Assembly: GCA_963809895.1 (NCBI GenBank)
Contig: CAWELD010000003.1
Span: 448,001-512,000 of the forward strand
Reading direction: 5' to 3'
DNA length: 64,000 nucleotides
From: an uncultured Gemmatimonadales bacterium
Lineage (GTDB): Bacteria > Gemmatimonadota > Gemmatimonadetes > Longimicrobiales > Gaopeijiaceae
This document shows positions 1 to 64,000 of the stretch, piece after piece. Numbering within the stretch: the stretch's first letter is position 1; every line of letters begins with the position of its first letter. Both the position numbers and the translations under genes were made by a program. The notes below the pieces were generated by a model. It did not search any database. It was not told the origin of the DNA and was given only the letters and a program-made list of their open reading frames with translations.

Positions 1-925
1 GCCGGCCAACGTGAGCCAGGCGCTGGTCCCGGCGGTGGGCAAGGCGCTGCCCAACCCGGCGGGCTCGGCACCGGGTCTGGTCTTCGAGGCACCGGGTGGT
101 GGGCTGGTGATCCTGATGCCGGGACCGCCCCGGGAGCTGCGGGCCGTCTTTCCGCAAGCAGCCGAGGAGATTCGCCGACACTTCGGAGACCGGCTTCGCC
201 CGGTGCGGACCCGCACCATCCACACCACCGGGATCGCCGAGTCGGTGCTGGCGCCCCGCGTCGAGGAGGCGCTGGGCGAGCCCGGTCGGCGTGAGGCGAC
301 CGTCGCCTACCTTCCCGATCTGGTGGGGGTCGACGTGCGCCTCACCGTGCGCGACGTGGACGGCGAGGACGAGGCGCAGCGGCGCCTGGACCGGGCCGAA
401 GAGCGCCTCGACGACGTGGTGGCCCGCTACCGTTTCGAGGCGCCGGGCACAGGAGACCTGAGCGAAGCCGTCTTCGAGGCGCTGGGCCGCCGAGGCCTCA
501 CGCTGGCCACCGCCGAGAGCTGCACCGGGGGCCTGGTGGCGAAGCGCATCACCGACAATCCGGGATCGTCGCGAGTGTTCGTCGGTGGTGTGGTGACCTA
601 CTCCAACGCGGCCAAGGAGAGGCTCCTCGGGGTCCCGGGCGAGAGCATCGCCTCACAGGGCGCGGTGTCGCGGGAGGTCGCCGAGGCCATGGCGAAGGGG
701 TGCCGGGAGCGCCTCGGCGCAGACTGCGCCATCGCCATCACGGGCATCGCCGGGCCCGAGGGCGGCAGCGAGGACAAGCCGGTGGGCACGGTCTGGTGGG
801 CGGTGGCGGTGAACGACCGCCTCGAGGCGCGGCGAGACGTCTTTCCCGGCGACCGGGAGGGCGTGCGGGCCCGTGCGGCCCAGGCCAGCCTCCATACCCT
901 CCTGTGGATGCTGGGGGACGGATGA
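1..925 (+). CDS. cinA: CinA family competence/damage-inducible protein (NMN deamidase PncC domain), 5' end outside the window
   Basis: Ends of the molybdopterin-binding-like domain (LPNPAGSAPG...MPGPPREL) and the PncC motifs LATAESCTGGLVAKRITDNPGSS and AITGIAGPEGGSEDKPVGTVW. Confidence 0.92.
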   Translation, partial: PANVSQALVPAVGKALPNPAGSAPGLVFEAPGGGLVILMPGPPRELRAVFPQAAEEIRRHFGDRLRPVRTRTIHTTGIAESVLAPRVEEALGEPGRREATVAYLPDLVGVDVRLTVRDVDGEDEAQRRLDRAEERLDDVVARYRFEAPGTGDLSEAVFEALGRRGLTLATAESCTGGLVAKRITDNPGSSRVFVGGVVTYSNAAKERLLGVPGESIASQGAVSREVAEAMAKGCRERLGADCAIAITGIAGPEGGSEDKPVGTVWWAVAVNDRLEARRDVFPGDREGVRARAAQASLHTLLWMLGDG

Positions 926-1824
926 GCGGGCCCCGTGCCGGCCGGATCGACGTGGCGGACGGGGCGTCGCTGCGCACCCTGGCGTGGCCGGTGGACGAGG
1001 CCCGGGGCCGCGTGCTGGTGGTGCATGGCTTCAGCGAGCACGCCGGCCGCTACGACCTGCTGGCGGAGGCGCTCAATCGCCGGGGTTGGGGGGTGCTGGC
1101 GTACGATCAGCGCGGCCACGGCGATTCGGACGGGCGGCGGGGGGTGCTCGGTGACTTCGACCACTACCTGAACGACCTGGATGCCGTCCGAGGCCAGGCG
1201 GACCGGCTGTTGCCCGGCCCGGGGGACCCTTTCCTCCTCGGCCACTCGCTGGGCGGCCTCGTGGTCCTGCGTTACCTGCAGCGCCGCCGACCGCGGGTGC
1301 CAGGGGCGATCCTGTCGGCGCCCTGGTTGGCCACGGCCCTGCCGGTGCCACGCTGGAAGTCGCTCCTGGGCCGGGTGCTCCTGCGCGTGGCCCCCGATCT
1401 GACGCTCGCCAACGGCATCCACCCGGAGCGCCTGACCCGGGATCCGGCGCGGGCCCGGGCGTACGAGGAGGATCCCAGGGTGCACCACCGGGTCTCCGCG
1501 GGCCTTTTCCACCAGGTCCAGCAGGCCCAGGCCGCCGCCTCCCGCGAGGCGCCGCCCGCCGGTATCCCGCTGCTGCTCCTGTTGCCCGGCGACGACCAGG
1601 TTGCGGACGCGACGGTCGCCGCCAGCTGGGCCTCGGCGCACGCGTCCGCCGACCTCGAGACCGTGTGGTTGCGGGACCGGCGGCACGAACCCTTCAACGA
1701 CCTGGGGCGTGAAGAAGTGTTCCGGCTCCTGGACGACTGGTTGTCGCGGGTCCAGGGGGCTGAACCAGACTCCACCGAGAGGGTATCTTCAGGGAACCCC
1801 TCGACGGAATTCGACCGAGCCTGA
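922..1824 (+). CDS. Alpha/beta hydrolase, lysophospholipase/monoacylglycerol lipase family
   Basis: ATG at 922 overlaps the cinA stop (ATGA). Motifs VVHGFSEHAGRY, DQRGHGDS, GHSLGG nucleophile elbow, and C-terminal His (RRHEPFND). Confidence 0.88.
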   Translation: MSGPRAGRIDVADGASLRTLAWPVDEARGRVLVVHGFSEHAGRYDLLAEALNRRGWGVLAYDQRGHGDSDGRRGVLGDFDHYLNDLDAVRGQADRLLPGPGDPFLLGHSLGGLVVLRYLQRRRPRVPGAILSAPWLATALPVPRWKSLLGRVLLRVAPDLTLANGIHPERLTRDPARARAYEEDPRVHHRVSAGLFHQVQQAQAAASREAPPAGIPLLLLLPGDDQVADATVAASWASAHASADLETVWLRDRRHEPFNDLGREEVFRLLDDWLSRVQGAEPDSTERVSSGNPSTEFDRA

Positions 1825-1833
1825 ATCCGGACC

Positions 1834-2448
1834 ATGACCGAACGTATCGAGAGCGACCAAGAGCTTCAGGACCCCGAGAGCGCCGAGTCGCCCGACCCGG
1901 CCGATGACAGCCCCGAAGACGAAGGTGCCCGCCGGCATACGCCGGAGGAGGTCGAGGAGGCGCTGGCCGATGCCGAGCTGGGGTCGGAGCTCGACCACTT
2001 GCAGGCGGAGTTCGACACCCTCAACGACCGCCATCTCCGGCTCGCCGCGGAGTTCACCAACTATCGGCGCAGGGTCGAGAACGAGCGCCTGGAAGCCTGG
2101 GCTCGGGCCCAGGCGGACCTGCTGCGCCGCTTCCTCGATGTCCTGGACGACCTCCAGCGCGTGAGCGGTCTCGACCCGGCCGAGGAATCGGTCACCGTCG
2201 AGGCCATCGTGGAGGGGGTGGATCTGGTGGAGCGCAAGTTCCTGCGGGCGCTCCTGGACGCGGGCACCGAGATCGTGGACCCGGAAGACGGAGAGGCCTT
2301 CGACCCCGAGACCATGGAGGCCATGATGCGCGTGCAGGTGGAGGACCACGAGCACGACGACCACGTCGCTCAGGTGTTCCAGAAGGGCTACGTCTTCCAG
2401 GGGCATCTCGTGCGGCCCGCGCGGGTCAGCGTCTACAAGGCCGACTGA
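1834..2448 (+). CDS. grpE: Nucleotide exchange factor GrpE
   Basis: LRLAAEFTNYRRR, FDPETMEAM, VFQKGY...LVRPARVSV; directly upstream of dnaJ. Confidence 0.95.
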   Translation: MTERIESDQELQDPESAESPDPADDSPEDEGARRHTPEEVEEALADAELGSELDHLQAEFDTLNDRHLRLAAEFTNYRRRVENERLEAWARAQADLLRRFLDVLDDLQRVSGLDPAEESVTVEAIVEGVDLVERKFLRALLDAGTEIVDPEDGEAFDPETMEAMMRVQVEDHEHDDHVAQVFQKGYVFQGHLVRPARVSVYKAD

Positions 2449-2451
2449 GCG

Positions 2452-3573
<1,122 letters not shown>

Positions 3574-3586
3574 GACGACACCTGCC

Positions 3587-3820
3587 ATGACACGGACCAT
3601 CATCGATTCCGACCTGCGGCGCTGGGAGGTTTTCGCCAGCAGCGGCCCCCACGGGTTCCCCGATCCGGGATGCCTCGTCTTCCGATGCTCATCCGACCGC
3701 GACGAGCCGAGCCGTTCGTTGGTCTTCAAGGGTGATCGCACCGCCGCCGAGGAGGCGGTACTGCGCCTGCCGCCGGCCGACCTCAGGGCGTATCTGGAGA
3801 GCGCCCGACCGCTGAGCTGA
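3587..3820 (+). CDS. Small hypothetical protein (77 aa)
   Basis: ATG 13 bp after the dnaJ stop, protein-like composition; 3' end overlaps the convergent mnmA end. Confidence 0.6.
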   Translation: MTRTIIDSDLRRWEVFASSGPHGFPDPGCLVFRCSSDRDEPSRSLVFKGDRTAAEEAVLRLPPADLRAYLESARPLS

Positions 3821-4967
3821 GCGCCTCGGCCGGGCGTCGGGCCGTCCGGCGCGCCCGCACGATACGGCCGCCACCCAGGACCCGGTCGTCGCGGAACACC
3901 ACCGCCGACTGACCGGGGGTCACCGCCGCCCGCGGGACCGTGAGCGCGAGTCGCAGACGCCGCTCGTCGAGCTCCTCCACGACGGCGGGCGCTGCGCTGG
4001 CGCGGTGGCGGAGCTGCACCTGTACGGCGTCACCCGGCTCGGGTGGCGCGGCGAGCCAGCTGGTCTCCTCCACCTCTACCGTTTCGGCGTAGAGAGCCTC
4101 GCGGGGGCCCACCACGACCTCACGGGTCGCGGGCCGGATCTCCAGCACGAACATGCGCTCGTCGAACCCGCCGCCCAGCCCGCGCCGCTGCCCGACCGTG
4201 AACGCGGCGTAGCCATCGTGGGTCCCGACCCGGGTGCCGTCCAGCGTCACCAGGGGACCGGGCTCCAGCGCGCCGTGGCGGCTCGGGAGGCGCTCGCGCA
4301 GCAGGTCCCGGTAGTCGCCGGTGGGCACGAAGCAGATCTCCTGGGATTCCGGCTTGTCGGCCGTGACCAGTCCCAGCTCGCGGGCCCGGGCGCGCACCTC
4401 GGGCTTGGTCAGCTCACCCAGGGGAAAGAGGAGGCGGGGCAACAGCTCCGCGGGCAGCCCCCACAGGAAGTAGGCCTGGTCCTTGTCCCGGTCGGCTCCC
4501 CGGAAGAGGGCGCTCCCCTCGTTCGAGTGCTCCACGCGCACGTAATGCCCGGACGCGATCCCCCGGCACTCCAGGAGCTCGCCCCGGGCCATGAGGTCCT
4601 TGAACTTCGTGTAGGAGTTGCAGCGGACGCAGGGGTTGGGAGTGCGGCCGGCGGCGTACTCGGCGACGAAGTCGTCGATGACGTCGCGCGTGAAGTCCTC
4701 CTCCACGTCGAACACGTAGTGGGGGATTCCCAGGCGGTCCGCCACCCGGCGTGCGTCCACGATGCCGTCCAGCCCGCAGCAGGTCTTGCCGTGATCCACG
4801 GTGCCGCTGTAGCAGAAGGTCTTCATGGTGACCCCCACCACGTCGTAGCCCCGCTCCACCAGGAGGGCCGCGGCCACGGAGGAGTCCACACCCCCGGACA
4901 TGGCTACCAGAACCCGATCGCCGGGCCGGGGCGTGGCGCGCTCCAGCGGGGGCTCGGCCCTAGGCAT
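3783..4967 (-). CDS. mnmA: tRNA 2-thiouridine(34) synthase MnmA
   Basis: AMSGGVDSS PP-loop, TPNPCVRCN, KDQAYFL, KPESQEICF, FTVGQRRGLG, VTPGQSAV. Confidence 0.96.
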   Translation of the reverse strand: MPRAEPPLERATPRPGDRVLVAMSGGVDSSVAAALLVERGYDVVGVTMKTFCYSGTVDHGKTCCGLDGIVDARRVADRLGIPHYVFDVEEDFTRDVIDDFVAEYAAGRTPNPCVRCNSYTKFKDLMARGELLECRGIASGHYVRVEHSNEGSALFRGADRDKDQAYFLWGLPAELLPRLLFPLGELTKPEVRARARELGLVTADKPESQEICFVPTGDYRDLLRERLPSRHGALEPGPLVTLDGTRVGTHDGYAAFTVGQRRGLGGGFDERMFVLEIRPATREVVVGPREALYAETVEVEETSWLAAPPEPGDAVQVQLRHRASAAPAVVEELDERRLRLALTVPRAAVTPGQSAVVFRDDRVLGGGRIVRARRTARRPAEALSSAVGRSPDTP

Positions 4968-6117
4968 GGACCGGTGCCTCGCGGAGTCGGGCCACCACGC
5001 GCACGGTCACGTCGGCCGCCCGCTCGATGTCGTCGGGGGTCGTGTGCCGCGCGAACGAGTAGCGAATGGTGGCCGGGAGGGCGTCTTCACCGTAGAGCGC
5101 CTGCAGGACGTGGCTGGCGGCATTGGAGCCGCTGGAGCACGCCGAGCCGCCCGACACCGCCAGCCCCTCCATGTCCAGCGAGACCATGAGCATCTCGGGT
5201 GACACGTCAGGCACGCCCACACTGAGGATGTGGGGGGCACGCACGCCGCCGCCGCCGTTCACGTGCAGGTCCGGGATCGCCGCTCGGAGCCGCCCCTCCA
5301 ACGCCTCGCGCAGGGCCAGCATGCGCGCGGCCGTCTCCTCCTGCTCCGCGACGGCGAGGGTCACCGCTTCGGCCAGCCCCACGGCTCCCGGGACGTCCTG
5401 GGTTCCCGGGCGCAGCCCTGCCTCCTGGCCGCCTCCGTGAACGCGGGCGTGCAGCTCGGTGCCGTCGCGCACGAAGAGCGCCCCCGCGCTCTTGGGCCCG
5501 TAGATCTTGTGGCCCGTGAGGCTGAGGCAAGCCACCGCTGTCTCGTCCACCCGGACCCGCACCTTGCCCAGGGCCTGCACGGCATCGGTGTGGACCGGCA
5601 CCCCTCGGCGCTCGGCCAACGCCACGATGTCGGCCATGGGCTGGACGATCCCCACCTCGTTGTTGACCCACATGACCGAGACCAGGCACGGATCCCGGTC
5701 CAGGTGGGTCCGCAGAACGTCCAGGTCCGGCGCGCCGCGCGCGTCCACCGGAAGCGTGAGGACCTCGCCTCCGTCGGTCGTCACCGACGCCGCTGCCTCC
5801 AGCACCGCCTTGTGCTCCAGCGCGCTGATCACGACCCGGGGCACCTCGCCGCGGGCCCGAACCGCGTCCGCGCGCCCCAGAACCGCCAGGTTGTCGGACT
5901 CTGTTCCTCCTCGCACGAAGACGATTTCCCGCCGTCGCGCGCCCAGGGCGTCGGCGATCCGTGAGCGGGCATTCTCCAGGGCCGCCTGTGCCTCGCGCCC
6001 CCAGCGGTGCGTAGAGGAGGGATTTCCGAAGCGCTGGTCCAGATACGGCTCCATGGCCGCGCGCACTTCGGCGCGCATGGGCGTGGTGGCCGCGTAGTCG
6101 AGATAGAGAGGGTCCAT
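4960..6117 (-). CDS. iscS: Cysteine desulfurase (IscS/NifS type)
   Basis: Start MDPLYLDYAATTP; GNPSSTH, HTDAVQ, TGHKIYGPK (PLP Lys), SGGSACSS (catalytic Cys); overlaps the mnmA start. Confidence 0.9.
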   Translation of the reverse strand: MDPLYLDYAATTPMRAEVRAAMEPYLDQRFGNPSSTHRWGREAQAALENARSRIADALGARRREIVFVRGGTESDNLAVLGRADAVRARGEVPRVVISALEHKAVLEAAASVTTDGGEVLTLPVDARGAPDLDVLRTHLDRDPCLVSVMWVNNEVGIVQPMADIVALAERRGVPVHTDAVQALGKVRVRVDETAVACLSLTGHKIYGPKSAGALFVRDGTELHARVHGGGQEAGLRPGTQDVPGAVGLAEAVTLAVAEQEETAARMLALREALEGRLRAAIPDLHVNGGGGVRAPHILSVGVPDVSPEMLMVSLDMEGLAVSGGSACSSGSNAASHVLQALYGEDALPATIRYSFARHTTPDDIERAADVTVRVVARLREAPVHA

Positions 6118-6235
6118 GGATCGGTTTCGTTCGTCTCGGGGGGTGTCTAAGTTACACGCGACGCTCCACCCCGTGCACCCGCCGAGTGAGCGATGACGCG
6201 TGCTCCGGCGCCCGGCTGCGGTTCCTGGAGGCCTC

Positions 6236-6586
6236 ATGTCCCGGCAGTCTCCGCCGTTCCCAAGCGGCCGCCCCAGAACCTTCCGAGCCACCGTGCACGG
6301 CACCGTGTTCGCGGGTCGGGATCGGCACCTGGCCGGGCTCCACGCCGGCGATCCCCTCGTCCTGGTTCCGGACCCTCCCGGCGGGGAGGAGCCGGAGGTG
6401 TGGGTCCACCTGCTCTCCGGCGATCCCGTGGGCCACCTGCCGCCGGAGATCGCCAGTTGGCTGTGGCCCTGGATCGTCGGCGGCGGCCGGGTGGAGGCCC
6501 ACGCGCTTCAGGTGCACGGCGACGAGACCCCTTCGTGGCGCCGGCTGCTGGTCCAGGTGAAGTGTGACCGGGACGCCGAGGGCTAG
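6236..6586 (+). CDS. Stand-alone HIRAN-domain-like protein
   Basis: GGAG RBS before ATG 6236. Pattern VHGTVFAGR...LHAGDPLVLVPDP...VWVH...PVGHLPPEIA resembles HIRAN. Confidence 0.6.
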   Translation: MSRQSPPFPSGRPRTFRATVHGTVFAGRDRHLAGLHAGDPLVLVPDPPGGEEPEVWVHLLSGDPVGHLPPEIASWLWPWIVGGGRVEAHALQVHGDETPSWRRLLVQVKCDRDAEG

Positions 6587-7308
6587 AACGACGCCACCGG
6601 AAGCGTGCCCAGCGTCTCCCAGGCCAGCGTTTCACGGGTGCGGAAGGGTTCTCCGAAGGCAGCCCGGATCAGCGAGCCGTACGTGGCGCACAGCGCGGTG
6701 ATCTGGTCCGGAAGCAGGCGTTCGCCGCCGGGGAACACCTCGCCGGCCTGCGTCAGTCCCTGGAACTGGGACTCGTAGGCCGCCAGCGCCTCCAGCTTGC
6801 GGGACATCTGAGCGCTGATGTCGACCACGAAGGTCGGCTGCCCGGCGTCTTCCCGGAACGCGGTGGCGTGCACGAGCTTGCTGGGCCGGTGCCGCGTGCC
6901 GGCGGCGTCGAAGTTGGTGAGGCCGGCCAGGAAGCAGGCGTCGTGAGCGAGTTGCGCGGCCACCCTGTGGTCGGGATGCCGGCCCTCGCGCCAGTGGGTG
7001 ATCACCACCCGCGGTCGCAGCTCCCGGATGAGCTCCGCCAGCACGCGCCGCGCTTCCAGTGTGTTCTGCAGGTGACCGTCCGGTAGCCCGGCGTTCCGTC
7101 GCTCCGCCAGGCCCAGGATCTCCGCCGCACGTTCCGCTTCACGGGCGCGGATCGCGGGTGTGCCCCGCGTGCCCAGCTCCCCCCGGGTGAGATCCACCAC
7201 GCCCACGCGCTCGCCCGCGTCGGCGGACTTGGCCAACGCTCCCCCACACAGGAGCTCGGCGTCGTCGGGATGCGCGAAGACCCCGAGCACGTCGAGGGGC
7301 TCAGGCAT
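6583..7308 (-). CDS. bshB1: PIG-L family deacetylase, BshB1-like
   Basis: AHPDDAEL, DLTRGELGTRG, RHPDH motifs. Confidence 0.8.
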   Translation of the reverse strand: MPEPLDVLGVFAHPDDAELLCGGALAKSADAGERVGVVDLTRGELGTRGTPAIRAREAERAAEILGLAERRNAGLPDGHLQNTLEARRVLAELIRELRPRVVITHWREGRHPDHRVAAQLAHDACFLAGLTNFDAAGTRHRPSKLVHATAFREDAGQPTFVVDISAQMSRKLEALAAYESQFQGLTQAGEVFPGGERLLPDQITALCATYGSLIRAAFGEPFRTRETLAWETLGTLPVASF

Positions 7309-7366
7309 GGGGCACTCCTGAATGGGATGGAGGGGAAGGGCGAGCGCACCTGACGTTCGCCAGGGG

Positions 7367-8671
7367 TCACTCGGCCCGCAATGCCTCCACCGGCTCGAGA
7401 CGGGCGGCCCGGTAGGCCGGCAGGATGCCGAAAACCACCCCGGTGAGACCCGCCGTGCCCAGGGCCGCGATCACCGACCAGATGGGGATCTTGGCCGGCA
7501 CCGGGGTGAAGTGGGCCACCACCCACGCCAGCGCGCCCCCCAGGATCATGCCGGCGGCACCTCCCAGCATGGTGAGTACCCCCGCCTCCACCAGGAACTG
7601 CCAGAGGATCTCCCGCCGGGTGGCGCCTACCGCCTTGCGGATGCCGATCTCGCGAGTCCGCTCGGTGACCGAGATGAGCATGATACCGATGACGCCCACG
7701 CCACCCACCATGAGCCCCGCCGACGACAGCGCCAGCATGACCAGGAAGAAGACGCCGGTGAGCTGGTTGAAGCTCTCGATGAGCTGGGCCGACGCCACCA
7801 GCGCGAAGTTGTTCTCGTCGCGGGGCCCGAGACCGCGCATGGAGCGGAGGGCGCCGATCACCTGATCCTGGGCCTGCGACATGCCGACCCCCTCTCTGGG
7901 CACCACCTGGATCTGCGCCTGCTCGCGCGACGCCTTCAGGCGCTTGAAGCCGGTGGAGTAGGGAAGAAAGATCAGGTGGTCCACGATGTTGGTGAAGATG
8001 TTCTCGTCCGGCTCGAAGACGCCGATGACCCGGAAGTCGTCGCGCACTCCCCGGAAGGGGCTGGACAGGCGCACGGTCTTGCCGATGGGATCTCGCTGGC
8101 CGAAGAGGTCCTCGGCCAGCGCCTTCGTGATCACGATCACCGAACGAGATTCCCGCACCTCGGCGGGAGTGAAATCCCTGCCCGCCACGAAATCGCCCTG
8201 GGCGTAGCGCGGCCACCCCGCCGACAACCCCTGCGTGGTGACGCCGTCCAACGACTGCCCCTCGAAGTCCACGTTGGTGGACAGGTTGTAGCTGTAGAGC
8301 GCCTCCTCGATGGCCGGCAGACGGGCGACCCGCTCGGCTTCTTCGGGCGTGATCTCCGGCTTGTTCCACCACGGAGGGCGCGAGTCTCCCACCGAGATCC
8401 GCACCGCGGTGAAGTCGAAGCGCATCACGGAGAAGTTGCTCGGCCCCGCGGACTGGAAGGCGTCGAGCACGCTGGACCGGACCCCGGTGATCAGCGCCGC
8501 CATGGTCACCACGACCGACACGCCGATGCCGACGCCGAGAATGGTGAGGCTCGCCCGGATCTTGTTGGCCCGGATGGCGTCGAGGGCGATGCGCACACCC
8601 TCGAAGAGCGTGGCGAGACTCGCGGCCTGCGAGGACGCCCGGGGTCCCGGGGTGGGGGTCGTGGAGCTCAT
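7367..8671 (-). CDS. MacB/FtsX-family ABC transporter permease
   Basis: RASLTILGVGIGV N-terminal TM, periplasmic domain, VGGVGVIGIMLISVTERTREIGIRKAVGA, ends PVEALRAE. Confidence 0.92.
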   Translation of the reverse strand: MSSTTPTPGPRASSQAASLATLFEGVRIALDAIRANKIRASLTILGVGIGVSVVVTMAALITGVRSSVLDAFQSAGPSNFSVMRFDFTAVRISVGDSRPPWWNKPEITPEEAERVARLPAIEEALYSYNLSTNVDFEGQSLDGVTTQGLSAGWPRYAQGDFVAGRDFTPAEVRESRSVIVITKALAEDLFGQRDPIGKTVRLSSPFRGVRDDFRVIGVFEPDENIFTNIVDHLIFLPYSTGFKRLKASREQAQIQVVPREGVGMSQAQDQVIGALRSMRGLGPRDENNFALVASAQLIESFNQLTGVFFLVMLALSSAGLMVGGVGVIGIMLISVTERTREIGIRKAVGATRREILWQFLVEAGVLTMLGGAAGMILGGALAWVVAHFTPVPAKIPIWSVIAALGTAGLTGVVFGILPAYRAARLEPVEALRAE

Positions 8672-8675
8672 GATC

Positions 8676-9918
<1,243 letters not shown>

Positions 9919-9929
9919 GGGCCCGCTCC

Positions 9930-11204
9930 TCAGCCCTCGGGCGTGGCGGTGGTCTCGCTGGTGCGGGCGCTCTCCCGCTGGACGGGGTCGCCGTCCCGGA
10001 GCTGACGGATGGTCTGATACGGTCCGGACACGACCGTGTCGCCGACCTCGACCCCCGACAGGATCTGGAAGTACTCGCGGCCGGCGATCCCCACCTTCAC
10101 CGGGACGAACGTCACGGTCCCGTTCTGCACGCGGAAGACGCCCTCCACCTCGGTGCTCGGCTCACCCTCTTCAGTCGTGGGCGTGTCCAGCGTGTCGGCC
10201 GCGGTGGAGTCTTCCCGCACCGTAAGGGCGATGATGGGCACGGCCAGGGCATCGGAGGCCACGTCGGTGACGATCTCGGCCGTCGCGGACAGATCGGGAC
10301 GCAGCACGGCATCGGTGGGGTCCAGGGTGAGGACGACCTCGAAGTCGATGGCGGCCTGCTGCCCGCTGGCCTGCTGCTCCGACGGCGGGCGGATCGCCGA
10401 GTTGCCAATCTCCGTGATACGGCCGCTGAAGACCCGGTCCGGGAACGCGTCGATGTCGACGCTGGCCGAGTCGCCCAGGCTCAGTTGGGGCACGTCCGTC
10501 TCGTCCACCTGCACCACGACCTCCACCACCGACAGGTCGCTGATGGTGAGTACGAGGCTGCCGGCGTTGTTCATGGTCCCCACGATGACCGTCTCGCCCT
10601 CGTCCACGTTGAGGCGCGTGACCTTTCCGGCCATGGGCGCCGTGATGATGGTCTTGGACAGCCGGTCCTGGGCCTCCGCCAGCGAGGCTTCGGCCTGCTC
10701 GACGCCGAAGCGGGCGGCCTGGGCATTGGCCTGGGCGACTTCGAGGTCCGTCTGCGCGTCGTCGACCTGCTGACGGCTGACCAGCAGGGAGTCACGGGCC
10801 CACAGCGCGCGGATGCGGTCGTACTCCCGCTGCGACCGGGCCAGGTTGGCGCCCTGCTGCGTCGCCTGTGCCCTGGCCTGCGACAGCGCGGCCTCGGCGC
10901 GGGAGCGCGCGGCGTCGAGCTGGGTGCGATCCAGCCTCAGCAGAATCTGGCCCTCCTTCACGTCGTCTCCCTCGTCCACCTCCAGCGAGGCCACCCGGGC
11001 CGACACGTCGGAGCTGATGTCCACGGAGCGGCGCGCGCGGATGTTGCCGCTGGCCGTGACCGTCGCCACGAGGTTGCGACGACCCACGGTCTCCATACGC
11101 ACCTCCGGACCCCGCCCGCCGTTCCGGGAGAGGCTCAGCGCGAAGGCGGTTCCGAGCACCGCCACCACACCGATCCCAACCAGGGCCTTCATTCGTCCGG
11201 TCAT
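9930..11204 (-). CDS. Efflux periplasmic adaptor (MacA/HlyD family)
   Basis: N-terminal TM, lipoyl halves (VDEGDDVKEGQILLRLD; ITAPMAGKVTRLNVDEGE), coiled-coil hairpin. Confidence 0.92.
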   Translation of the reverse strand: MTGRMKALVGIGVVAVLGTAFALSLSRNGGRGPEVRMETVGRRNLVATVTASGNIRARRSVDISSDVSARVASLEVDEGDDVKEGQILLRLDRTQLDAARSRAEAALSQARAQATQQGANLARSQREYDRIRALWARDSLLVSRQQVDDAQTDLEVAQANAQAARFGVEQAEASLAEAQDRLSKTIITAPMAGKVTRLNVDEGETVIVGTMNNAGSLVLTISDLSVVEVVVQVDETDVPQLSLGDSASVDIDAFPDRVFSGRITEIGNSAIRPPSEQQASGQQAAIDFEVVLTLDPTDAVLRPDLSATAEIVTDVASDALAVPIIALTVREDSTAADTLDTPTTEEGEPSTEVEGVFRVQNGTVTFVPVKVGIAGREYFQILSGVEVGDTVVSGPYQTIRQLRDGDPVQRESARTSETTATPEG

Positions 11205-11244
11205 GTCTCTACGCGTCTCGTCGTTTCGAGTGTGTGGGGTCGGG

Positions 11245-12762
11245 TCAGGGCGTGCGGAGGGAACGGCCCACGACGGCTTCCAGCGCCGTCAGGGCGTCGT
11301 GATAGCCGTACACGGCGTTCAGGAGGTCCCGATCCGCCTGGACCTTCACCGTTTCCGCCTCCACCAGGTCGAGGAAAGGGATGAATCCCAGGCGGTAGCG
11401 CTCGCGGGCGAGACGCAGTTGCTCGTCGGCCAGGTCCTGGTTGCGTCGCTCCAGCTCCGCGCTCCGGTAGGCGGTACTCACCTGGGCGAGCTGGATGGAG
11501 ACGTCGGCCTCCAGGGCGAGCTCCTCCTCTCGCACCTGATACTCCGCGTCCTCCTTCTGGGCCTGGGCCGCTTCGAGGTCGCGCTGCCGCCCGAGACCCT
11601 GGAAGACGGGGATGCTGAGCGACAGCGACATCGACGGCGGGTTCCGCTCGAAGTTGAACGGGAAGACGTTGTTGTTGGAGATGATGGACGCCCGGTCCTC
11701 GTCGGTGAAGGCGTAGCGCGTGCAGTCCTGGGCCGGGAGGGGATCGGCCAGACGGCTGTAGAGCTCGTTGGTGAACTGGCACTGCTGGATCGCCGACGAG
11801 ACCTGCGCCTGCGCCTGGGCGATGAGATAGCCGGTGTTGCTCGCCTTGCGTGTGAAGCCGCTCCATCCGGCGCTCATGGAGAGCGACGGCAGGTAGGCGG
11901 TCTTGGCCATGCGCACCCCGACACCGGCGGCGTCACGGCTCCGTCGGCGGCTCTCCAGCGTGGGATTGTCGGCCATGGCCATGTCCAGGAGCTGGTCCTC
12001 GGACCAGGTGGGCTCCTGGACCTGGAACTCCGTGGTCAGGGTGACGTCCCGGTGGAGGTCCACGCCCAACTGCTGCAGGAGTCGGAGACGCGCCGTCTGG
12101 GCGCCGTTCTGGGCCTGTAGCAGCGACACCTCCGCCCGTCCCACCTGCACCTCGGCCTGGCGGACGTCCAGCGGGGTGGCGGTGCCGACCTCGGCCTGCC
12201 CCTGGGCCAGTCGCAGGTTGAAACGGGCGCGCTCGAGCTCCTGCTGCGCCAGGTCGACCCCGTCCCGTTGACGGAGCGCCTCGAGATAGGCCTGGGTGAC
12301 CTGGGTCTGGAGATTGATCCGGGCGATGGAGATCTGGGCGTCGGTGGCTGCCAGCGACGCCTTGGCCTGCGAGGGGGCCAGGAGCGTGCGGCCACTGAGC
12401 TGGTAGTTGAGCCCCACGTTGTAGGAGCTGAAGTAGTACGATGGCTGCCCGCCGAAACCCAACTCGTCCAGGGTGATGCTCCCCAGGCGCTGCTGGCCTG
12501 CGCCCTGCCACGACACGCCTCCACCCAGCGAGGCGCTGGGAGCCAGCGCGCCATAGGCGGATCGCAGGTCCCATTCCGCGACGCTACGATCGTTGCGGGT
12601 CGCCTGAAAGCCCGGGTTGTTGGCCCGGGCGAGCTCCAGCGCGCGATCGAGGGAGAGGTCCTCGGACCCGGTCTGGGCGGTGGCAGGGGCGGGGGTGGTG
12701 AGGAAGACGAGAGCGAGGAGCGAGAGTACGCTGGTAGCGCGCACGCGTCGCGAGGTATCCAC
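11245..12762 (-). CDS. TolC family outer membrane protein
   Basis: GTG start at 12762 with GGAG RBS and signal peptide; LSLDRALELARANNP; ERYRLGFIPFLDLVEAE; two OEP repeats. Confidence 0.9.
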   Translation of the reverse strand: MDTSRRVRATSVLSLLALVFLTTPAPATAQTGSEDLSLDRALELARANNPGFQATRNDRSVAEWDLRSAYGALAPSASLGGGVSWQGAGQQRLGSITLDELGFGGQPSYYFSSYNVGLNYQLSGRTLLAPSQAKASLAATDAQISIARINLQTQVTQAYLEALRQRDGVDLAQQELERARFNLRLAQGQAEVGTATPLDVRQAEVQVGRAEVSLLQAQNGAQTARLRLLQQLGVDLHRDVTLTTEFQVQEPTWSEDQLLDMAMADNPTLESRRRSRDAAGVGVRMAKTAYLPSLSMSAGWSGFTRKASNTGYLIAQAQAQVSSAIQQCQFTNELYSRLADPLPAQDCTRYAFTDEDRASIISNNNVFPFNFERNPPSMSLSLSIPVFQGLGRQRDLEAAQAQKEDAEYQVREEELALEADVSIQLAQVSTAYRSAELERRNQDLADEQLRLARERYRLGFIPFLDLVEAETVKVQADRDLLNAVYGYHDALTALEAVVGRSLRTP

Positions 12763-12952
12763 GATGGATTCTCCGGCGGCGAGAGTCGGGGCTTCTGGAG
12801 TTGTGGGGCGGGCCCGGAGGGGAGGGGTTCGGCCTCCCGCCCGTACGGGCCCGGCCCTGGCGCGGTTTCGCGCTCCGGGCGTCCTGGGTCCGTCCAACGG
12901 TACGCGCGGGCGCTCGGGATTCTTCAGCGCGCCGAATCGGAGGCGCGAGCCA

Positions 12953-13660
12953 TCAGTTCGGCGTGCGCTCGGCGCGGTAGCCGCGGGAAGGGATTTCCAC
13001 ACGCAGGACCCGGCCCTGATCGTCGAGCCAGACCTCGTGGAGTCGGTCGCCTCCTTCGAGCCTGACGTGGCGCACCTGGAGCTGTTCCCGACCCAGCCTG
13101 AACGGCTCGACCTCCGCCGAGGCGACCTTCAAGCGGTACTGGGCGCCCGACAACGGCTCGATGACCATGAGGTCGGCGCCGGGCTTCTCGGCGAGCTTGG
13201 AGACGAAGTAGTAGAGGAAGGCCACGTCCCGTTCCAGGATGACGGTGCCCGGGCCTGCCCGGAACTCCTTCTGGGACTCGCCCTCCTGCGACGTCGTGCG
13301 GCTCACGAAGCGGTTCCCCTGCAGGAAGCCGGCGACCTTGGCCGTGCTGGCGCCGGTCATGTCGTTGTTGTAGGCCGACGGCGCCAGTGCCGGCGTGGCC
13401 TGCAGCACCGGTCGCATCTGCGTGGTCTCGCCGTCGCGGCGGATCTCGATCTCGGCGGTGGCCAGGATGCGGGCGTCGTCGCCCACGCCCTGACGTTGGA
13501 TGGTGAACCGCTCGGTTCCGGCATCGCTGCCGTCCAGGAAGAGCGTGAAGCTCCCCTCGTCGAGTACCGCGGCCTGCGATGCGGCTTGCGCGGGGGCGAG
13601 GGCGGCGAGGACGAGCGAGAAGAAGAGCCCCGGAACGGGCGAGAGGCCGGTTCGACGCAT
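12953..13660 (-). CDS. Secreted hypothetical protein (beta-rich)
   Basis: GGAG RBS, signal peptide ending AQA; C-terminal VWLDDQGRVLRVEIP pattern. Confidence 0.75.
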   Translation of the reverse strand: MRRTGLSPVPGLFFSLVLAALAPAQAASQAAVLDEGSFTLFLDGSDAGTERFTIQRQGVGDDARILATAEIEIRRDGETTQMRPVLQATPALAPSAYNNDMTGASTAKVAGFLQGNRFVSRTTSQEGESQKEFRAGPGTVILERDVAFLYYFVSKLAEKPGADLMVIEPLSGAQYRLKVASAEVEPFRLGREQLQVRHVRLEGGDRLHEVWLDDQGRVLRVEIPSRGYRAERTPN

Positions 13661-13744
13661 GATTCTCCTTCCGATGGGTGGGAGCGTGCGGGAACCCGGA
13701 ATGTGTGGCTTTGCTACACCTCGTGGAAAGGGCGAGGTCCGCCG

Positions 13745-14467
13745 TCAGCGCCGCAGCGCCGACTCCAGGGTCTCCACCCAGCGGCGAAACACGGACTCGC
13801 CCGTGAGGGCGGAAGCCGCCGACGGGAAGCCGATCACGCCACGGGACCCCGGCGGGGGTGTGGGGCTGCGGCCCTGCGTGTACCTTCGAAGCGCCCCGGC
13901 GTCTGGTGGCGCGTCTTCCAGGGTATCGGTGATCACGCGCTCGGGCGCGAGATGGAGAAGGACAGACGTCTCCAACTCGCCGGCGTGCTCCGGGCCCGGC
14001 GCACCCGAGAGGAGGTCGCTCACATCGATGCCATACAGGTCGAAGACCGTGGTCCGGGACTCGGAGGTGAGTGCCATGAGCAGCGCATCCATGTGGGCTT
14101 CGGAGCGGTGCGCCGAGATGATGACGAACTCGGAGAATCCGTGATCCTCCCAGGCCGCCAGGAGTTCGTTCACCGCACGGTGCAGCGTCTTGCGCCTCAA
14201 TCCCGCGGTGCCGGGGAACGCCTCGGATCCCGGCAGGTTCACCCCATAGGGGAAGGCCGGCGCCCGCAGGATCCCCAGGCGCTCGGAGAGACTGGCCGCC
14301 ACGCAGCGGGCGATGAAGGTGTTGGACCCCATGGGCAGGTGCGGGCCGTGCTGTTCCAGCGCGCCCACTGGCAGCAGAAGCCGGGAGTCCCGGGCGAGCT
14401 GTCGTGCCACCTCGGGCCACGGCAACCGGTCCAGGCTTCGGCCGTCGTCGAGATCGTAGTCCGTCAT
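13745..14467 (-). CDS. Creatininase family protein (divergent)
   Basis: LPVGALEQHGPHLPMG, PAFPYG, EHAGELETS, GVIGFPSAAS; GGAG RBS before ATG 14467. Confidence 0.85.
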   Translation of the reverse strand: MTDYDLDDGRSLDRLPWPEVARQLARDSRLLLPVGALEQHGPHLPMGSNTFIARCVAASLSERLGILRAPAFPYGVNLPGSEAFPGTAGLRRKTLHRAVNELLAAWEDHGFSEFVIISAHRSEAHMDALLMALTSESRTTVFDLYGIDVSDLLSGAPGPEHAGELETSVLLHLAPERVITDTLEDAPPDAGALRRYTQGRSPTPPPGSRGVIGFPSAASALTGESVFRRWVETLESALRR

Positions 14468-14490
14468 CGTTCGTACTCCGGGGGGCGCTC

Positions 14491-17400
14491 GTGAGCCGGG
14501 CGCGCGTGCTGTCCGCCCTGCCGTGGGCGTCGCTTCTGGCGGTGGCCGCCTGGGCCCGTTGGCCGCACCCGGGCTGGCTCGTGGCCGCAGCGGGCTGCGC
14601 CGTCGCCGCGCTGCTGCTCGGCGCGGCGCGCGGGCGCCGCACCGCCGCCGGGCTGATCCTCGTGCTGGCCGCCGTGGCCGTCGGCTTCTGGGCCGAGGGC
14701 CGGGACTCGGCACTGGCGAGGGACTTCCAGGGCTATTGGGCGGATCGCGAGACCCAGGTGTTCGAGACGCTGGGCCAGGAGCTCTCGCAGGTTCTCGACC
14801 GCGCGACCCTCGCCGCCACCACACTGGCGGAGAGCGCCGCCGGCGGCAACACCCCGGACCGCTCGGAGGTGGTGGGCATTCGCCGCTCGTCGGGGATGGC
14901 CGCCGTCGCGGTCTACGACGGGATGGGGCGTCTGCGAACCTGGGACGGTGTGCACCGCGGGCCCGTACCCGAAGAAGTCCAGATGGGACAGGTTCGGTAC
15001 CGGTACGGCGAGCGTCCGCTGGTGAGCTACTTCTACGTCACCGTCCCGGTGGACGGTGGCGGCACCGCGGTGGCGGCCCTCCTGCTGCGGGCCGACCTGC
15101 CCACCGGGAGCCGCGGCAGTCGGGATTTCGTTTCGGGGATCCGGGAACACACCGGCGAGTCCATTCGCATCACCTCGGCGGACCGGGCCCAGAGCGACGA
15201 CGTCTTCGACTACCAGTGGGAAGGCGAGGTCCTGTTCTCGGTGTCGCTGGATCGCCCCGGCGAGGCGGCTCGCCGGGCGGACTACCTGGCACAGGCGCGC
15301 TCGTGGGTGGTCCTTCTCCTGGCGATGGGGTGGCTGTTGACCGGACTGGGAGCCGCCGGCGGCCCGCATCGGGGCTGGGGGGCCGCGTCGGTGGGTCTGG
15401 GATTGGCCCTGCTGGTGCCGGTGACTGCGCTGCCGGGCCTCGACAGGGTCGGATCTCCGGCCGACGTCCTGCTCCCGGGTGGCCTCACCCTGGCCCGTCT
15501 GGTGCTGATCGTAGGGGCCGGCGTAGTGGCGGCGGGGGCGCTGCGGGCGTCCAACCTGTGGAACGCTCGGGCGCCGGGGGCGGTGATTGCGGTGGCCGCG
15601 GGATTCCCGCTTCTGGTCCGGATCGGGTCGGGCGGTGCCTCCAGCGGCTTCCTGGCCGGGGCAGAAGCGCCCTGGCTCGTGTTCACCATCACGCTGGCCG
15701 GCGCCCTGGGCCTGGTGGCCTGGGCGGCGCTGGCGGCGGGACGGCGTGAAGGCCGGCGCCGCGTGCGCGTGACCCTCGGTGTGGCGACGACGGTGCTCCT
15801 GTCGTTGGGCGCCGCGTGGTGGGCGGTGCGGCGGCCCGGCCTACCCGCGTGGGCCTTGTCGGCGTGGGCGCTCCCGCTGTGGCTCCTCCTGCCGGCCGGT
15901 CCCAGGAAGGGCGGGCGGGGGGCGTTTCTGGCGTGGATGCTCGCGCTGCTCCTCGGCACCTCCGCGACCTTGCCGTGGGCCTGGGGATCGCGCATTCGAG
16001 CGCGCATGGCGGTGGCGGAGGTCCAGTTGGACCGTCTGGGCACTTCTGTGGACCCGTACCTCCAGTTCCTGTTGGAGCGTACCGCGGCCGCGGTGGACTC
16101 CCTGGACGCCCAGGGCACCGTCGCGGTGGAGCTCCTCTACGAGGCGTGGCGCCAGGGAGGGCTCGCCGACGCGGGATATCCCGTGTGGCTGACCCTGTGG
16201 TCGCCGGCGGACTTTCCGTCTCCCGAGCTGCGCATCGGGTTCGGCTCGCTTCCGCGGCCCGCCGTGGCCGCCAGCGCGCTGGATTCGGCCCGGGCGTCGG
16301 GCCAGGCGCAGGTGCAGCGCTTCGAACTGGCCGATGCCCACTACCTGCTGACCGTTCCTCTCCCCGGCGGGCGTGTCGTTACGGGCGTGGTACCGCCGCT
16401 GCGAGGTGCGGGGGGCGGGGCGTCGTTGCTGGGACCGCTCTTCGGAAGCCTGTCGCCGGCGGCCGCCGAGCCCATCACGCTGATCCCTGCGCTGGCGAGC
16501 GATTCGGTGCGGCAGCGCGACTCCTTGCGCTGGGTGCACCTGGACGGCGGATGGCAGGGGGAGCTGGCGCTGACCTATCCGGGCACCTTGTACCACGCCC
16601 ACTACCGGGTCGCTCTCCCGGGGGCCATGGTCACCGTCGCCCGCGCCACGTTGATCCTGGCGTTGGCGGCGCTGCTCTTTGCCGTCCTCTGGGGCGTGGG
16701 TCGGACCCTCGGCGACCGTGAGGGCCGCTGGGGGGTCGACGCGCGCAAAGCGCTGTCGTCGTTCCGGGCGCGGGTGACGCTGGCGCTGTTCGGCTTCTTC
16801 GCCCTCTCGAACCTGATCTTCGGAAGCCTGGCCTACCGCACCCTCGCCGGGGCGTCACAGCGCGCGGCCAGGGTCCTGTCGGAACGGGCCGTGGACGACG
16901 CCTCGGGGACCTATTTCGAGGTGCAGGGAGAGGTCCACCTCCTGTCACGCCTGGTGGGTTCGGACCTGCTGGAATACCGGCGTGGTGAACTTCTCGAGGG
17001 TTCGGTGGAGGAGTTGGTGGAGCTGGGCCTGTACGAGGGCTGGGTGCCCTACGACGTCTACCAGGGTCTGAGCTCTCGAGAGACGCTGCGAGAGGTGTCC
17101 ACCACCGATCTGGGGACCTGGGAGTACGTCACCGCCTACCGCCGCTTGCCGGATCCCGACGGCGACATCCTGGCCGCGCCCGTGCCGCTCATCGCCGGCG
17201 CCACGGCGGTGCGCAGTCGCGAGGTGGCGCACCTGCTGGGCCTGGCGGTGCTGCTCGGCGGTGCCCTGTCGCTGGGGCTGGCGCTCCTGGTGGGGCGCGC
17301 GCTCACGCGGCCCATCCAGACCCTGCGGGTGGCGTCCGAGCGCGTCGGCAGTGGAAACCTGCGGGTGCGTCTCCCCGCGGGCCGGGCCGACGAGTTCGGG

Positions 17401-18528
17401 GCCGTCTTCGATGCCTTCAACCGCATGGTGCGACGCCTGCGTGGGGCTCGCCGGGACCTGGTGCGCACCACCCGGCGCACCCAGGCGATCGTGGACGACG
17501 CGGCCACGGGCGTCCTGGCCTTCGACGCCGAGGGTGCCGTGACCCTGGTCAACCCGCGTGCGCGGGAGCTTCTCCACCTGCCCCTCACCGTGGGCCGGCG
17601 ACTCCCCGAGGCCGAGGGTGCCGGTGGGGAGTTCGTGCGCTGGGTCGAGCTCTACTTCCGCGACGGGCTCCGCGAGGCCGCCACGGAGCTCCAGTCCGGC
17701 GAGCGGCGCATCCGGGCTCGAGCGCGCCGTATCGGCCAGGACAGCCCCGCGGGGGCGGTGGTGAGCCTCGAGGACGTGACCGACGAGCTGCGCACGGAGC
17801 GGGTGCTGGCCTGGGGTGAGATGGCGCGACAGGTGGCGCACGAGGTCAAGAATCCCCTCACCCCCATCAAGTTGAGCGTGCAGCACATTCGTCGGGCCTG
17901 GGAGGATCGTCGGACCGACTTCGACGCCATCCTGACCCGTAACGCCGACGCCATGCTGCGGGAAATCGACCGGCTGGCCGCCATCGCCACGAGCTTCTCG
18001 CGCTTCGGCGCTCCCCGCGCCGCCGGCGAACAGCCGCTGGGCCCGGTGAGGCTTCCGGAGATCGTCGCCGAGGTGATGGCGCTCTATTCCACCGGCGAGG
18101 GCCCCATCCGCTTCGTGGCGGATCTGCCTGCCGACCTGAGCCCGGTGGCCGCCCGCGGCCCCGAGGTCAAAGAGGTGCTGGTGAACCTGCTGGAGAACGC
18201 GCGGGCCGCCATCAGGGAGGGGGGTACCGTCCTGGTCCAGGGGTTCGTCGAGGGAGACCGGGTCGCGCTCCGGGTCGTGGACGACGGCACGGGGATCCCC
18301 GAAGCCATGCTCTCCAGGGTGTTCGAGCCCCACTTCTCCACGCGCTCCACCGGAACCGGACTGGGATTGGCCATCGTCCAGCGTCTGGTGGATGCCTGGG
18401 GGGCCAGCGTGACCGTGGAGAGCGAGGAAGGGGAGGGTACCATCGCCACGCTGCGCTTCAGGCCCTGGCGGGAGACCGTCGCCGACGGCGACAGGGGTGG
18501 CCCCGAGCATGACGATACGCGAAATTGA
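14491..18528 (+). CDS. Large multi-TM sensor histidine kinase (HAMP-PAS-HisKA-HATPase, NtrY-like C-terminus)
   Basis: WGEMARQVAHEVKNPLTPIKL H-box, NLLENA N-box, DDGTGI, FSTRSTGTGLGL; HAMP (DEFGAVFDAFNRM). Start codon uncertain. Confidence 0.9.
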   Translation: MSRARVLSALPWASLLAVAAWARWPHPGWLVAAAGCAVAALLLGAARGRRTAAGLILVLAAVAVGFWAEGRDSALARDFQGYWADRETQVFETLGQELSQVLDRATLAATTLAESAAGGNTPDRSEVVGIRRSSGMAAVAVYDGMGRLRTWDGVHRGPVPEEVQMGQVRYRYGERPLVSYFYVTVPVDGGGTAVAALLLRADLPTGSRGSRDFVSGIREHTGESIRITSADRAQSDDVFDYQWEGEVLFSVSLDRPGEAARRADYLAQARSWVVLLLAMGWLLTGLGAAGGPHRGWGAASVGLGLALLVPVTALPGLDRVGSPADVLLPGGLTLARLVLIVGAGVVAAGALRASNLWNARAPGAVIAVAAGFPLLVRIGSGGASSGFLAGAEAPWLVFTITLAGALGLVAWAALAAGRREGRRRVRVTLGVATTVLLSLGAAWWAVRRPGLPAWALSAWALPLWLLLPAGPRKGGRGAFLAWMLALLLGTSATLPWAWGSRIRARMAVAEVQLDRLGTSVDPYLQFLLERTAAAVDSLDAQGTVAVELLYEAWRQGGLADAGYPVWLTLWSPADFPSPELRIGFGSLPRPAVAASALDSARASGQAQVQRFELADAHYLLTVPLPGGRVVTGVVPPLRGAGGGASLLGPLFGSLSPAAAEPITLIPALASDSVRQRDSLRWVHLDGGWQGELALTYPGTLYHAHYRVALPGAMVTVARATLILALAALLFAVLWGVGRTLGDREGRWGVDARKALSSFRARVTLALFGFFALSNLIFGSLAYRTLAGASQRAARVLSERAVDDASGTYFEVQGEVHLLSRLVGSDLLEYRRGELLEGSVEELVELGLYEGWVPYDVYQGLSSRETLREVSTTDLGTWEYVTAYRRLPDPDGDILAAPVPLIAGATAVRSREVAHLLGLAVLLGGALSLGLALLVGRALTRPIQTLRVASERVGSGNLRVRLPAGRADEFGAVFDAFNRMVRRLRGARRDLVRTTRRTQAIVDDAATGVLAFDAEGAVTLVNPRARELLHLPLTVGRRLPEAEGAGGEFVRWVELYFRDGLREAATELQSGERRIRARARRIGQDSPAGAVVSLEDVTDELRTERVLAWGEMARQVAHEVKNPLTPIKLSVQHIRRAWEDRRTDFDAILTRNADAMLREIDRLAAIATSFSRFGAPRAAGEQPLGPVRLPEIVAEVMALYSTGEGPIRFVADLPADLSPVAARGPEVKEVLVNLLENARAAIREGGTVLVQGFVEGDRVALRVVDDGTGIPEAMLSRVFEPHFSTRSTGTGLGLAIVQRLVDAWGASVTVESEEGEGTIATLRFRPWRETVADGDRGGPEHDDTRN

Positions 18529-18618
18529 AAGACTCGCAGCCCTCCCCCCCGACCCATACTCAGACCCCTGGATTCGCTGGATTTCTCTCGCTGGATCGAG
18601 GATCGCGCGCGGCCTCTC

Positions 18619-19122
18619 GTGGAGCGTTGGCTCGCCGAGGTGGAAGGCCGTGATGCCGCGTGGAACGACGGCGTGCACGAGCTCATGGAGGCCTTCATGG
18701 AGCTCTTTCTGGAGTTGTTGCCGGCGTGCCTCGGCCCCCTGCGGGACCAGACCGATCCCCTGTGGCTGCAGACGGCGGAGCTGTTCGGCTCCTTCGCGGC
18801 GCAGCGAGGCCTGGCGGCGGGAGAGGTGATCGAAGAGTTCCAGGTGCTCCGGGAAGCCGTCATCCGGCTGCTGTGGGCGGATCCGCCCGCCGTGGCGTCC
18901 AACCGCACGGCGCTGCGCGAGGCCCTCCGTCTGAACCGCGTCCTGGACCGCGGCGTGACCCAGGCCTCGGTCGGTCACACCGACGCGCTCTTCTTCGCTC
19001 TCTTCCAGGGCTCGGGGGTACCGGAGCACCTCACCGACGACGCCCGCTACGAGATCCGGAACCAGCTCCAGGCCGTCCGCAAGGAGCTCAGGATCATCAG
19101 GGGGGCGGTGGGGATCCGCTGA
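18619..19122 (+). CDS. Hypothetical helical protein, RsbRD N-terminal-domain-like
   Basis: FGSFAAQRGLAAGEVIEEFQVLREAVIRLL...LNRVLDRGV pattern. The frame is open upstream, so the true start may be earlier. Confidence 0.6.
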   Translation: MERWLAEVEGRDAAWNDGVHELMEAFMELFLELLPACLGPLRDQTDPLWLQTAELFGSFAAQRGLAAGEVIEEFQVLREAVIRLLWADPPAVASNRTALREALRLNRVLDRGVTQASVGHTDALFFALFQGSGVPEHLTDDARYEIRNQLQAVRKELRIIRGAVGIR

Positions 19123-19142
19123 CACCTTTGGGGAGAGGACGC

Positions 19143-20642
19143 ATGCAGGATCCCGAGGCCCGACTGGCTCCGCCGACCGGTGACATGCCTCCGGAGGACT
19201 TCCGGCGTTTCGGTCACGAGGTGGTGGACTGGATCGCCGAATACCTGGCCCACGTGGAGGACCTGCCGGTCTTTCCCGACATCGAGCCGGGGTGGGTGCG
19301 GGAGCGCCTCCCCGACGCTCCGCCGGAGTCGGGCGAGGCGATGGGCGCCATGCTCGACGACTTCCGCCGGGTCATCGTGCCGGCCACGACCCACTGGAAC
19401 CACCCGTCCTTCCACGCCTACTTCTCCGTCACCGGCTCGGGTCCGGGGATCCTGGGCGAAATGCTCTCCGCCGCGCTCAACATCAACGCCATGGTGTGGC
19501 GCTCGTCTCCGGCGGGCACGGAGCTCGAGGAGCACACCCTCGATTGGTGGCGACAGATGCTGGGCCTGCCGGATGCGTTCCTCGGGACCATCAACGACAC
19601 GGCCTCCAGCAGTTCTCTGATCGCGCTGGCGGCGGCCCGGGAGGCCGGGTTGCCCGAAGCACGCCGGGACGGCCTCTTCGGCGCACCTCGCGCACGGATC
19701 TACTGCTCGGCCGAGGCCCACTCCTCCATCGACAAGGCCGGCGTGGTGCTGGGCTTCGGCCGCAGCGGCGTGCGCCGGGTGGCGGCGGACGACCGGTTCC
19801 AGATGGAGCCCGACGCGCTGCGGGCGGCGATCCGTGACGATGTGGAGGCCGGCGTGCGCCCACTTGCCGTGGTGGCCACGGTGGGCACCACCTCCACCAC
19901 CAGCGTGGACCCGGTGGACGCCATCGCCGACATCGCCGGGGAGCACGGCATGTGGCTCCACGTGGACGCGGCGTATGCCGGTCCCGCGGCGGTGGTTCCC
20001 GAGCTCTCACACCACTTCAACGGCTGGGAGCGGGCCGACTCCATCGTGGCGAACCCCCACAAGTGGCTCTTCACACCGGTGGATTGCTCGGTCCTGTACT
20101 GCCGGCGTCCCGACATGCTGCGGGCCGCCTTCAGCCTCACTCCCGAGTACCTGAAGACCAGGGAGCAGGGCGTCGGCACCAACCTCATGGACTACGGCAT
20201 CGCGCTGGGCCGCCGGTTCCGGGCGCTCAAGCTCTGGTTCGTGCTGCGGTACTTCGGACGAGAGGGCATCATCGCCCGCATCCGCGACCACGTGCAGATG
20301 GCCGACGAGGTGGCTGGCCGGATCGAGGGGGCTCCCGGCTGGGAGAGGGTCGCGCCGCACCCCTTCAGCACCGTGGTGTTCCGGTATGCGCCGGAGGGGG
20401 TCGCGCCGGAGGAGCAGGATCGATTGAACGAGGAGATTCTGGAACGGGTCAACCGCTCGGGCGAGGCCTTCCTCTCCCACTCGAAGCTGGGAGGGCGGAC
20501 GGTGATCCGCCTCGCGGTGGGGAACCTCAAGACCACCCGGGAGCACCTCGAGCGCACCTGGCAAGCGCTCCAACGGGCAGCGGCGGCGCTGGTCCGGGAC
20601 GTGTCCGACCCGGCCGCCGGGGGCGGCAGCTCAGCGTCCTGA
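19143..20642 (+). CDS. PLP-dependent aromatic-L-amino-acid decarboxylase (group II)
   Basis: THWNHPSFHAYF, SPAGTELE, ATVGTTSTTSVD, WLHVDAAYAG, NPHKWLF, GRRFRALKLWFVLR. Confidence 0.93.
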   Translation: MQDPEARLAPPTGDMPPEDFRRFGHEVVDWIAEYLAHVEDLPVFPDIEPGWVRERLPDAPPESGEAMGAMLDDFRRVIVPATTHWNHPSFHAYFSVTGSGPGILGEMLSAALNINAMVWRSSPAGTELEEHTLDWWRQMLGLPDAFLGTINDTASSSSLIALAAAREAGLPEARRDGLFGAPRARIYCSAEAHSSIDKAGVVLGFGRSGVRRVAADDRFQMEPDALRAAIRDDVEAGVRPLAVVATVGTTSTTSVDPVDAIADIAGEHGMWLHVDAAYAGPAAVVPELSHHFNGWERADSIVANPHKWLFTPVDCSVLYCRRPDMLRAAFSLTPEYLKTREQGVGTNLMDYGIALGRRFRALKLWFVLRYFGREGIIARIRDHVQMADEVAGRIEGAPGWERVAPHPFSTVVFRYAPEGVAPEEQDRLNEEILERVNRSGEAFLSHSKLGGRTVIRLAVGNLKTTREHLERTWQALQRAAAALVRDVSDPAAGGGSSAS

Positions 20643-21095
20643 GCGGCCTCCGTCGTGCCGGCGGAGCCTCTCCTCCAGATCGTCGCCCTTGGGCAGCGCC
20701 AGGGCCATGACCAGGACCGCCGCGCCGGCCAGCGCGGCGCCGGCCGCCACGTCGCCGGAGACCAGGATCATCATCCCTCCCAGGAGCCCCACGGCCTCTC
20801 GGAGCGCCATGCCCACCAGGGTGCCCGAGAAGTGCGCCCGTACGATGGCTTCCCGATCGGCGTGAGCGGGGCCCCGCCGGATCCGTCGCTCCAGGGCGCG
20901 CGCCGTGCCCAGGAAGACGATGGCGATCACCACTACGATCCCCCGGAGCAGCGGTGTGGTGGCCATATAGGGCGTCGTCGCCCCCCGCATGACGAGAAAC
21001 GACGCCACCCCGGCCAGGAGGATGACTCCCCCGGCCAGGGTGGCGGTGATGACGAGCTCGACCCGCAGCGGGCCAGCCACGTCGTCGTGGCTCAA
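20631..21095 (-). CDS. Hypothetical membrane protein (about 4 TM), last gene of the pnt operon
   Basis: TTG start overlaps the pntB stop; hydrophobic segments. Confidence 0.7.
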   Translation of the reverse strand: MSHDDVAGPLRVELVITATLAGGVILLAGVASFLVMRGATTPYMATTPLLRGIVVVIAIVFLGTARALERRIRRGPAHADREAIVRAHFSGTLVGMALREAVGLLGGMMILVSGDVAAGAALAGAAVLVMALALPKGDDLEERLRRHDGGRSGR

Positions 21096-22492
21096 GCTTC
21101 CCGGATCTCCTTCACCAGTCCGCTCATGGCGGCCTTGGCGTCGGAGAAGAACATCATGGTCTTGTCCATGTAGAAGAGCGGGTTGTCGATCCCGGCGAAT
21201 CCGGGGCTCAGGCTCCGCTTGATGACGATGACGTTCTTGGCCTTGTCCACGTCCAGGATGGGCATGCCCGCGATGATGGAGTCGGGATTGCGCGCCTCCG
21301 GGTTCACCACGTCGTTGGCCCCCACGAGCAGCACCACGTCCGTTCGCGAGAAGTCGTCGTTGATCTCGTCCAGGTCGTAGAGCTTGTCGTAGGGCACGTC
21401 GGCCTCGGCCAGGAGCACGTTCATGTGCCCCGGCATGCGGCCCGCCACCGGGTGGATGGCGTACTTCACGTCGATGCCCCGGTCCTCCAGCAGGTCCATG
21501 GCCTTCTTGAGCTCGTGCTGAGCCTGCGCCACGGCGAGCCCGTAGCCCGGCACCACGATGACGGACTGGGCGTAGGCCATGACCATCGCCGCCTGTTCCG
21601 CGTCGACGCTGCGCACGGGCTTGTCACCGGACGACACCGCCGCCTTGGCGCCCTCGGTCCCGAAGGCTCCGAAGGCCACGTTGGCCAAGGACCGGTTCAT
21701 GGCCTTGCACATGAGCATGGTGAGGAACAGCCCGGCGGCGCCCACCAGGGCCCCGGAGATGATCAGCACCATGTTGCCGATGATGAAGCCCGCCGCCGAG
21801 GCGGCCAGCCCCGAGTACGAGTTCAACAAGCTGATCACCACCGGCATGTCCGCGCCCCCGATGGGGATCACGAGCAGGATCCCCAGGAGGAGCGAGAGGA
21901 TGGTGAAGATCAGGAAGACCGTGAGCGGGGTGAGGGATCCCAGGGGATAGGCGATGGAGATGACCACGCCCAGCACCAGGATCCCCAGGAAGATCAGCGC
22001 ATTGAGGGTCTTCTGCAGCGGGTAGGTCACCGGGTTGCCGGTCACCATGCCGTTGAGCTTTCCGAAGGCCACGAAGCTTCCGGAGAAGGTCACACCGCCG
22101 ATGAGCATGGACAGGGCGATGGTGACACCCGCCGCCAGGTCCATGCTGGTACCGGCGTGGTGGAGCCGGGTGAACTCCGCGGCGGCCACCAGCGCCGACG
22201 CGCCACCTCCGAAGCCGTTGAAGGCGCCGACCATCTCGGGCATGGAGGTCATCTTCACGGTCCGCGCGGCGACGGCCCCGATCAGGCCACCGACGACGAT
22301 CCCGATGAGGATGCCGGTCCAGCTGACGATCTGGTTGTCCACCAGCGTGGCCACGATGGCCAGGAGCATGGCTGCGGCGGCCAGCGCATTTCCTTGACGG
22401 GCCGTGGCGGGCGACTGCATGCGCTTGAGACCCACCACGAACAGGATGGCGGAGAGGAGGTAAGCCAGCTCCACCCAGGTCGAGAGATCCAT
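21092..22492 (-). CDS. pntB: NAD(P) transhydrogenase subunit beta
   Basis: IGGADMPVVISLLNSYSG, MCKAMNRSL, VPGYGLAVAQAQH, HPVAGRMPGHMNVLLAEA. Confidence 0.97.
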   Translation of the reverse strand: MDLSTWVELAYLLSAILFVVGLKRMQSPATARQGNALAAAAMLLAIVATLVDNQIVSWTGILIGIVVGGLIGAVAARTVKMTSMPEMVGAFNGFGGGASALVAAAEFTRLHHAGTSMDLAAGVTIALSMLIGGVTFSGSFVAFGKLNGMVTGNPVTYPLQKTLNALIFLGILVLGVVISIAYPLGSLTPLTVFLIFTILSLLLGILLVIPIGGADMPVVISLLNSYSGLAASAAGFIIGNMVLIISGALVGAAGLFLTMLMCKAMNRSLANVAFGAFGTEGAKAAVSSGDKPVRSVDAEQAAMVMAYAQSVIVVPGYGLAVAQAQHELKKAMDLLEDRGIDVKYAIHPVAGRMPGHMNVLLAEADVPYDKLYDLDEINDDFSRTDVVLLVGANDVVNPEARNPDSIIAGMPILDVDKAKNVIVIKRSLSPGFAGIDNPLFYMDKTMMFFSDAKAAMSGLVKEIREA

Positions 22493-22521
22493 TCTCTAGC
22501 CTCTCTTCTATCGCGATGGGG

Positions 22522-22818
22522 TCAGTTTTTCTTGAACATGTGGAGCATGCGGTCGGTGACCATGAAGCCACCCACCACGTTGATCGTGGCCATGGCGATG
22601 CCCACCACGCCCAGCACCTCCACCAGCATCGTGTCCGCCTGCGCCGACACCACCAACGCGCCGATGATGGCGATTCCGCTGATGGCGTTGGCCCCGGACA
22701 TGAGGGGGGTGTGGAGCGTCGGTGGCACTTTGCCGATGACCTCGCGTCCGGCCAGGGTGGCCAGGACGAAGACGTACAACCCGATCAGCATCTCTCCCAT
22801 GGAGATCTCCTCGCTCAA
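22522..22818 (-). CDS. pntA: NAD(P) transhydrogenase subunit alpha, membrane part
   Basis: VPPTLHTPLMSGANAISG, NVVGGFMVTDRMLHMFKK. Confidence 0.95.
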   Translation of the reverse strand: MSEEISMGEMLIGLYVFVLATLAGREVIGKVPPTLHTPLMSGANAISGIAIIGALVVSAQADTMLVEVLGVVGIAMATINVVGGFMVTDRMLHMFKKN

Positions 22819-23960
22819 TCGGCCGAAGGCGCGGCAGCGAGCCGCTCCTTCGTGGGCTCATGTCGGACCTCGCCTCCGTGGGTGAGGCAGGACGGGCCCA
22901 GGATATCGTTCTCGAAGTCCAGCTTGAGGTTGCCCTCGTCGACCATCTCCAGGAGGAGCATGGCGATGTTGCGGGCGTACATCTGGCTGGCGTGTACCGG
23001 CAGGGTCGCCGGCAGGTTCAGGGGTCCCATGACCTTCACGCCATGGACCTCCACCACCTCGCCGGGCTTGCTGCCCGCACAGTTGCCGCCCGACGCCGCG
23101 GCCAGGTCCACGACCACCGAGCCGGGGCGCATGCTCTTCAGCATCTCCTCGGTGATGAGCAGCGGAGCGTCTCGCCCAGGGATCTGCGCCGTGGTGATGA
23201 CCAGATCGGTGTCGTGGACGTGGCTCGCGATGAGCTCCAGCTCCCGCTGGTGCTGCTCTTCGCTCAGCTCCTTGGCGTAGCCCCCCTCGCCCTCGGCCGA
23301 CACGTCGTGCTCTGTCTCCAGGAAGGTGGCGCCCAGGCTTTCCACCTGCTCTTTCACGGCCGGACGCACGTCGAAGGCTTCCACCTTGGCCCCCAGACGC
23401 CGGGCCGTGGCGATGGCCTGCAGCCCCGCGACGCCCGCGCCCAGTACCATGACCTTGCCGGGCCGGATGGTGCCGGCCGCGGTCATGAACATGGGCAGGA
23501 ACTTGTCCAGGTTGTCTGCGCCCATGAGCACGGCCTTGTAGCCGGCCACCGTGGCCTGTGACGACAGGGCGTCCATGCGCTGCGCCCGCGTGGTCCGGGG
23601 CACGAGCTCCATGGAGAAGGAAGTGAGGTTGTGGTCCGCCATGCCCTGGACGATGTCCAGGTTGGCGAACGGGGACATGAAGCCGATGATCACGGTGCCC
23701 TCGGCGAAGCCCGCTACCTCGTCCATGGTAGGGGGCTGGACCTTCAGGACCACCTCGGCCCCGGAAAGCACCGAGGAGGCGTCGCCCAGCCGGGCACCCG
23801 CCTCCTCGTATTCGGCGTCCGCGTAGCGGGCCGAGACGCCCGCTCCCGCCTGGACGGCCACCTCCAGGCCGTGTTTTTCCACCAGCTCCCGTACGAGAGA
23901 GGGAACCAGCGCCACCCGGCGTTCGCCGGGCCGCGTCTCTGCGAGGACGGCGACCTTCAT
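22815..23960 (-). CDS. pntA: NAD(P) transhydrogenase subunit alpha, soluble dI part
   Basis: ETRPGERRVALVP, RAQRMDALSSQATVAGYKA, GAGVAGLQAIATARRLGA, EGEGGYAKE. Confidence 0.96.
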   Translation of the reverse strand: MKVAVLAETRPGERRVALVPSLVRELVEKHGLEVAVQAGAGVSARYADAEYEEAGARLGDASSVLSGAEVVLKVQPPTMDEVAGFAEGTVIIGFMSPFANLDIVQGMADHNLTSFSMELVPRTTRAQRMDALSSQATVAGYKAVLMGADNLDKFLPMFMTAAGTIRPGKVMVLGAGVAGLQAIATARRLGAKVEAFDVRPAVKEQVESLGATFLETEHDVSAEGEGGYAKELSEEQHQRELELIASHVHDTDLVITTAQIPGRDAPLLITEEMLKSMRPGSVVVDLAAASGGNCAGSKPGEVVEVHGVKVMGPLNLPATLPVHASQMYARNIAMLLLEMVDEGNLKLDFENDILGPSCLTHGGEVRHEPTKERLAAAPSAD

Positions 23961-24295
23961 GGGCGCGCTCCGATGCAGGTGCGACGTAGGGTTTCGGAAA
24001 GCGTTGCCCGCGCCTTCCGTCGCCGGAGGGACATCTCCGGCGCAATCTCCGGATGAAGCTAGACGGCCCGGGGGGTCCATTCTGTCGGGGGATTCCTCCA
24101 CCCCCTGTGGGGTCCTTTCCCACAACCCCGGCGCGGCCGACGCGTGCCAACCTATCCGGCCCACACCGCTGGCCGCAACGGAGGGTGGACCGACGACCCG
24201 CTACGAGGTTCGCTTGCGCGGGGCGGGGCGGCGGCGCACGCTATGGCGGTTCCCGCCCTTCTGGCGCCGCGGCACCCACCCGCCTGGAGTCCTGG

Positions 24296-25990
24296 ATGAT
24301 GCCCACGCACCTCGATCGTCGATCCTTCATGGGGTACTTCTCCGCCATCGGACTCGGTGGCACGCTTCTGCCCGGAGTCCTGTGGGCCAGGAGCCAGGAG
24401 GTCCAGGATATCACCACGGCCATGATCGCCGACGCCGAGGAGCTGGCGGGGCTCTCCTTCACCGAGGAAGAACGGGAGATGATGCTCCGGGGGCTGGAGA
24501 ACAATCGTCAGGCCTACCGAGCGCTCCGCGCGCAGGACCTTCCCAACGGGATCCCCCCCGCCGTGGTCTTCGATCCCGCGCTGCCCGGTCGTGCGCCGGC
24601 GCCGGGACCCGACCGGGTACGACCGTCGCGTCGGCCCGACGTGCTCGAGCCGGGAACGGTGGAAGAGGTGGCCTTCTGGCCCGTGACCTGGCTGTCCGAG
24701 CTCATCCGCACCCGTCAGGTGTCGTCGGAGGAGCTGACCCGGATGTACCTCGATCGCCTGGAGCGCCACGGACCCACGCTGGAAGCGGTCATCACCCTCA
24801 CCGAGGACCGGGCCCTGCGGCAGGCGCGGCAGGCCGACGACGACATCGCCCACGGTCGCTGGCGGGGTCCTCTCCACGGCATTCCGTGGGGGGCCAAGGA
24901 CCTCCTGTCGGTGAAGGACTATCCCACGACCTGGGGAGCACAGCCCTACCAGACCCAGGTGATCGACGAGGACGCCACCGTGGTGCGCCGGCTCGACGAA
25001 GCCGGCGCGGTCCTCGTGGCCAAGCTGACCCTCGGCGCCCTGGCCATGGGCGACTACTGGTACGGCGGCCGCACGCGCAATCCCTGGAACCTGGAGCAGG
25101 GATCGTCGGGCTCGTCGGCGGGGCCCGCCGCCGCGGCCGTGGCCGGGCTGGTGGGCTTCACCATCGGCACCGAGACGCTGGGCTCCATCGTGTCGCCCTC
25201 CACGCGCACCGGGGCCACCGGCCTCCGGCCCACCTTCGGACGGGTGAGCCGGCACGGGGCCATGGCCCTCTCCTGGACCATGGACAAGCTGGGACCGATC
25301 TGCCGGTCCGCGGAGGATTGCGCGCTGGTCTTCCACGCCATCCACGGCGCCGACGGCAAGGACCCGACGGCTCGGACCGTTCCATTCGACTGGGATGCCG
25401 AAGCCCCGCTGGACGACCTGCGCGTGGGCTACCTGGCGGCGGCTTTCGAGGACGACAATGCCAACTCCGCTTTCGACCGGGCGGCGTTGGAGGTGGTGCG
25501 CGGGCTCGGCGTGGAGCCGGTGCCGGTGGCGCTTCCCGACGACTTTCCCCTGGGACCCCTGCGCGTGATCCTAAACGCAGAGGCGGCGGCGGCCTTCGAC
25601 GACCTCACCCGGTCCGGCCGGGACGACGAGCTCGTGCGCCAGACCCCGGGAAGCTGGCCCAACTCCTTCCGTACCGCGCGCTTCATTCCGGCGGTGGAGT
25701 ACATCCAGGCCAACCGCGTGCGGACCATGGTCATGGGCGCGCTGGCGGCGGCCCTGGACGGCATCGATGTCTTCGTATCACCGTCCTTCGCCGGCGATCT
25801 CCTGCTCATGACGAACCTCACGGGACACCCGGTGGTGGTGCTGCCCCACGGCTTCAACGACGCGGGCTCGCCGGTGAGCTTCTCCTTCGTGGGCAACCTC
25901 TACCGGGACGCGGAGGCGCTGCGCCTGGCGCGGGCCTATCAGGAGGCCACCGACTTCCACCGCAAGCACCCGCCGCTCTTCGGAGGCTGA
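24296..25990 (+). CDS. Amidase-signature family enzyme with a twin-arginine-like leader
   Basis: GPLHGIPWGAKDLL (Lys), GSSGSSAG, GTETLGSIVSPS (Ser); N-terminus LDRRSFMGY followed by a hydrophobic stretch. Confidence 0.9.
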   Translation: MMPTHLDRRSFMGYFSAIGLGGTLLPGVLWARSQEVQDITTAMIADAEELAGLSFTEEEREMMLRGLENNRQAYRALRAQDLPNGIPPAVVFDPALPGRAPAPGPDRVRPSRRPDVLEPGTVEEVAFWPVTWLSELIRTRQVSSEELTRMYLDRLERHGPTLEAVITLTEDRALRQARQADDDIAHGRWRGPLHGIPWGAKDLLSVKDYPTTWGAQPYQTQVIDEDATVVRRLDEAGAVLVAKLTLGALAMGDYWYGGRTRNPWNLEQGSSGSSAGPAAAAVAGLVGFTIGTETLGSIVSPSTRTGATGLRPTFGRVSRHGAMALSWTMDKLGPICRSAEDCALVFHAIHGADGKDPTARTVPFDWDAEAPLDDLRVGYLAAAFEDDNANSAFDRAALEVVRGLGVEPVPVALPDDFPLGPLRVILNAEAAAAFDDLTRSGRDDELVRQTPGSWPNSFRTARFIPAVEYIQANRVRTMVMGALAAALDGIDVFVSPSFAGDLLLMTNLTGHPVVVLPHGFNDAGSPVSFSFVGNLYRDAEALRLARAYQEATDFHRKHPPLFGG

Positions 25991-26057
25991 GCGCCCGGCC
26001 TCCCAGCGGGACCCATCGAGGCATTCCAGCGCCCGGGCTCCCGTGCCTTCGTGATGC

Positions 26058-27590
26058 ATGCTGGCTCGCATCCCCACCGCTGCGCTGCAAGGCGTCGACG
26101 CCCTCGCTGTCTGGACCGAGGTGAGCCTCACCTCGGGCCTGCCCGCGTTCACCGTCGTGGGCCTTCCCGAGGGCGCGGTCAGGGAAGGTCGTGAGCGGGT
26201 CATGGCCGCGCTCCGCCACTCGGGCGTGCCCCTCCCGCCCAAGCGCATCACCGTGAACCTGGCACCCGCCGACGTGCGCAAGGAGGGGAGCGCCTTCGAC
26301 CTGCCCATCGCCGTGGGGTTGATGGCGGGCTGTGGCCAGATACCGGCGGAGTCGCTGGAGGGGTTGGCGTTTCTGGGCGAGTTGGGCCTGGACGGGACGC
26401 TTCGACCGGTGCGGGGCATCCTGCCGCTGGCTCTGGAGTGTCGCCGGGCGGGCGCGCGAGGGGTGGTGGTGCCGCCGGGCAACGCCGCGGAGGCCGCGGT
26501 GGTCGGGCGGCTACGGGTGCTGCCCGCCCCGAACCTCATCGCCCTGCGCGCGCACCTGACAGGCGAGACACCGCTGAGCGAGGTGGCGCTGGACGACGCC
26601 ACGGTCGACCTGGAGAGCGCGGCGGGCGGACCCGACCTGCGCGACGTCCGGGGGCAGGCGGCGGTGAAGCGGGCGCTGGAAGTGGCGGCGGCGGGAGGCC
26701 ATAACCTCCTCATGATCGGCGCTCCGGGCTCGGGCAAGACCATGCTGGCCCGACGACTCCCGGGCATCCTTCCGCCCCTGACACTGGAGGAAGCGTTGGA
26801 GGTGACGCGGGTGCACTCGGTGGCGGGGGGATTGCCACCCGGTGAGGCGCTGGTGCGCCGCCGGCCGTTTCGGGCTCCTCACCACACGGTCAGCGACGCA
26901 GGGCTGGTGGGAGGCGGCTCGCCGCCCCGGCCCGGCGAGGTCAGCCTGGCCCATCGCGGGGTGCTCTTCCTCGACGAGCTCCCGGAGTTCCGGCGCAACG
27001 TGCTGGAGGTGCTCCGCCAGCCGCTGGAGGACGGTCACGTCACCCTGGCCCGGGCGCGGGCGAGCCTTCGCTTTCCAGCGCGCGTGGTGCTGGTGGCGGC
27101 CATGAACCCGTGCCCCTGCGGACATCGCGGAGACGGAACGGATGCCTGCACCTGCGACCCGGGCATGGTCGCTCGCTACCGGGGGCGCATCTCCGGACCG
27201 CTCCTGGACCGCATCGACCTGCACGTGGCCGTGCAACCGGTGCCCATGGAGGCACTGCGGGGCGAGCCTCGCGGCGAGCCCAGCTCGGCGGTGCGCGCAC
27301 GGGTGGTCGCCGCACGCCGACGCCAGCACCGTCGCCTTCGCGACGAGAACATCCACTGCAACGCCGAGATGCAGCACACCCACCTGCGCCGTCACGTACG
27401 GGTGCGGCGCCAGGTGGCGCACCTGCTGCAGCAGGCCATGGACCGGCTCGGACTCTCCGCGCGGGCCTACCACCGCACCCTCAAGGTGGCGCGCACCATC
27501 GCCGACCTCGACGGCGCCCCGCAGGTGGCCGAGCGGCACGCCGCCGAGGCCATCCAGTACCGGTCGCTGGACCGGGAGGTGCGGGTGTAG
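26058..27590 (+). CDS. comM: YifB/ComM family Mg-chelatase-like AAA+ ATPase
   Basis: ITVNLAPADVRKEGSAFDLPIA, GAPGSGKTMLARRL, RPFRAPHHT, LFLDELPEF, AMNPCPCG. Confidence 0.94.
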   Translation: MLARIPTAALQGVDALAVWTEVSLTSGLPAFTVVGLPEGAVREGRERVMAALRHSGVPLPPKRITVNLAPADVRKEGSAFDLPIAVGLMAGCGQIPAESLEGLAFLGELGLDGTLRPVRGILPLALECRRAGARGVVVPPGNAAEAAVVGRLRVLPAPNLIALRAHLTGETPLSEVALDDATVDLESAAGGPDLRDVRGQAAVKRALEVAAAGGHNLLMIGAPGSGKTMLARRLPGILPPLTLEEALEVTRVHSVAGGLPPGEALVRRRPFRAPHHTVSDAGLVGGGSPPRPGEVSLAHRGVLFLDELPEFRRNVLEVLRQPLEDGHVTLARARASLRFPARVVLVAAMNPCPCGHRGDGTDACTCDPGMVARYRGRISGPLLDRIDLHVAVQPVPMEALRGEPRGEPSSAVRARVVAARRRQHRRLRDENIHCNAEMQHTHLRRHVRVRRQVAHLLQQAMDRLGLSARAYHRTLKVARTIADLDGAPQVAERHAAEAIQYRSLDREVRV

Positions 27591-27635
27591 AGGGAGCGCA
27601 TGAGGCGGCCGCGGTCCGTGTTATCTTCCGTCGCC

Positions 27636-28598
27636 ATGCCTGCCACCCCCTCCGCGCCTGCCGGCGCCTCGCCGGCTTCCAGCCCCTCCACCCTGGCGGT
27701 GGTGGGGGCGTTCGCGGCGGTCTACGTCATCTGGGGGTCCACCTATCTCGCCATCCGCTTCGCCATCGAGTCGATTCCGCCCTTCTCCATGGCGGGCGTA
27801 CGCTTTCTAGTGGCAGGCCTGATCCTCATGGGCTGGGCCCGCGCTCGGGGGGTGCCCGCGCCCACGCGAGCCCAGGTCCGGGACGGCGCGGTGGTGGGCG
27901 GGCTCCTGCTCCTGGGAGGAAACGGAGCGGTGGTGTGGGCCGAGCAGTGGGTACCGTCGGGTCTCGTAGCCCTCCTGGTGGCCACCGTCCCCCTGTGGAT
28001 GGTCCTCCTCGACTGGTTGTGGTCCGACGGCGCCCGGCCGTCGGCGGGCCTCTGGGGCGGCCTGGTCTGGGGTCTCTTCGGGGTCGGGCTGCTCGTGAGT
28101 GGGCGGGAGATGGGGGGCGGTGGGTCGCGAGAGCTCGCCGGAGGCCTGGTGGTCCTGTTCGGGGCGCTGTCGTGGGCCGCCGGCTCCATCTACTCGCGCT
28201 CCGCCCGGGTGCCGCCGGCGCCCCGCATGGCCACGGCCCTCCAGATGCTGTGGGGCGGCGGCATGCTGCTCGCCGTCGGAGGCGTCACCGGGGAATGGCC
28301 GCGGTGGGCCGCCGCGACGCCCTCCACCCGTTCGGTGCTGGCCCTGGCCTATCTGGTCGTGTTCGGGTCGCTGGTGGCCTTCGCCGCCTATATCTGGCTG
28401 CTGACCGTGACGACTCCGGCGCGAGTGTCCACCTACGCGTACGTGAATCCCGTGGTGGCACTGGTCCTGGGCTGGGCGTTGGCGGGAGAGCCACTGACGC
28501 CCCGCACGGGTGTGGCGGCGGCGGTCATCCTCTCGGCGGTGCTGGTCCTGAACGTGGTGGGCGTTCGCCGTCGGCTGGCCCGTGCCGAGCGTGCCTGA
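27636..28598 (+). CDS. EamA/DMT family transporter (YedA-like)
   Basis: VYVIWGSTYLAIR, STYAYVNPVVA; about 10 TM. Start may be 27600 or 27636. Confidence 0.92.
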   Translation: MPATPSAPAGASPASSPSTLAVVGAFAAVYVIWGSTYLAIRFAIESIPPFSMAGVRFLVAGLILMGWARARGVPAPTRAQVRDGAVVGGLLLLGGNGAVVWAEQWVPSGLVALLVATVPLWMVLLDWLWSDGARPSAGLWGGLVWGLFGVGLLVSGREMGGGGSRELAGGLVVLFGALSWAAGSIYSRSARVPPAPRMATALQMLWGGGMLLAVGGVTGEWPRWAAATPSTRSVLALAYLVVFGSLVAFAAYIWLLTVTTPARVSTYAYVNPVVALVLGWALAGEPLTPRTGVAAAVILSAVLVLNVVGVRRRLARAERA

Positions 28599-28651
28599 GA
28601 TTGCGCCTCGGGCAACCGGGTTGGACGGAGGTCGGTCCAATTCGTAGTCTT

Positions 28652-28925
28652 GAAGGGTGTTGAAGAAGTGGGGTGCGGCCGCGCGCAGGGGTCTTACGGA
28701 TGCCAGGGTAGGAAGAGTGGCGAAAGCGATGCTGTAGCATCGGTGAGCCGCTCTGACGACGCCTGGCGCCGTAACCCCCCTGCGCCCGAAGGGTTGGGGC
28801 GGCATGGCCCCATCTTCGTCGTTGGCACGACTCGACGTAGCTTTGGCTATGCCTTCGCCGCGCCGCCTTGAAGCTGGAGCCATGGCGCTCCCAACGCGGC
28901 TCGCCCCATTTCTTCAACACCCTTC
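28652..28925. mobile_element. Putative MITE or structured non-coding element, 274 bp, with 22-bp terminal inverted repeats
   Basis: GAAGGGTGTTGAAGAAGTGGGG (28652-28673) and CCCCATTTCTTCAACACCCTTC (28904-28925) match at 21/22 as reverse complements. Two long internal hairpins; no credible ORF. Confidence 0.6.
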
Positions 28926-28971
28926 TACTCCTGAATCGACGTCGCCCTGGAGCACCCATCGCCGAGAGCGG

Positions 28972-30123
28972 ATGACCGTCTATCTGGACTTCGCAGCCAC
29001 GTCTGCGCTGCGTCCCCCCGAAGTCGCCGAGGCCGTGAGCACCTTCCTGGCCCGATGTGGAGCCACACCGGGCAGGGGCGGGCACGCCCCCGCGGTGGAG
29101 GCGGGGCGGATGGTACTTCGATGCCGCCGCGCGCTCCTGGATGTGCTGGGGCTCGATGGCGGTGACCCGGGGCGGCTGGCGTTCACGCACAACGCCACCC
29201 ACGCGCTCAACACGGCGCTGCGGGGCGTCCTGCGTCCGGGCGACGTCGTGGTGGGGACGGACTTCGATCACAACGCCGTGGTGCGACCCCTGTACGCGCT
29301 CAGGCGGGAGCGTGACCTGGAGGTGCGCGTGGTCCCGGGAGCCACCGACGGATCGCTGGATCTGGCGGCCTTCGACCGTGCCCTCGACGGTGCTCGCCTG
29401 GTGGTCCTGAACGGCGCCTCCAATGTTCTCGGCACCGCCTTGCCGGTGGGCGAGCTGGCCCGCCGAGCTCGGGCGGCGGGCGTGTTGGCGCTGGTGGACA
29501 CCGCGCAGACCGCCGGCCACCTGGTCCAGGACCTGAAGGACGCCGACCTCGTCGCCGTAACCGGCCACAAGGGGCTGCTGGGGCCGCAGGGCACGGGCGC
29601 CCTCTGGGTCCGCCCCGGGGTCGAGGTCGAACCGCTGCTCCGGGGAGGGACGGGTGGTGACTCGATGAACCCCGAGATGCCGGAGGCCATGCCGGATCGC
29701 CTGGAGGCGGGCACGCTCAACGGCCCGGGGATCGCCGGCCTCGAAGCCGGATGCCGCTTCGTGGCGGAGCGGGGCGTGGACACCATCCACGCGCACGTCT
29801 CCGCCCTCAAGGCTCGGCTGCACGAGGGGCTGTCGGCCCTCGCGGGTGTCGACGTGCTGTCGCCCCCGGCGCCCGACGGCCCCGGTATCGTCACCATTCG
29901 CGCCCATTCCATGGATGCGGCGACGCTTTCGCATCGTCTGGAACGGGACTTCGGTGTTCAGGCGAGAGCGGGGCTCCACTGTGCACCGGGTGCTCACCGG
30001 CTCCTGGGCACCGCGTCCACCGGGGCCCTGCGCTTTTCGCTGGGCTGGGCATCGACGGCCGACGATGTGGATCGGGCGCTCGAGGCCGTTACAACGCTGG
30101 CGGCGCCGGTTCGGGCTTCCTGA
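28972..30123 (+). CDS. Class V PLP aminotransferase / cysteine desulfurase family protein
   Basis: MTVYLDFAATS, NATHALN, DTAQTAG, TGHKGLLGPQGTG, LEAGTLN, RAGLHCAP. Confidence 0.9.
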   Translation: MTVYLDFAATSALRPPEVAEAVSTFLARCGATPGRGGHAPAVEAGRMVLRCRRALLDVLGLDGGDPGRLAFTHNATHALNTALRGVLRPGDVVVGTDFDHNAVVRPLYALRRERDLEVRVVPGATDGSLDLAAFDRALDGARLVVLNGASNVLGTALPVGELARRARAAGVLALVDTAQTAGHLVQDLKDADLVAVTGHKGLLGPQGTGALWVRPGVEVEPLLRGGTGGDSMNPEMPEAMPDRLEAGTLNGPGIAGLEAGCRFVAERGVDTIHAHVSALKARLHEGLSALAGVDVLSPPAPDGPGIVTIRAHSMDAATLSHRLERDFGVQARAGLHCAPGAHRLLGTASTGALRFSLGWASTADDVDRALEAVTTLAAPVRAS

Positions 30124-30181
30124 TATCCAAGTGACGTGCGCTCCGGGCCGGGGTCCGGAGCGTCGAACGCAGGGACAAGAC

Positions 30182-30748
30182 ATGCGCCTTTTCATCGCTC
30201 TGAATCTTCCCAAGAAGGAGAGGGGCCGGATCCATCGAGCCGCCCGTGCCCTGAGGGAACGGGAGCTCCCCGTGCGTTGGGTGGATCCCGAGCACTTTCA
30301 CGTCACCCTGAAGTTCCTGGGTGAGATCCCCCCCGAACGGCAGTCCCGGGTCGAGGAGGTGATGGAGCGCGTCGGCGGGTCCACCGCCCCCTTCGTGGTG
30401 CGCCTCGGAGGATTCGGGGCGTTTCCCACCATCCGGCGCCCGCGGGTCCTGTGGGCCGGCGTCGAGGCGTCTCCCGAACTGCGTTGTCTCAAGCAGGACC
30501 TGGAGTGGGGCCTGGCCGAGGTGGACTTCCCGCGTGAGACGCGGGCCTTCCATCCGCACCTGACGCTGGGTCGCGCCGGTGAGGAGGGAGGGGCGGGCGC
30601 CTTCAGGGGGTTGGACGATCTGGTGGCGGGGCTCAGCTACGAGGGGAGCGTCAACGTGCGCAGTATCGACCTCATGCGCAGCCATCACTCGCGGACGGGA
30701 CCCCGCTACAGTGTCGTAAGTACAACCAGATTGTCGGGATCGAACTGA
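30182..30748 (+). CDS. thpR: RNA 2',3'-cyclic phosphodiesterase (2H family)
   Basis: MRLFIAL start and two HxT motifs (HVTLKFLG, HLTLGR). Confidence 0.92.
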   Translation: MRLFIALNLPKKERGRIHRAARALRERELPVRWVDPEHFHVTLKFLGEIPPERQSRVEEVMERVGGSTAPFVVRLGGFGAFPTIRRPRVLWAGVEASPELRCLKQDLEWGLAEVDFPRETRAFHPHLTLGRAGEEGGAGAFRGLDDLVAGLSYEGSVNVRSIDLMRSHHSRTGPRYSVVSTTRLSGSN

Positions 30749-30788
30749 GCCGGTGCCGGAGACGGGGCCGGGCGTGCCGAGGAGTGCC

Positions 30789-31451
30789 ATGCGCGGATGT
30801 GTTGGCGGTTTCCTGAGAACGGTGGGGCTCGTGGTGGCGACCATCGCGTCGGCGTATGCCGGATGGCGCTGGGGAGACAACCTGTTTCCACGCATGGAGC
30901 GTTGGCTGGGAGAGCAGGTGGCGGCATCGGCCAGCGAGACCCCGACGCCGTCTCCGCAGCTGGCCGAGGCCACGCTCGACCGGGTGGAATCGCTGCGCGA
31001 GGGTCGCGGGAGTGACCGGCTGCGGTTGAACGCCGTGGAGTTGTCCAGCGTGCTGCGCTATTCGATTCCCGGCGTGATCCCTCCCGGCGTCGAGAACCCG
31101 GACGTGGACCTGCGCGACGGCAAGGTGTTCCTCCGGGCGCGCGTGGCGTTGAGCGCATTTCCCGACATCCCCCGTCTGGATGAGATCGCCGACCTGCTCC
31201 CCGACACGGTGGACCTGGTCATACGGGGGACCCTGCTACCCTTCGACGACTCGCACGCGGCGCTCCACGTGGAGCGCCTCGAAGCGTCTCGAGTGCCGCT
31301 GCCGGGCCGGATGATTCCCGGAATCCTGGCCGCGTTGGGGCGCCGCGATCGGGAAGGACTCCCGCCCGACGCCCTCGCCGTGCCTCTGCCCAGTGGCCTG
31401 TCGTCGGCGTACGTGGAGGAGAACCAGCTCGTTCTGGTGGCCGATCGATGA
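30789..31451 (+). CDS. Hypothetical membrane-anchored protein
   Basis: GAGGAG RBS, N-terminal TM; stop overlaps the next start (ATGA). Confidence 0.7.
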
Positions 31452-32821
31452 CGTCGGCGACGGCGCGTCTGCTCGTGGTGGACGACGAGGCGTCGATTCG
31501 AGACGTCCTGCGTCAGCTCTTCGAGTACGAGGATTACCAGGTCGAGGTGGCCGGTAACGGCGCCGACGCTCTCCGGCGCCTGCAGTCCTTCCAGCCCCAC
31601 GTGACCTTTCTGGACGTGAAGATGCCGGGCATGGACGGGCTCGAGGTGCTGGAGCGCATCCGCGAGGAGGACCCCGGGGCGGTGGTGGTCATGATCAGCG
31701 GCCACGGCACCATCGACACCGCGGTGGAGGCCACCCGCAAGGGCGCCTTCGACTTCCTGGAGAAGCCGTTGGACACGGACCGCCTGCTGGTGACGCTGCG
31801 CAACGCGCTCCAGGTGAAGGGGCTCTCGGAGCGGGTCGAGCGGCTCCGGGGCGAGATCGAGAGCAAGCACGAGATCGTGGGCGCGTCCTTCCAGATCCGG
31901 CAGGTGCTGGAGCGGGTCGAGCGTGTCGCTCCCACCGACGCCCGCGTCCTCATCACCGGAGAGAACGGGACCGGCAAGGAGCTGGTGGCCCGGGCCGTTC
32001 ATCACCTGTCGGACCGGGCTTCTGGGCCGTTCGTCGAGGTGAACTGCGCCGCCATCCCCTCCGAGCTCATCGAGTCGGAGCTCTTCGGACACATCAAGGG
32101 CTCGTTCACGGGCGCGGTGTCCGATCGCGCGGGCAAGTTCGAACAAGCCGACGGCGGCACGCTCTTCCTGGACGAGGTGGGCGACATGTCCCTCGCGGCC
32201 CAGGCCAAGGTGCTCCGCGCCCTCGAAGAGGGTGTGATCACCCGCGTGGGGGGCTCGAAGCCCATCCGCGTGAACGTCCGTGTGGTGGCCGCCACCAACA
32301 AGGCCCTTCCGGACGAGATCGAGGAAGGCAATTTCCGGGAAGACCTCTACTACCGCCTCAACGTGGTCCCCATCCACGTGCCTCCACTGCGCGAGCGCCG
32401 CGAGGACATTCCCATGCTCGTGGAGCATTTCGTGGACCGGACCATGCGCGCCGAGAGCGTGCGCCCGAGGCGGTTCGCGGATGCCGCCATGGCCAAGCTC
32501 CGGAGCCTGGACTGGCCGGGCAACGTGCGGGAGCTCCGCAATACGGTGGAGCGACTCCTGATCCTGGCCTCCGGCGACCGCATCACCGAAGACGACGTGG
32601 ATCTGCTCGTCACCGGGGGCTCGGGAGACAGCGGCCTCGGAGGCGACCTCGCTTCGGCGCAGACCTTCGCCGAGTTCAAGGACCGAGCGGAGCGGGCGTT
32701 CATCCTCCAGAAGCTGCGCGAGAACGATTGGAACGTCTCGGAGACGGCTCGCCAGGTGGAAATGCCCCGCTCGAATCTCTACAAGAAGATCGAGAAGTAC
32801 GACCTGATCCGGGAGGAGTGA
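31448..32821 (+). CDS. Sigma-54-dependent response regulator (NtrX/NtrC family)
   Basis: Receiver domain ([15 protein letters not shown]), [32 protein letters not shown]-terminal HTH. Confidence 0.95.
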
Positions 32822-32827
32822 GGACGG

Positions 32828-32856
32828 TTGCCCCCCAGGAGGGGGCCGGCTACCTT
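32828..32856 (+). promoter_or_regulatory. Putative sigma-70 promoter for the riboswitch-btuB transcript
   Basis: TTGCCC (32828-33), 17-bp spacer, TACCTT (32851-56). Confidence 0.5.
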
Positions 32857-32869
32857 CGCGCCACAATCT

Positions 32870-33030
32870 GATTCGGCGGGAGGGTCATTTTCGGAAGCCG
32901 GTGTGAATCCGGCGCGGCCCCGCCACTGTGAGAGGTCCGAGCGCGTCTCGGAACGCCTGTTCGATGATGCCACTGGGGCAGTGAGCCCCGGGAAGGCGAA
33001 CACGGCGGCCTCGAGCCAGGAGACCTGACC
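32870..33030 (+). ncRNA. Cobalamin (B12) riboswitch
   Basis: GGAAGCCGGTGTGAATCCGGCGCGGCCCCGCCACTGTGA, GCCACTGGG...CCGGGAAGGC, B12 box GAGCCAGGAGACCTG; upstream of a BtuB-like receptor. Confidence 0.95.
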
Positions 33031-33093
33031 CCCCCGTGCCATCGCCATCGTCTCCGCGGGGGGACGGGCACGGTCGCGGCATCGCCCGCGCCT

Positions 33094-33126
33094 CCCCGTT
33101 CTTCGCGCCGAGGAACGGGGGTTTTT
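33094..33126 (+). terminator. Intrinsic terminator, likely the riboswitch expression platform
   Basis: CCCCGTTCTTCG-cgc-CGAGGAACGGGG followed by GTTTTT, between the aptamer and the btuB start. Confidence 0.8.
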
Positions 33127-33235
33127 CATGTCAGGTGTCCGCGCGGGTCGGGCGCTTCCATGCGCCACCCTCCGAGGGTCCGGAGACGGTGATGGCGTCC
33201 ATTCTTTCGCCACTCGCTGCCGGGAGCCACGACCC

Positions 33236-35197
33236 ATGTCGCATCGTCTCCGCACTGTCGCGCTCGCCCTCGTAACGCTGACCTGCTTCGCTCCGGGCGC
33301 CCGCGCCCAGGACCGGCCCTTCTCCCTCGAAGGTCTCGTCGTGACCACAACCCCCACCCCGCGTGCGGTGGGCGACGTGTCCGCCGACGTCGTGGTGCTG
33401 GAGGGCGCCGAGCTCCAGGCCCGGGGACTGCTCTCTGTCGCCGATGCCCTGCGCGACGTGGCCGGCGTCTCCGTGGTCCGGGGTGGGTCGTTCGGTGCCA
33501 CCACCACCCTCTTCATGCGGGGTGGCGAGAGCGACTACGTGCAGGTGCTGGTGGACGGGGTGCAGGTGAACCAGCCCGGCGGATCCTTCGACTTCTCTTC
33601 GCTCCTGCTGGCCGACGTGGAGCGCATCGAGATCGTGCGCGGGCCCGCGAGCGCACTCCACGGATCCGATGCGCTGGCCGGTGTGGTCCACGTCATCACA
33701 CGCACCGGCAGGGGCGCACCGTCGCTGGAGGCCGATGTACGGGCAGGGAGCTACGGGCGCCTCGACGGATCGGTGAGCGTCGTGGGTGGCACCGATCGTG
33801 TCGGGTACGGCCTGTCGCTGGCCCGGCAGTCCACGGATGGGATTCTCCCCTTCAACAACCGCCACGTGAACACCGTGCTCGGCGGCATCGTGCGGGTGGT
33901 GCCCGACGCTCTGACCCGGGCGGAGCTGAGCGTCCGGCTCGGTGACCGTACCTACCACTTTCCCACCGACGGATCCGGTGCCGTGGTGGACCGCAACGCC
34001 TTCACCTGGGGCGACGAGACCACCGTGGGCGTCGGTGTGGAGAGACGCGTGAGGGAGGGCTTGCTGCTCCGGGGACACCTGGGCGTCCACGAGACCGACG
34101 GTGGTACCGACGACGCGCAGGACGAGCCCGGCGACACGCTGGGATTCTACGCGTCCACCTCGGCGGATCACGTGCGTCGGGCCACGGGCGAGGTCGGCGC
34201 CACCGTCTTCGTGGGTGACGGGGGCGTCCTGTCCGTGGGTGCCGAGGTCGAGAGCCAGCGCCAGCGCTCCTTCACCGAATCCAGCAGCCAGTTCGGGCCT
34301 TCGTCGGATCGAAGTGAATACGATCGCTGGAACCGGGCAGCCTACGCCCACGCCACCTGGGACGGGCGTCCCCTGTCGCTCCACCTGGGCGGACGACTGG
34401 ACGACAACGAACGCTACGGCGCCTTCTGGACCTGGCAGGCGGGCATGGTGTGGCGAGCCTCCTCCTCCACCCGGGCGCGGATCTCGGCGGGACGGGGCGT
34501 GAAGGAGCCCACCTTCTACGAGACCTACGCCACGGGATTCGCCCGCGGAAATCCTGCGCTGGACCCAGAACGCTCGACATCGGTGGAGGCGGGCATGGAC
34601 GTGACGCTCCTGGGCGGTGGCCTCCGCCTCGAGGGTACCGGCTTCTGGCAGCGCTTCTCCGACCTCATCCAGTACACGTTCACCACGCCGGCACCCGATG
34701 CACCCAACTTCTTCAACGTGGGCCGGGCGCGGGCCACGGGACTGGAGCTCGGCGTGGAGGGCAGGGCGGGGCGCCTGCGGGCGTCCGGCAGCTGGACGCT
34801 GCTCCGCACCGCGGTGCTGGATCCGGGGTTCGACGAGGGTCCCGACGCCGCCTTCGTCCAGGGCCAGCGGCTCTTGCGCCGACCGTCCAGCTCGGGACGC
34901 CTCTTCGCGGGCTACGACCTCTCCGGCGATGCCGAGCTCACGGTGGACCTGCGCCTCGTCGGCGCACGCGACGATCGTGATTTCACCGGGGTCCCGGCCA
35001 AACGCGTATCGCTCCCGGGCTACGCGACGCTGGACCTGGGCGGCCGCATCGAGGTGCGGCCCGGCGCGCTGCTGCCGCCGCTGACCCTCTCGTTTCGCGC
35101 CGAGAACGTCCTGGACGAGCAGTACGAGGAGATCGCGGGCTTTCCCACGCCCGCACGCGCCTTCTACCTGGGGGCCGGCGTGCGGCTGGGGCGATGA
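33236..35197 (+). CDS. btuB: TonB-dependent receptor, BtuB-like (cobalamin uptake)
   Basis: Signal peptide, TonB box LVVT, plug motifs VLVDGV and VERIEIVRGPASALHGSDALAGVV; preceded by a B12 riboswitch. Confidence 0.85.
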   Translation: MSHRLRTVALALVTLTCFAPGARAQDRPFSLEGLVVTTTPTPRAVGDVSADVVVLEGAELQARGLLSVADALRDVAGVSVVRGGSFGATTTLFMRGGESDYVQVLVDGVQVNQPGGSFDFSSLLLADVERIEIVRGPASALHGSDALAGVVHVITRTGRGAPSLEADVRAGSYGRLDGSVSVVGGTDRVGYGLSLARQSTDGILPFNNRHVNTVLGGIVRVVPDALTRAELSVRLGDRTYHFPTDGSGAVVDRNAFTWGDETTVGVGVERRVREGLLLRGHLGVHETDGGTDDAQDEPGDTLGFYASTSADHVRRATGEVGATVFVGDGGVLSVGAEVESQRQRSFTESSSQFGPSSDRSEYDRWNRAAYAHATWDGRPLSLHLGGRLDDNERYGAFWTWQAGMVWRASSSTRARISAGRGVKEPTFYETYATGFARGNPALDPERSTSVEAGMDVTLLGGGLRLEGTGFWQRFSDLIQYTFTTPAPDAPNFFNVGRARATGLELGVEGRAGRLRASGSWTLLRTAVLDPGFDEGPDAAFVQGQRLLRRPSSSGRLFAGYDLSGDAELTVDLRLVGARDDRDFTGVPAKRVSLPGYATLDLGGRIEVRPGALLPPLTLSFRAENVLDEQYEEIAGFPTPARAFYLGAGVRLGR

Positions 35198-35219
35198 CTT
35201 CGCCCCGTCGCGCCCCGGC

Positions 35220-35948
35220 TCAGGACCCCGGCCCGGGCAACTGGATGCGCGCGCCGTTGGGGAGCGCGTAGAGGGCCTCCATGGTCCGGTAGTCCTGCAC
35301 CGACAACCGCTCGGCCGTGTTGGTCGGGTACATCACGTCCCTGGGAGAGTCCGAATGGGGCAGCCCCAGGGCGTGCCCCATCTCGTGCGCCGCCGCCAGC
35401 GCGATGTCGTCTGGGCTCAGTGCCGCCCCGGTGAGGGGATGGTGGGTCGCCAGGAGGAACTGGATGATCTCCACCGACGCGCTGTCGCCACGACGGATCC
35501 AGTGGCTCTCGACGTGGCCGAGCTCCGACCCCGCCAGGCGCTCCCTCCACGTCACGCGGATGTCGGCGGCGAGGGTGCCGTCGGAGGTCTCGATGCGTAG
35601 CGGCAGCGGCTGGTTCTGCCAGGCCCGCACGCCGCGGGCCGCGGCGCGCTGGAGGCGGTCGGCTCGCCCGGGCTCCAGGCCCGGTGGCGGTGGGATCACG
35701 ATGCGCACCGACGGCGTGCCGTCGGCCCAGCGCAGCACGCGCGGCTCCTCACGACCCGCGAGGCCGGCGCACAGGTACCCGGCATCGATACAGACCTCGG
35801 GACCCAGGACCGGCGGTACTCCCGGATCCGGTGCGGAGGGCGCGGTGGGGGTCCCCTGCGCCGCCCGGGTCGATCGGCGGGGACGGAGGGCGACCGCTCC
35901 GGCCAGCAGAAGCAGCGTCAGGACCAGGTAAGGGCGCGTACGGTTCAT
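35220..35948 (-). CDS. Matrixin (M10-like) zinc metalloprotease, secreted or anchored
   Basis: HEMGHALGLPHS zinc motif, DVMYP Met-turn, N-terminal hydrophobic segment. Confidence 0.88.
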   Translation of the reverse strand: MNRTRPYLVLTLLLLAGAVALRPRRSTRAAQGTPTAPSAPDPGVPPVLGPEVCIDAGYLCAGLAGREEPRVLRWADGTPSVRIVIPPPPGLEPGRADRLQRAAARGVRAWQNQPLPLRIETSDGTLAADIRVTWRERLAGSELGHVESHWIRRGDSASVEIIQFLLATHHPLTGAALSPDDIALAAAHEMGHALGLPHSDSPRDVMYPTNTAERLSVQDYRTMEALYALPNGARIQLPGPGS

Positions 35949-36063
35949 GATCCATGATCGGGACGGCGTGGCCGCGCGTGCAACGGCCTTGGCCGCGGCG
36001 CGATCCCGGGCCACTTTCCGCGTGCGCGTGTCCCTTTCCCCTCTCGCGGCCCGGGAGCCCCTC

Positions 36064-36261
36064 ATGAACGCGAGCAGCGCGACGGCGACGGCGGCGGTTC
36101 TGGTCGGTCTGTGGATCGCCTGTGCGATCGCTTCCGGCGCGGCGCTGGCGGCGTTGGCCCGTCGCCGGCATCCGTCGCTCTCGTTCCGGCGGTTGTGGGT
36201 GCTCTACAGCGCCGTGGTCTCGCTGGTTGCAGCCCTCGCGTTCGTGGTCCTCTGGGCCTGA
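36064..36261 (+). CDS. Small two-TM membrane protein (65 aa)
   Basis: GGGAG RBS; two hydrophobic helices around a basic loop RRRHPSLSFRR. Confidence 0.55.
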   Translation: MNASSATATAAVLVGLWIACAIASGAALAALARRRHPSLSFRRLWVLYSAVVSLVAALAFVVLWA

Positions 36262-36456
36262 CGGGCCTCCCACGGATGTCCGGGGCTGGACAACCGCGGC
36301 GCGAGCGTGAATGCTGCAGGGAGAAGCCGGAGCGCGGAACGGTTCCGCGGAACTCCGGGTAGCTCTCACGAAACCCAAGGGCCCAGGGGGCCCGCGGCGG
36401 GACAAGGGCGTGCGGCGGCCCGAGCGACCGGGCACCGCCATGGAGCGGGAATCAGG

Positions 36457-37239
36457 GTGCCATCATCCCACGAGCCTTTCGACGACCCGGCGGATGCGCG
36501 GACGTCCCCGGAGGCTGCGGACGAGTCGTCCGGGCCTCGGCGGCGCGATCGCGGTGAGCCCTCTCTCCTGAGGAGCCTGTGGGAGTGGACCCGGTCGGTG
36601 CTGGTCGCCTTCCTGCTCTTTCTCGTGGTGCGGGCCTTCGTCGTGGAGGCCTTCAAGATCCCCACGTCGTCGATGGAAGGCACGCTGCTGGTGGGGGATT
36701 TTCTGCTCGTGAACAAGGCGGTCTACGGTGCCGAGGTGCCGGGGACCCACATCCACCTGCCGGCGTTGGAGGAGCCCTCCCGCGGCGACGTGGTCGTCTT
36801 CAATCCGCCGCACGATCCCAGCAAGAACTACGTGAAGCGCCTCGTCGGCGTGCCAGGCGACACGCTGGAGATGAGGGGCAAGATCCTCTACGTCGACGGC
36901 ACCCCGGTCGACGAGCCCTACGTGCGCTACATCGATCCCGGCGGAGACGCGCGGCATCCAGATATGAAGTGGCAGGCGAGCCACCTCATCGCGCGCCCGG
37001 GGAACTACCGGCCGTCCAGAGACACGTGGGGTCCCATCGTGGTGCCGGACAGCTCCTATTTCATGCTGGGCGACAACCGCGACAACAGTGAGGATTCACG
37101 GTACTGGGGCTTCGTGAAGAGAGATGCGATCCGGGGGCGCCCCTGGTTCGTGTACTACTCCTTCGATCCCTCGGACGACCACGGTCTCCCCTGGCTCCAG
37201 GACGTGCGCTGGGGGCGCATCGGACACCTGATTCGCTGA
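36457..37239 (+). CDS. lepB: Signal peptidase I
   Basis: FKIPTSSMEGTLLVGD (Ser), YVKRLVGVPGD (Lys), GDNRDNSEDSRYWG. Start uncertain (36307 to 36457). Confidence 0.94.
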   Translation: MPSSHEPFDDPADARTSPEAADESSGPRRRDRGEPSLLRSLWEWTRSVLVAFLLFLVVRAFVVEAFKIPTSSMEGTLLVGDFLLVNKAVYGAEVPGTHIHLPALEEPSRGDVVVFNPPHDPSKNYVKRLVGVPGDTLEMRGKILYVDGTPVDEPYVRYIDPGGDARHPDMKWQASHLIARPGNYRPSRDTWGPIVVPDSSYFMLGDNRDNSEDSRYWGFVKRDAIRGRPWFVYYSFDPSDDHGLPWLQDVRWGRIGHLIR

Positions 37240-37436
37240 AAAGGTTGGACTTCGGGCCATCGCATCTGGCGCCGGATTCGGCGGCCCCGGTTGCGCCACC
37301 GGAATCGCTCGTTCATGATGTCCAATGGCTCGCGGTCGGCCTGCGTGCGCGCTCGTGCCCCTCGGGGGGCGCGACGCGACCGTTTCCTGCTGCGGTGCCC
37401 GGACGCTCCTCCTGACATGGATTCCGCACCGGCGTC

Positions 37437-38438
37437 ATGGCCTTCTCTTCCCGCCGCGGGTCGTTCCGAGAAGGATCTCTGGACCAGTACCTGAAGGAGA
37501 TCAGCCAATATCCCCTCATCGATCGAGATGAGGAGGTGCGGCTCGCACAGCTCATCCGGAAAGACGACCCGGATGCGCTCAACAAGCTCGTGCGCTCCAA
37601 CCTCAGGTTCGTGGTCTCCGTCGCCAAGAAGTACCAGAACCAGGGCGTGCCCCTCTCCGACCTCATCAACGAGGGCAACCTCGGGCTCATCCGGGCCGCG
37701 CACAAATTCGACGAGACCAAGGGCATCAAGTTCATCAGCTACGCCGTCTGGTGGATCCGGCAGGCGATCCTGCAGGCGCTGGCCGAACAGAGTCGGATCG
37801 TGCGGGTGCCGCTGAACCGAGCCGGCGCGCTGCATCGCATCGGCCGGCGGAGCTCGTCGCTTCTTCAGGAGCTGGGGCGCGAGCCTACGGTAGAGGAGAT
37901 CGCCGAGGAGCTGGACATCTCCCAGGAGGAGGTGGAGCGCACGCTGGCCATCAGCCAGTCGCATCTCTCCCTCGACGCGCCCATCACGCCGGGAGAGGAC
38001 AACCGGCTCCTCGACTACCTCCCGGACCAGTACGCCCCCGGGCCCGAGGACGATGCCTTCGAGCATGCGCTCAAGCAGACCATCGAGGAGGCGCTGTCGA
38101 CGCTGAAGGAGCGCGAGGCCAAGATCCTCCGTCTCTACTTCGGGCTGGACGACCAGGAGCCCATGACGCTGGAGGAGATCGGCTCACTCCTGGGAATCAC
38201 GCGCGAGCGCGTGCGGCAGATCAAGGAGAAGGCTCTCCTCAGGCTCCGCCACGCATCCCGGGCGCGCTTTCTCGAGACCTTCATTAGAGGTCTACTAGGT
38301 CCGGGAGAGAGGCGGGACTCCCGCCGCCGCCCCACCGCCCCGGAAGCCCCGTCGCGGCTCGCCAAAGCCGTTGACACCCCCCGGGGCCTCGGATATCATT
38401 CAAAGCTCTGTTGCCCAACGCCCCACAGGCGCTCATGA
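37437..38438 (+). CDS. RNA polymerase sigma-70 factor, RpoD/RpoS-like, lacking region 1.1
   Basis: [48 protein letters not shown]...TRERVRQI. Homology ends near 38286. Confidence 0.92.
38371..38399 (+). promoter_or_regulatory. Sigma-70 promoter of the rplM-rpsI operon
   Basis: TTGACA (38371-76), 17 bp, TATCAT (38394-99); 35 bp before the rplM ATG. Confidence 0.85.
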
Positions 38439-38863
38439 AGACGTATACGCCCAAGATGAACGAGATCGAGCGATCCTGGTGGATCGTGGACGCCGCCGGC
38501 AAGCCGCTGGGGCGTCTCGCCACCGAGATCGCGCGCATCCTGCGTGGTAAGCACAAGCCCATGTACACGCCTCACCTGGACACGGGAGACCACGTCATCG
38601 TGGTGAACTCGTCCCAGGTCGCCCTGACGGGCAGAAAGGCGGAGCAGAAGACGTATTTCCGTCACTCTGGTTACATGGGCGGCGAGAAGCACATCCCCTT
38701 CAAGCGCATGATCGAATCCCGCCCGGAGCGGGTCATCGAGCTGGCGGTGAAGGGCATGCTGCCCAAGAACGCTCTGGGCCGGCAGATGCGGAAGAAACTC
38801 CGCGTGTATGCCGGGTCCGAGCATCCGCACCAGGGTCAGAACCCCCAGCCGCTCGAGATCTGA
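38435..38863 (+). CDS. rplM: 50S ribosomal protein L13
   Basis: [43 protein letters not shown]. Confidence 0.98.
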
Positions 38864-38874
38864 GGAACCCAGGT

Positions 38875-39273
38875 ATGATGGACGAGAATTCGCAGATCCA
38901 GACGGTCGGCCGCCGCAAGACCAGCACGGCCCGTGTGCTGCTACGGCAGGGCTCGGGAAACTGGTCCGTGAACGGACGGCCTCTGGCGGACTACTTTCCG
39001 CGCGCCACCCTCCAGTCCCGCGTGTCGGAGGCGCTCAAGGTCACCGAGACCGAGGGCATGTTCGACGTGATGGTCCGGGTGAACGGCGGTGGCCTCACGG
39101 GGCAGGCGGATGCGATTCGCATGGGTCTGGCCCGGGCGCTCGTGGAGGTGGACGAAGATCATCGGCCCCTGCTCCGGCAGGGGGGGCTGCTGACCCGCGA
39201 CCCGCGCAAGGTGGAGCGGAAGAAGCCCGGGCGCCCCAAGGCCCGCAAGAGGTTCCAGTTCTCCAAGCGCTGA
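38875..39273 (+). CDS. rpsI: 30S ribosomal protein S9
   Basis: GRRKTSTARV, GGGLTGQADAIR, ERKKPGRPKARKRFQFSKR. Confidence 0.98.
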   Translation: MMDENSQIQTVGRRKTSTARVLLRQGSGNWSVNGRPLADYFPRATLQSRVSEALKVTETEGMFDVMVRVNGGGLTGQADAIRMGLARALVEVDEDHRPLLRQGGLLTRDPRKVERKKPGRPKARKRFQFSKR

Positions 39274-39366
39274 TTCACGCGTTGGAGACACCCGCCCCGG
39301 ACCTGCTTCCGGGTGCGGCATCCTGACCGGGACGTAATCGGTCCCATTGGTAGAACGGAAAACGAC

Positions 39367-40254
39367 ATGCAGCAGGTCGGCCTGAGCGAGATGCTCGAAG
39401 CAGGTGTCCATTTCGGGCACCAGACTCGCCGTTGGAATCCGAAGATGCGCAAGTACATCTTCACGGAGCGCAACGGCATCCACATCATCGATCTCCGCAA
39501 GACGCTGGATCGCCTGCAGGCGGCTCAGCAGGCGGTGCGCGAGACGGTGCTGAAGGGAGAGCGGGTGCTCTTCGTCTGCACCAAGCGTCAGTTGCGCGAG
39601 ATCATCGAGCAGGAGGCGCGGCGTTGTGGCGCCTTCTACGTCACCGAGCGTTGGCTCGGCGGCATGCTCACGAACTTCCAGACCATGCGCAAGCAGATCC
39701 GGCGCCTCAAGGAGCTCGAGCGTGGTCAGGAAGAGAATGCCTTCGAGTTCTACACGAAGAAGGAGAGGCTCCTCCTCGATCGGGAGCGGGCGAAGCTGGA
39801 CAAGTATCTCTCCGGTGTGAAGGACATGTCTCGCCTTCCCGGCGCGATCTTCGTCGTGGACGCCAAGCGCGAGCACATCGCGGTGAAGGAGGCTCATCGG
39901 CTGGGGATCCCGGTGATCGCCATCGCCGACACCAATGCCGATCCCGACCTCATCGACTTCCCGATTCCGGGCAACGACGACGCCATCCGCTCGGTGGGAC
40001 TGATCTCCAAGGCGGTGGCCGACGCCATCGAGATGGCCCGCAAGGACGTGCCGGAAGACGAGCGTCGCCGCGCCGACGAGGTGGAGGCCACGACCTACTC
40101 CACCGAGACCGGCGAGACCACGGAGGTGGAGGATCGGCCGCAGCGTCGTCGCCCCCGCCGCAAGCGTCGGCCCCGTCCCGAAGTCATCGCCCAGCACCTG
40201 AAGACCGGCGACGACGAGGGCAGCGAGGAGGCGGAGGACGCCGGGGACGACTGA
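39367..40254 (+). CDS. rpsB: 30S ribosomal protein S2
   Basis: [39 protein letters not shown]. Confidence 0.98.
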
Positions 40255-40393
40255 GCCCGCATCACCTCGGCTTCGAGGGCCCAGAGGCGGCAGCCGGATG
40301 GCGGCGGACGGTCGGACCGGGCGCCCTCAGCCGGCGGCCGCCTCTTTGCTTGACAGGAACTCAACCAACGATTCGAACGACGGAAGGAACGTC

Positions 40394-40987
40394 ATGGCCA
40401 TCAGCGCGCAACAGGTGAAGGAGCTCCGGGATCGCACCGGGGCGGGGATGATGGACTGCAAGAAGGCCCTGGAGGAGACCGGTGGCGATCTGGAGAAGGC
40501 CATCGACCTGCTCCGGACCAGGGGTGCCGCCAAGGCCGCCAAGCGTGAGGGCAAGGCCGCCCAGGAGGGTGTGATCGGCACGTACGTCCATCACTCCGGC
40601 AAGGTGGGAGTCATGGTGGAGTTGAACTGCGAGACCGACTTCGTGGCCAACACCGAAGACTTCCAGGGTCTGGCCCGCGACCTGGCGATGCACATCGCGG
40701 CCTCCGGACCGCTGGCGGTGAGCCCGGACGACATCCCTGCCGAAGAGGTCGACCGGGAGCGGGCGGTCTATACCGCGCAGGTCGCCGAGGAAGGCAAGCC
40801 GGAAAACATCCGCGACAAGATCGTGGAGGGGAAGCTGGGCAAGTGGTTCAAGGAAGTGGCGCTCCTGGAGCAGCCCTTCGTGAAGAACCCGGATACGACG
40901 ATCCGTGAGCTCATCACGCAGGTGTCGGCGAAGACCGGCGAGAAGATCGAGGTGTCGCGCTTCGCGAGGTTCGCGATCGGCGACTGA
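40394..40987 (+). CDS. tsf: Elongation factor Ts (short form, 197 aa)
   Basis: VKELRDRTGAGMMDCKKAL, ELNCETDFVA, LLEQPFVKNP. Confidence 0.97.
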   Translation: MAISAQQVKELRDRTGAGMMDCKKALEETGGDLEKAIDLLRTRGAAKAAKREGKAAQEGVIGTYVHHSGKVGVMVELNCETDFVANTEDFQGLARDLAMHIAASGPLAVSPDDIPAEEVDRERAVYTAQVAEEGKPENIRDKIVEGKLGKWFKEVALLEQPFVKNPDTTIRELITQVSAKTGEKIEVSRFARFAIGD

Positions 40988-40994
40988 CGATGTC

Positions 40995-41027
40995 GCGGCC
41001 CGTCCCCGGAGTGGGACGGGCCGCTTT
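40995..41027 (+). terminator. Hairpin terminator after tsf
   Basis: GCGGCCCGTCCC-cggagt-GGGACGGGCCGC-TTT, a perfect 12-bp stem with a short U tract. Confidence 0.65.
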
Positions 41028-41056
41028 CGCATATGCACATGACGGGGAGTGGACCC

Positions 41057-41779
41057 ATGGCCCAGCAGGGTGAGTCCAGGTACCGCCGCGTCCTCCTGAA
41101 GCTGTCGGGCGAGGCGCTGGCCGGTGACCGCGGATTCGGGATCGAGCCGTCGGTGGTGGATCGGCTCACCGACGAGATCAAGGCCATCCACGGCATGGAC
41201 GTCGCGCTGGGTGTGGTCATCGGAGGCGGCAACATCGTCCGGGGAGCGCTGGCGTCGCAGAAAGGCATGGACCGGGTCCAGGCCGACTACATGGGTATGC
41301 TGTCGACGGTCATCAACGCCCTGGCCGTGCAGGATCTCCTGGAGCGGAAGGACGTGGAGGTCCGGGTCATGACCGCCATTCGCATGGAGGAGGTGGCCGA
41401 GCCCTACATCCGGCGCCGCGCCATGCGGCACATGGAGAAGGGGCGGGTGGTGCTCTTCGCCGGCGGCACGGGGAATCCCTACTTCTCCACCGATACCGCG
41501 GCGGTGCTGCGGGCCATCGAGATGGAGTCCGAGGTGGTCATCAAGGCCACGAAGGTCCGGGGCGTGTACAGCGCGGACCCCGCCAAGCATCCCGACGCCG
41601 AGTTTCTCCCGTCGATCTCGTTTCACGAGGTCATGACCCGCGAGCTCGCGGTCATGGACGCGGCAGCGGTTTCGCTGTGCAAGGAGAACGGGCTTCCCAT
41701 CATCGTCCTCAACCTGGAGGACCGCGGCGCCGTGACCGCCGCCATCCGCGGCGAGCGGGTGGGAACCTTCGTCTCGTGA
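41057..41779 (+). CDS. pyrH: Uridylate kinase
   Basis: RVLLKLSGEAL, GGGNIVRG, GTGNPYFSTDTAA. Confidence 0.97.
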   Translation: MAQQGESRYRRVLLKLSGEALAGDRGFGIEPSVVDRLTDEIKAIHGMDVALGVVIGGGNIVRGALASQKGMDRVQADYMGMLSTVINALAVQDLLERKDVEVRVMTAIRMEEVAEPYIRRRAMRHMEKGRVVLFAGGTGNPYFSTDTAAVLRAIEMESEVVIKATKVRGVYSADPAKHPDAEFLPSISFHEVMTRELAVMDAAAVSLCKENGLPIIVLNLEDRGAVTAAIRGERVGTFVS

Positions 41780-41870
41780 GCCGATGTCGGACGGGGGTGG
41801 GGGCGCAGGCGCCCACCACACTAGATTACTCAGCCGAACCACATCTGCCGCCTACTGGAGGAGATGCCAG

Positions 41871-42422
41871 ATGCCGTCGCTGAAGGAAGCCAAGAGCCGC
41901 ATGGACGACGCACTCGACGCGCTGCGCCGGGAGTTTGCCACGGTCCGCACGGGCAAGGCGAACCCATCGCTCCTGGACACGGTGCGGGTGGACGCCTACG
42001 GATCGAAGATGCCGCTGAATCAGGTCGCGACCATCTCCACGCCGGACGCATCGCTCCTTCTCGTCCAGCCCTTCGACCGCAGCCTCATCGGCGATATCGA
42101 ACGGGGTATCCAGATGGCGGACCTGGGCTTGAATCCGGCCAATGACGGGAACGTCATCCGCATTCCCATTCCGCCGCTCACCGAGGAGCGGCGCAGGGAA
42201 TTCGTGAAGCTTCTCCACAAGATGGCCGAAGAGGGTCGGGTCTCGATCCGGCATGCGCGCAAGGTCGCCCGGGACGACATCCAGAACCGCATGAAGGAGC
42301 ACGAGATCGGTGAGGACGCCGGGCATCGTCAGCTGGACGAAGTGGAGCGGCTGACCCACGAGTTCAACGACAAGCTCGAGGAGCTCCTGAAGCGCAAGGA
42401 GCAGGAGGTCATGGCTGTGTGA
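41871..42422 (+). CDS. frr: Ribosome recycling factor
   Basis: VRTGKANPSLLD, LGLNPANDG, IPPLTEERRRE. Confidence 0.97.
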   Translation: MPSLKEAKSRMDDALDALRREFATVRTGKANPSLLDTVRVDAYGSKMPLNQVATISTPDASLLLVQPFDRSLIGDIERGIQMADLGLNPANDGNVIRIPIPPLTEERRREFVKLLHKMAEEGRVSIRHARKVARDDIQNRMKEHEIGEDAGHRQLDEVERLTHEFNDKLEELLKRKEQEVMAV

Positions 42423-43183
42423 CAGCCGGACACCCTCGCTCCATGGATTCCCAGCTTCTGGACCGCATCCGGTGTGCGCAGGACATTCCCGCGCACGTGG
42501 CGGTCATCATGGACGGCAACGGACGGTGGGCGCGACAGCGCGGCCTTCCGAGACAGGCGGGACACCGGCAGGGAATGGAGGCGGTGCGCGAGGTGGTGGA
42601 GGGCGCGGTGGAGGTGGGGATCGGCGTGCTGACCCTGTTCGCCTTCAGCACCGAGAACTGGTACCGTCCCAGAGACGAGATCGGCGCCCTCATGGGCCTC
42701 CTGCGCCTCTACGCCGGCAAGGAGCGGCGCTCCCTCCGCCGGCAGGACGTGGAGGTGCACGTGCTGGGCGAGCTCGATCGGCTGGACGACGCCACGCGCA
42801 GGGCCGTGGACGACCTGGTGGCCGGCACCCGCGGAGGACAAACGCTGAGGCTCAACCTCATGATCTCGTACAGCGGTCGGGAGGAGCTCTTGCGGGCTGC
42901 GCGGATTCTGGCGCGCCGAGCGGTGGCTGGCGAGATCGAACCCGACGATCTGGACGAGCAGGACGTGAGCGACGTCCTCTTCACCCGCGACATACCCGAT
43001 CCGGACCTTCTCATCCGGACCTCCGGTGAGCAGCGCATCTCCAACTTCATGCTCTGGCAGCTCGCCTATACGGAGTTGCACACCTCGCCCGTTTTGTGGC
43101 CCGATTTCACGCGTGAGGATCTCTACCGGGCCGTCCTCGATTTCCAGAGTCGGGAGCGGCGCTTCGGCCGCGTGAGCACGTAG
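42419..43183 (+). CDS. uppS: Undecaprenyl diphosphate synthase
   Basis: HVAVIMDGNGRWA, FAFSTENWYRP, DLLIRTSGEQRISNFMLWQ. Confidence 0.96.
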   Translation: MTAGHPRSMDSQLLDRIRCAQDIPAHVAVIMDGNGRWARQRGLPRQAGHRQGMEAVREVVEGAVEVGIGVLTLFAFSTENWYRPRDEIGALMGLLRLYAGKERRSLRRQDVEVHVLGELDRLDDATRRAVDDLVAGTRGGQTLRLNLMISYSGREELLRAARILARRAVAGEIEPDDLDEQDVSDVLFTRDIPDPDLLIRTSGEQRISNFMLWQLAYTELHTSPVLWPDFTREDLYRAVLDFQSRERRFGRVST

Positions 43184-43191
43184 CGCCCACC

Positions 43192-44076
43192 ATGCCGTCG
43201 CCCAGAGGAGATCTCGCGCGCCGGATGGCGGTGGCCATCGTCGGCATTCCCGTGGTCCTGGGGGCCCTGTACCTGGGCGGGTGGACGCTGGGTGTGCTCA
43301 TGGCGCTGGTGGCCGGCGTGGCCACGGCGGAGTTCTATGCGCTCGGCCGAGCGAGAGGTGCTCGGCCCTTCGCCCTCGTGGGCGTCACGGCCAGCATGGG
43401 CCTCGTCCTCCTGGCCGCTTGGGCCCCGGCCGTCGTGGAGCTGGCGCCGGCGGCCTTCGTGCTGGTCATCGCCTTGGCGCTGGGCCTTCCGGCGCTGTCC
43501 GTGTGGTCACGCTGGCCCGGCGGCACTCCGGCGCAGGACTCGGCCGTCACGCTGCTCGGTGTCCTGTACGTCGGTGGCGCCCTGGCCTTCGTGCCCATCC
43601 TGCGGGCGCTCCCCACCGCCCTGATTCCCGAGCTGGGGAGCCGCTGGTGGGCCGGCGCCTTCGTCCTCTTGCCGCTGCTGGCGACGTGGGCTGGCGACTC
43701 GGCGGCCTACTTCGTGGGCCGGGCCGTGGGCCGACACAAGCTGGCGCCTCTGGCCAGCCCCGGGAAGACGGTGGAAGGGGCGTTGGCGGGGTTGGCGGGC
43801 GCCGCCCTCGCCGGCGCCGCGCTGGTGGGATGGTCCGGGGCGAACCTGGAAGCCCTGAACCTGGGTCCCGTCGCGGGCGCCTGGATGGGGCTGGTGGTGG
43901 GTGCCGCCGCGCAGGTGGGCGATCTCGCCGAGTCGGTTCTGAAGCGAGAGGCCGGGGTGAAGGATTCCGGGCGGCTGCTCCCCGGTCACGGAGGGATGCT
44001 GGACCGGGTCGACTCCCTGCTGTTCGCGTTCCCGGTGACGTGGACGCTCCTGGCCGCCATGGGGATGGCGTCGTGA
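43192..44076 (+). CDS. cdsA: Phosphatidate cytidylyltransferase
   Basis: WAGDSAAYFVG, SPGKTVEG, GDLAESVLKREAGVKDSG, GHGGMLDRVDS. Confidence 0.95.
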   Translation: MPSPRGDLARRMAVAIVGIPVVLGALYLGGWTLGVLMALVAGVATAEFYALGRARGARPFALVGVTASMGLVLLAAWAPAVVELAPAAFVLVIALALGLPALSVWSRWPGGTPAQDSAVTLLGVLYVGGALAFVPILRALPTALIPELGSRWWAGAFVLLPLLATWAGDSAAYFVGRAVGRHKLAPLASPGKTVEGALAGLAGAALAGAALVGWSGANLEALNLGPVAGAWMGLVVGAAAQVGDLAESVLKREAGVKDSGRLLPGHGGMLDRVDSLLFAFPVTWTLLAAMGMAS

Positions 44077-45242
44077 TCCGGATCGCGATCCTGGGCTCCA
44101 CGGGGTCCATCGGTCGTTCGGCCCTCGAAGTCGTGAGCCGGCATCCCGAGCGATTCCGGGTGGTGGCGCTGTCGGCGCACCGCTCCGTAGGCGTCCTCGC
44201 GGAGCAGGCGCGGCGGGTCCGGCCCGAGGTGGTGGCCGTGGCCGATCCGGAAGCCCCGGGCACCCGGGAAGGGCGCCACGAAGGGGTGGAGTGGTGCTCC
44301 GGGCGCGACGCCGTGGTGGAGCTGGTCCGCCGACCCGATGTCGACGTCGTGGTGAACGCGCTCGTGGGCTCCGCCGGCCTGGAGCCGACGCTGGCGGCCC
44401 TGCAAGCCGGCAAGCGACTCGCACTGGCCAACAAGGAGTCCCTGGTGGCGGGTGGCCCGCTGGTGCTGGAGGCCGCCCGCGCCGGGGGCGGCGAGCTGGT
44501 GCCCATCGACTCCGAGCATTCCGCCATCCTGCAGTGCCTGGAGGGTCGCAGCGTCGACACCGTGGCGCGCCTCGTCCTGACGGCGTCGGGAGGTCCCTTT
44601 CGCGGGTGGAACCCGGAGCGCCTCGCCGACGTACGTCCCTCCGAGGCGTTGCAGCACCCCACCTGGGACATGGGCGCCAAGATCACCATCGATTCGGCGA
44701 CGCTGGCCAACAAGGCGCTGGAGGTGATCGAGGCCCACTTCCTCTACGGCATGAGCTACGACGACATCGACGTGGTGGTGCATCCTCAGTCCATCGTCCA
44801 TTCCTTCGTCGAGTTCGTGGACGGCTCGGTTCTCGCGCAGGTGGGAAACCCCACCATGGAGCTCCCCATCCTGTACGCCCTCAGCTACCCGGAGCGGGTG
44901 GCCGATCACGCGCTCCGCACATACGATCCGGTGGCGACATCGCCCCTCACCTTCGAGGCGATCGACCACGGCTCGTTTCCCATGTTCGGCGTGGGTGTCG
45001 GCGCGGGGCGCCGTGGTGGCCTGGCACCGGCCGTGTTCAACGCGGCCAACGAGGTGGCGGTGCAGGCGTTCCTGCAGGAACGGTTGCGCTTTCCGGACAT
45101 GGCCGCCGTCGTGGAGACCGCGTTGGCACGGGTCGGGGGGGAGGCGGGTACCGTACGAGATGTTCTGGACGCAGACCGGGAGGCTCGGATCGTGGCTGGT
45201 GAGGCCGTGGCCGGGATGACAGCGAGCGGGGGAACGGCATGA
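44073..45242 (+). CDS. dxr: 1-deoxy-D-xylulose-5-phosphate reductoisomerase
   Basis: ILGSTGSIG, LANKESLV, PIDSEHSAI, HPTWDMGAKITIDSAT; GTG overlaps the cdsA stop. Confidence 0.96.
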   Translation: MIRIAILGSTGSIGRSALEVVSRHPERFRVVALSAHRSVGVLAEQARRVRPEVVAVADPEAPGTREGRHEGVEWCSGRDAVVELVRRPDVDVVVNALVGSAGLEPTLAALQAGKRLALANKESLVAGGPLVLEAARAGGGELVPIDSEHSAILQCLEGRSVDTVARLVLTASGGPFRGWNPERLADVRPSEALQHPTWDMGAKITIDSATLANKALEVIEAHFLYGMSYDDIDVVVHPQSIVHSFVEFVDGSVLAQVGNPTMELPILYALSYPERVADHALRTYDPVATSPLTFEAIDHGSFPMFGVGVGAGRRGGLAPAVFNAANEVAVQAFLQERLRFPDMAAVVETALARVGGEAGTVRDVLDADREARIVAGEAVAGMTASGGTA

Positions 45243-46598
45243 CAATCGTCGCCACCATCATCTTGCTGGGCGTGCTGATCTTCGTGCACGAGCTGGGGCA
45301 CTTCGCCGCCGCCAAGGCGGTGGGCGTGGAGGTGCAGCGCTTCTCCATCGGTCTCGGACCCCGCCTCTGGGGCGTGCGCCGGGGAGAGACCGAATACGTC
45401 ATCTCCGCCATCCCCCTGGGTGGGTACGTGAAGATGGGCGGCATGGACGACGAGGTCATGGAGCGACTCGAAGGAGGCGCCCCCGACGAGCCGCGCACGC
45501 CCGGTCCCCGGGACTTCGACGCCAAGCCTCTGTGGGCCCGGGCGTTCGTCATCTCGGCCGGCGTCATCATGAACATGCTGTTCGCCTTCGCGACCTACAC
45601 CTTCGTCGCCGGCGTGTGGGGATTCCAGGATTTCGCCACCAACCGTGTGGCCGAGGTGCGCACGTCGGTGCTGCCCGACGGCACCGAGGCGCTGGGCACG
45701 ATTCCTCCGGGCGCTCGGGTCGTCGGGGTGAACGACGTCTCGGTGGAGACCTGGGCCGATCTCCGTGAGGCGTTCATGAATGCGCCCGTGGGCGATGCGC
45801 GGGTGACCCTGGCCGATCCGGCCAGGACCCTCCAGATCCAGGTGCCGGCCAGCGAGGCAGCCCGGCAGCGCATGATGGCCGCCATGGCCCCGTGGGTGGA
45901 GGCGGAGCTCGGGAGCGTCAATCCCGGCTCCCCGGCGGCCAAGGGGGGGCTCGAGGCCGGCGACCGCATCGAGCAGGTGGACGGTGAGCCCATCGCCAAC
46001 TGGTACGCGTTCGTGCGGGCCATCCAGTCCCGACCCAGCGAGCGCACCGGAGATCCAGGTCGATCGAGACGGCACGCGGCTCACCCGCGTCGTGACGCCC
46101 GAGCCCACCAGCCAGCAGGACCCGGTGACCGGCGAGGACCGCAGGGTGGGTGCCATCGGCGTGGCCATCCCCCTGACGGACATGGTCCACTCCCACGCGG
46201 CGCCCCTGGACGCGCTTCGCTACGGGTGGAACCAGACGGTGGCGATCACGGCGACGATCCTCGGGTTCCTGCGCGACCTCGTGTCGGGTGGGGTGTCGCC
46301 CCGTTCGGTGGGGAGCATCGTCACCATCGGAGAGGCCTCGGGTCAGGCGGCGGCCGCCGGCATCGAGATGTTCCTGCAGTTCATGGCGCTTTTCTCCGTC
46401 AACCTGGCGGTCCTGAACCTGCTTCCCATCCCGGTGCTCGACGGAGGACATCTCCTCTTCCTGGCCATCGAGGGGGTGCGCGGTCGTGCGCTGTCGGTGG
46501 AGCAGCGGCTGCGCTGGTCCAACGTGGGATTCCTGATCGTCATGGGGATCATGCTGTGGGCGCTGGGGAACGACGTGCTCAGGCTGTTCGGCCTGTAG
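45239..46598 (+). pseudogene. rseP: RIP metalloprotease RseP with a +1 frameshift near 46048 (probably an assembly error)
   Basis: HELGH, IPLGGYVKM and PDZ in the first frame; NLAVLNLLPIPVLDGGH in the second. Junction GAG CGC ACC G GAG ATC CAG. Confidence 0.9.
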
Positions 46599-46618
46599 CC
46601 ACCGGCGCCCTCACGGGA

Positions 46619-47440
46619 TCACAGGAAGCTCAGCTGCGGAGGACCGGCGCTCCGGTGCAGGGCCTCCACGTCCATGGGGCCGGTGGGCTCGTCCTGACCG
46701 GCCACCGCCAGCACGCCCTGCCAACCGGCGTCACGGAGGGCACGACCCACGACGTCGCGGGCGAGCTCGGGGTGGTTGGACTCGTGGGACAGGTGGGCGA
46801 GCACCACCGCCACCAGCCGCGGATGGAGGAGCTCGAGGACGAAGCGGGCGGCCGCCTCGTTGGACAGGTGGCCGTGGCTCGAGCGGATGCGCGCTTTCAC
46901 CGACCACGGATACGGGGCCTGCTGGAGCAGGACCTCGTCGTGGTTGGCTTCCAGGATCAGCGCGTCACACCCCGACAGGGCGTGGCGGATCTGCTCGGTG
47001 GGTCGCCCCAGGTCGGTGGCGAGGCCCAGGCGCAGGCTGCGGCGCTCGTCCACCACGGCCACACCCACCGGGTCGGCGGCGTCGTGCACCGTGAGAAAGG
47101 GCTCGATGCGCAGACCTCCGATCCGGAACGGGCGCCCGGGCCGGTACGAGACCACACGCTCGTGACCCCGCAGCAGGCGGTCGCAGGCTTCGCGGGTGCG
47201 GTCGGAGAGGTACAGCGGCGTGCCGTGCCTGCGCGCGAAGACCCCCATGCCCCGGGTGTGGTCGCCGTGATCGTGGGTCACCACGATGCCGTGGAGGTCG
47301 TCGGGGTCGACGCCGATGCTCTCGAGACGGCGAGCCAGGGATCGGGCGCTGAAGCCCGCATCCACGAGGATGCGGGTTCCGTCTGCTTCCACCAGCGTGG
47401 CGTTTCCCCGGCTACCGCTCCCGAGCACCGCGAACTTCAC
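46619..47440 (-). CDS. MBL-fold metallo-hydrolase (YycJ/WalJ-like)
   Basis: LGSGSRGNA, THDHGDH, HDAADP, EANHD, GHLSN, LAHLS. Confidence 0.9.
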   Translation of the reverse strand: MKFAVLGSGSRGNATLVEADGTRILVDAGFSARSLARRLESIGVDPDDLHGIVVTHDHGDHTRGMGVFARRHGTPLYLSDRTREACDRLLRGHERVVSYRPGRPFRIGGLRIEPFLTVHDAADPVGVAVVDERRSLRLGLATDLGRPTEQIRHALSGCDALILEANHDEVLLQQAPYPWSVKARIRSSHGHLSNEAAARFVLELLHPRLVAVVLAHLSHESNHPELARDVVGRALRDAGWQGVLAVAGQDEPTGPMDVEALHRSAGPPQLSFL

Positions 47441-48651
47441 GGTGTTCCGTGCTCCCCTCGCCAGGCCCGCTCCAGGGCCGCCAGGACTCCGGGGGTGAGA
47501 TTCTGGCCACGTCGGGACATGGCGGCTCGGGCCACCTCGACGAACTTGTCCAGCCGGTAGGGGACCAGGCCGTCGGCGCCTCCCCAGGAGAAGGGCGGCA
47601 CGCGGCGAGGAGCCGTCCCGCCGCCGAAGAGGTTGGAGCCCGCGCCCACCACGGCGCCGGTGGTGAGGAGCGTACCGATGCCGGTCTTGACGTGGTCGCC
47701 GAGGAACACGCCCACCTTGAGCAGACCGGTGTCCTCCTCGCCGTCGGGGAGCTCGATCCGAACCGCCGAGTAGCTGTTCTTGAGGTCCGAGTTCGTGGTG
47801 AGGGCGCCCAGATTGACCCAGCGACCCACCAGGGCGTGGCCCAGGTAGCCGTCGTGGGCCTTGTTCACGTAACCCAGGAGAACCGCGCAGTCCACCTCAC
47901 CACGGAGACGGCACACCGGGCCGGCCGAAAGCCGCGCCAGTGATCCCCCGTGCACACGGGTGTGCGCCCCCAGGTGCAACGGACCCACCAGGCGCCCGGG
48001 CCCTTCGACGTGGACCCCCTCCTCCAGGCGGATGGGGCCCCCGCGCGTGTCCAGCACGACACCGGCTTCGACGTGGGCCCCCGCCGCCATGGACAGCGCG
48101 TGGTCACCCAGGCGCACCGTGGCGCCCGGTGTGCCGGCATCGTCGTCACCGTAGAGCGCTTCCAGGTCTTCGGCGAGACGGCGCGTGTTGCGGGCCACCA
48201 GGGTCCAGGGCCAGTCCAGGATCTCGCCCTCGACCTCGCGCGCGGGGCCGGTGGTGTGACCCGTGGGATCGTCGAGGGCGGCGGACGGGGGAGCCGGCTG
48301 TCCGGCCGGGACCACCCAGCCCACCGTGGTGTCGCCGACCCGCAGGGTGGTAGGCTCCGGATCCCTGGGGATGTCGAGTCTCGACAGGCACACGGCGCGG
48401 CTGGACCAGAAGACCCGAGCCCGGTCCGTGGGCGCGGCCCCGCGCGAGCCCGCCTGCGGCGCCCCGTCTTCGTCCCACCCCTCGAGGCGCGTTCCAGCGA
48501 GGTGAAGCACACAGGGAAGGGACAACGCACGCTCCACGCGCTCGCGCAGGAGAAAGGCGCCGTAGCGGAGCTCGCCCACGGGGCGCGTGTCCGCGAACGG
48601 CGCCCAGCGCCGGGCCCGCACGTCGTCGAAGAGGATCAGATCCGTGGTCAA
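47437..48651 (-). CDS. Putative sugar nucleotidyltransferase/acetyltransferase (GlmU-like, hexapeptide repeats)
   Basis: TTG start overlapping the upstream stop; TRPVGELRYG, NKAHDGYLGHALVGRWVNLGALTTNSDLKN, GDHVKTGIGT. Confidence 0.82.
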   Translation of the reverse strand: MTTDLILFDDVRARRWAPFADTRPVGELRYGAFLLRERVERALSLPCVLHLAGTRLEGWDEDGAPQAGSRGAAPTDRARVFWSSRAVCLSRLDIPRDPEPTTLRVGDTTVGWVVPAGQPAPPSAALDDPTGHTTGPAREVEGEILDWPWTLVARNTRRLAEDLEALYGDDDAGTPGATVRLGDHALSMAAGAHVEAGVVLDTRGGPIRLEEGVHVEGPGRLVGPLHLGAHTRVHGGSLARLSAGPVCRLRGEVDCAVLLGYVNKAHDGYLGHALVGRWVNLGALTTNSDLKNSYSAVRIELPDGEEDTGLLKVGVFLGDHVKTGIGTLLTTGAVVGAGSNLFGGGTAPRRVPPFSWGGADGLVPYRLDKFVEVARAAMSRRGQNLTPGVLAALERAWRGEHGTP

Positions 48652-49742
48652 GGCGTGTCGCTCCCGCCGTCGGGCGCACGCAGCAGGTCGTCGGGAAGTT
48701 GCTCGAGCAGGACCTTGAGATCCGGTGCGCGCTCCCGTCGAGTGACCAGGGTGACCCCTGCGGTCCGCACGACCACGAGGTCGTCCACGTCGAAGAGCAC
48801 GACGGCGCCGTCGTCGGCGTAGGTCACGTTGTCGCGGGCGTCCACGCACACGGCCCGTCCCAGGGAGACGTTGCCGCACGCATCGGCGTTCCGGGTCCGC
48901 GCCAGCGCCTCCCAGTTGCCCACGTCGTCCCACGTGAAGGTGCACGGAATGGACGCGACGCGCCGGCTCCGTTCCAGGACGGCCACGTCCACCGTGACGG
49001 ACGGGCAGGCCTCGAAGAAGCCGTCCACGTCGTTCCGGTCCAGGAGAGACAGGTGAGTGGCCACCTCCGGCGCGTGCTGCCGAACCTCGTCCAGAAACGT
49101 GTCCGCCCTCCAGATGAAGATCCCCGTGTTCCACAGGTAGCCTTCGGCCACGTAGCGGCCCGCGGTCTCCACGTCGGGCTTCTCGTGGAAGGCCGCCACG
49201 CGCACGGCGGATCCCTTTCCGGGCTCGACCGCCTCTCCCGGCTGGATGTAGCCGTATCCGGTCTCGGGCCGGTCCGGCACCGCGCCCACCGTAACCAGGA
49301 GGCGGTGAGCGCTGGCGAGAGTGGCCGCCTCCCGCAGCAGGGCGAGGAAGGCCGGCTCGGGCCGGACCAGGTGGTCGGCGTGGAGCGAGATGAGAACCGC
49401 GTCGGGATCGTCGCGCAGCAACGCGTGGGCGGCCCAGGCCAGCACCGGCGCGGTGCCGCGAGCCGTGGGCTCCACCAGGAACGACCCTTCGTCCAGCTCG
49501 GGAAGCACGCTTCGGAACGGACCCACCAGATGGCGTCCGGTGAGGATGCGCACGCGTCGGTCCGGGACCAGGCCCCGCGCCCGCTCCACCGTGTCCACGA
49601 TCAGCGGGCGCGCGGAGGCCAGGGGCAGGAGCTGCTTGGGGCGTGATGGCGTGCTGGCGGGCCAGAAGCGGGACCCGATGCCTCCGGCGAGGATGGTGAC
49701 CCAGGCGTGGTCAGCGGGCCAGGAGCTCTCGGATGCGGGCAA
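48648..49742 (-). CDS. manC: Mannose-1-phosphate guanylyltransferase
   Basis: ILAGGIGSRFWPASTPSRPKQ, PETGYGYI, FHEKPD, WNTGIF, WDDVGNW. Confidence 0.93.
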   Translation of the reverse strand: MPASESSWPADHAWVTILAGGIGSRFWPASTPSRPKQLLPLASARPLIVDTVERARGLVPDRRVRILTGRHLVGPFRSVLPELDEGSFLVEPTARGTAPVLAWAAHALLRDDPDAVLISLHADHLVRPEPAFLALLREAATLASAHRLLVTVGAVPDRPETGYGYIQPGEAVEPGKGSAVRVAAFHEKPDVETAGRYVAEGYLWNTGIFIWRADTFLDEVRQHAPEVATHLSLLDRNDVDGFFEACPSVTVDVAVLERSRRVASIPCTFTWDDVGNWEALARTRNADACGNVSLGRAVCVDARDNVTYADDGAVVLFDVDDLVVVRTAGVTLVTRRERAPDLKVLLEQLPDDLLRAPDGGSDTP

Positions 49743-50112
49743 GGAGCTTCTTCGGGCTGAAGGGCTTGGTGACGAAATCGGCGGCGCCGAGGGCGAAGGC
49801 CCTCTCCCGGTCGGCGTCCTGTCCCTTGGCGGTGAGAATGACCACCGGGAGGTCGGCCCGGAAGGGTAACCCGGGCAACTCGGCCAGAACCTCGAGGCCG
49901 GTGTATCCGGGCATCATGAGATCCAGCAGGACCAGGTCGTAGGGCCGGTCCTGGTCGCGCAGACGCTCCAGGGCCTCGATCCCGTCCGACGCCGAATCCA
50001 CATCGAAGGAAGCCGTCTCCAGCAGGGTGGCGAGGACGCGTCGAATGTGCGGCTCGTCGTCTGCCACCAGGACGTGAGGCCTGCCGGAGCGGTCTTCGTC
50101 GGATGGATCCAT
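49711..50112 (-). CDS. Single-domain response regulator
   Basis: VADDE, LLDLMMP, LTAKG, FVTKPFSP. Confidence 0.92.
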   Translation of the reverse strand: MDPSDEDRSGRPHVLVADDEPHIRRVLATLLETASFDVDSASDGIEALERLRDQDRPYDLVLLDLMMPGYTGLEVLAELPGLPFRADLPVVILTAKGQDADRERAFALGAADFVTKPFSPKKLLARIRELLAR

Positions 50113-50149
50113 GCGAGTCTCCCTTTACGCTCCGGATCGACGGCGCGGG

Positions 50150-50178
50150 AACCTACCCGCGGGGTGGTGTAAAGTCAA
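50150..50178 (-). promoter_or_regulatory. Putative sigma-70 promoter for the receiver-manC operon
   Basis: Minus strand TTGACT (50178-73), 17 bp, TAGGTT (50155-50). Confidence 0.65.
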
Positions 50179-50200
50179 GCAACGCCGCGGCTTTTCGGGG

Positions 50201-50230
50201 TTGACACTTCTCGCTCTGCTCCGGTAGTCT
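50201..50230 (+). promoter_or_regulatory. Putative sigma-70 promoter for the lipoprotein-serS operon
   Basis: TTGACA (50201-06), 18 bp, TAGTCT (50225-30). Confidence 0.65.
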
Positions 50231-50275
50231 TGTCCCTCCCTTTCGGGTTCTGTTCTGATGATATCGGGTCCGTCC

Positions 50276-50851
50276 ATGACGTTCCGAACTCGCCGCGCGC
50301 TGCCGGCGCTGCTGGCCCTGCTCGTCGCTGCCGCCTCGCTGGGCGCCTGCAACGACGATCCTTTCGGGCTGGGCAACTGGGTGGCCTCTCCAGACACCCT
50401 CGTTCTGTATTCCCTGGCTCGGCCCGAGCTCAACCGGCCGTCGGGCGTGAATTTCTACAACAAGCGGACGCTCATCATCGAGTCGCCGTCCGCCACGGGT
50501 CAGTGGGATCTCGCCCTGGACACGCGTGAAGGAGAGCTGGTCTTCCTCACGCCGTTGGCGTTGGGCATCACTTCGCGCGCTCGCATCGCGAGCTTTCCCA
50601 ACATGCACTTCGACGACCTCACCAAGGCGCCCTCGGACACCACGGCCTACGTGGCCGACGAGCCGGTGCCGGTGGAGCTGAACACGGTCTACGTCGTGCG
50701 CACCAACCAGTACACGGGCACGTACGGCCAGCGCTGTGTCTACTACGCAAAGCTCGAGCCGCTGGTCCTGGACGTGGAGCAGGGCACCGTCCGCTTCGTC
50801 GTGGACTCGAACCCGATCTGCAACCAGCGCGACCTGGTTCCCCCGAACTAG
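50276..50851 (+). CDS. Hypothetical lipoprotein
   Basis: Signal MTFRTRRALPALLALLVAAASLGA-C (lipobox LGAC); two further Cys near the C-terminus. Confidence 0.8.
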   Translation: MTFRTRRALPALLALLVAAASLGACNDDPFGLGNWVASPDTLVLYSLARPELNRPSGVNFYNKRTLIIESPSATGQWDLALDTREGELVFLTPLALGITSRARIASFPNMHFDDLTKAPSDTTAYVADEPVPVELNTVYVVRTNQYTGTYGQRCVYYAKLEPLVLDVEQGTVRFVVDSNPICNQRDLVPPN

Positions 50852-50863
50852 CGCTGCCAGCCC

Positions 50864-52150
50864 ATGCTCGATGTGAGACGGCTCCGGGAGGATACCGACG
50901 AGGTCCTGGCGGCGCTCGGCCGCAGAGGCACGGACTTCGGGCCCCTGGTCCGGGAGCTCCTGGAGCGAGACGAGGATCGCCGGGACGCGCTCACCGAGGT
51001 CAACGACCTCAAGGCTCGCCGCAACTCGGTCAGCAAAGAGGTGGGTGCTCGCAAACGTGCCGGTGAGGACGCCGCCGAGCTCATCGCGGAGATGCGAAGG
51101 GTCGGGGAGACCATCGATACGCTCGACGCACGGGTGTCCGCGGCCGAAGCGCGTATCGAGGAGATCCTCCTGGAGCTTCCCAACACCCCGCTGGACGAGG
51201 TGCCCGCGGGTGGCGAGGACCAGAACCAGGTCGTGTCCGTGTGGGGCGACGCACCCACCTTCGGCTTCGAGCCGCGGCCGCATTGGGAGCTGGGCGAGGC
51301 CCTGGAGATCCTGGACCTTCCACGCGGCGCCAAGGTCTCGGGATCGGGCTTCCCGGTGCTCAAGGGCGCCGGCGCGCGCCTGCAGCGCATCCTCATCGAT
51401 TTCTTCCTGGACCACCACGCCAGCGAGCACGGGTACCAGGAGTTGCGGGTCCCGTATCTGGTGACCCGCGAGACGCTTACGGGCACCGGCCAGTTGCCCA
51501 AGTTCGCCGACGAATCGTACCTGACCGAGCGCGACGACCTGTGGCTGATTCCCACGGCCGAGGTGCCGGTGACCAACCTGCATCGCGACGAGTTGCTGAG
51601 CTGGGAGGACCTTCCCCTGCGCTACACGGCCTATTCGCCCTGCTTTCGCAGAGAGGCGGGGGCTGCGGGCAAGGACACCCGGGGACTCCTGCGGGTGCAT
51701 CAGTTCGACAAGGTGGAGTTGGTCCGTTTCGAGACACCCGCGGCCAGCCGGGACGCGTTGGAGGAGCTGACGCGCCACGCCGAGGGTCTGCTGGAGCTCC
51801 TCGGGCTCCACTATCGCCGGGTGCTGCTGGCCACCGGTGACCTGGGCTTCTCGTCGGCACTCACCTTCGATCTGGAGGTCTGGGCGCCGGGCGTCGAGCA
51901 GTGGCTCGAGGTGTCGAGCTGTTCGGTGTTCACCGACTATCAGGCCCGGCGCGCGAACCTGAGGTTCCGTCCGGCGGCCGGTGAACGCCCCGAGTTCGTG
52001 CACACGCTGAACGGATCCGCGCTGGCGTTGCCGCGGGTCGTGGCGGCGTTGCTCGAGACGGGACAGCAGGCAGACGGTTCGGTGGTGCTTCCGGACGTGC
52101 TCCACGCCCGCTTCGGACGCGATCGCATCGCGCCGCCGGCCGGAGCTTGA
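50864..52150 (+). CDS. serS: Serine--tRNA ligase
   Basis: TGQLPKF, LIPTAEVP, FRREAGAAGKDTRGLLRVHQFDKVE, EVSSCS, HTLNGSALA. Confidence 0.98.
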   Translation: MLDVRRLREDTDEVLAALGRRGTDFGPLVRELLERDEDRRDALTEVNDLKARRNSVSKEVGARKRAGEDAAELIAEMRRVGETIDTLDARVSAAEARIEEILLELPNTPLDEVPAGGEDQNQVVSVWGDAPTFGFEPRPHWELGEALEILDLPRGAKVSGSGFPVLKGAGARLQRILIDFFLDHHASEHGYQELRVPYLVTRETLTGTGQLPKFADESYLTERDDLWLIPTAEVPVTNLHRDELLSWEDLPLRYTAYSPCFRREAGAAGKDTRGLLRVHQFDKVELVRFETPAASRDALEELTRHAEGLLELLGLHYRRVLLATGDLGFSSALTFDLEVWAPGVEQWLEVSSCSVFTDYQARRANLRFRPAAGERPEFVHTLNGSALALPRVVAALLETGQQADGSVVLPDVLHARFGRDRIAPPAGA

Positions 52151-52224
52151 CGATGAGCGGGCGGGGTCCTCGCCCGCGCCCCGAGGCGCGTTGCGGCACG
52201 TCGCTGCCCGCGGGGCGGTGACGA

Positions 52225-53400
52225 ATGCGCCGGTTCACCTCGCCGGTCGCGCTGGCCACGCTCTTCGTGGTGCTCCTGGGGTGGTACCTCCTGTATACCC
52301 AGAGCATCAAGCGTGTCCTCGAGGCCGACGCCGAGACGCTCACCCAGGTCGTCGCCGAGATTCAGGCGGCGCTGGCGGACCAGGACCCGAGCCGCGCCGA
52401 AGACGCGCTGTGGGGGATCCAACAGATCGTCATCACTCGCGGCGTTCCCATCGTGGTGATGGGAGCGAACGACACGGTGCAGGCCGTGGAGAATCTGCCC
52501 TTCGAGGTGGACATCGCGACGCTGGAGGGCCAGGACCGGGTCCGCGAGTACGTGCGGCGAGAGCTGAAGAATCCCCCGGTGGGCGATCCCAACGCCCAGC
52601 ACCTCCACTTCGGCGACACCCCGGAGATCACGCGCTTGAGCTGGATTCCGTGGCTCCAGGTGGGGGGATTGCTGCTCACCGTGCTCGTGGGCTTCACCGT
52701 GATCCGCTACCAGCGTCGGGCCGAGAGCGAGCGCGCCTGGACGTCCATGGCCCGTGAGTTGGCGCATCAGCTGGGCACGCCATTGTCGTCGCTGCAGGGG
52801 TGGCTGGAGGTGCTGCGTCTGCCGCCGGACGAGCGGCCCGGTGACCTGGGTCAGGCAGAGATCGCGGGGGCCCTGGAGGAGGACGTGGTCCGCCTCGAAC
52901 GCATCAGCCACCGCTTCGAGCTCATCGGCCGGGAGCCCGAGCTGGAGCGCCTGTCGTTGGGAGAGGTGGTGGGGGAGCTCGAACGCTACCTTCAGTCCCG
53001 CATGCCCCGCTTCGGACCCGGCGTGCGGCTCAGCGTGGACGTTCCGGCCGACATTCCGGCGATTCGCGGCAATCAGGTGCTGTTGGCGTGGGCTCTGGAG
53101 AACGTGGTGAAGAACGCCCTGGACGCGCTGGCCGGCACCGGCGGCCGCATCGAGATCCGCGCGCGCCGGGGAGAGGGCGACTGGGTGGTGCTCCGGATCC
53201 GGGACTCGGGACCTGGCGTGGATCTGGAGATCCGGGACCGGATCTTCGAGCCCGGAGTGACCACCAAGTCCGGCGGCTGGGGTGTCGGCCTGGCGCTCTC
53301 GCGGCGCATCGTCGAGGGCGTGCACAAAGGTCGCATCGAGCTCTTGGACGGGCGCCCGCGGGGCGCGACCTTTGAGATCCGGCTGCCCGCGGCATCCTGA
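52225..53400 (+). CDS. Two-TM sensor histidine kinase
   Basis: MARELAHQLGTPLSSL, ENVVKNALDA, DSGPG, TTKSGGWGVGL. Confidence 0.92.
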   Translation: MRRFTSPVALATLFVVLLGWYLLYTQSIKRVLEADAETLTQVVAEIQAALADQDPSRAEDALWGIQQIVITRGVPIVVMGANDTVQAVENLPFEVDIATLEGQDRVREYVRRELKNPPVGDPNAQHLHFGDTPEITRLSWIPWLQVGGLLLTVLVGFTVIRYQRRAESERAWTSMARELAHQLGTPLSSLQGWLEVLRLPPDERPGDLGQAEIAGALEEDVVRLERISHRFELIGREPELERLSLGEVVGELERYLQSRMPRFGPGVRLSVDVPADIPAIRGNQVLLAWALENVVKNALDALAGTGGRIEIRARRGEGDWVVLRIRDSGPGVDLEIRDRIFEPGVTTKSGGWGVGLALSRRIVEGVHKGRIELLDGRPRGATFEIRLPAAS

Positions 53401-53434
53401 ATTCGCACGACGCACGACCCACACCGGCCAAGAC

Positions 53435-55720
<2,286 letters not shown>

Positions 55721-55774
55721 GGGAGTGCGCGGGCCCCGCCGACTGACCCGCCGTCGTTCAGCAACCTGACGTGG

Positions 55775-56770
55775 TCAGGACGACGGTGAACCGAAGGGAC
55801 CTTCCAACTCCGGCGCGTGGTCGCTCCCCGGCTCCGTGGCCTCTGCCTGCAGGCGCGGGCTACCCGTCCCGTTCGAATCGACCTGGGGCCAGTAGGTCAG
55901 GGGTCGGTCCGGTAGCGGGAAGAACTGATCCGCCATCTCGTCCAGCAACGCCGGCTCTGCCGCGGCGCCGTCGGCCATGGCCAGGCGTCGCACCTTCTTG
56001 GCCAGACGGAGGTTCAGGTCGCCCACGGGGTCCAGGGCCGCAGGCGTGGAGTCGGATCGATTGCGCAGATAGTCCACGATCCCGTCGAAGGACAGAGCCA
56101 GGTAGCGCTCCACCAGGTCGTCGGCCAGGTCGAAGCGTGACTTGCGCAGGATCTGCTCGAAGATCTGCTTCCAGCGGTCGTCGTCCTGGAAGCGGATCAT
56201 CCCCCGGAAGATCCGCCGGTTGGTGCGGAAGCTGAAGATCGTGGAGCTGAGCACGCGGTCGAAGAGGGCGTCGGCGTCGCTGTGGTCGTAGTCGGTGACG
56301 ATGCGGCGGGCGAGGCCCAGGTAGCTTTCGCCCACGTGCACGTCCATGCGGTGCTCCCAGTACGTGTGACCCACTGCGGCGGTGGTGCTGGTGAGGAGGA
56401 GCTGCCGAGGCACGTAGAGGTTGTGCGCCACGGTGTCGGCGGCCAGGTGGGCGAGGTAGCCGTACCCCACCGCCGCCAGCTGCTCGCCGTCCGCCGCCTG
56501 CAGGATTTCCTCGCCCACGTGCCAGTTGTGGCAGTGGCGACCCTCGGGAACGTACTTCTTGGCGAAGGAGATGTCCGCGGCCACGGATCCGTACAGGAAG
56601 TGGATCGGGAAGCGCTCCAACAGGGCACGGACCGCGGGCGGCAGCAGATAGAGGGAGCCCAGCACGAGCTCGCCCAGCGCCACGTGGGTGCCCGGCCCCC
56701 ATGCCAGCAGCGGCTCGGGGATGAGCAACCAGGCGGCGACGACGAGCAGGAGGCCGGCGCCGAGCTTCAT
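55775..56770 (-). CDS. Zinc-dependent phospholipase C / S1-P1 nuclease family protein
   Basis: Signal peptide followed by WGPGTH; GYLAHLAADTVAH; HTYWE zinc-ligand pattern. Confidence 0.82.
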   Translation of the reverse strand: MKLGAGLLLVVAAWLLIPEPLLAWGPGTHVALGELVLGSLYLLPPAVRALLERFPIHFLYGSVAADISFAKKYVPEGRHCHNWHVGEEILQAADGEQLAAVGYGYLAHLAADTVAHNLYVPRQLLLTSTTAAVGHTYWEHRMDVHVGESYLGLARRIVTDYDHSDADALFDRVLSSTIFSFRTNRRIFRGMIRFQDDDRWKQIFEQILRKSRFDLADDLVERYLALSFDGIVDYLRNRSDSTPAALDPVGDLNLRLAKKVRRLAMADGAAAEPALLDEMADQFFPLPDRPLTYWPQVDSNGTGSPRLQAEATEPGSDHAPELEGPFGSPSS

Positions 56771-56774
56771 GCGC

Positions 56775-57296
56775 TCAGTCCTCGATCGGCTTACCCGGCG
56801 GCTGGATCCGCGCTTCCTCGCCGGGCTCGGCCAACGTGCGTGCGCCGGCGCGGATGCCGCGCACCGCGGAGGCCGTGTCGATGAAGACATCCTCCGCCTC
56901 GGATTGGACCACTTCCATGAGGGCGTTGAACTCGTCGATGCGTTCCTCCATGTGGTCCGAGGCCTGTTGCAATCGGGCCGAGAGCGCCTTGATGGATTCG
57001 TTGAGGCGCTCTACGTCGGTGCGTAGCGCAGCCGTGATGAACTCGAGGTTCGCGGCCACACCTCGGGACCGATCCAGGACCGGGGCCACGTTCTTCTCCA
57101 CGGCACGCGCGGTGTCCCGCAGGCCCCGACCCACCTTCCGGATCTGGAAGAGGAGGACCACGACCACGACGACCGTGACCACGGCGAGGGCACCCAGGGC
57201 CACGATGGCCACATCCGCCGCCACGGCCAGGCCGGATGGCGGAATCGCATCGGTGGCCTGGAGAATCGCCGTCGAAGGGAGCTCGGACGCGTACAT
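56775..57296 (-). CDS. TM plus coiled-coil protein (DUF948-like)
   Basis: One long hydrophobic helix followed by a heptad-rich helical region. Confidence 0.7.
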   Translation of the reverse strand: MYASELPSTAILQATDAIPPSGLAVAADVAIVALGALAVVTVVVVVVLLFQIRKVGRGLRDTARAVEKNVAPVLDRSRGVAANLEFITAALRTDVERLNESIKALSARLQQASDHMEERIDEFNALMEVVQSEAEDVFIDTASAVRGIRAGARTLAEPGEEARIQPPGKPIED

Positions 57297-57320
57297 GGAA
57301 GAAACCTAGATGAGGCGTGC

Positions 57321-57983
57321 TCAGAGAGCCAGATCGAGGCCCGGCGTCCAGCGTCTCAGCTTGGGGATCAGCGGCGGGCGCATCTCGGGCATTCCCCGTC
57401 GCAGGGCACGGTCCAGCTCGCGTCGCAGGTCGTCGGGGAGCGCGGCCAGGGCGTCGCTCAGGGGACGCTGCCCTTCCAGGAATTTCCCGAGAGCCTCGTC
57501 TACCGCGCGCAGTGTGTCGAGGTCGCGGCCTCGGAGCGGCGCGGGCATGCTGACGCCCCCGGCCCACACCGCCACTTCGGATCCGTACAGGTCTCCCAGC
57601 GGAAGGGTCCGCGCCCGGGCGCCCTCCAGCACCAGGTGGGTGCGGGTCGTGGTGCCCAGGACGAGGAGCGCTCCGGCACCGGCCAGGGCTCGGGCGGCCG
57701 CTGCCCGCGCCAGGGTTCGAGCGCCGGCGGACGGCTCGACGACTCCGGCCTGCTCCCCGCTCGGATCCAGCGTGGCGAACACGTCGGAGAGGCGGCTCAC
57801 CAGGGCCCGGTCGGGCTCCTCGACAGGCACGCCCGCTTCCTGGAGCCAACGGGTGAGGAGCCGGGCCTCGGGGCTGGCGCCGTCGTCCAGGACGCAGCCC
57901 CGCAGCTCTCGGACGCGCAGGGCCTCCGAGACGACGCCGCACACCACGTCCCGGACCCTCTCCTCGGCCGCTGTCAGGCTCAC
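57321..57983 (-). CDS. Degenerate NAD+-synthetase (NadE)-like protein, 220 aa
   Basis: GTG overlaps the nitrilase stop. Residual NadE motifs LVLGTTTRTH, PLGDLYGSEV, RPPLIPKL; no SGGxDS. Confidence 0.6.
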   Translation of the reverse strand: MSLTAAEERVRDVVCGVVSEALRVRELRGCVLDDGASPEARLLTRWLQEAGVPVEEPDRALVSRLSDVFATLDPSGEQAGVVEPSAGARTLARAAAARALAGAGALLVLGTTTRTHLVLEGARARTLPLGDLYGSEVAVWAGGVSMPAPLRGRDLDTLRAVDEALGKFLEGQRPLSDALAALPDDLRRELDRALRRGMPEMRPPLIPKLRRWTPGLDLAL

Positions 57984-58864
57984 GGTACCGGGGTGCCGAG
58001 GATGCGTTCGATCTCGCGGGCCACGAGCCCCGGGTCCTCGTCTCGCAGGTGGCTGTAGGGCGTACGGGCCCGCCGCACGGCATCGGCTTCGAGAGTCACG
58101 CGCAGCCGGTCCACGCCCGTCGAAGCTCGCGTCATCACCACGCCGTCGGGCGCCACCACCAGGGATTCGCCGGCGAAGGTGACACCGCCTTCGACCCCAG
58201 CGCGGTTGCACAGGACCACGTAGACGCCGTGGGTGAGCGCCGTGGTGCGGGCCAGCAGCGACCACGCCTCGGTGGAGGCGAAGGGAGCGCCCGAGGTCCC
58301 CTCCAACACGCCCCGGCCGGGTCCTGCGGCCACCACCACCAGGACCGCCGCACCCTGGAGGGCGGCCAGGTAGGGAAGGGATGGATGCCACAGCTCTTCG
58401 CACACGAGGAGGGCGGTGGGCCACCCGGGGGCCACCTCGAAGACGCGGGGGCCCCGGTCGCCGGGCGCGAAGACCCGGCCTTCGTCGAACATGCCGTAGG
58501 TGGGCAGGTAGCGCTTGCGGTGGCGGTGCAGACGCTGCTCGCCCCGCCACGCGGCGGCCACGTTGAAGACGCGCCCGTCCTGGTCCCGTTCGGGATAGCC
58601 CACGACCGCCACCGGGCCTTCGGGACCCGTGAAGGGAAGAGCCGCCCCGTCGGACACAGCGAGCTCGGCGGCCCATCGCCCCAGGTCGTAGCCCGTCAGG
58701 CACAGCTCGGGAAAGACCACCAGATCGGTACCTTCGTCCGCCGCCTGTCGCAGAGCCTCCGTGACGACGGCGACGTTGGCATCCATCTCGAGGCGCCGGG
58801 GCGCCGTCTGCTCCACGACCACACGCAGCGCCGAGGGGGGCGCCGATGTTCGATCGGTGGTCAC
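57980..58864 (-). CDS. Nitrilase-family carbon-nitrogen hydrolase, similar to the glutaminase domain of Gln-dependent NadE
   Basis: E-K-C triad: FPELCLTGY, HRKRYLPTYGMFDEGR, VCEELWH; NRAGVEGGVTFAGES. Confidence 0.9.
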   Translation of the reverse strand: MTTDRTSAPPSALRVVVEQTAPRRLEMDANVAVVTEALRQAADEGTDLVVFPELCLTGYDLGRWAAELAVSDGAALPFTGPEGPVAVVGYPERDQDGRVFNVAAAWRGEQRLHRHRKRYLPTYGMFDEGRVFAPGDRGPRVFEVAPGWPTALLVCEELWHPSLPYLAALQGAAVLVVVAAGPGRGVLEGTSGAPFASTEAWSLLARTTALTHGVYVVLCNRAGVEGGVTFAGESLVVAPDGVVMTRASTGVDRLRVTLEADAVRRARTPYSHLRDEDPGLVAREIERILGTPVP

Positions 58865-60201
58865 GGAGCCTCTTCCTGCTCCGAGGGTGGCGGGGCCGGT
58901 TCGTGGCGCTTCATGGCCTCCACTCGGGCCCGGTGGTCGTCACCCTCCTGGATCGCCTGCTCCACCCGCGGCGAAATCTCGCCGGCCCGGCGCAGGACCT
59001 GAACCGTGAAGAGGGGGCCCACCAACTCCGACAGAATCACGCCCAGGACCACCACGGCATACAGCACCTCGACGCCCGCCACACCGTTCACGCGCACGGT
59101 GCCGGCGCCCAGGGTCAGGGTGAAGGCGAGGGCCATGGCCAGCGAGATCCCGCCCTGCGGCAGGAGTCCCAGCCCGAAGCGCCGAGGCGTGGAGAAGGGC
59201 AGGGGGACCACGCTGACCAGCGCCGCGTTGCCCACGACCTTGCCCGCCGCCCGCAGGAGGGCGTAGCCCAGCGCCAGCGGAGCGATCCACCAGGTGGGAA
59301 AGCTCAGATAGACGCCGGCCAGAAGCAGGAGGATGACGTAGATGGGCTTTTCCCAGCGCTCCAGATTGCGGTTGATGCGGGCCTGCTCCCGTGTTGGCGC
59401 CAGGTTGGCGACCACCGCGCCCATGACGGCGGAGGTGAAGAGGGGAGACATCTGGAGCTGGAGCGCCGCGCCTGCGGCCAGCGCCGAGATCCCCAGGAGA
59501 TACAGCACGAGCTCCTCGCGTCCGGGACGGAGGCGGACCAGCCAGAGGAAGACGATGCCGCACACCAGTCCCAGGCCGACGCCGGCGAAGATCCAGAACA
59601 CCCATCCGCCGGTCACGGAGTCCGCCATCGCGCCCGTGCCGTGGAAGACGGCGTAGATGACCTGAAGAGCCACGATCCCCACGAAGCCGTCCAGCGAAGC
59701 CACGAAGAACAGCAGCTGCCGTACATTGCCCCGCACCAGGAAGTTGGCCGACACCATGGCGATGCCGGCGGGCGTCGAGATGGCGGCGGTGGCCGCGGCG
59801 CCCAACAAGAGCGCCTGGGCCGAAGGGCCCTCGAAGCCCGCCATCTTCAGCGCGGCGCCACCGGCCACCACGAAGAGGGCGAAGGTGAGCAGCGCCTGTC
59901 CCACGGCCACCGCGAAGAACGACCAAGGGAAGCGGCTGAGCACGGCCCGGTCCATCTGCATCCCGAAGTGGAGGCCCACCCATCCCAGGCCCACACCCAG
60001 CAGAGGCTGGAGTTGCGCCACCGCCTCCCGGCTCATGAGACCCAGGACCACGGGGCCCAGGAGGAAGCCCAGCAGGAGGAAATGGGCGCCCGTGCGGAAG
60101 AGCAGGCGGGGCCCGGCCGGCACGCGCTGCGTGGAGAACGACACCCGGGCGCCCAGGAGCGCCAGGAGGATCAGTGCGAGGGTGGCGAGAAGCGGATCCA
60201 T
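58861..60201 (-). CDS. Cation:proton antiporter family membrane protein
   Basis: About 12-13 TM; FLLLGFLLGP, GLGLLPQGGISLAMAL, ELVGPLF. Confidence 0.82.
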   Translation of the reverse strand: MDPLLATLALILLALLGARVSFSTQRVPAGPRLLFRTGAHFLLLGFLLGPVVLGLMSREAVAQLQPLLGVGLGWVGLHFGMQMDRAVLSRFPWSFFAVAVGQALLTFALFVVAGGAALKMAGFEGPSAQALLLGAAATAAISTPAGIAMVSANFLVRGNVRQLLFFVASLDGFVGIVALQVIYAVFHGTGAMADSVTGGWVFWIFAGVGLGLVCGIVFLWLVRLRPGREELVLYLLGISALAAGAALQLQMSPLFTSAVMGAVVANLAPTREQARINRNLERWEKPIYVILLLLAGVYLSFPTWWIAPLALGYALLRAAGKVVGNAALVSVVPLPFSTPRRFGLGLLPQGGISLAMALAFTLTLGAGTVRVNGVAGVEVLYAVVVLGVILSELVGPLFTVQVLRRAGEISPRVEQAIQEGDDHRARVEAMKRHEPAPPPSEQEEAP

Positions 60202-60235
60202 GGGGAACCGTGGGCCGCGGGGAAGACCCCGGCCT

Positions 60236-60583
60236 TCAGACGGACTCGCCCAGCTCGGGCGCCAGTCCTACGACTCGGGTCACGGGGATGGCGAAGGCGA
60301 TTCCCGTCGCCGGATCTTCCAGGTTTCCGGCCACGTCCTGGAGGAGGGCGAAGGCGGCGGCGACCTTGTCGTCGGCCACCACCGAGAAGATCGTCCGGTT
60401 CTGGGGACGGGAGCCGGAGATGAGGGTCTGCAGTCCCGCGAAGATGGGAATGTCGTGGGACAGCAGGCGTCCCATCCCCTCGCTGTTGATGATGGTGGCG
60501 CCCGTGATCCCCAGCTCCAGGTAGCCGGAGAGGATCTCGTCCACCCTTTCGGGATCGTTCACCACGGCGATGAGGAGCTGCAT
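60236..60583 (-). CDS. PII-like signal transduction protein
   Basis: GITGATIINSEGMG and ATGIAFAIPV...VGL; 115 aa; no canonical YRGAEY T-loop. Confidence 0.8.
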   Translation of the reverse strand: MQLLIAVVNDPERVDEILSGYLELGITGATIINSEGMGRLLSHDIPIFAGLQTLISGSRPQNRTIFSVVADDKVAAAFALLQDVAGNLEDPATGIAFAIPVTRVVGLAPELGESV

Positions 60584-60585
60584 GG

Positions 60586-61050
60586 CTAGACGTGCTGCTC
60601 GTCGACGTGGCGAATGGCCGCCACCGCTTCGTCGCCCGAGTTGGCGCTGGACAGCTCCTCGACGAAGCCCGGGTGCCGGACCAGGCGGCAGATGCGCGCC
60701 AGGAGCTTGATGTGCTCGCGCTCGCGGCCCGGCGGCGACAGGAGCACGAAGAAGACCCGGACCGGCTCGGTGTCATCGGGCCCGAACTGCACGGGCTCGG
60801 GTGCGAGCGCCACCATGAGCACCGGCCCCGCGAGCCCGGGGATGGTCGCATGGGGAAGCGCCATGCCGTGGCCCATGGCGGTCGTGTGGGCATGCTCGCG
60901 CTCCACCAGCGCCGCCTCGACCTCTGCGGCCGAGTCGACGATGCCCCGAGAGGCCAGGTGGCGGGCCAGAGCGGCCAGCACACCGTCGGTGTCGGGTGCG
61001 GTCAGGCCCGTGAGGACCAGATCGGCGCGGAGGTACTTGTCGAGTCGCAT
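60586..61050 (-). CDS. PTS EIIA (Fru/Ntr type) protein
   Basis: [19 protein letters not shown] (phospho-His), [18 protein letters not shown]. Confidence 0.9.
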
Positions 61051-61255
61051 GTCCGCGGGCGGGAAGGGAGCGCGCTCACAACGGAGGGATCCTGATCGTA
61101 GACGGGCCCGCGTCGAGGTGTCAAGACGCCGTGGGGTGCCCCGGCACGCAGGTTGCTGCATGGGCAGGCGCCCGGATAAGTTCCGGCCCGGCGCACGTTC
61201 CGGGGGCCTTTCCGCCCCACCGCCGGCTCCTGCACTCTCTCACGCGCTCATCCGC

Positions 61256-62542
61256 ATGTCGACCTTCATCGTCGAAGGCGGGCGGCCCCTCCGAGGCCGC
61301 ATCCGTCCTGCCGGGAACAAGAACGCCGCCCTGCCGTGCCTGGCGGCCACCCTCCTCACCGCAGAGCCCGTAACCCTCGAGAACGTCCCCCGCATCCGTG
61401 ACGTGGAGACGCTGGTCGAGATCCTGGGCTCGTTGGGCGCGGAGGTGGTGTGGGAGGCGCAGAACACGGTCACGGTCGATGCGTCCGGCGTGGAGGTGGG
61501 GCGAGTGGATCGGGACATGGCCGCTCGCATCCGGGCGTCTCTGCTCCTGGCGGGTCCCCTGCTGGCCCGCTTCGGTGAGGTGCGGCTGCCCCCTCCAGGC
61601 GGCGACATCATCGGACGGCGCCGCATGGACACCCACTTCCTGGCCTTCGAGGCTCTCGGCGCCCGCGTGGAGTTGGACGGCGATTTCCGCATCTACGCCT
61701 CCGGCCTGGAGGGCACGGACATCTTTCTCGACGAGCCTTCGGTGACCGGCACCGAAAACGCGCTCATGGCGGCCGTGCGGGCCCGGGGCGTCACGCTCTT
61801 CCGCAACGCCGCGGCGGAGCCCCACGTCCAGGACCTGTGCCACCTCCTCAACGCCATGGGCGCCGACATCGAAGGAATCGGCACGGGGCGGTTGACGGTC
61901 CGGGGTGTCGACGACCTGCACGGCGCCCACTACCGCATCGGTGCCGACCACATCGAGACCGGCTCCTTCATCGGTCTGGCGGCGGTCACCTCCAGTGAGC
62001 TGGTGATCGAGGATGCGCCGCTGGCCCACCTCGACTCCACGCTCCTGGGCTTTCGCCGCCTGGGCGTGGAGTGCTCCGTGGAGGGCGGTGACCTGAGGGT
62101 CCACGGAGACCGGGAGCACGTCATCCGCCACGACGCCTTCGGAGCGGTATCGAAGATCGACGACGGCCCCTGGCCCCAGTTCCCGGCCGACCTCACCTCC
62201 ATCGCGCTGGTGACGGCGACCCGCTGTCGCGGCACGATCCTGATCCACGAGAAGATGTTCGAATCGCGCATGTTCTTCACGGACAAGCTCGTGTCCATGG
62301 GAGCCCGCATCATCCTGTGCGATCCACACCGGGCGGTGGTGGTGGGTCCGTCGGAGCTGCGCGGGGGGACCGTCGAGAGTCCCGACATCCGCGCGGGCAT
62401 GGCGCTGCTCATCGCGGCGCTCGGTGCCGAGGGCACGAGCGTAATCCACAACATCCGCCAGATCGAGCGGGGATACGAGCGCATCGACGAGCGCCTGCGG
62501 GGGCTGGGTGCGAGCATCGAGCGGGGCCGGGAAGGGGGCTGA
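61256..62542 (+). CDS. murA: UDP-N-acetylglucosamine 1-carboxyvinyltransferase
   Basis: [52 protein letters not shown]. Confidence 0.96.
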
Positions 62543-62629
62543 TCGAGGGGGAGTTCGGGTGGGCGCGCCGGTTTCGCGGCGCCGGGGTGGGGTGACCCGG
62601 ACGCTCGGTGGAGCCCTCTCTACGATCGT

Positions 62630-63000
62630 CCTCCCCGGGGTGGCCAGCAGGGCCCCGCCGAGCGTCACCAGCACCGCCTGGGCTGGCGGGTGAGCCGCTT
62701 CCAGGTCGCCCGCATCGCGCGAATCCCCCGGGCCGCCAGGTCTGCGTCTCGTTGGCGGTCGCGCTCGAACTCGCGCCTCGACGCGGGGAAGGCGTGGCGG
62801 TCGATCGCGGCGGCCTTCTCCAGGGCGAGCGGGCGAAGCTCGGCGGCCAGGTCGTAGATCGTCCAATGTCGAGTCCGCAAGCGCCAGGCCGGTGAAGTCA
62901 GCACGTCGGGTGTCCGACTCCACGCCGTGCCGTCTCCACGACCCCCGATCGGCATCGAAGATCGGGCAGCCGATCGGGCGATCACATGCCGCGTTCGGCC
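62630..63000 (-). pseudogene. Remnant of an AbiEi-antitoxin/DUF559-type gene
   Basis: Fragments in shifting frames: IARSAA / RRHGVES, TIYDLAAELRPLALEKA, HAFPASRREFERDRQRDADLAARGIRAMRATWKRL, AVLVTLGGAL. Confidence 0.6.
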
Positions 63001-63189
63001 GAATTCGCCTGTGGTCGTGGTACGTGGCCGCATCTGCCCGCGATTGCGAGGCCGGCCCTGCCGCCCGCGAAGCCGGACCGTCTCTGTGGCGCCTGGGTAT
63101 AGGCTTCGTCCCGAACGAGAAGGGGCCGAGCCGCTCATGATCCGGGCGGACCTCGCCCCGGCCGACACGATCACGCCAGGAGGAGCCTC

Positions 63190-63633
63190 ATGAGCGCCGA
63201 GCAGGAAGCCAGCGCCGAGCAGGAAGCCAGCGCGGAGCGGGACGCGAGCGCCGGGCAGGGCGCCACGGGAGGCGGACAGGACGACGACAAGGGTACGGAC
63301 GGGGGTGGAAAGCGGGGCGCCCGCGAGCGCGTGTCCGACGGGTTCCAGCGGAGCCTGGGCGTGCTGTCGGCCTTCAAGGACGCGTTGGAAGAGACCATCA
63401 GCGAGGCCCGCGAACGCGGGGATCTGAGCGCGGAGCGGGCCAAGGAGCTGGCCCGGAAGGCCATGGGCCGTGCCCGGGAAGCGACCTCCGACGCCCGTGA
63501 GCGGTTCGACTTCGTGACCCAGCAGGAATTCGACGATCTGGCCCGGCGCGTGTCGGACCTGGAGGCGCGGGTGAGGGACCGGCTGGGAGGTGGTCCGCCC
63601 TCGGGGGGCTCGGCGTCCGAAGGAGACGAATAG
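63190..63633 (+). CDS. Hypothetical phasin-like helical protein
   Basis: AGGAGGAG RBS; ERGDLSAERAKEL and FVTQQEFDDLARRVSDLE resemble granule-associated proteins. Confidence 0.7.
   Translation: MSAEQEASAEQEASAERDASAGQGATGGGQDDDKGTDGGGKRGARERVSDGFQRSLGVLSAFKDALEETISEARERGDLSAERAKELARKAMGRAREATSDARERFDFVTQQEFDDLARRVSDLEARVRDRLGGGPPSGGSASEGDE
63193..63264 (+). repeat. 18-bp in-frame tandem repeat, 2 exact plus 2 degenerate copies (SAEQEA)
   Basis: AGCGCCGAGCAGGAAGCC twice, then AGCGCGGAGCGGGACGCG and AGCGCCGGGCAGGGCGCC. Confidence 0.85.
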
Positions 63634-63700
63634 GCGGAGGCCATTCCGGGGGCGGGCCGCGGCAAGCGCGACCCGATACGGCTCGTCGCCTGAAGGATCC

Positions 63701-63729
63701 TTGAAGCGGGCCATCGCTTCCTCTATATT
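63701..63729 (+). promoter_or_regulatory. Putative sigma-70 promoter of the rimP operon
   Basis: TTGAAG, 17 bp, TATATT. Confidence 0.7.
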
Positions 63730-63767
63730 GGTGTGCTCGGACGCGCCGCCGAAATGGCGGCTCTTCG

Positions 63768-63801
63768 AAGTGGGGGAGCGGTTCGCCCCCGCTTTTTTAT
63801 T
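63768..63801 (+). terminator. rimP leader hairpin / attenuator
   Basis: AAGTGGGGG...CCCCCGCTTTTTTATT between the promoter and the rimP ATG. Confidence 0.75.
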
Positions 63802-63849
63802 CGGTATGGTCCACGTTCCGGGGGATCCGGATGGGACCGGGAGGCGTCC

Positions 63850-64000
63850 ATGGCGAGACCGATTCCAGAGGTCGCCCGGGAGCTCGAAGACCGGGTGACG
63901 GAGCTCGGATTCGACCTCGTGGACGTGGAGTGGGCGGGCGACAGCCGTCGGCCCATCATCCGCGTCAGGATCGACGTGCCCGAGAGTCGGGCCGCCGACG
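63850..64000 (+). CDS. rimP: Ribosome maturation factor RimP, truncated by the window edge
   Basis: GGGAGG RBS; MARPIPEVARELEDRVTELGFDLVDVEWAGDSRRPIIRVRID. Confidence 0.85.
   Translation, partial: MARPIPEVARELEDRVTELGFDLVDVEWAGDSRRPIIRVRIDVPESRAAD

Follow-up and report, generated by a model that had tools for sequence, protein, structure and literature searches.

Glutamine amidotransferases normally hold their glutaminase silent as long as the synthetase intermediate has not been formed, and glutamine is thereby spared. The described system closest to the locus considered here is the type C NAD synthetase (NadE) of T. thermophilus (TTC1538-TTC1539), in which separate and adjacent genes encode a nitrilase-type glutaminase (G subunit) and a synthetase that has the NadE fold and whose C-terminal loop is extended (S subunit), the two forming a tight 1:1 complex (De Ingeniis et al. 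2012, PMC3376133). The extended loop is presented there as the signature of NADS partnered by a glutaminase (PMC3376133). Other described forms are the fused glutamine-dependent NadE (PDB 3n05, 3dla, 3ilv, 5kha), for which one study reports that the P2 loop relays the activation signal to the glutaminase (PMC6946656), and the dimeric NadE2, regulated by PII (Santos et al. 2020, PMC7196632). The locus presented here resembles type C NadE in its adjacent, separate G and S genes, in its nitrilase-type glutaminase and in the NadE fold and extended C-terminal loop of its S subunit, but this subunit (162-235 aa in its family) is devoid of the catalytic and substrate motifs and of the P2 loop, and the genome has another NadE. 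It shares with the fused enzymes the conserved active-site residues of the glutaminase, and these enzymes give the best fold matches, with the tail covered, but here the two halves are separate genes. A PII-like gene lies upstream of the pair, recalling NadE2; it does not track the pair and travels with EIIA and cation exchanger genes, and a NAD feedback site relieved by PII would not be expected in the dead subunit. The reading that we consider best, with a probability of roughly 0.6, is that of a type C NadE in which a dead S subunit serves as scaffold for an ungated amidase, predicted to act on glutamine or a close amide.

The window, which is the whole stretch of 64,000 nucleotides analysed, carries the pair on its reverse strand among the genes listed in Table 1. 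The first-pass annotation had described an intact nitrilase followed by an overlapping NadE-like reading frame hidden inside a longer one, and both frames were found where it had placed them. The nitrilase has its triad (E53, K117, C155) and the motif LPTYGMFDE, and its TGA shares 4 nt with the GTG start of a 220-aa ORF, which the ORF list displays only as part of a 460-aa frame (57321-58703). The three strings quoted for the motif positions of the 220-aa ORF are also present, in the right order. GC content by codon position is 0.83/0.55/0.86 in the 220-aa frame and 0.78/0.83/0.60 in an overlapping 290-aa frame, a pattern that identifies the former as the coding one. An identical -4 start is found in 49 of 58 homologues, and in 29 of 61 genomes the two genes lie side by side; the coupling noted in the window is conserved. 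In one sediment metatranscriptome, short contigs are nearly identical to 57435-57627 and 58105-58258, which are parts of both genes; these contigs are not counted as evidence of expression.

Table 1. Features of the pair and of its surroundings (positions in the window)
Feature	Position	Strand	Basis
Nitrilase-family amidase, NAD-synthetase glutaminase type (G subunit), 294 aa	57980..58864	-	Pfam PF00795 CN_hydrolase, E 4.4e-30
Pseudo-synthetase (dead S subunit), NadE fold, 220 aa	57321..57983	-	Profile, hhalign, AlphaFold model
Helix at the N-terminus of the pseudo-synthetase, residues 5-24, main nitrilase contact in the prediction	57912..57971	-	Complex-prediction interface
Remnant of the loop SGGxDS that binds pyrophosphate, residues 29-40	57864..57899	-	Column-for-column alignment with intact subunits
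Conserved C-terminal loop P-K-L-x3-T-x-G-x-D, residues 207-217	57333..57365	-	Most invariant segment of the family
DUF948-like gene, outside the pair, marks the conserved locus	56775..57296	-	Pfam PF06103, E 1.6e-7, below cut-off
PII-like gene, upstream of the pair	60236..60583	-	Pfam P-II, E 6.8e-7
Cation/H+ exchanger	58861-60201	-	
PTS EIIA gene	60586-61161	-	

The likeness of the 220-aa protein to NadE is beyond chance, yet it is invisible to single-sequence tools. Searched as a single sequence, the protein has no NadE match in Pfam or NCBIfam, BLAST against the NadE of its own genome gives an E-value of only 0.18, and PF02540 is matched by only 2 of 26 family members (best E 0.008). A profile of 26 homologues, in turn, reaches the NadE structure 3p52 with an E-value of 1.4e-5, and hhalign aligns the family with an intact type C subunit over 204 columns (probability 97.9%, E 3.9e-13). 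The AlphaFold model (pLDDT 89) was compared with 48,161 chains, and only seven NAD/NMN synthetases gave a Z of 8 or more; the top match was the glutamine-dependent 3n05 (Z 14.8, rmsd 4.5, 199 residues aligned), and the next unrelated fold family had a Z of 6.9. Foldseek agrees on NAD synthetase, and in the ESM Atlas two Gemmatimonadota clusters come first, followed by NAD synthase clusters. The fold suspected in the first reading of the window thus emerges from profile, profile-profile and structure comparisons alike. A word-based protein search retrieved only 2 relatives, and a metagenome scan retrieved none.

Loss of the motifs was assessed by aligning 58 family members (profile score above 100 bits and no match to the intact-subunit model at 1e-30; about half from one genus) with 110 intact synthetase subunits or domains. 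SGGxDS, NxxARxR, PxGDLxK and [FHYW]KR occur in none of the 58 members and GTxNKxE in one; the P2-loop motifs are found in 0 of 58, and the P2-loop segment itself is deleted in all of them. The intact sequences had been picked for SGGxDS, so the count of that motif among them holds by construction, and the motifs that were not selected for occur in 81-106 of the 110. The same picture is given by an unfiltered set of 134 representatives, those of at least 150 aa among the best 150 of the library, in which SGGxDS, GYxTxxGD and PxGDLxK are each present in 0 of 134, none of the catalytic motifs occurs in more than one, and the C-terminal tail pattern is present in 121. We take the lost residues to have been the P-loop and those binding Mg, ATP and NaAD. 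What the family has retained is the hydrophobic core, PLGDL and the tail P207-K208-x4-T213-x3-D217, in which P207, T213 and D217 are 100% conserved and K208 97% (n=58); this tail aligns with that of intact type C subunits. Judged from its sequence, the protein is a pseudo-synthetase without catalytic and substrate motifs that still carries the C-terminal loop of a glutaminase partner.

Two roles had initially been imagined for such a protein, a scaffold and a nucleotide sensor controlling the amidase. In the second case, the dead subunit would be a ligand-sensing regulator whose old cleft binds a nucleotide or another metabolite and switches the amidase. The overall NadE fold is indeed kept, as is PLGDL; the position of the NKxE lysine is basic in the whole family (K/R 100%), with the preceding Asn in 69%, and allostery from synthetase to glutaminase is known in NadE (PMC6946656). 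However, the P-loop, the Asp/Glu presumed to bind Mg, the NaAD motifs and the Lys presumed to bind ATP are all lost, together with the signal-relaying P2 loop in all 58 members, and this disfavours the sensor. Conservation is also lowest in the middle of the protein (0.32), and in some members the length has dropped to about 162 aa. We therefore regard a sensor as unlikely.

The scaffold is the better supported of these two roles, by the conserved C-terminal loop and by prediction of the complex, and is still an interpretation of both. For nitrilase and pseudo-synthetase predicted together, the score was 0.67 and that of the best of three controls 0.00, with a mark that 116 of 157 solved complexes and 2 of 215 mismatched pairs attain; contact agreement between runs was at least 84%, and the partner pLDDT was at least 83. 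Because structures of fused NadE are solved, the score may reflect likeness to them. The predicted contacts are made mainly by helix 5-24 and residues 218-220, and not by most of the conserved tail, and conservation at the contact residues hardly exceeds that at non-contacts, such as the rest of the helix (0.61 vs 0.55). The tail could be kept for the fold of the subunit itself, or a 2:2 arrangement might engage it; the arrangement of subunits in which the tail makes contact is taken from PMC3376133.

Codon analysis of 29 near-full-length sequences, taken from 30 loci of genus g21, and of 26 nitrilases for comparison, showed that the dead subunit evolves under purifying selection, which is real and weaker than that on the nitrilase. 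Maximum-likelihood omega was 0.16 (GY) or 0.23 (MG) for the dead subunit and 0.08 or 0.12 for the nitrilase, and fixing omega at 1 for the dead subunit lowered lnL by 478. Pairwise counting over 325 pairs gave higher medians (0.49 and 0.34, respectively), as expected at a GC3 of 0.92-0.95. One could suppose that a redundant gene is being slowly lost, shielded by operon structure only; an omega about twice that of the nitrilase and the frequent loss of the pair would fit. However, the frames are open across three families at 30-42% identity, none of the 36 matches in g21 contains a stop, omega of 1 is rejected and tail residues are invariant, so that simple decay appears highly improbable. The proposal of a maintained pseudo-enzyme, made initially from an unbroken frame and a kept coupling, is borne out by these dN/dS values (0.16-0.23), by the conserved coupling and by the intact nadE found elsewhere in the genome, which encodes a fused enzyme of 592 aa (P0005) with intact motifs.

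The partner nitrilase is of the NadE glutaminase type. Within NCBIfam it comes closest to the N-terminal portion of the NAD+ synthase PRK13981, and its best PDB profile matches are the glutamine-dependent NadE 5kha and 3n05. Among 51 nitrilases paired with a dead subunit, E53, Y59, K117, Y123, E128, C155, E156 and R184 are each present in 51 of 51 and F126 in 98%, the Mtb equivalents of these active-site residues being taken from PMC6946656. The Glu-Lys-Cys triad and the Tyr/Phe/Glu of the YRE-equivalent loop, which distinguish a NadE-type glutaminase, are thus 98-100% conserved in these 51 copies. By contrast, P182, the equivalent by motif of Mtb Pro204, is retained in 37% of dead-paired nitrilases, and all of the 68 type C and 29 fused enzymes compared have it (100%); Pro204 belongs to tunnel constriction 1 in PMC6946656. 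Two residues, H272 and D277, are specific to the dead-paired family. The Ser preceding Pro182 is replaced in nearly all of the 51 copies (A80 G10 P4 V4). We assume that the Ser of this Ser-Pro motif binds glutamine.

These changes could be read as a switch of substrate, for example to 2-oxoglutaramate or to a damaged-metabolite or envelope amide, with the dead subunit shaping a new entrance: the Ser is gone almost throughout, the Pro has fallen from 100% to 37%, and H272 and D277 are new to the family. However, the same Ser is also missing in 37% of the type C nitrilases that are paired with an intact synthetase and in most nitrilases of family f9, so its loss was rejected as a diagnostic sign of a changed substrate, and Tyr123, Phe126, Glu128, Glu156 and Arg184 are all retained. 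A switched substrate is therefore rather unlikely. Two individual nitrilases deserve mention. The TGA flagged in the G047 copy falls on the 5' edge of the match and so precedes the frame of 286 codons. The nitrilase of G027 (L148:2908-3795), which occurs without a dead subunit, sits on a long branch and has an altered YRE-equivalent loop with the triad kept; a change of function following loss of the partner is possible.

The distribution of the pair was followed in 61 genomes, that of the window and 60 relatives. Besides the 29 genomes with adjacent genes, two have the nitrilase alone (G027, G034) and in 29 neither gene was found; a full-length dead subunit without a nitrilase gene was found in none of the 61. 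In G048 (L147:2300-3020), only 3' remnants of both genes persist, with an unrelated frame on the opposite strand upstream; here the two genes have eroded together. L037 (CP070682.1) has a third nitrilase without its partner, and the lone copies of G027, G034 and L037 all directly precede DUF948, those of G034 and L037 looking normal and that of G027 being much diverged. Since the nitrilase occurs alone in these three, the partner is not always needed. The L037 locus contains a run of N and resembles a Gemmatimonadota-type block amid unrelated genes; the assembly may be chimeric. In G060 (L151:8390-9300), a frameshifted nitrilase lies beside a whole dead subunit, and the frameshift may be a sequencing error. 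A database protein of 522 aa (P0008), considered as a true G-S fusion, proved to be the read-through of this frameshift. In several genomes of family f7, the nitrilase frame is only about 310-350 aa, suggesting, from frame lengths, further split forms.

The pair is near-universal in one genus and patchy in the family of the window. In g21, 36 of 37 genomes have a match, none of them with a stop inside it, and in the genus of the window the pair is present in 9 of 20 genomes; in a wider sample of 48 genomes of the window's family, the family nitrilase was found in only two besides that of the window (G000). A draw of 301 genomes across the phylum, with 10 candidates scored per genome, yielded family members only in the order of the window; for other orders, this negative applies to the genomes searched. 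The named carriers are records of Longimicrobiales or Longimicrobiaceae and form one clade with the nitrilase of the window (100/99), which makes Longimicrobiales the probable order of the window. Where the pair is missing, both genes are cleanly absent and the rest of the locus is intact (20 of 20 loci examined). Sixty of the 61 genomes carry a separate match to NadE; the kind of working NadE varies between carriers of the pair (fused, long fused or short). It varies in the same way across the order (e.g. G047, G056, G046, G052, G060), and there are sometimes two per genome.

The DUF948-like gene occupies the same position in dead-pair, intact-pair and most pair-less loci. Together with a gene matching PF00882 (zinc-dependent phospholipase C-like), it spans 55775-57296 on the reverse strand, and the PF00882 gene is shared by 58 of 61 relatives (identity 58-90%). 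Many relatives have a small, presumably YtxH-like gene between the two. On the other side, the EIIA gene, the PII-like gene, which is non-canonical, and the cation/H+ exchanger gene form a module (58861-61161, reverse strand), parts of which are gained and lost independently of the pair. The PII-like gene directly precedes the nitrilase in several genomes and is the sole remnant of the module in several. A functional link between it and the pair was considered and rejected: it is kept in 17 of 20 pair-less loci and missing from several loci that have the pair.

The dead subunit might also be kept for some other partner, such as the working NadE, in an inhibitory dimer, or the DUF948/YtxH-like neighbours. 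Survival of the nitrilase alone in three genomes and the constant neighbours of the locus would agree with this. However, the dead subunit itself is never found whole in the 61 genomes where the nitrilase gene is gone, the two erode together in G048, the working NadE differs in kind among carriers, and the neighbours persist where the pair has been lost. Another partner thus seems very unlikely.

Outside Gemmatimonadota, the nearest nitrilases mostly precede a separate synthetase with intact motifs, which is the type C arrangement. Within the class, in families f9 and f13, the arrangement G > intact S > DUF948 > Zn-PLC-like gene was seen in 7 of 7 loci examined, as around the dead pair, and the Zn-PLC-like last neighbour was found in none of 71 loci from other phyla. 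Intact type C S subunits are matched by the profile of the family along almost their whole length (E 1e-11 to 1e-17); the syntenic type C subunits score 44-68 bits against it, and the fused NadE of the window's own genome scores 27 bits. The first-pass annotation had taken fused glutamine-dependent NadE as its model; the kinship with NadE stands, and gene order and profile scores make the two-subunit type C enzyme the closer one. That the pair arose when the fused nadE of its own genome split was considered and is not favoured by the profile scores, the nitrilase tree being compatible with shared ancestry. In that tree, the dead-pair clade joins the fused NadE of the class (98/97) and not the syntenic intact pairs; a constrained grouping of dead-pair nitrilases with f9/f13 is not rejected (p-AU 0.116). 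A duplication after the split from f9/f13 would fit both the synteny and the tree, if one copy then fused and moved and the other, left in place, was deprived of its synthetase activity.

The same loss may be seen at an earlier stage. In a genome of family f9, P0146 (G438:C2:2032-2865; L261 / L277) lies at the same locus, in frame, behind an intact nitrilase, and is 58% identical to the intact S subunit of the congener G398. It keeps 12 of 29 conserved positions that are lost in the main family vs 12 of 14 that are kept (Fisher p 0.009, for positions that are not independent); intact subunits keep a median of 29 and a minimum of 20 in the same test. Pairwise omega between G438 and G398 is 0.48 for the S subunit and 0.26 for the nitrilase. 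A second NadE is present in G438 and in four of the other f9 genomes checked, and the two f13 genomes show one only. On its residues, G438 appears to have lost the same synthetase motifs independently and recently, repeating the pattern of the main family in one genome; the state of this single genome may also be early decay.

A plausible course of events can be proposed for the dead scaffold and its amidase. A second nadE would make the synthetase activity of the paired copy redundant, and the amidase would already have been useful in its own right, or have become so. Having evolved as half of a tight complex, the amidase would keep the docking surfaces of its partner (N-terminal helix and C-terminal loop) under selection, and the active site of the S subunit would erode while these surfaces persist. 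With the P2 loop gone, the amidase would no longer be switchable by the NaAD-AMP intermediate, and with the proline of the tunnel constriction relaxed, ammonia would probably escape to solvent. The substrate would most likely be glutamine or a closely related amide whose alpha-carboxylate is free, and formation of NAD from NaAD, ATP and glutamine by the pair is predicted to be absent.

A comparable case is HisZ, a catalytically dead paralogue of HisRS that is a proven allosteric subunit of ATP-phosphoribosyltransferase. In both cases, the dead paralogue of an essential enzyme has been kept as part of a different enzyme; unlike HisZ, which has an unrelated fold, the pseudo-synthetase is partnered by the dead enzyme's original glutaminase, and regulation here is only a proposal. 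No description of an inactive NadE subunit was found in the full-text literature searched, a coverage that largely excludes subscription journals. The main text of PMC3376133 contains neither 'inactive' nor 'degenerate', and its supplementary genome tables might list such genes. The family is a real and conserved pseudo-enzyme family that is apparently undescribed, a variant of type C NadE whose members fall outside that class by their catalytic motifs.

Altogether, a dead synthetase half next to a glutaminase half conserved across the order implies that the uncoupled enzyme has a use under selection. In a broader and tentative reading, to which we give somewhat less than even odds, the glutaminase half would have a second job that uses the synthetase as a mere body, and this job would repeatedly have outlived NAD synthesis, the S subunit having died at least twice independently (in the order-wide family and in one genome of another family); the result would be a new heteromeric amidase in which a pseudo-enzyme locks a gated glutaminase in its active state. 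Three states stand side by side in these bacteria, the intact pair, the recently dead subunit (G438 vs its congener G398) and the long-dead one, a series suited to studying the gating of a glutaminase by its synthetase and the entrenchment of pseudo-enzymes. The unfiltered library search returned 122 clusters of the dead family at E 1e-30 or better, and a function class can now be offered for more than 120 protein clusters (50% identity) that are at present labelled hypothetical.
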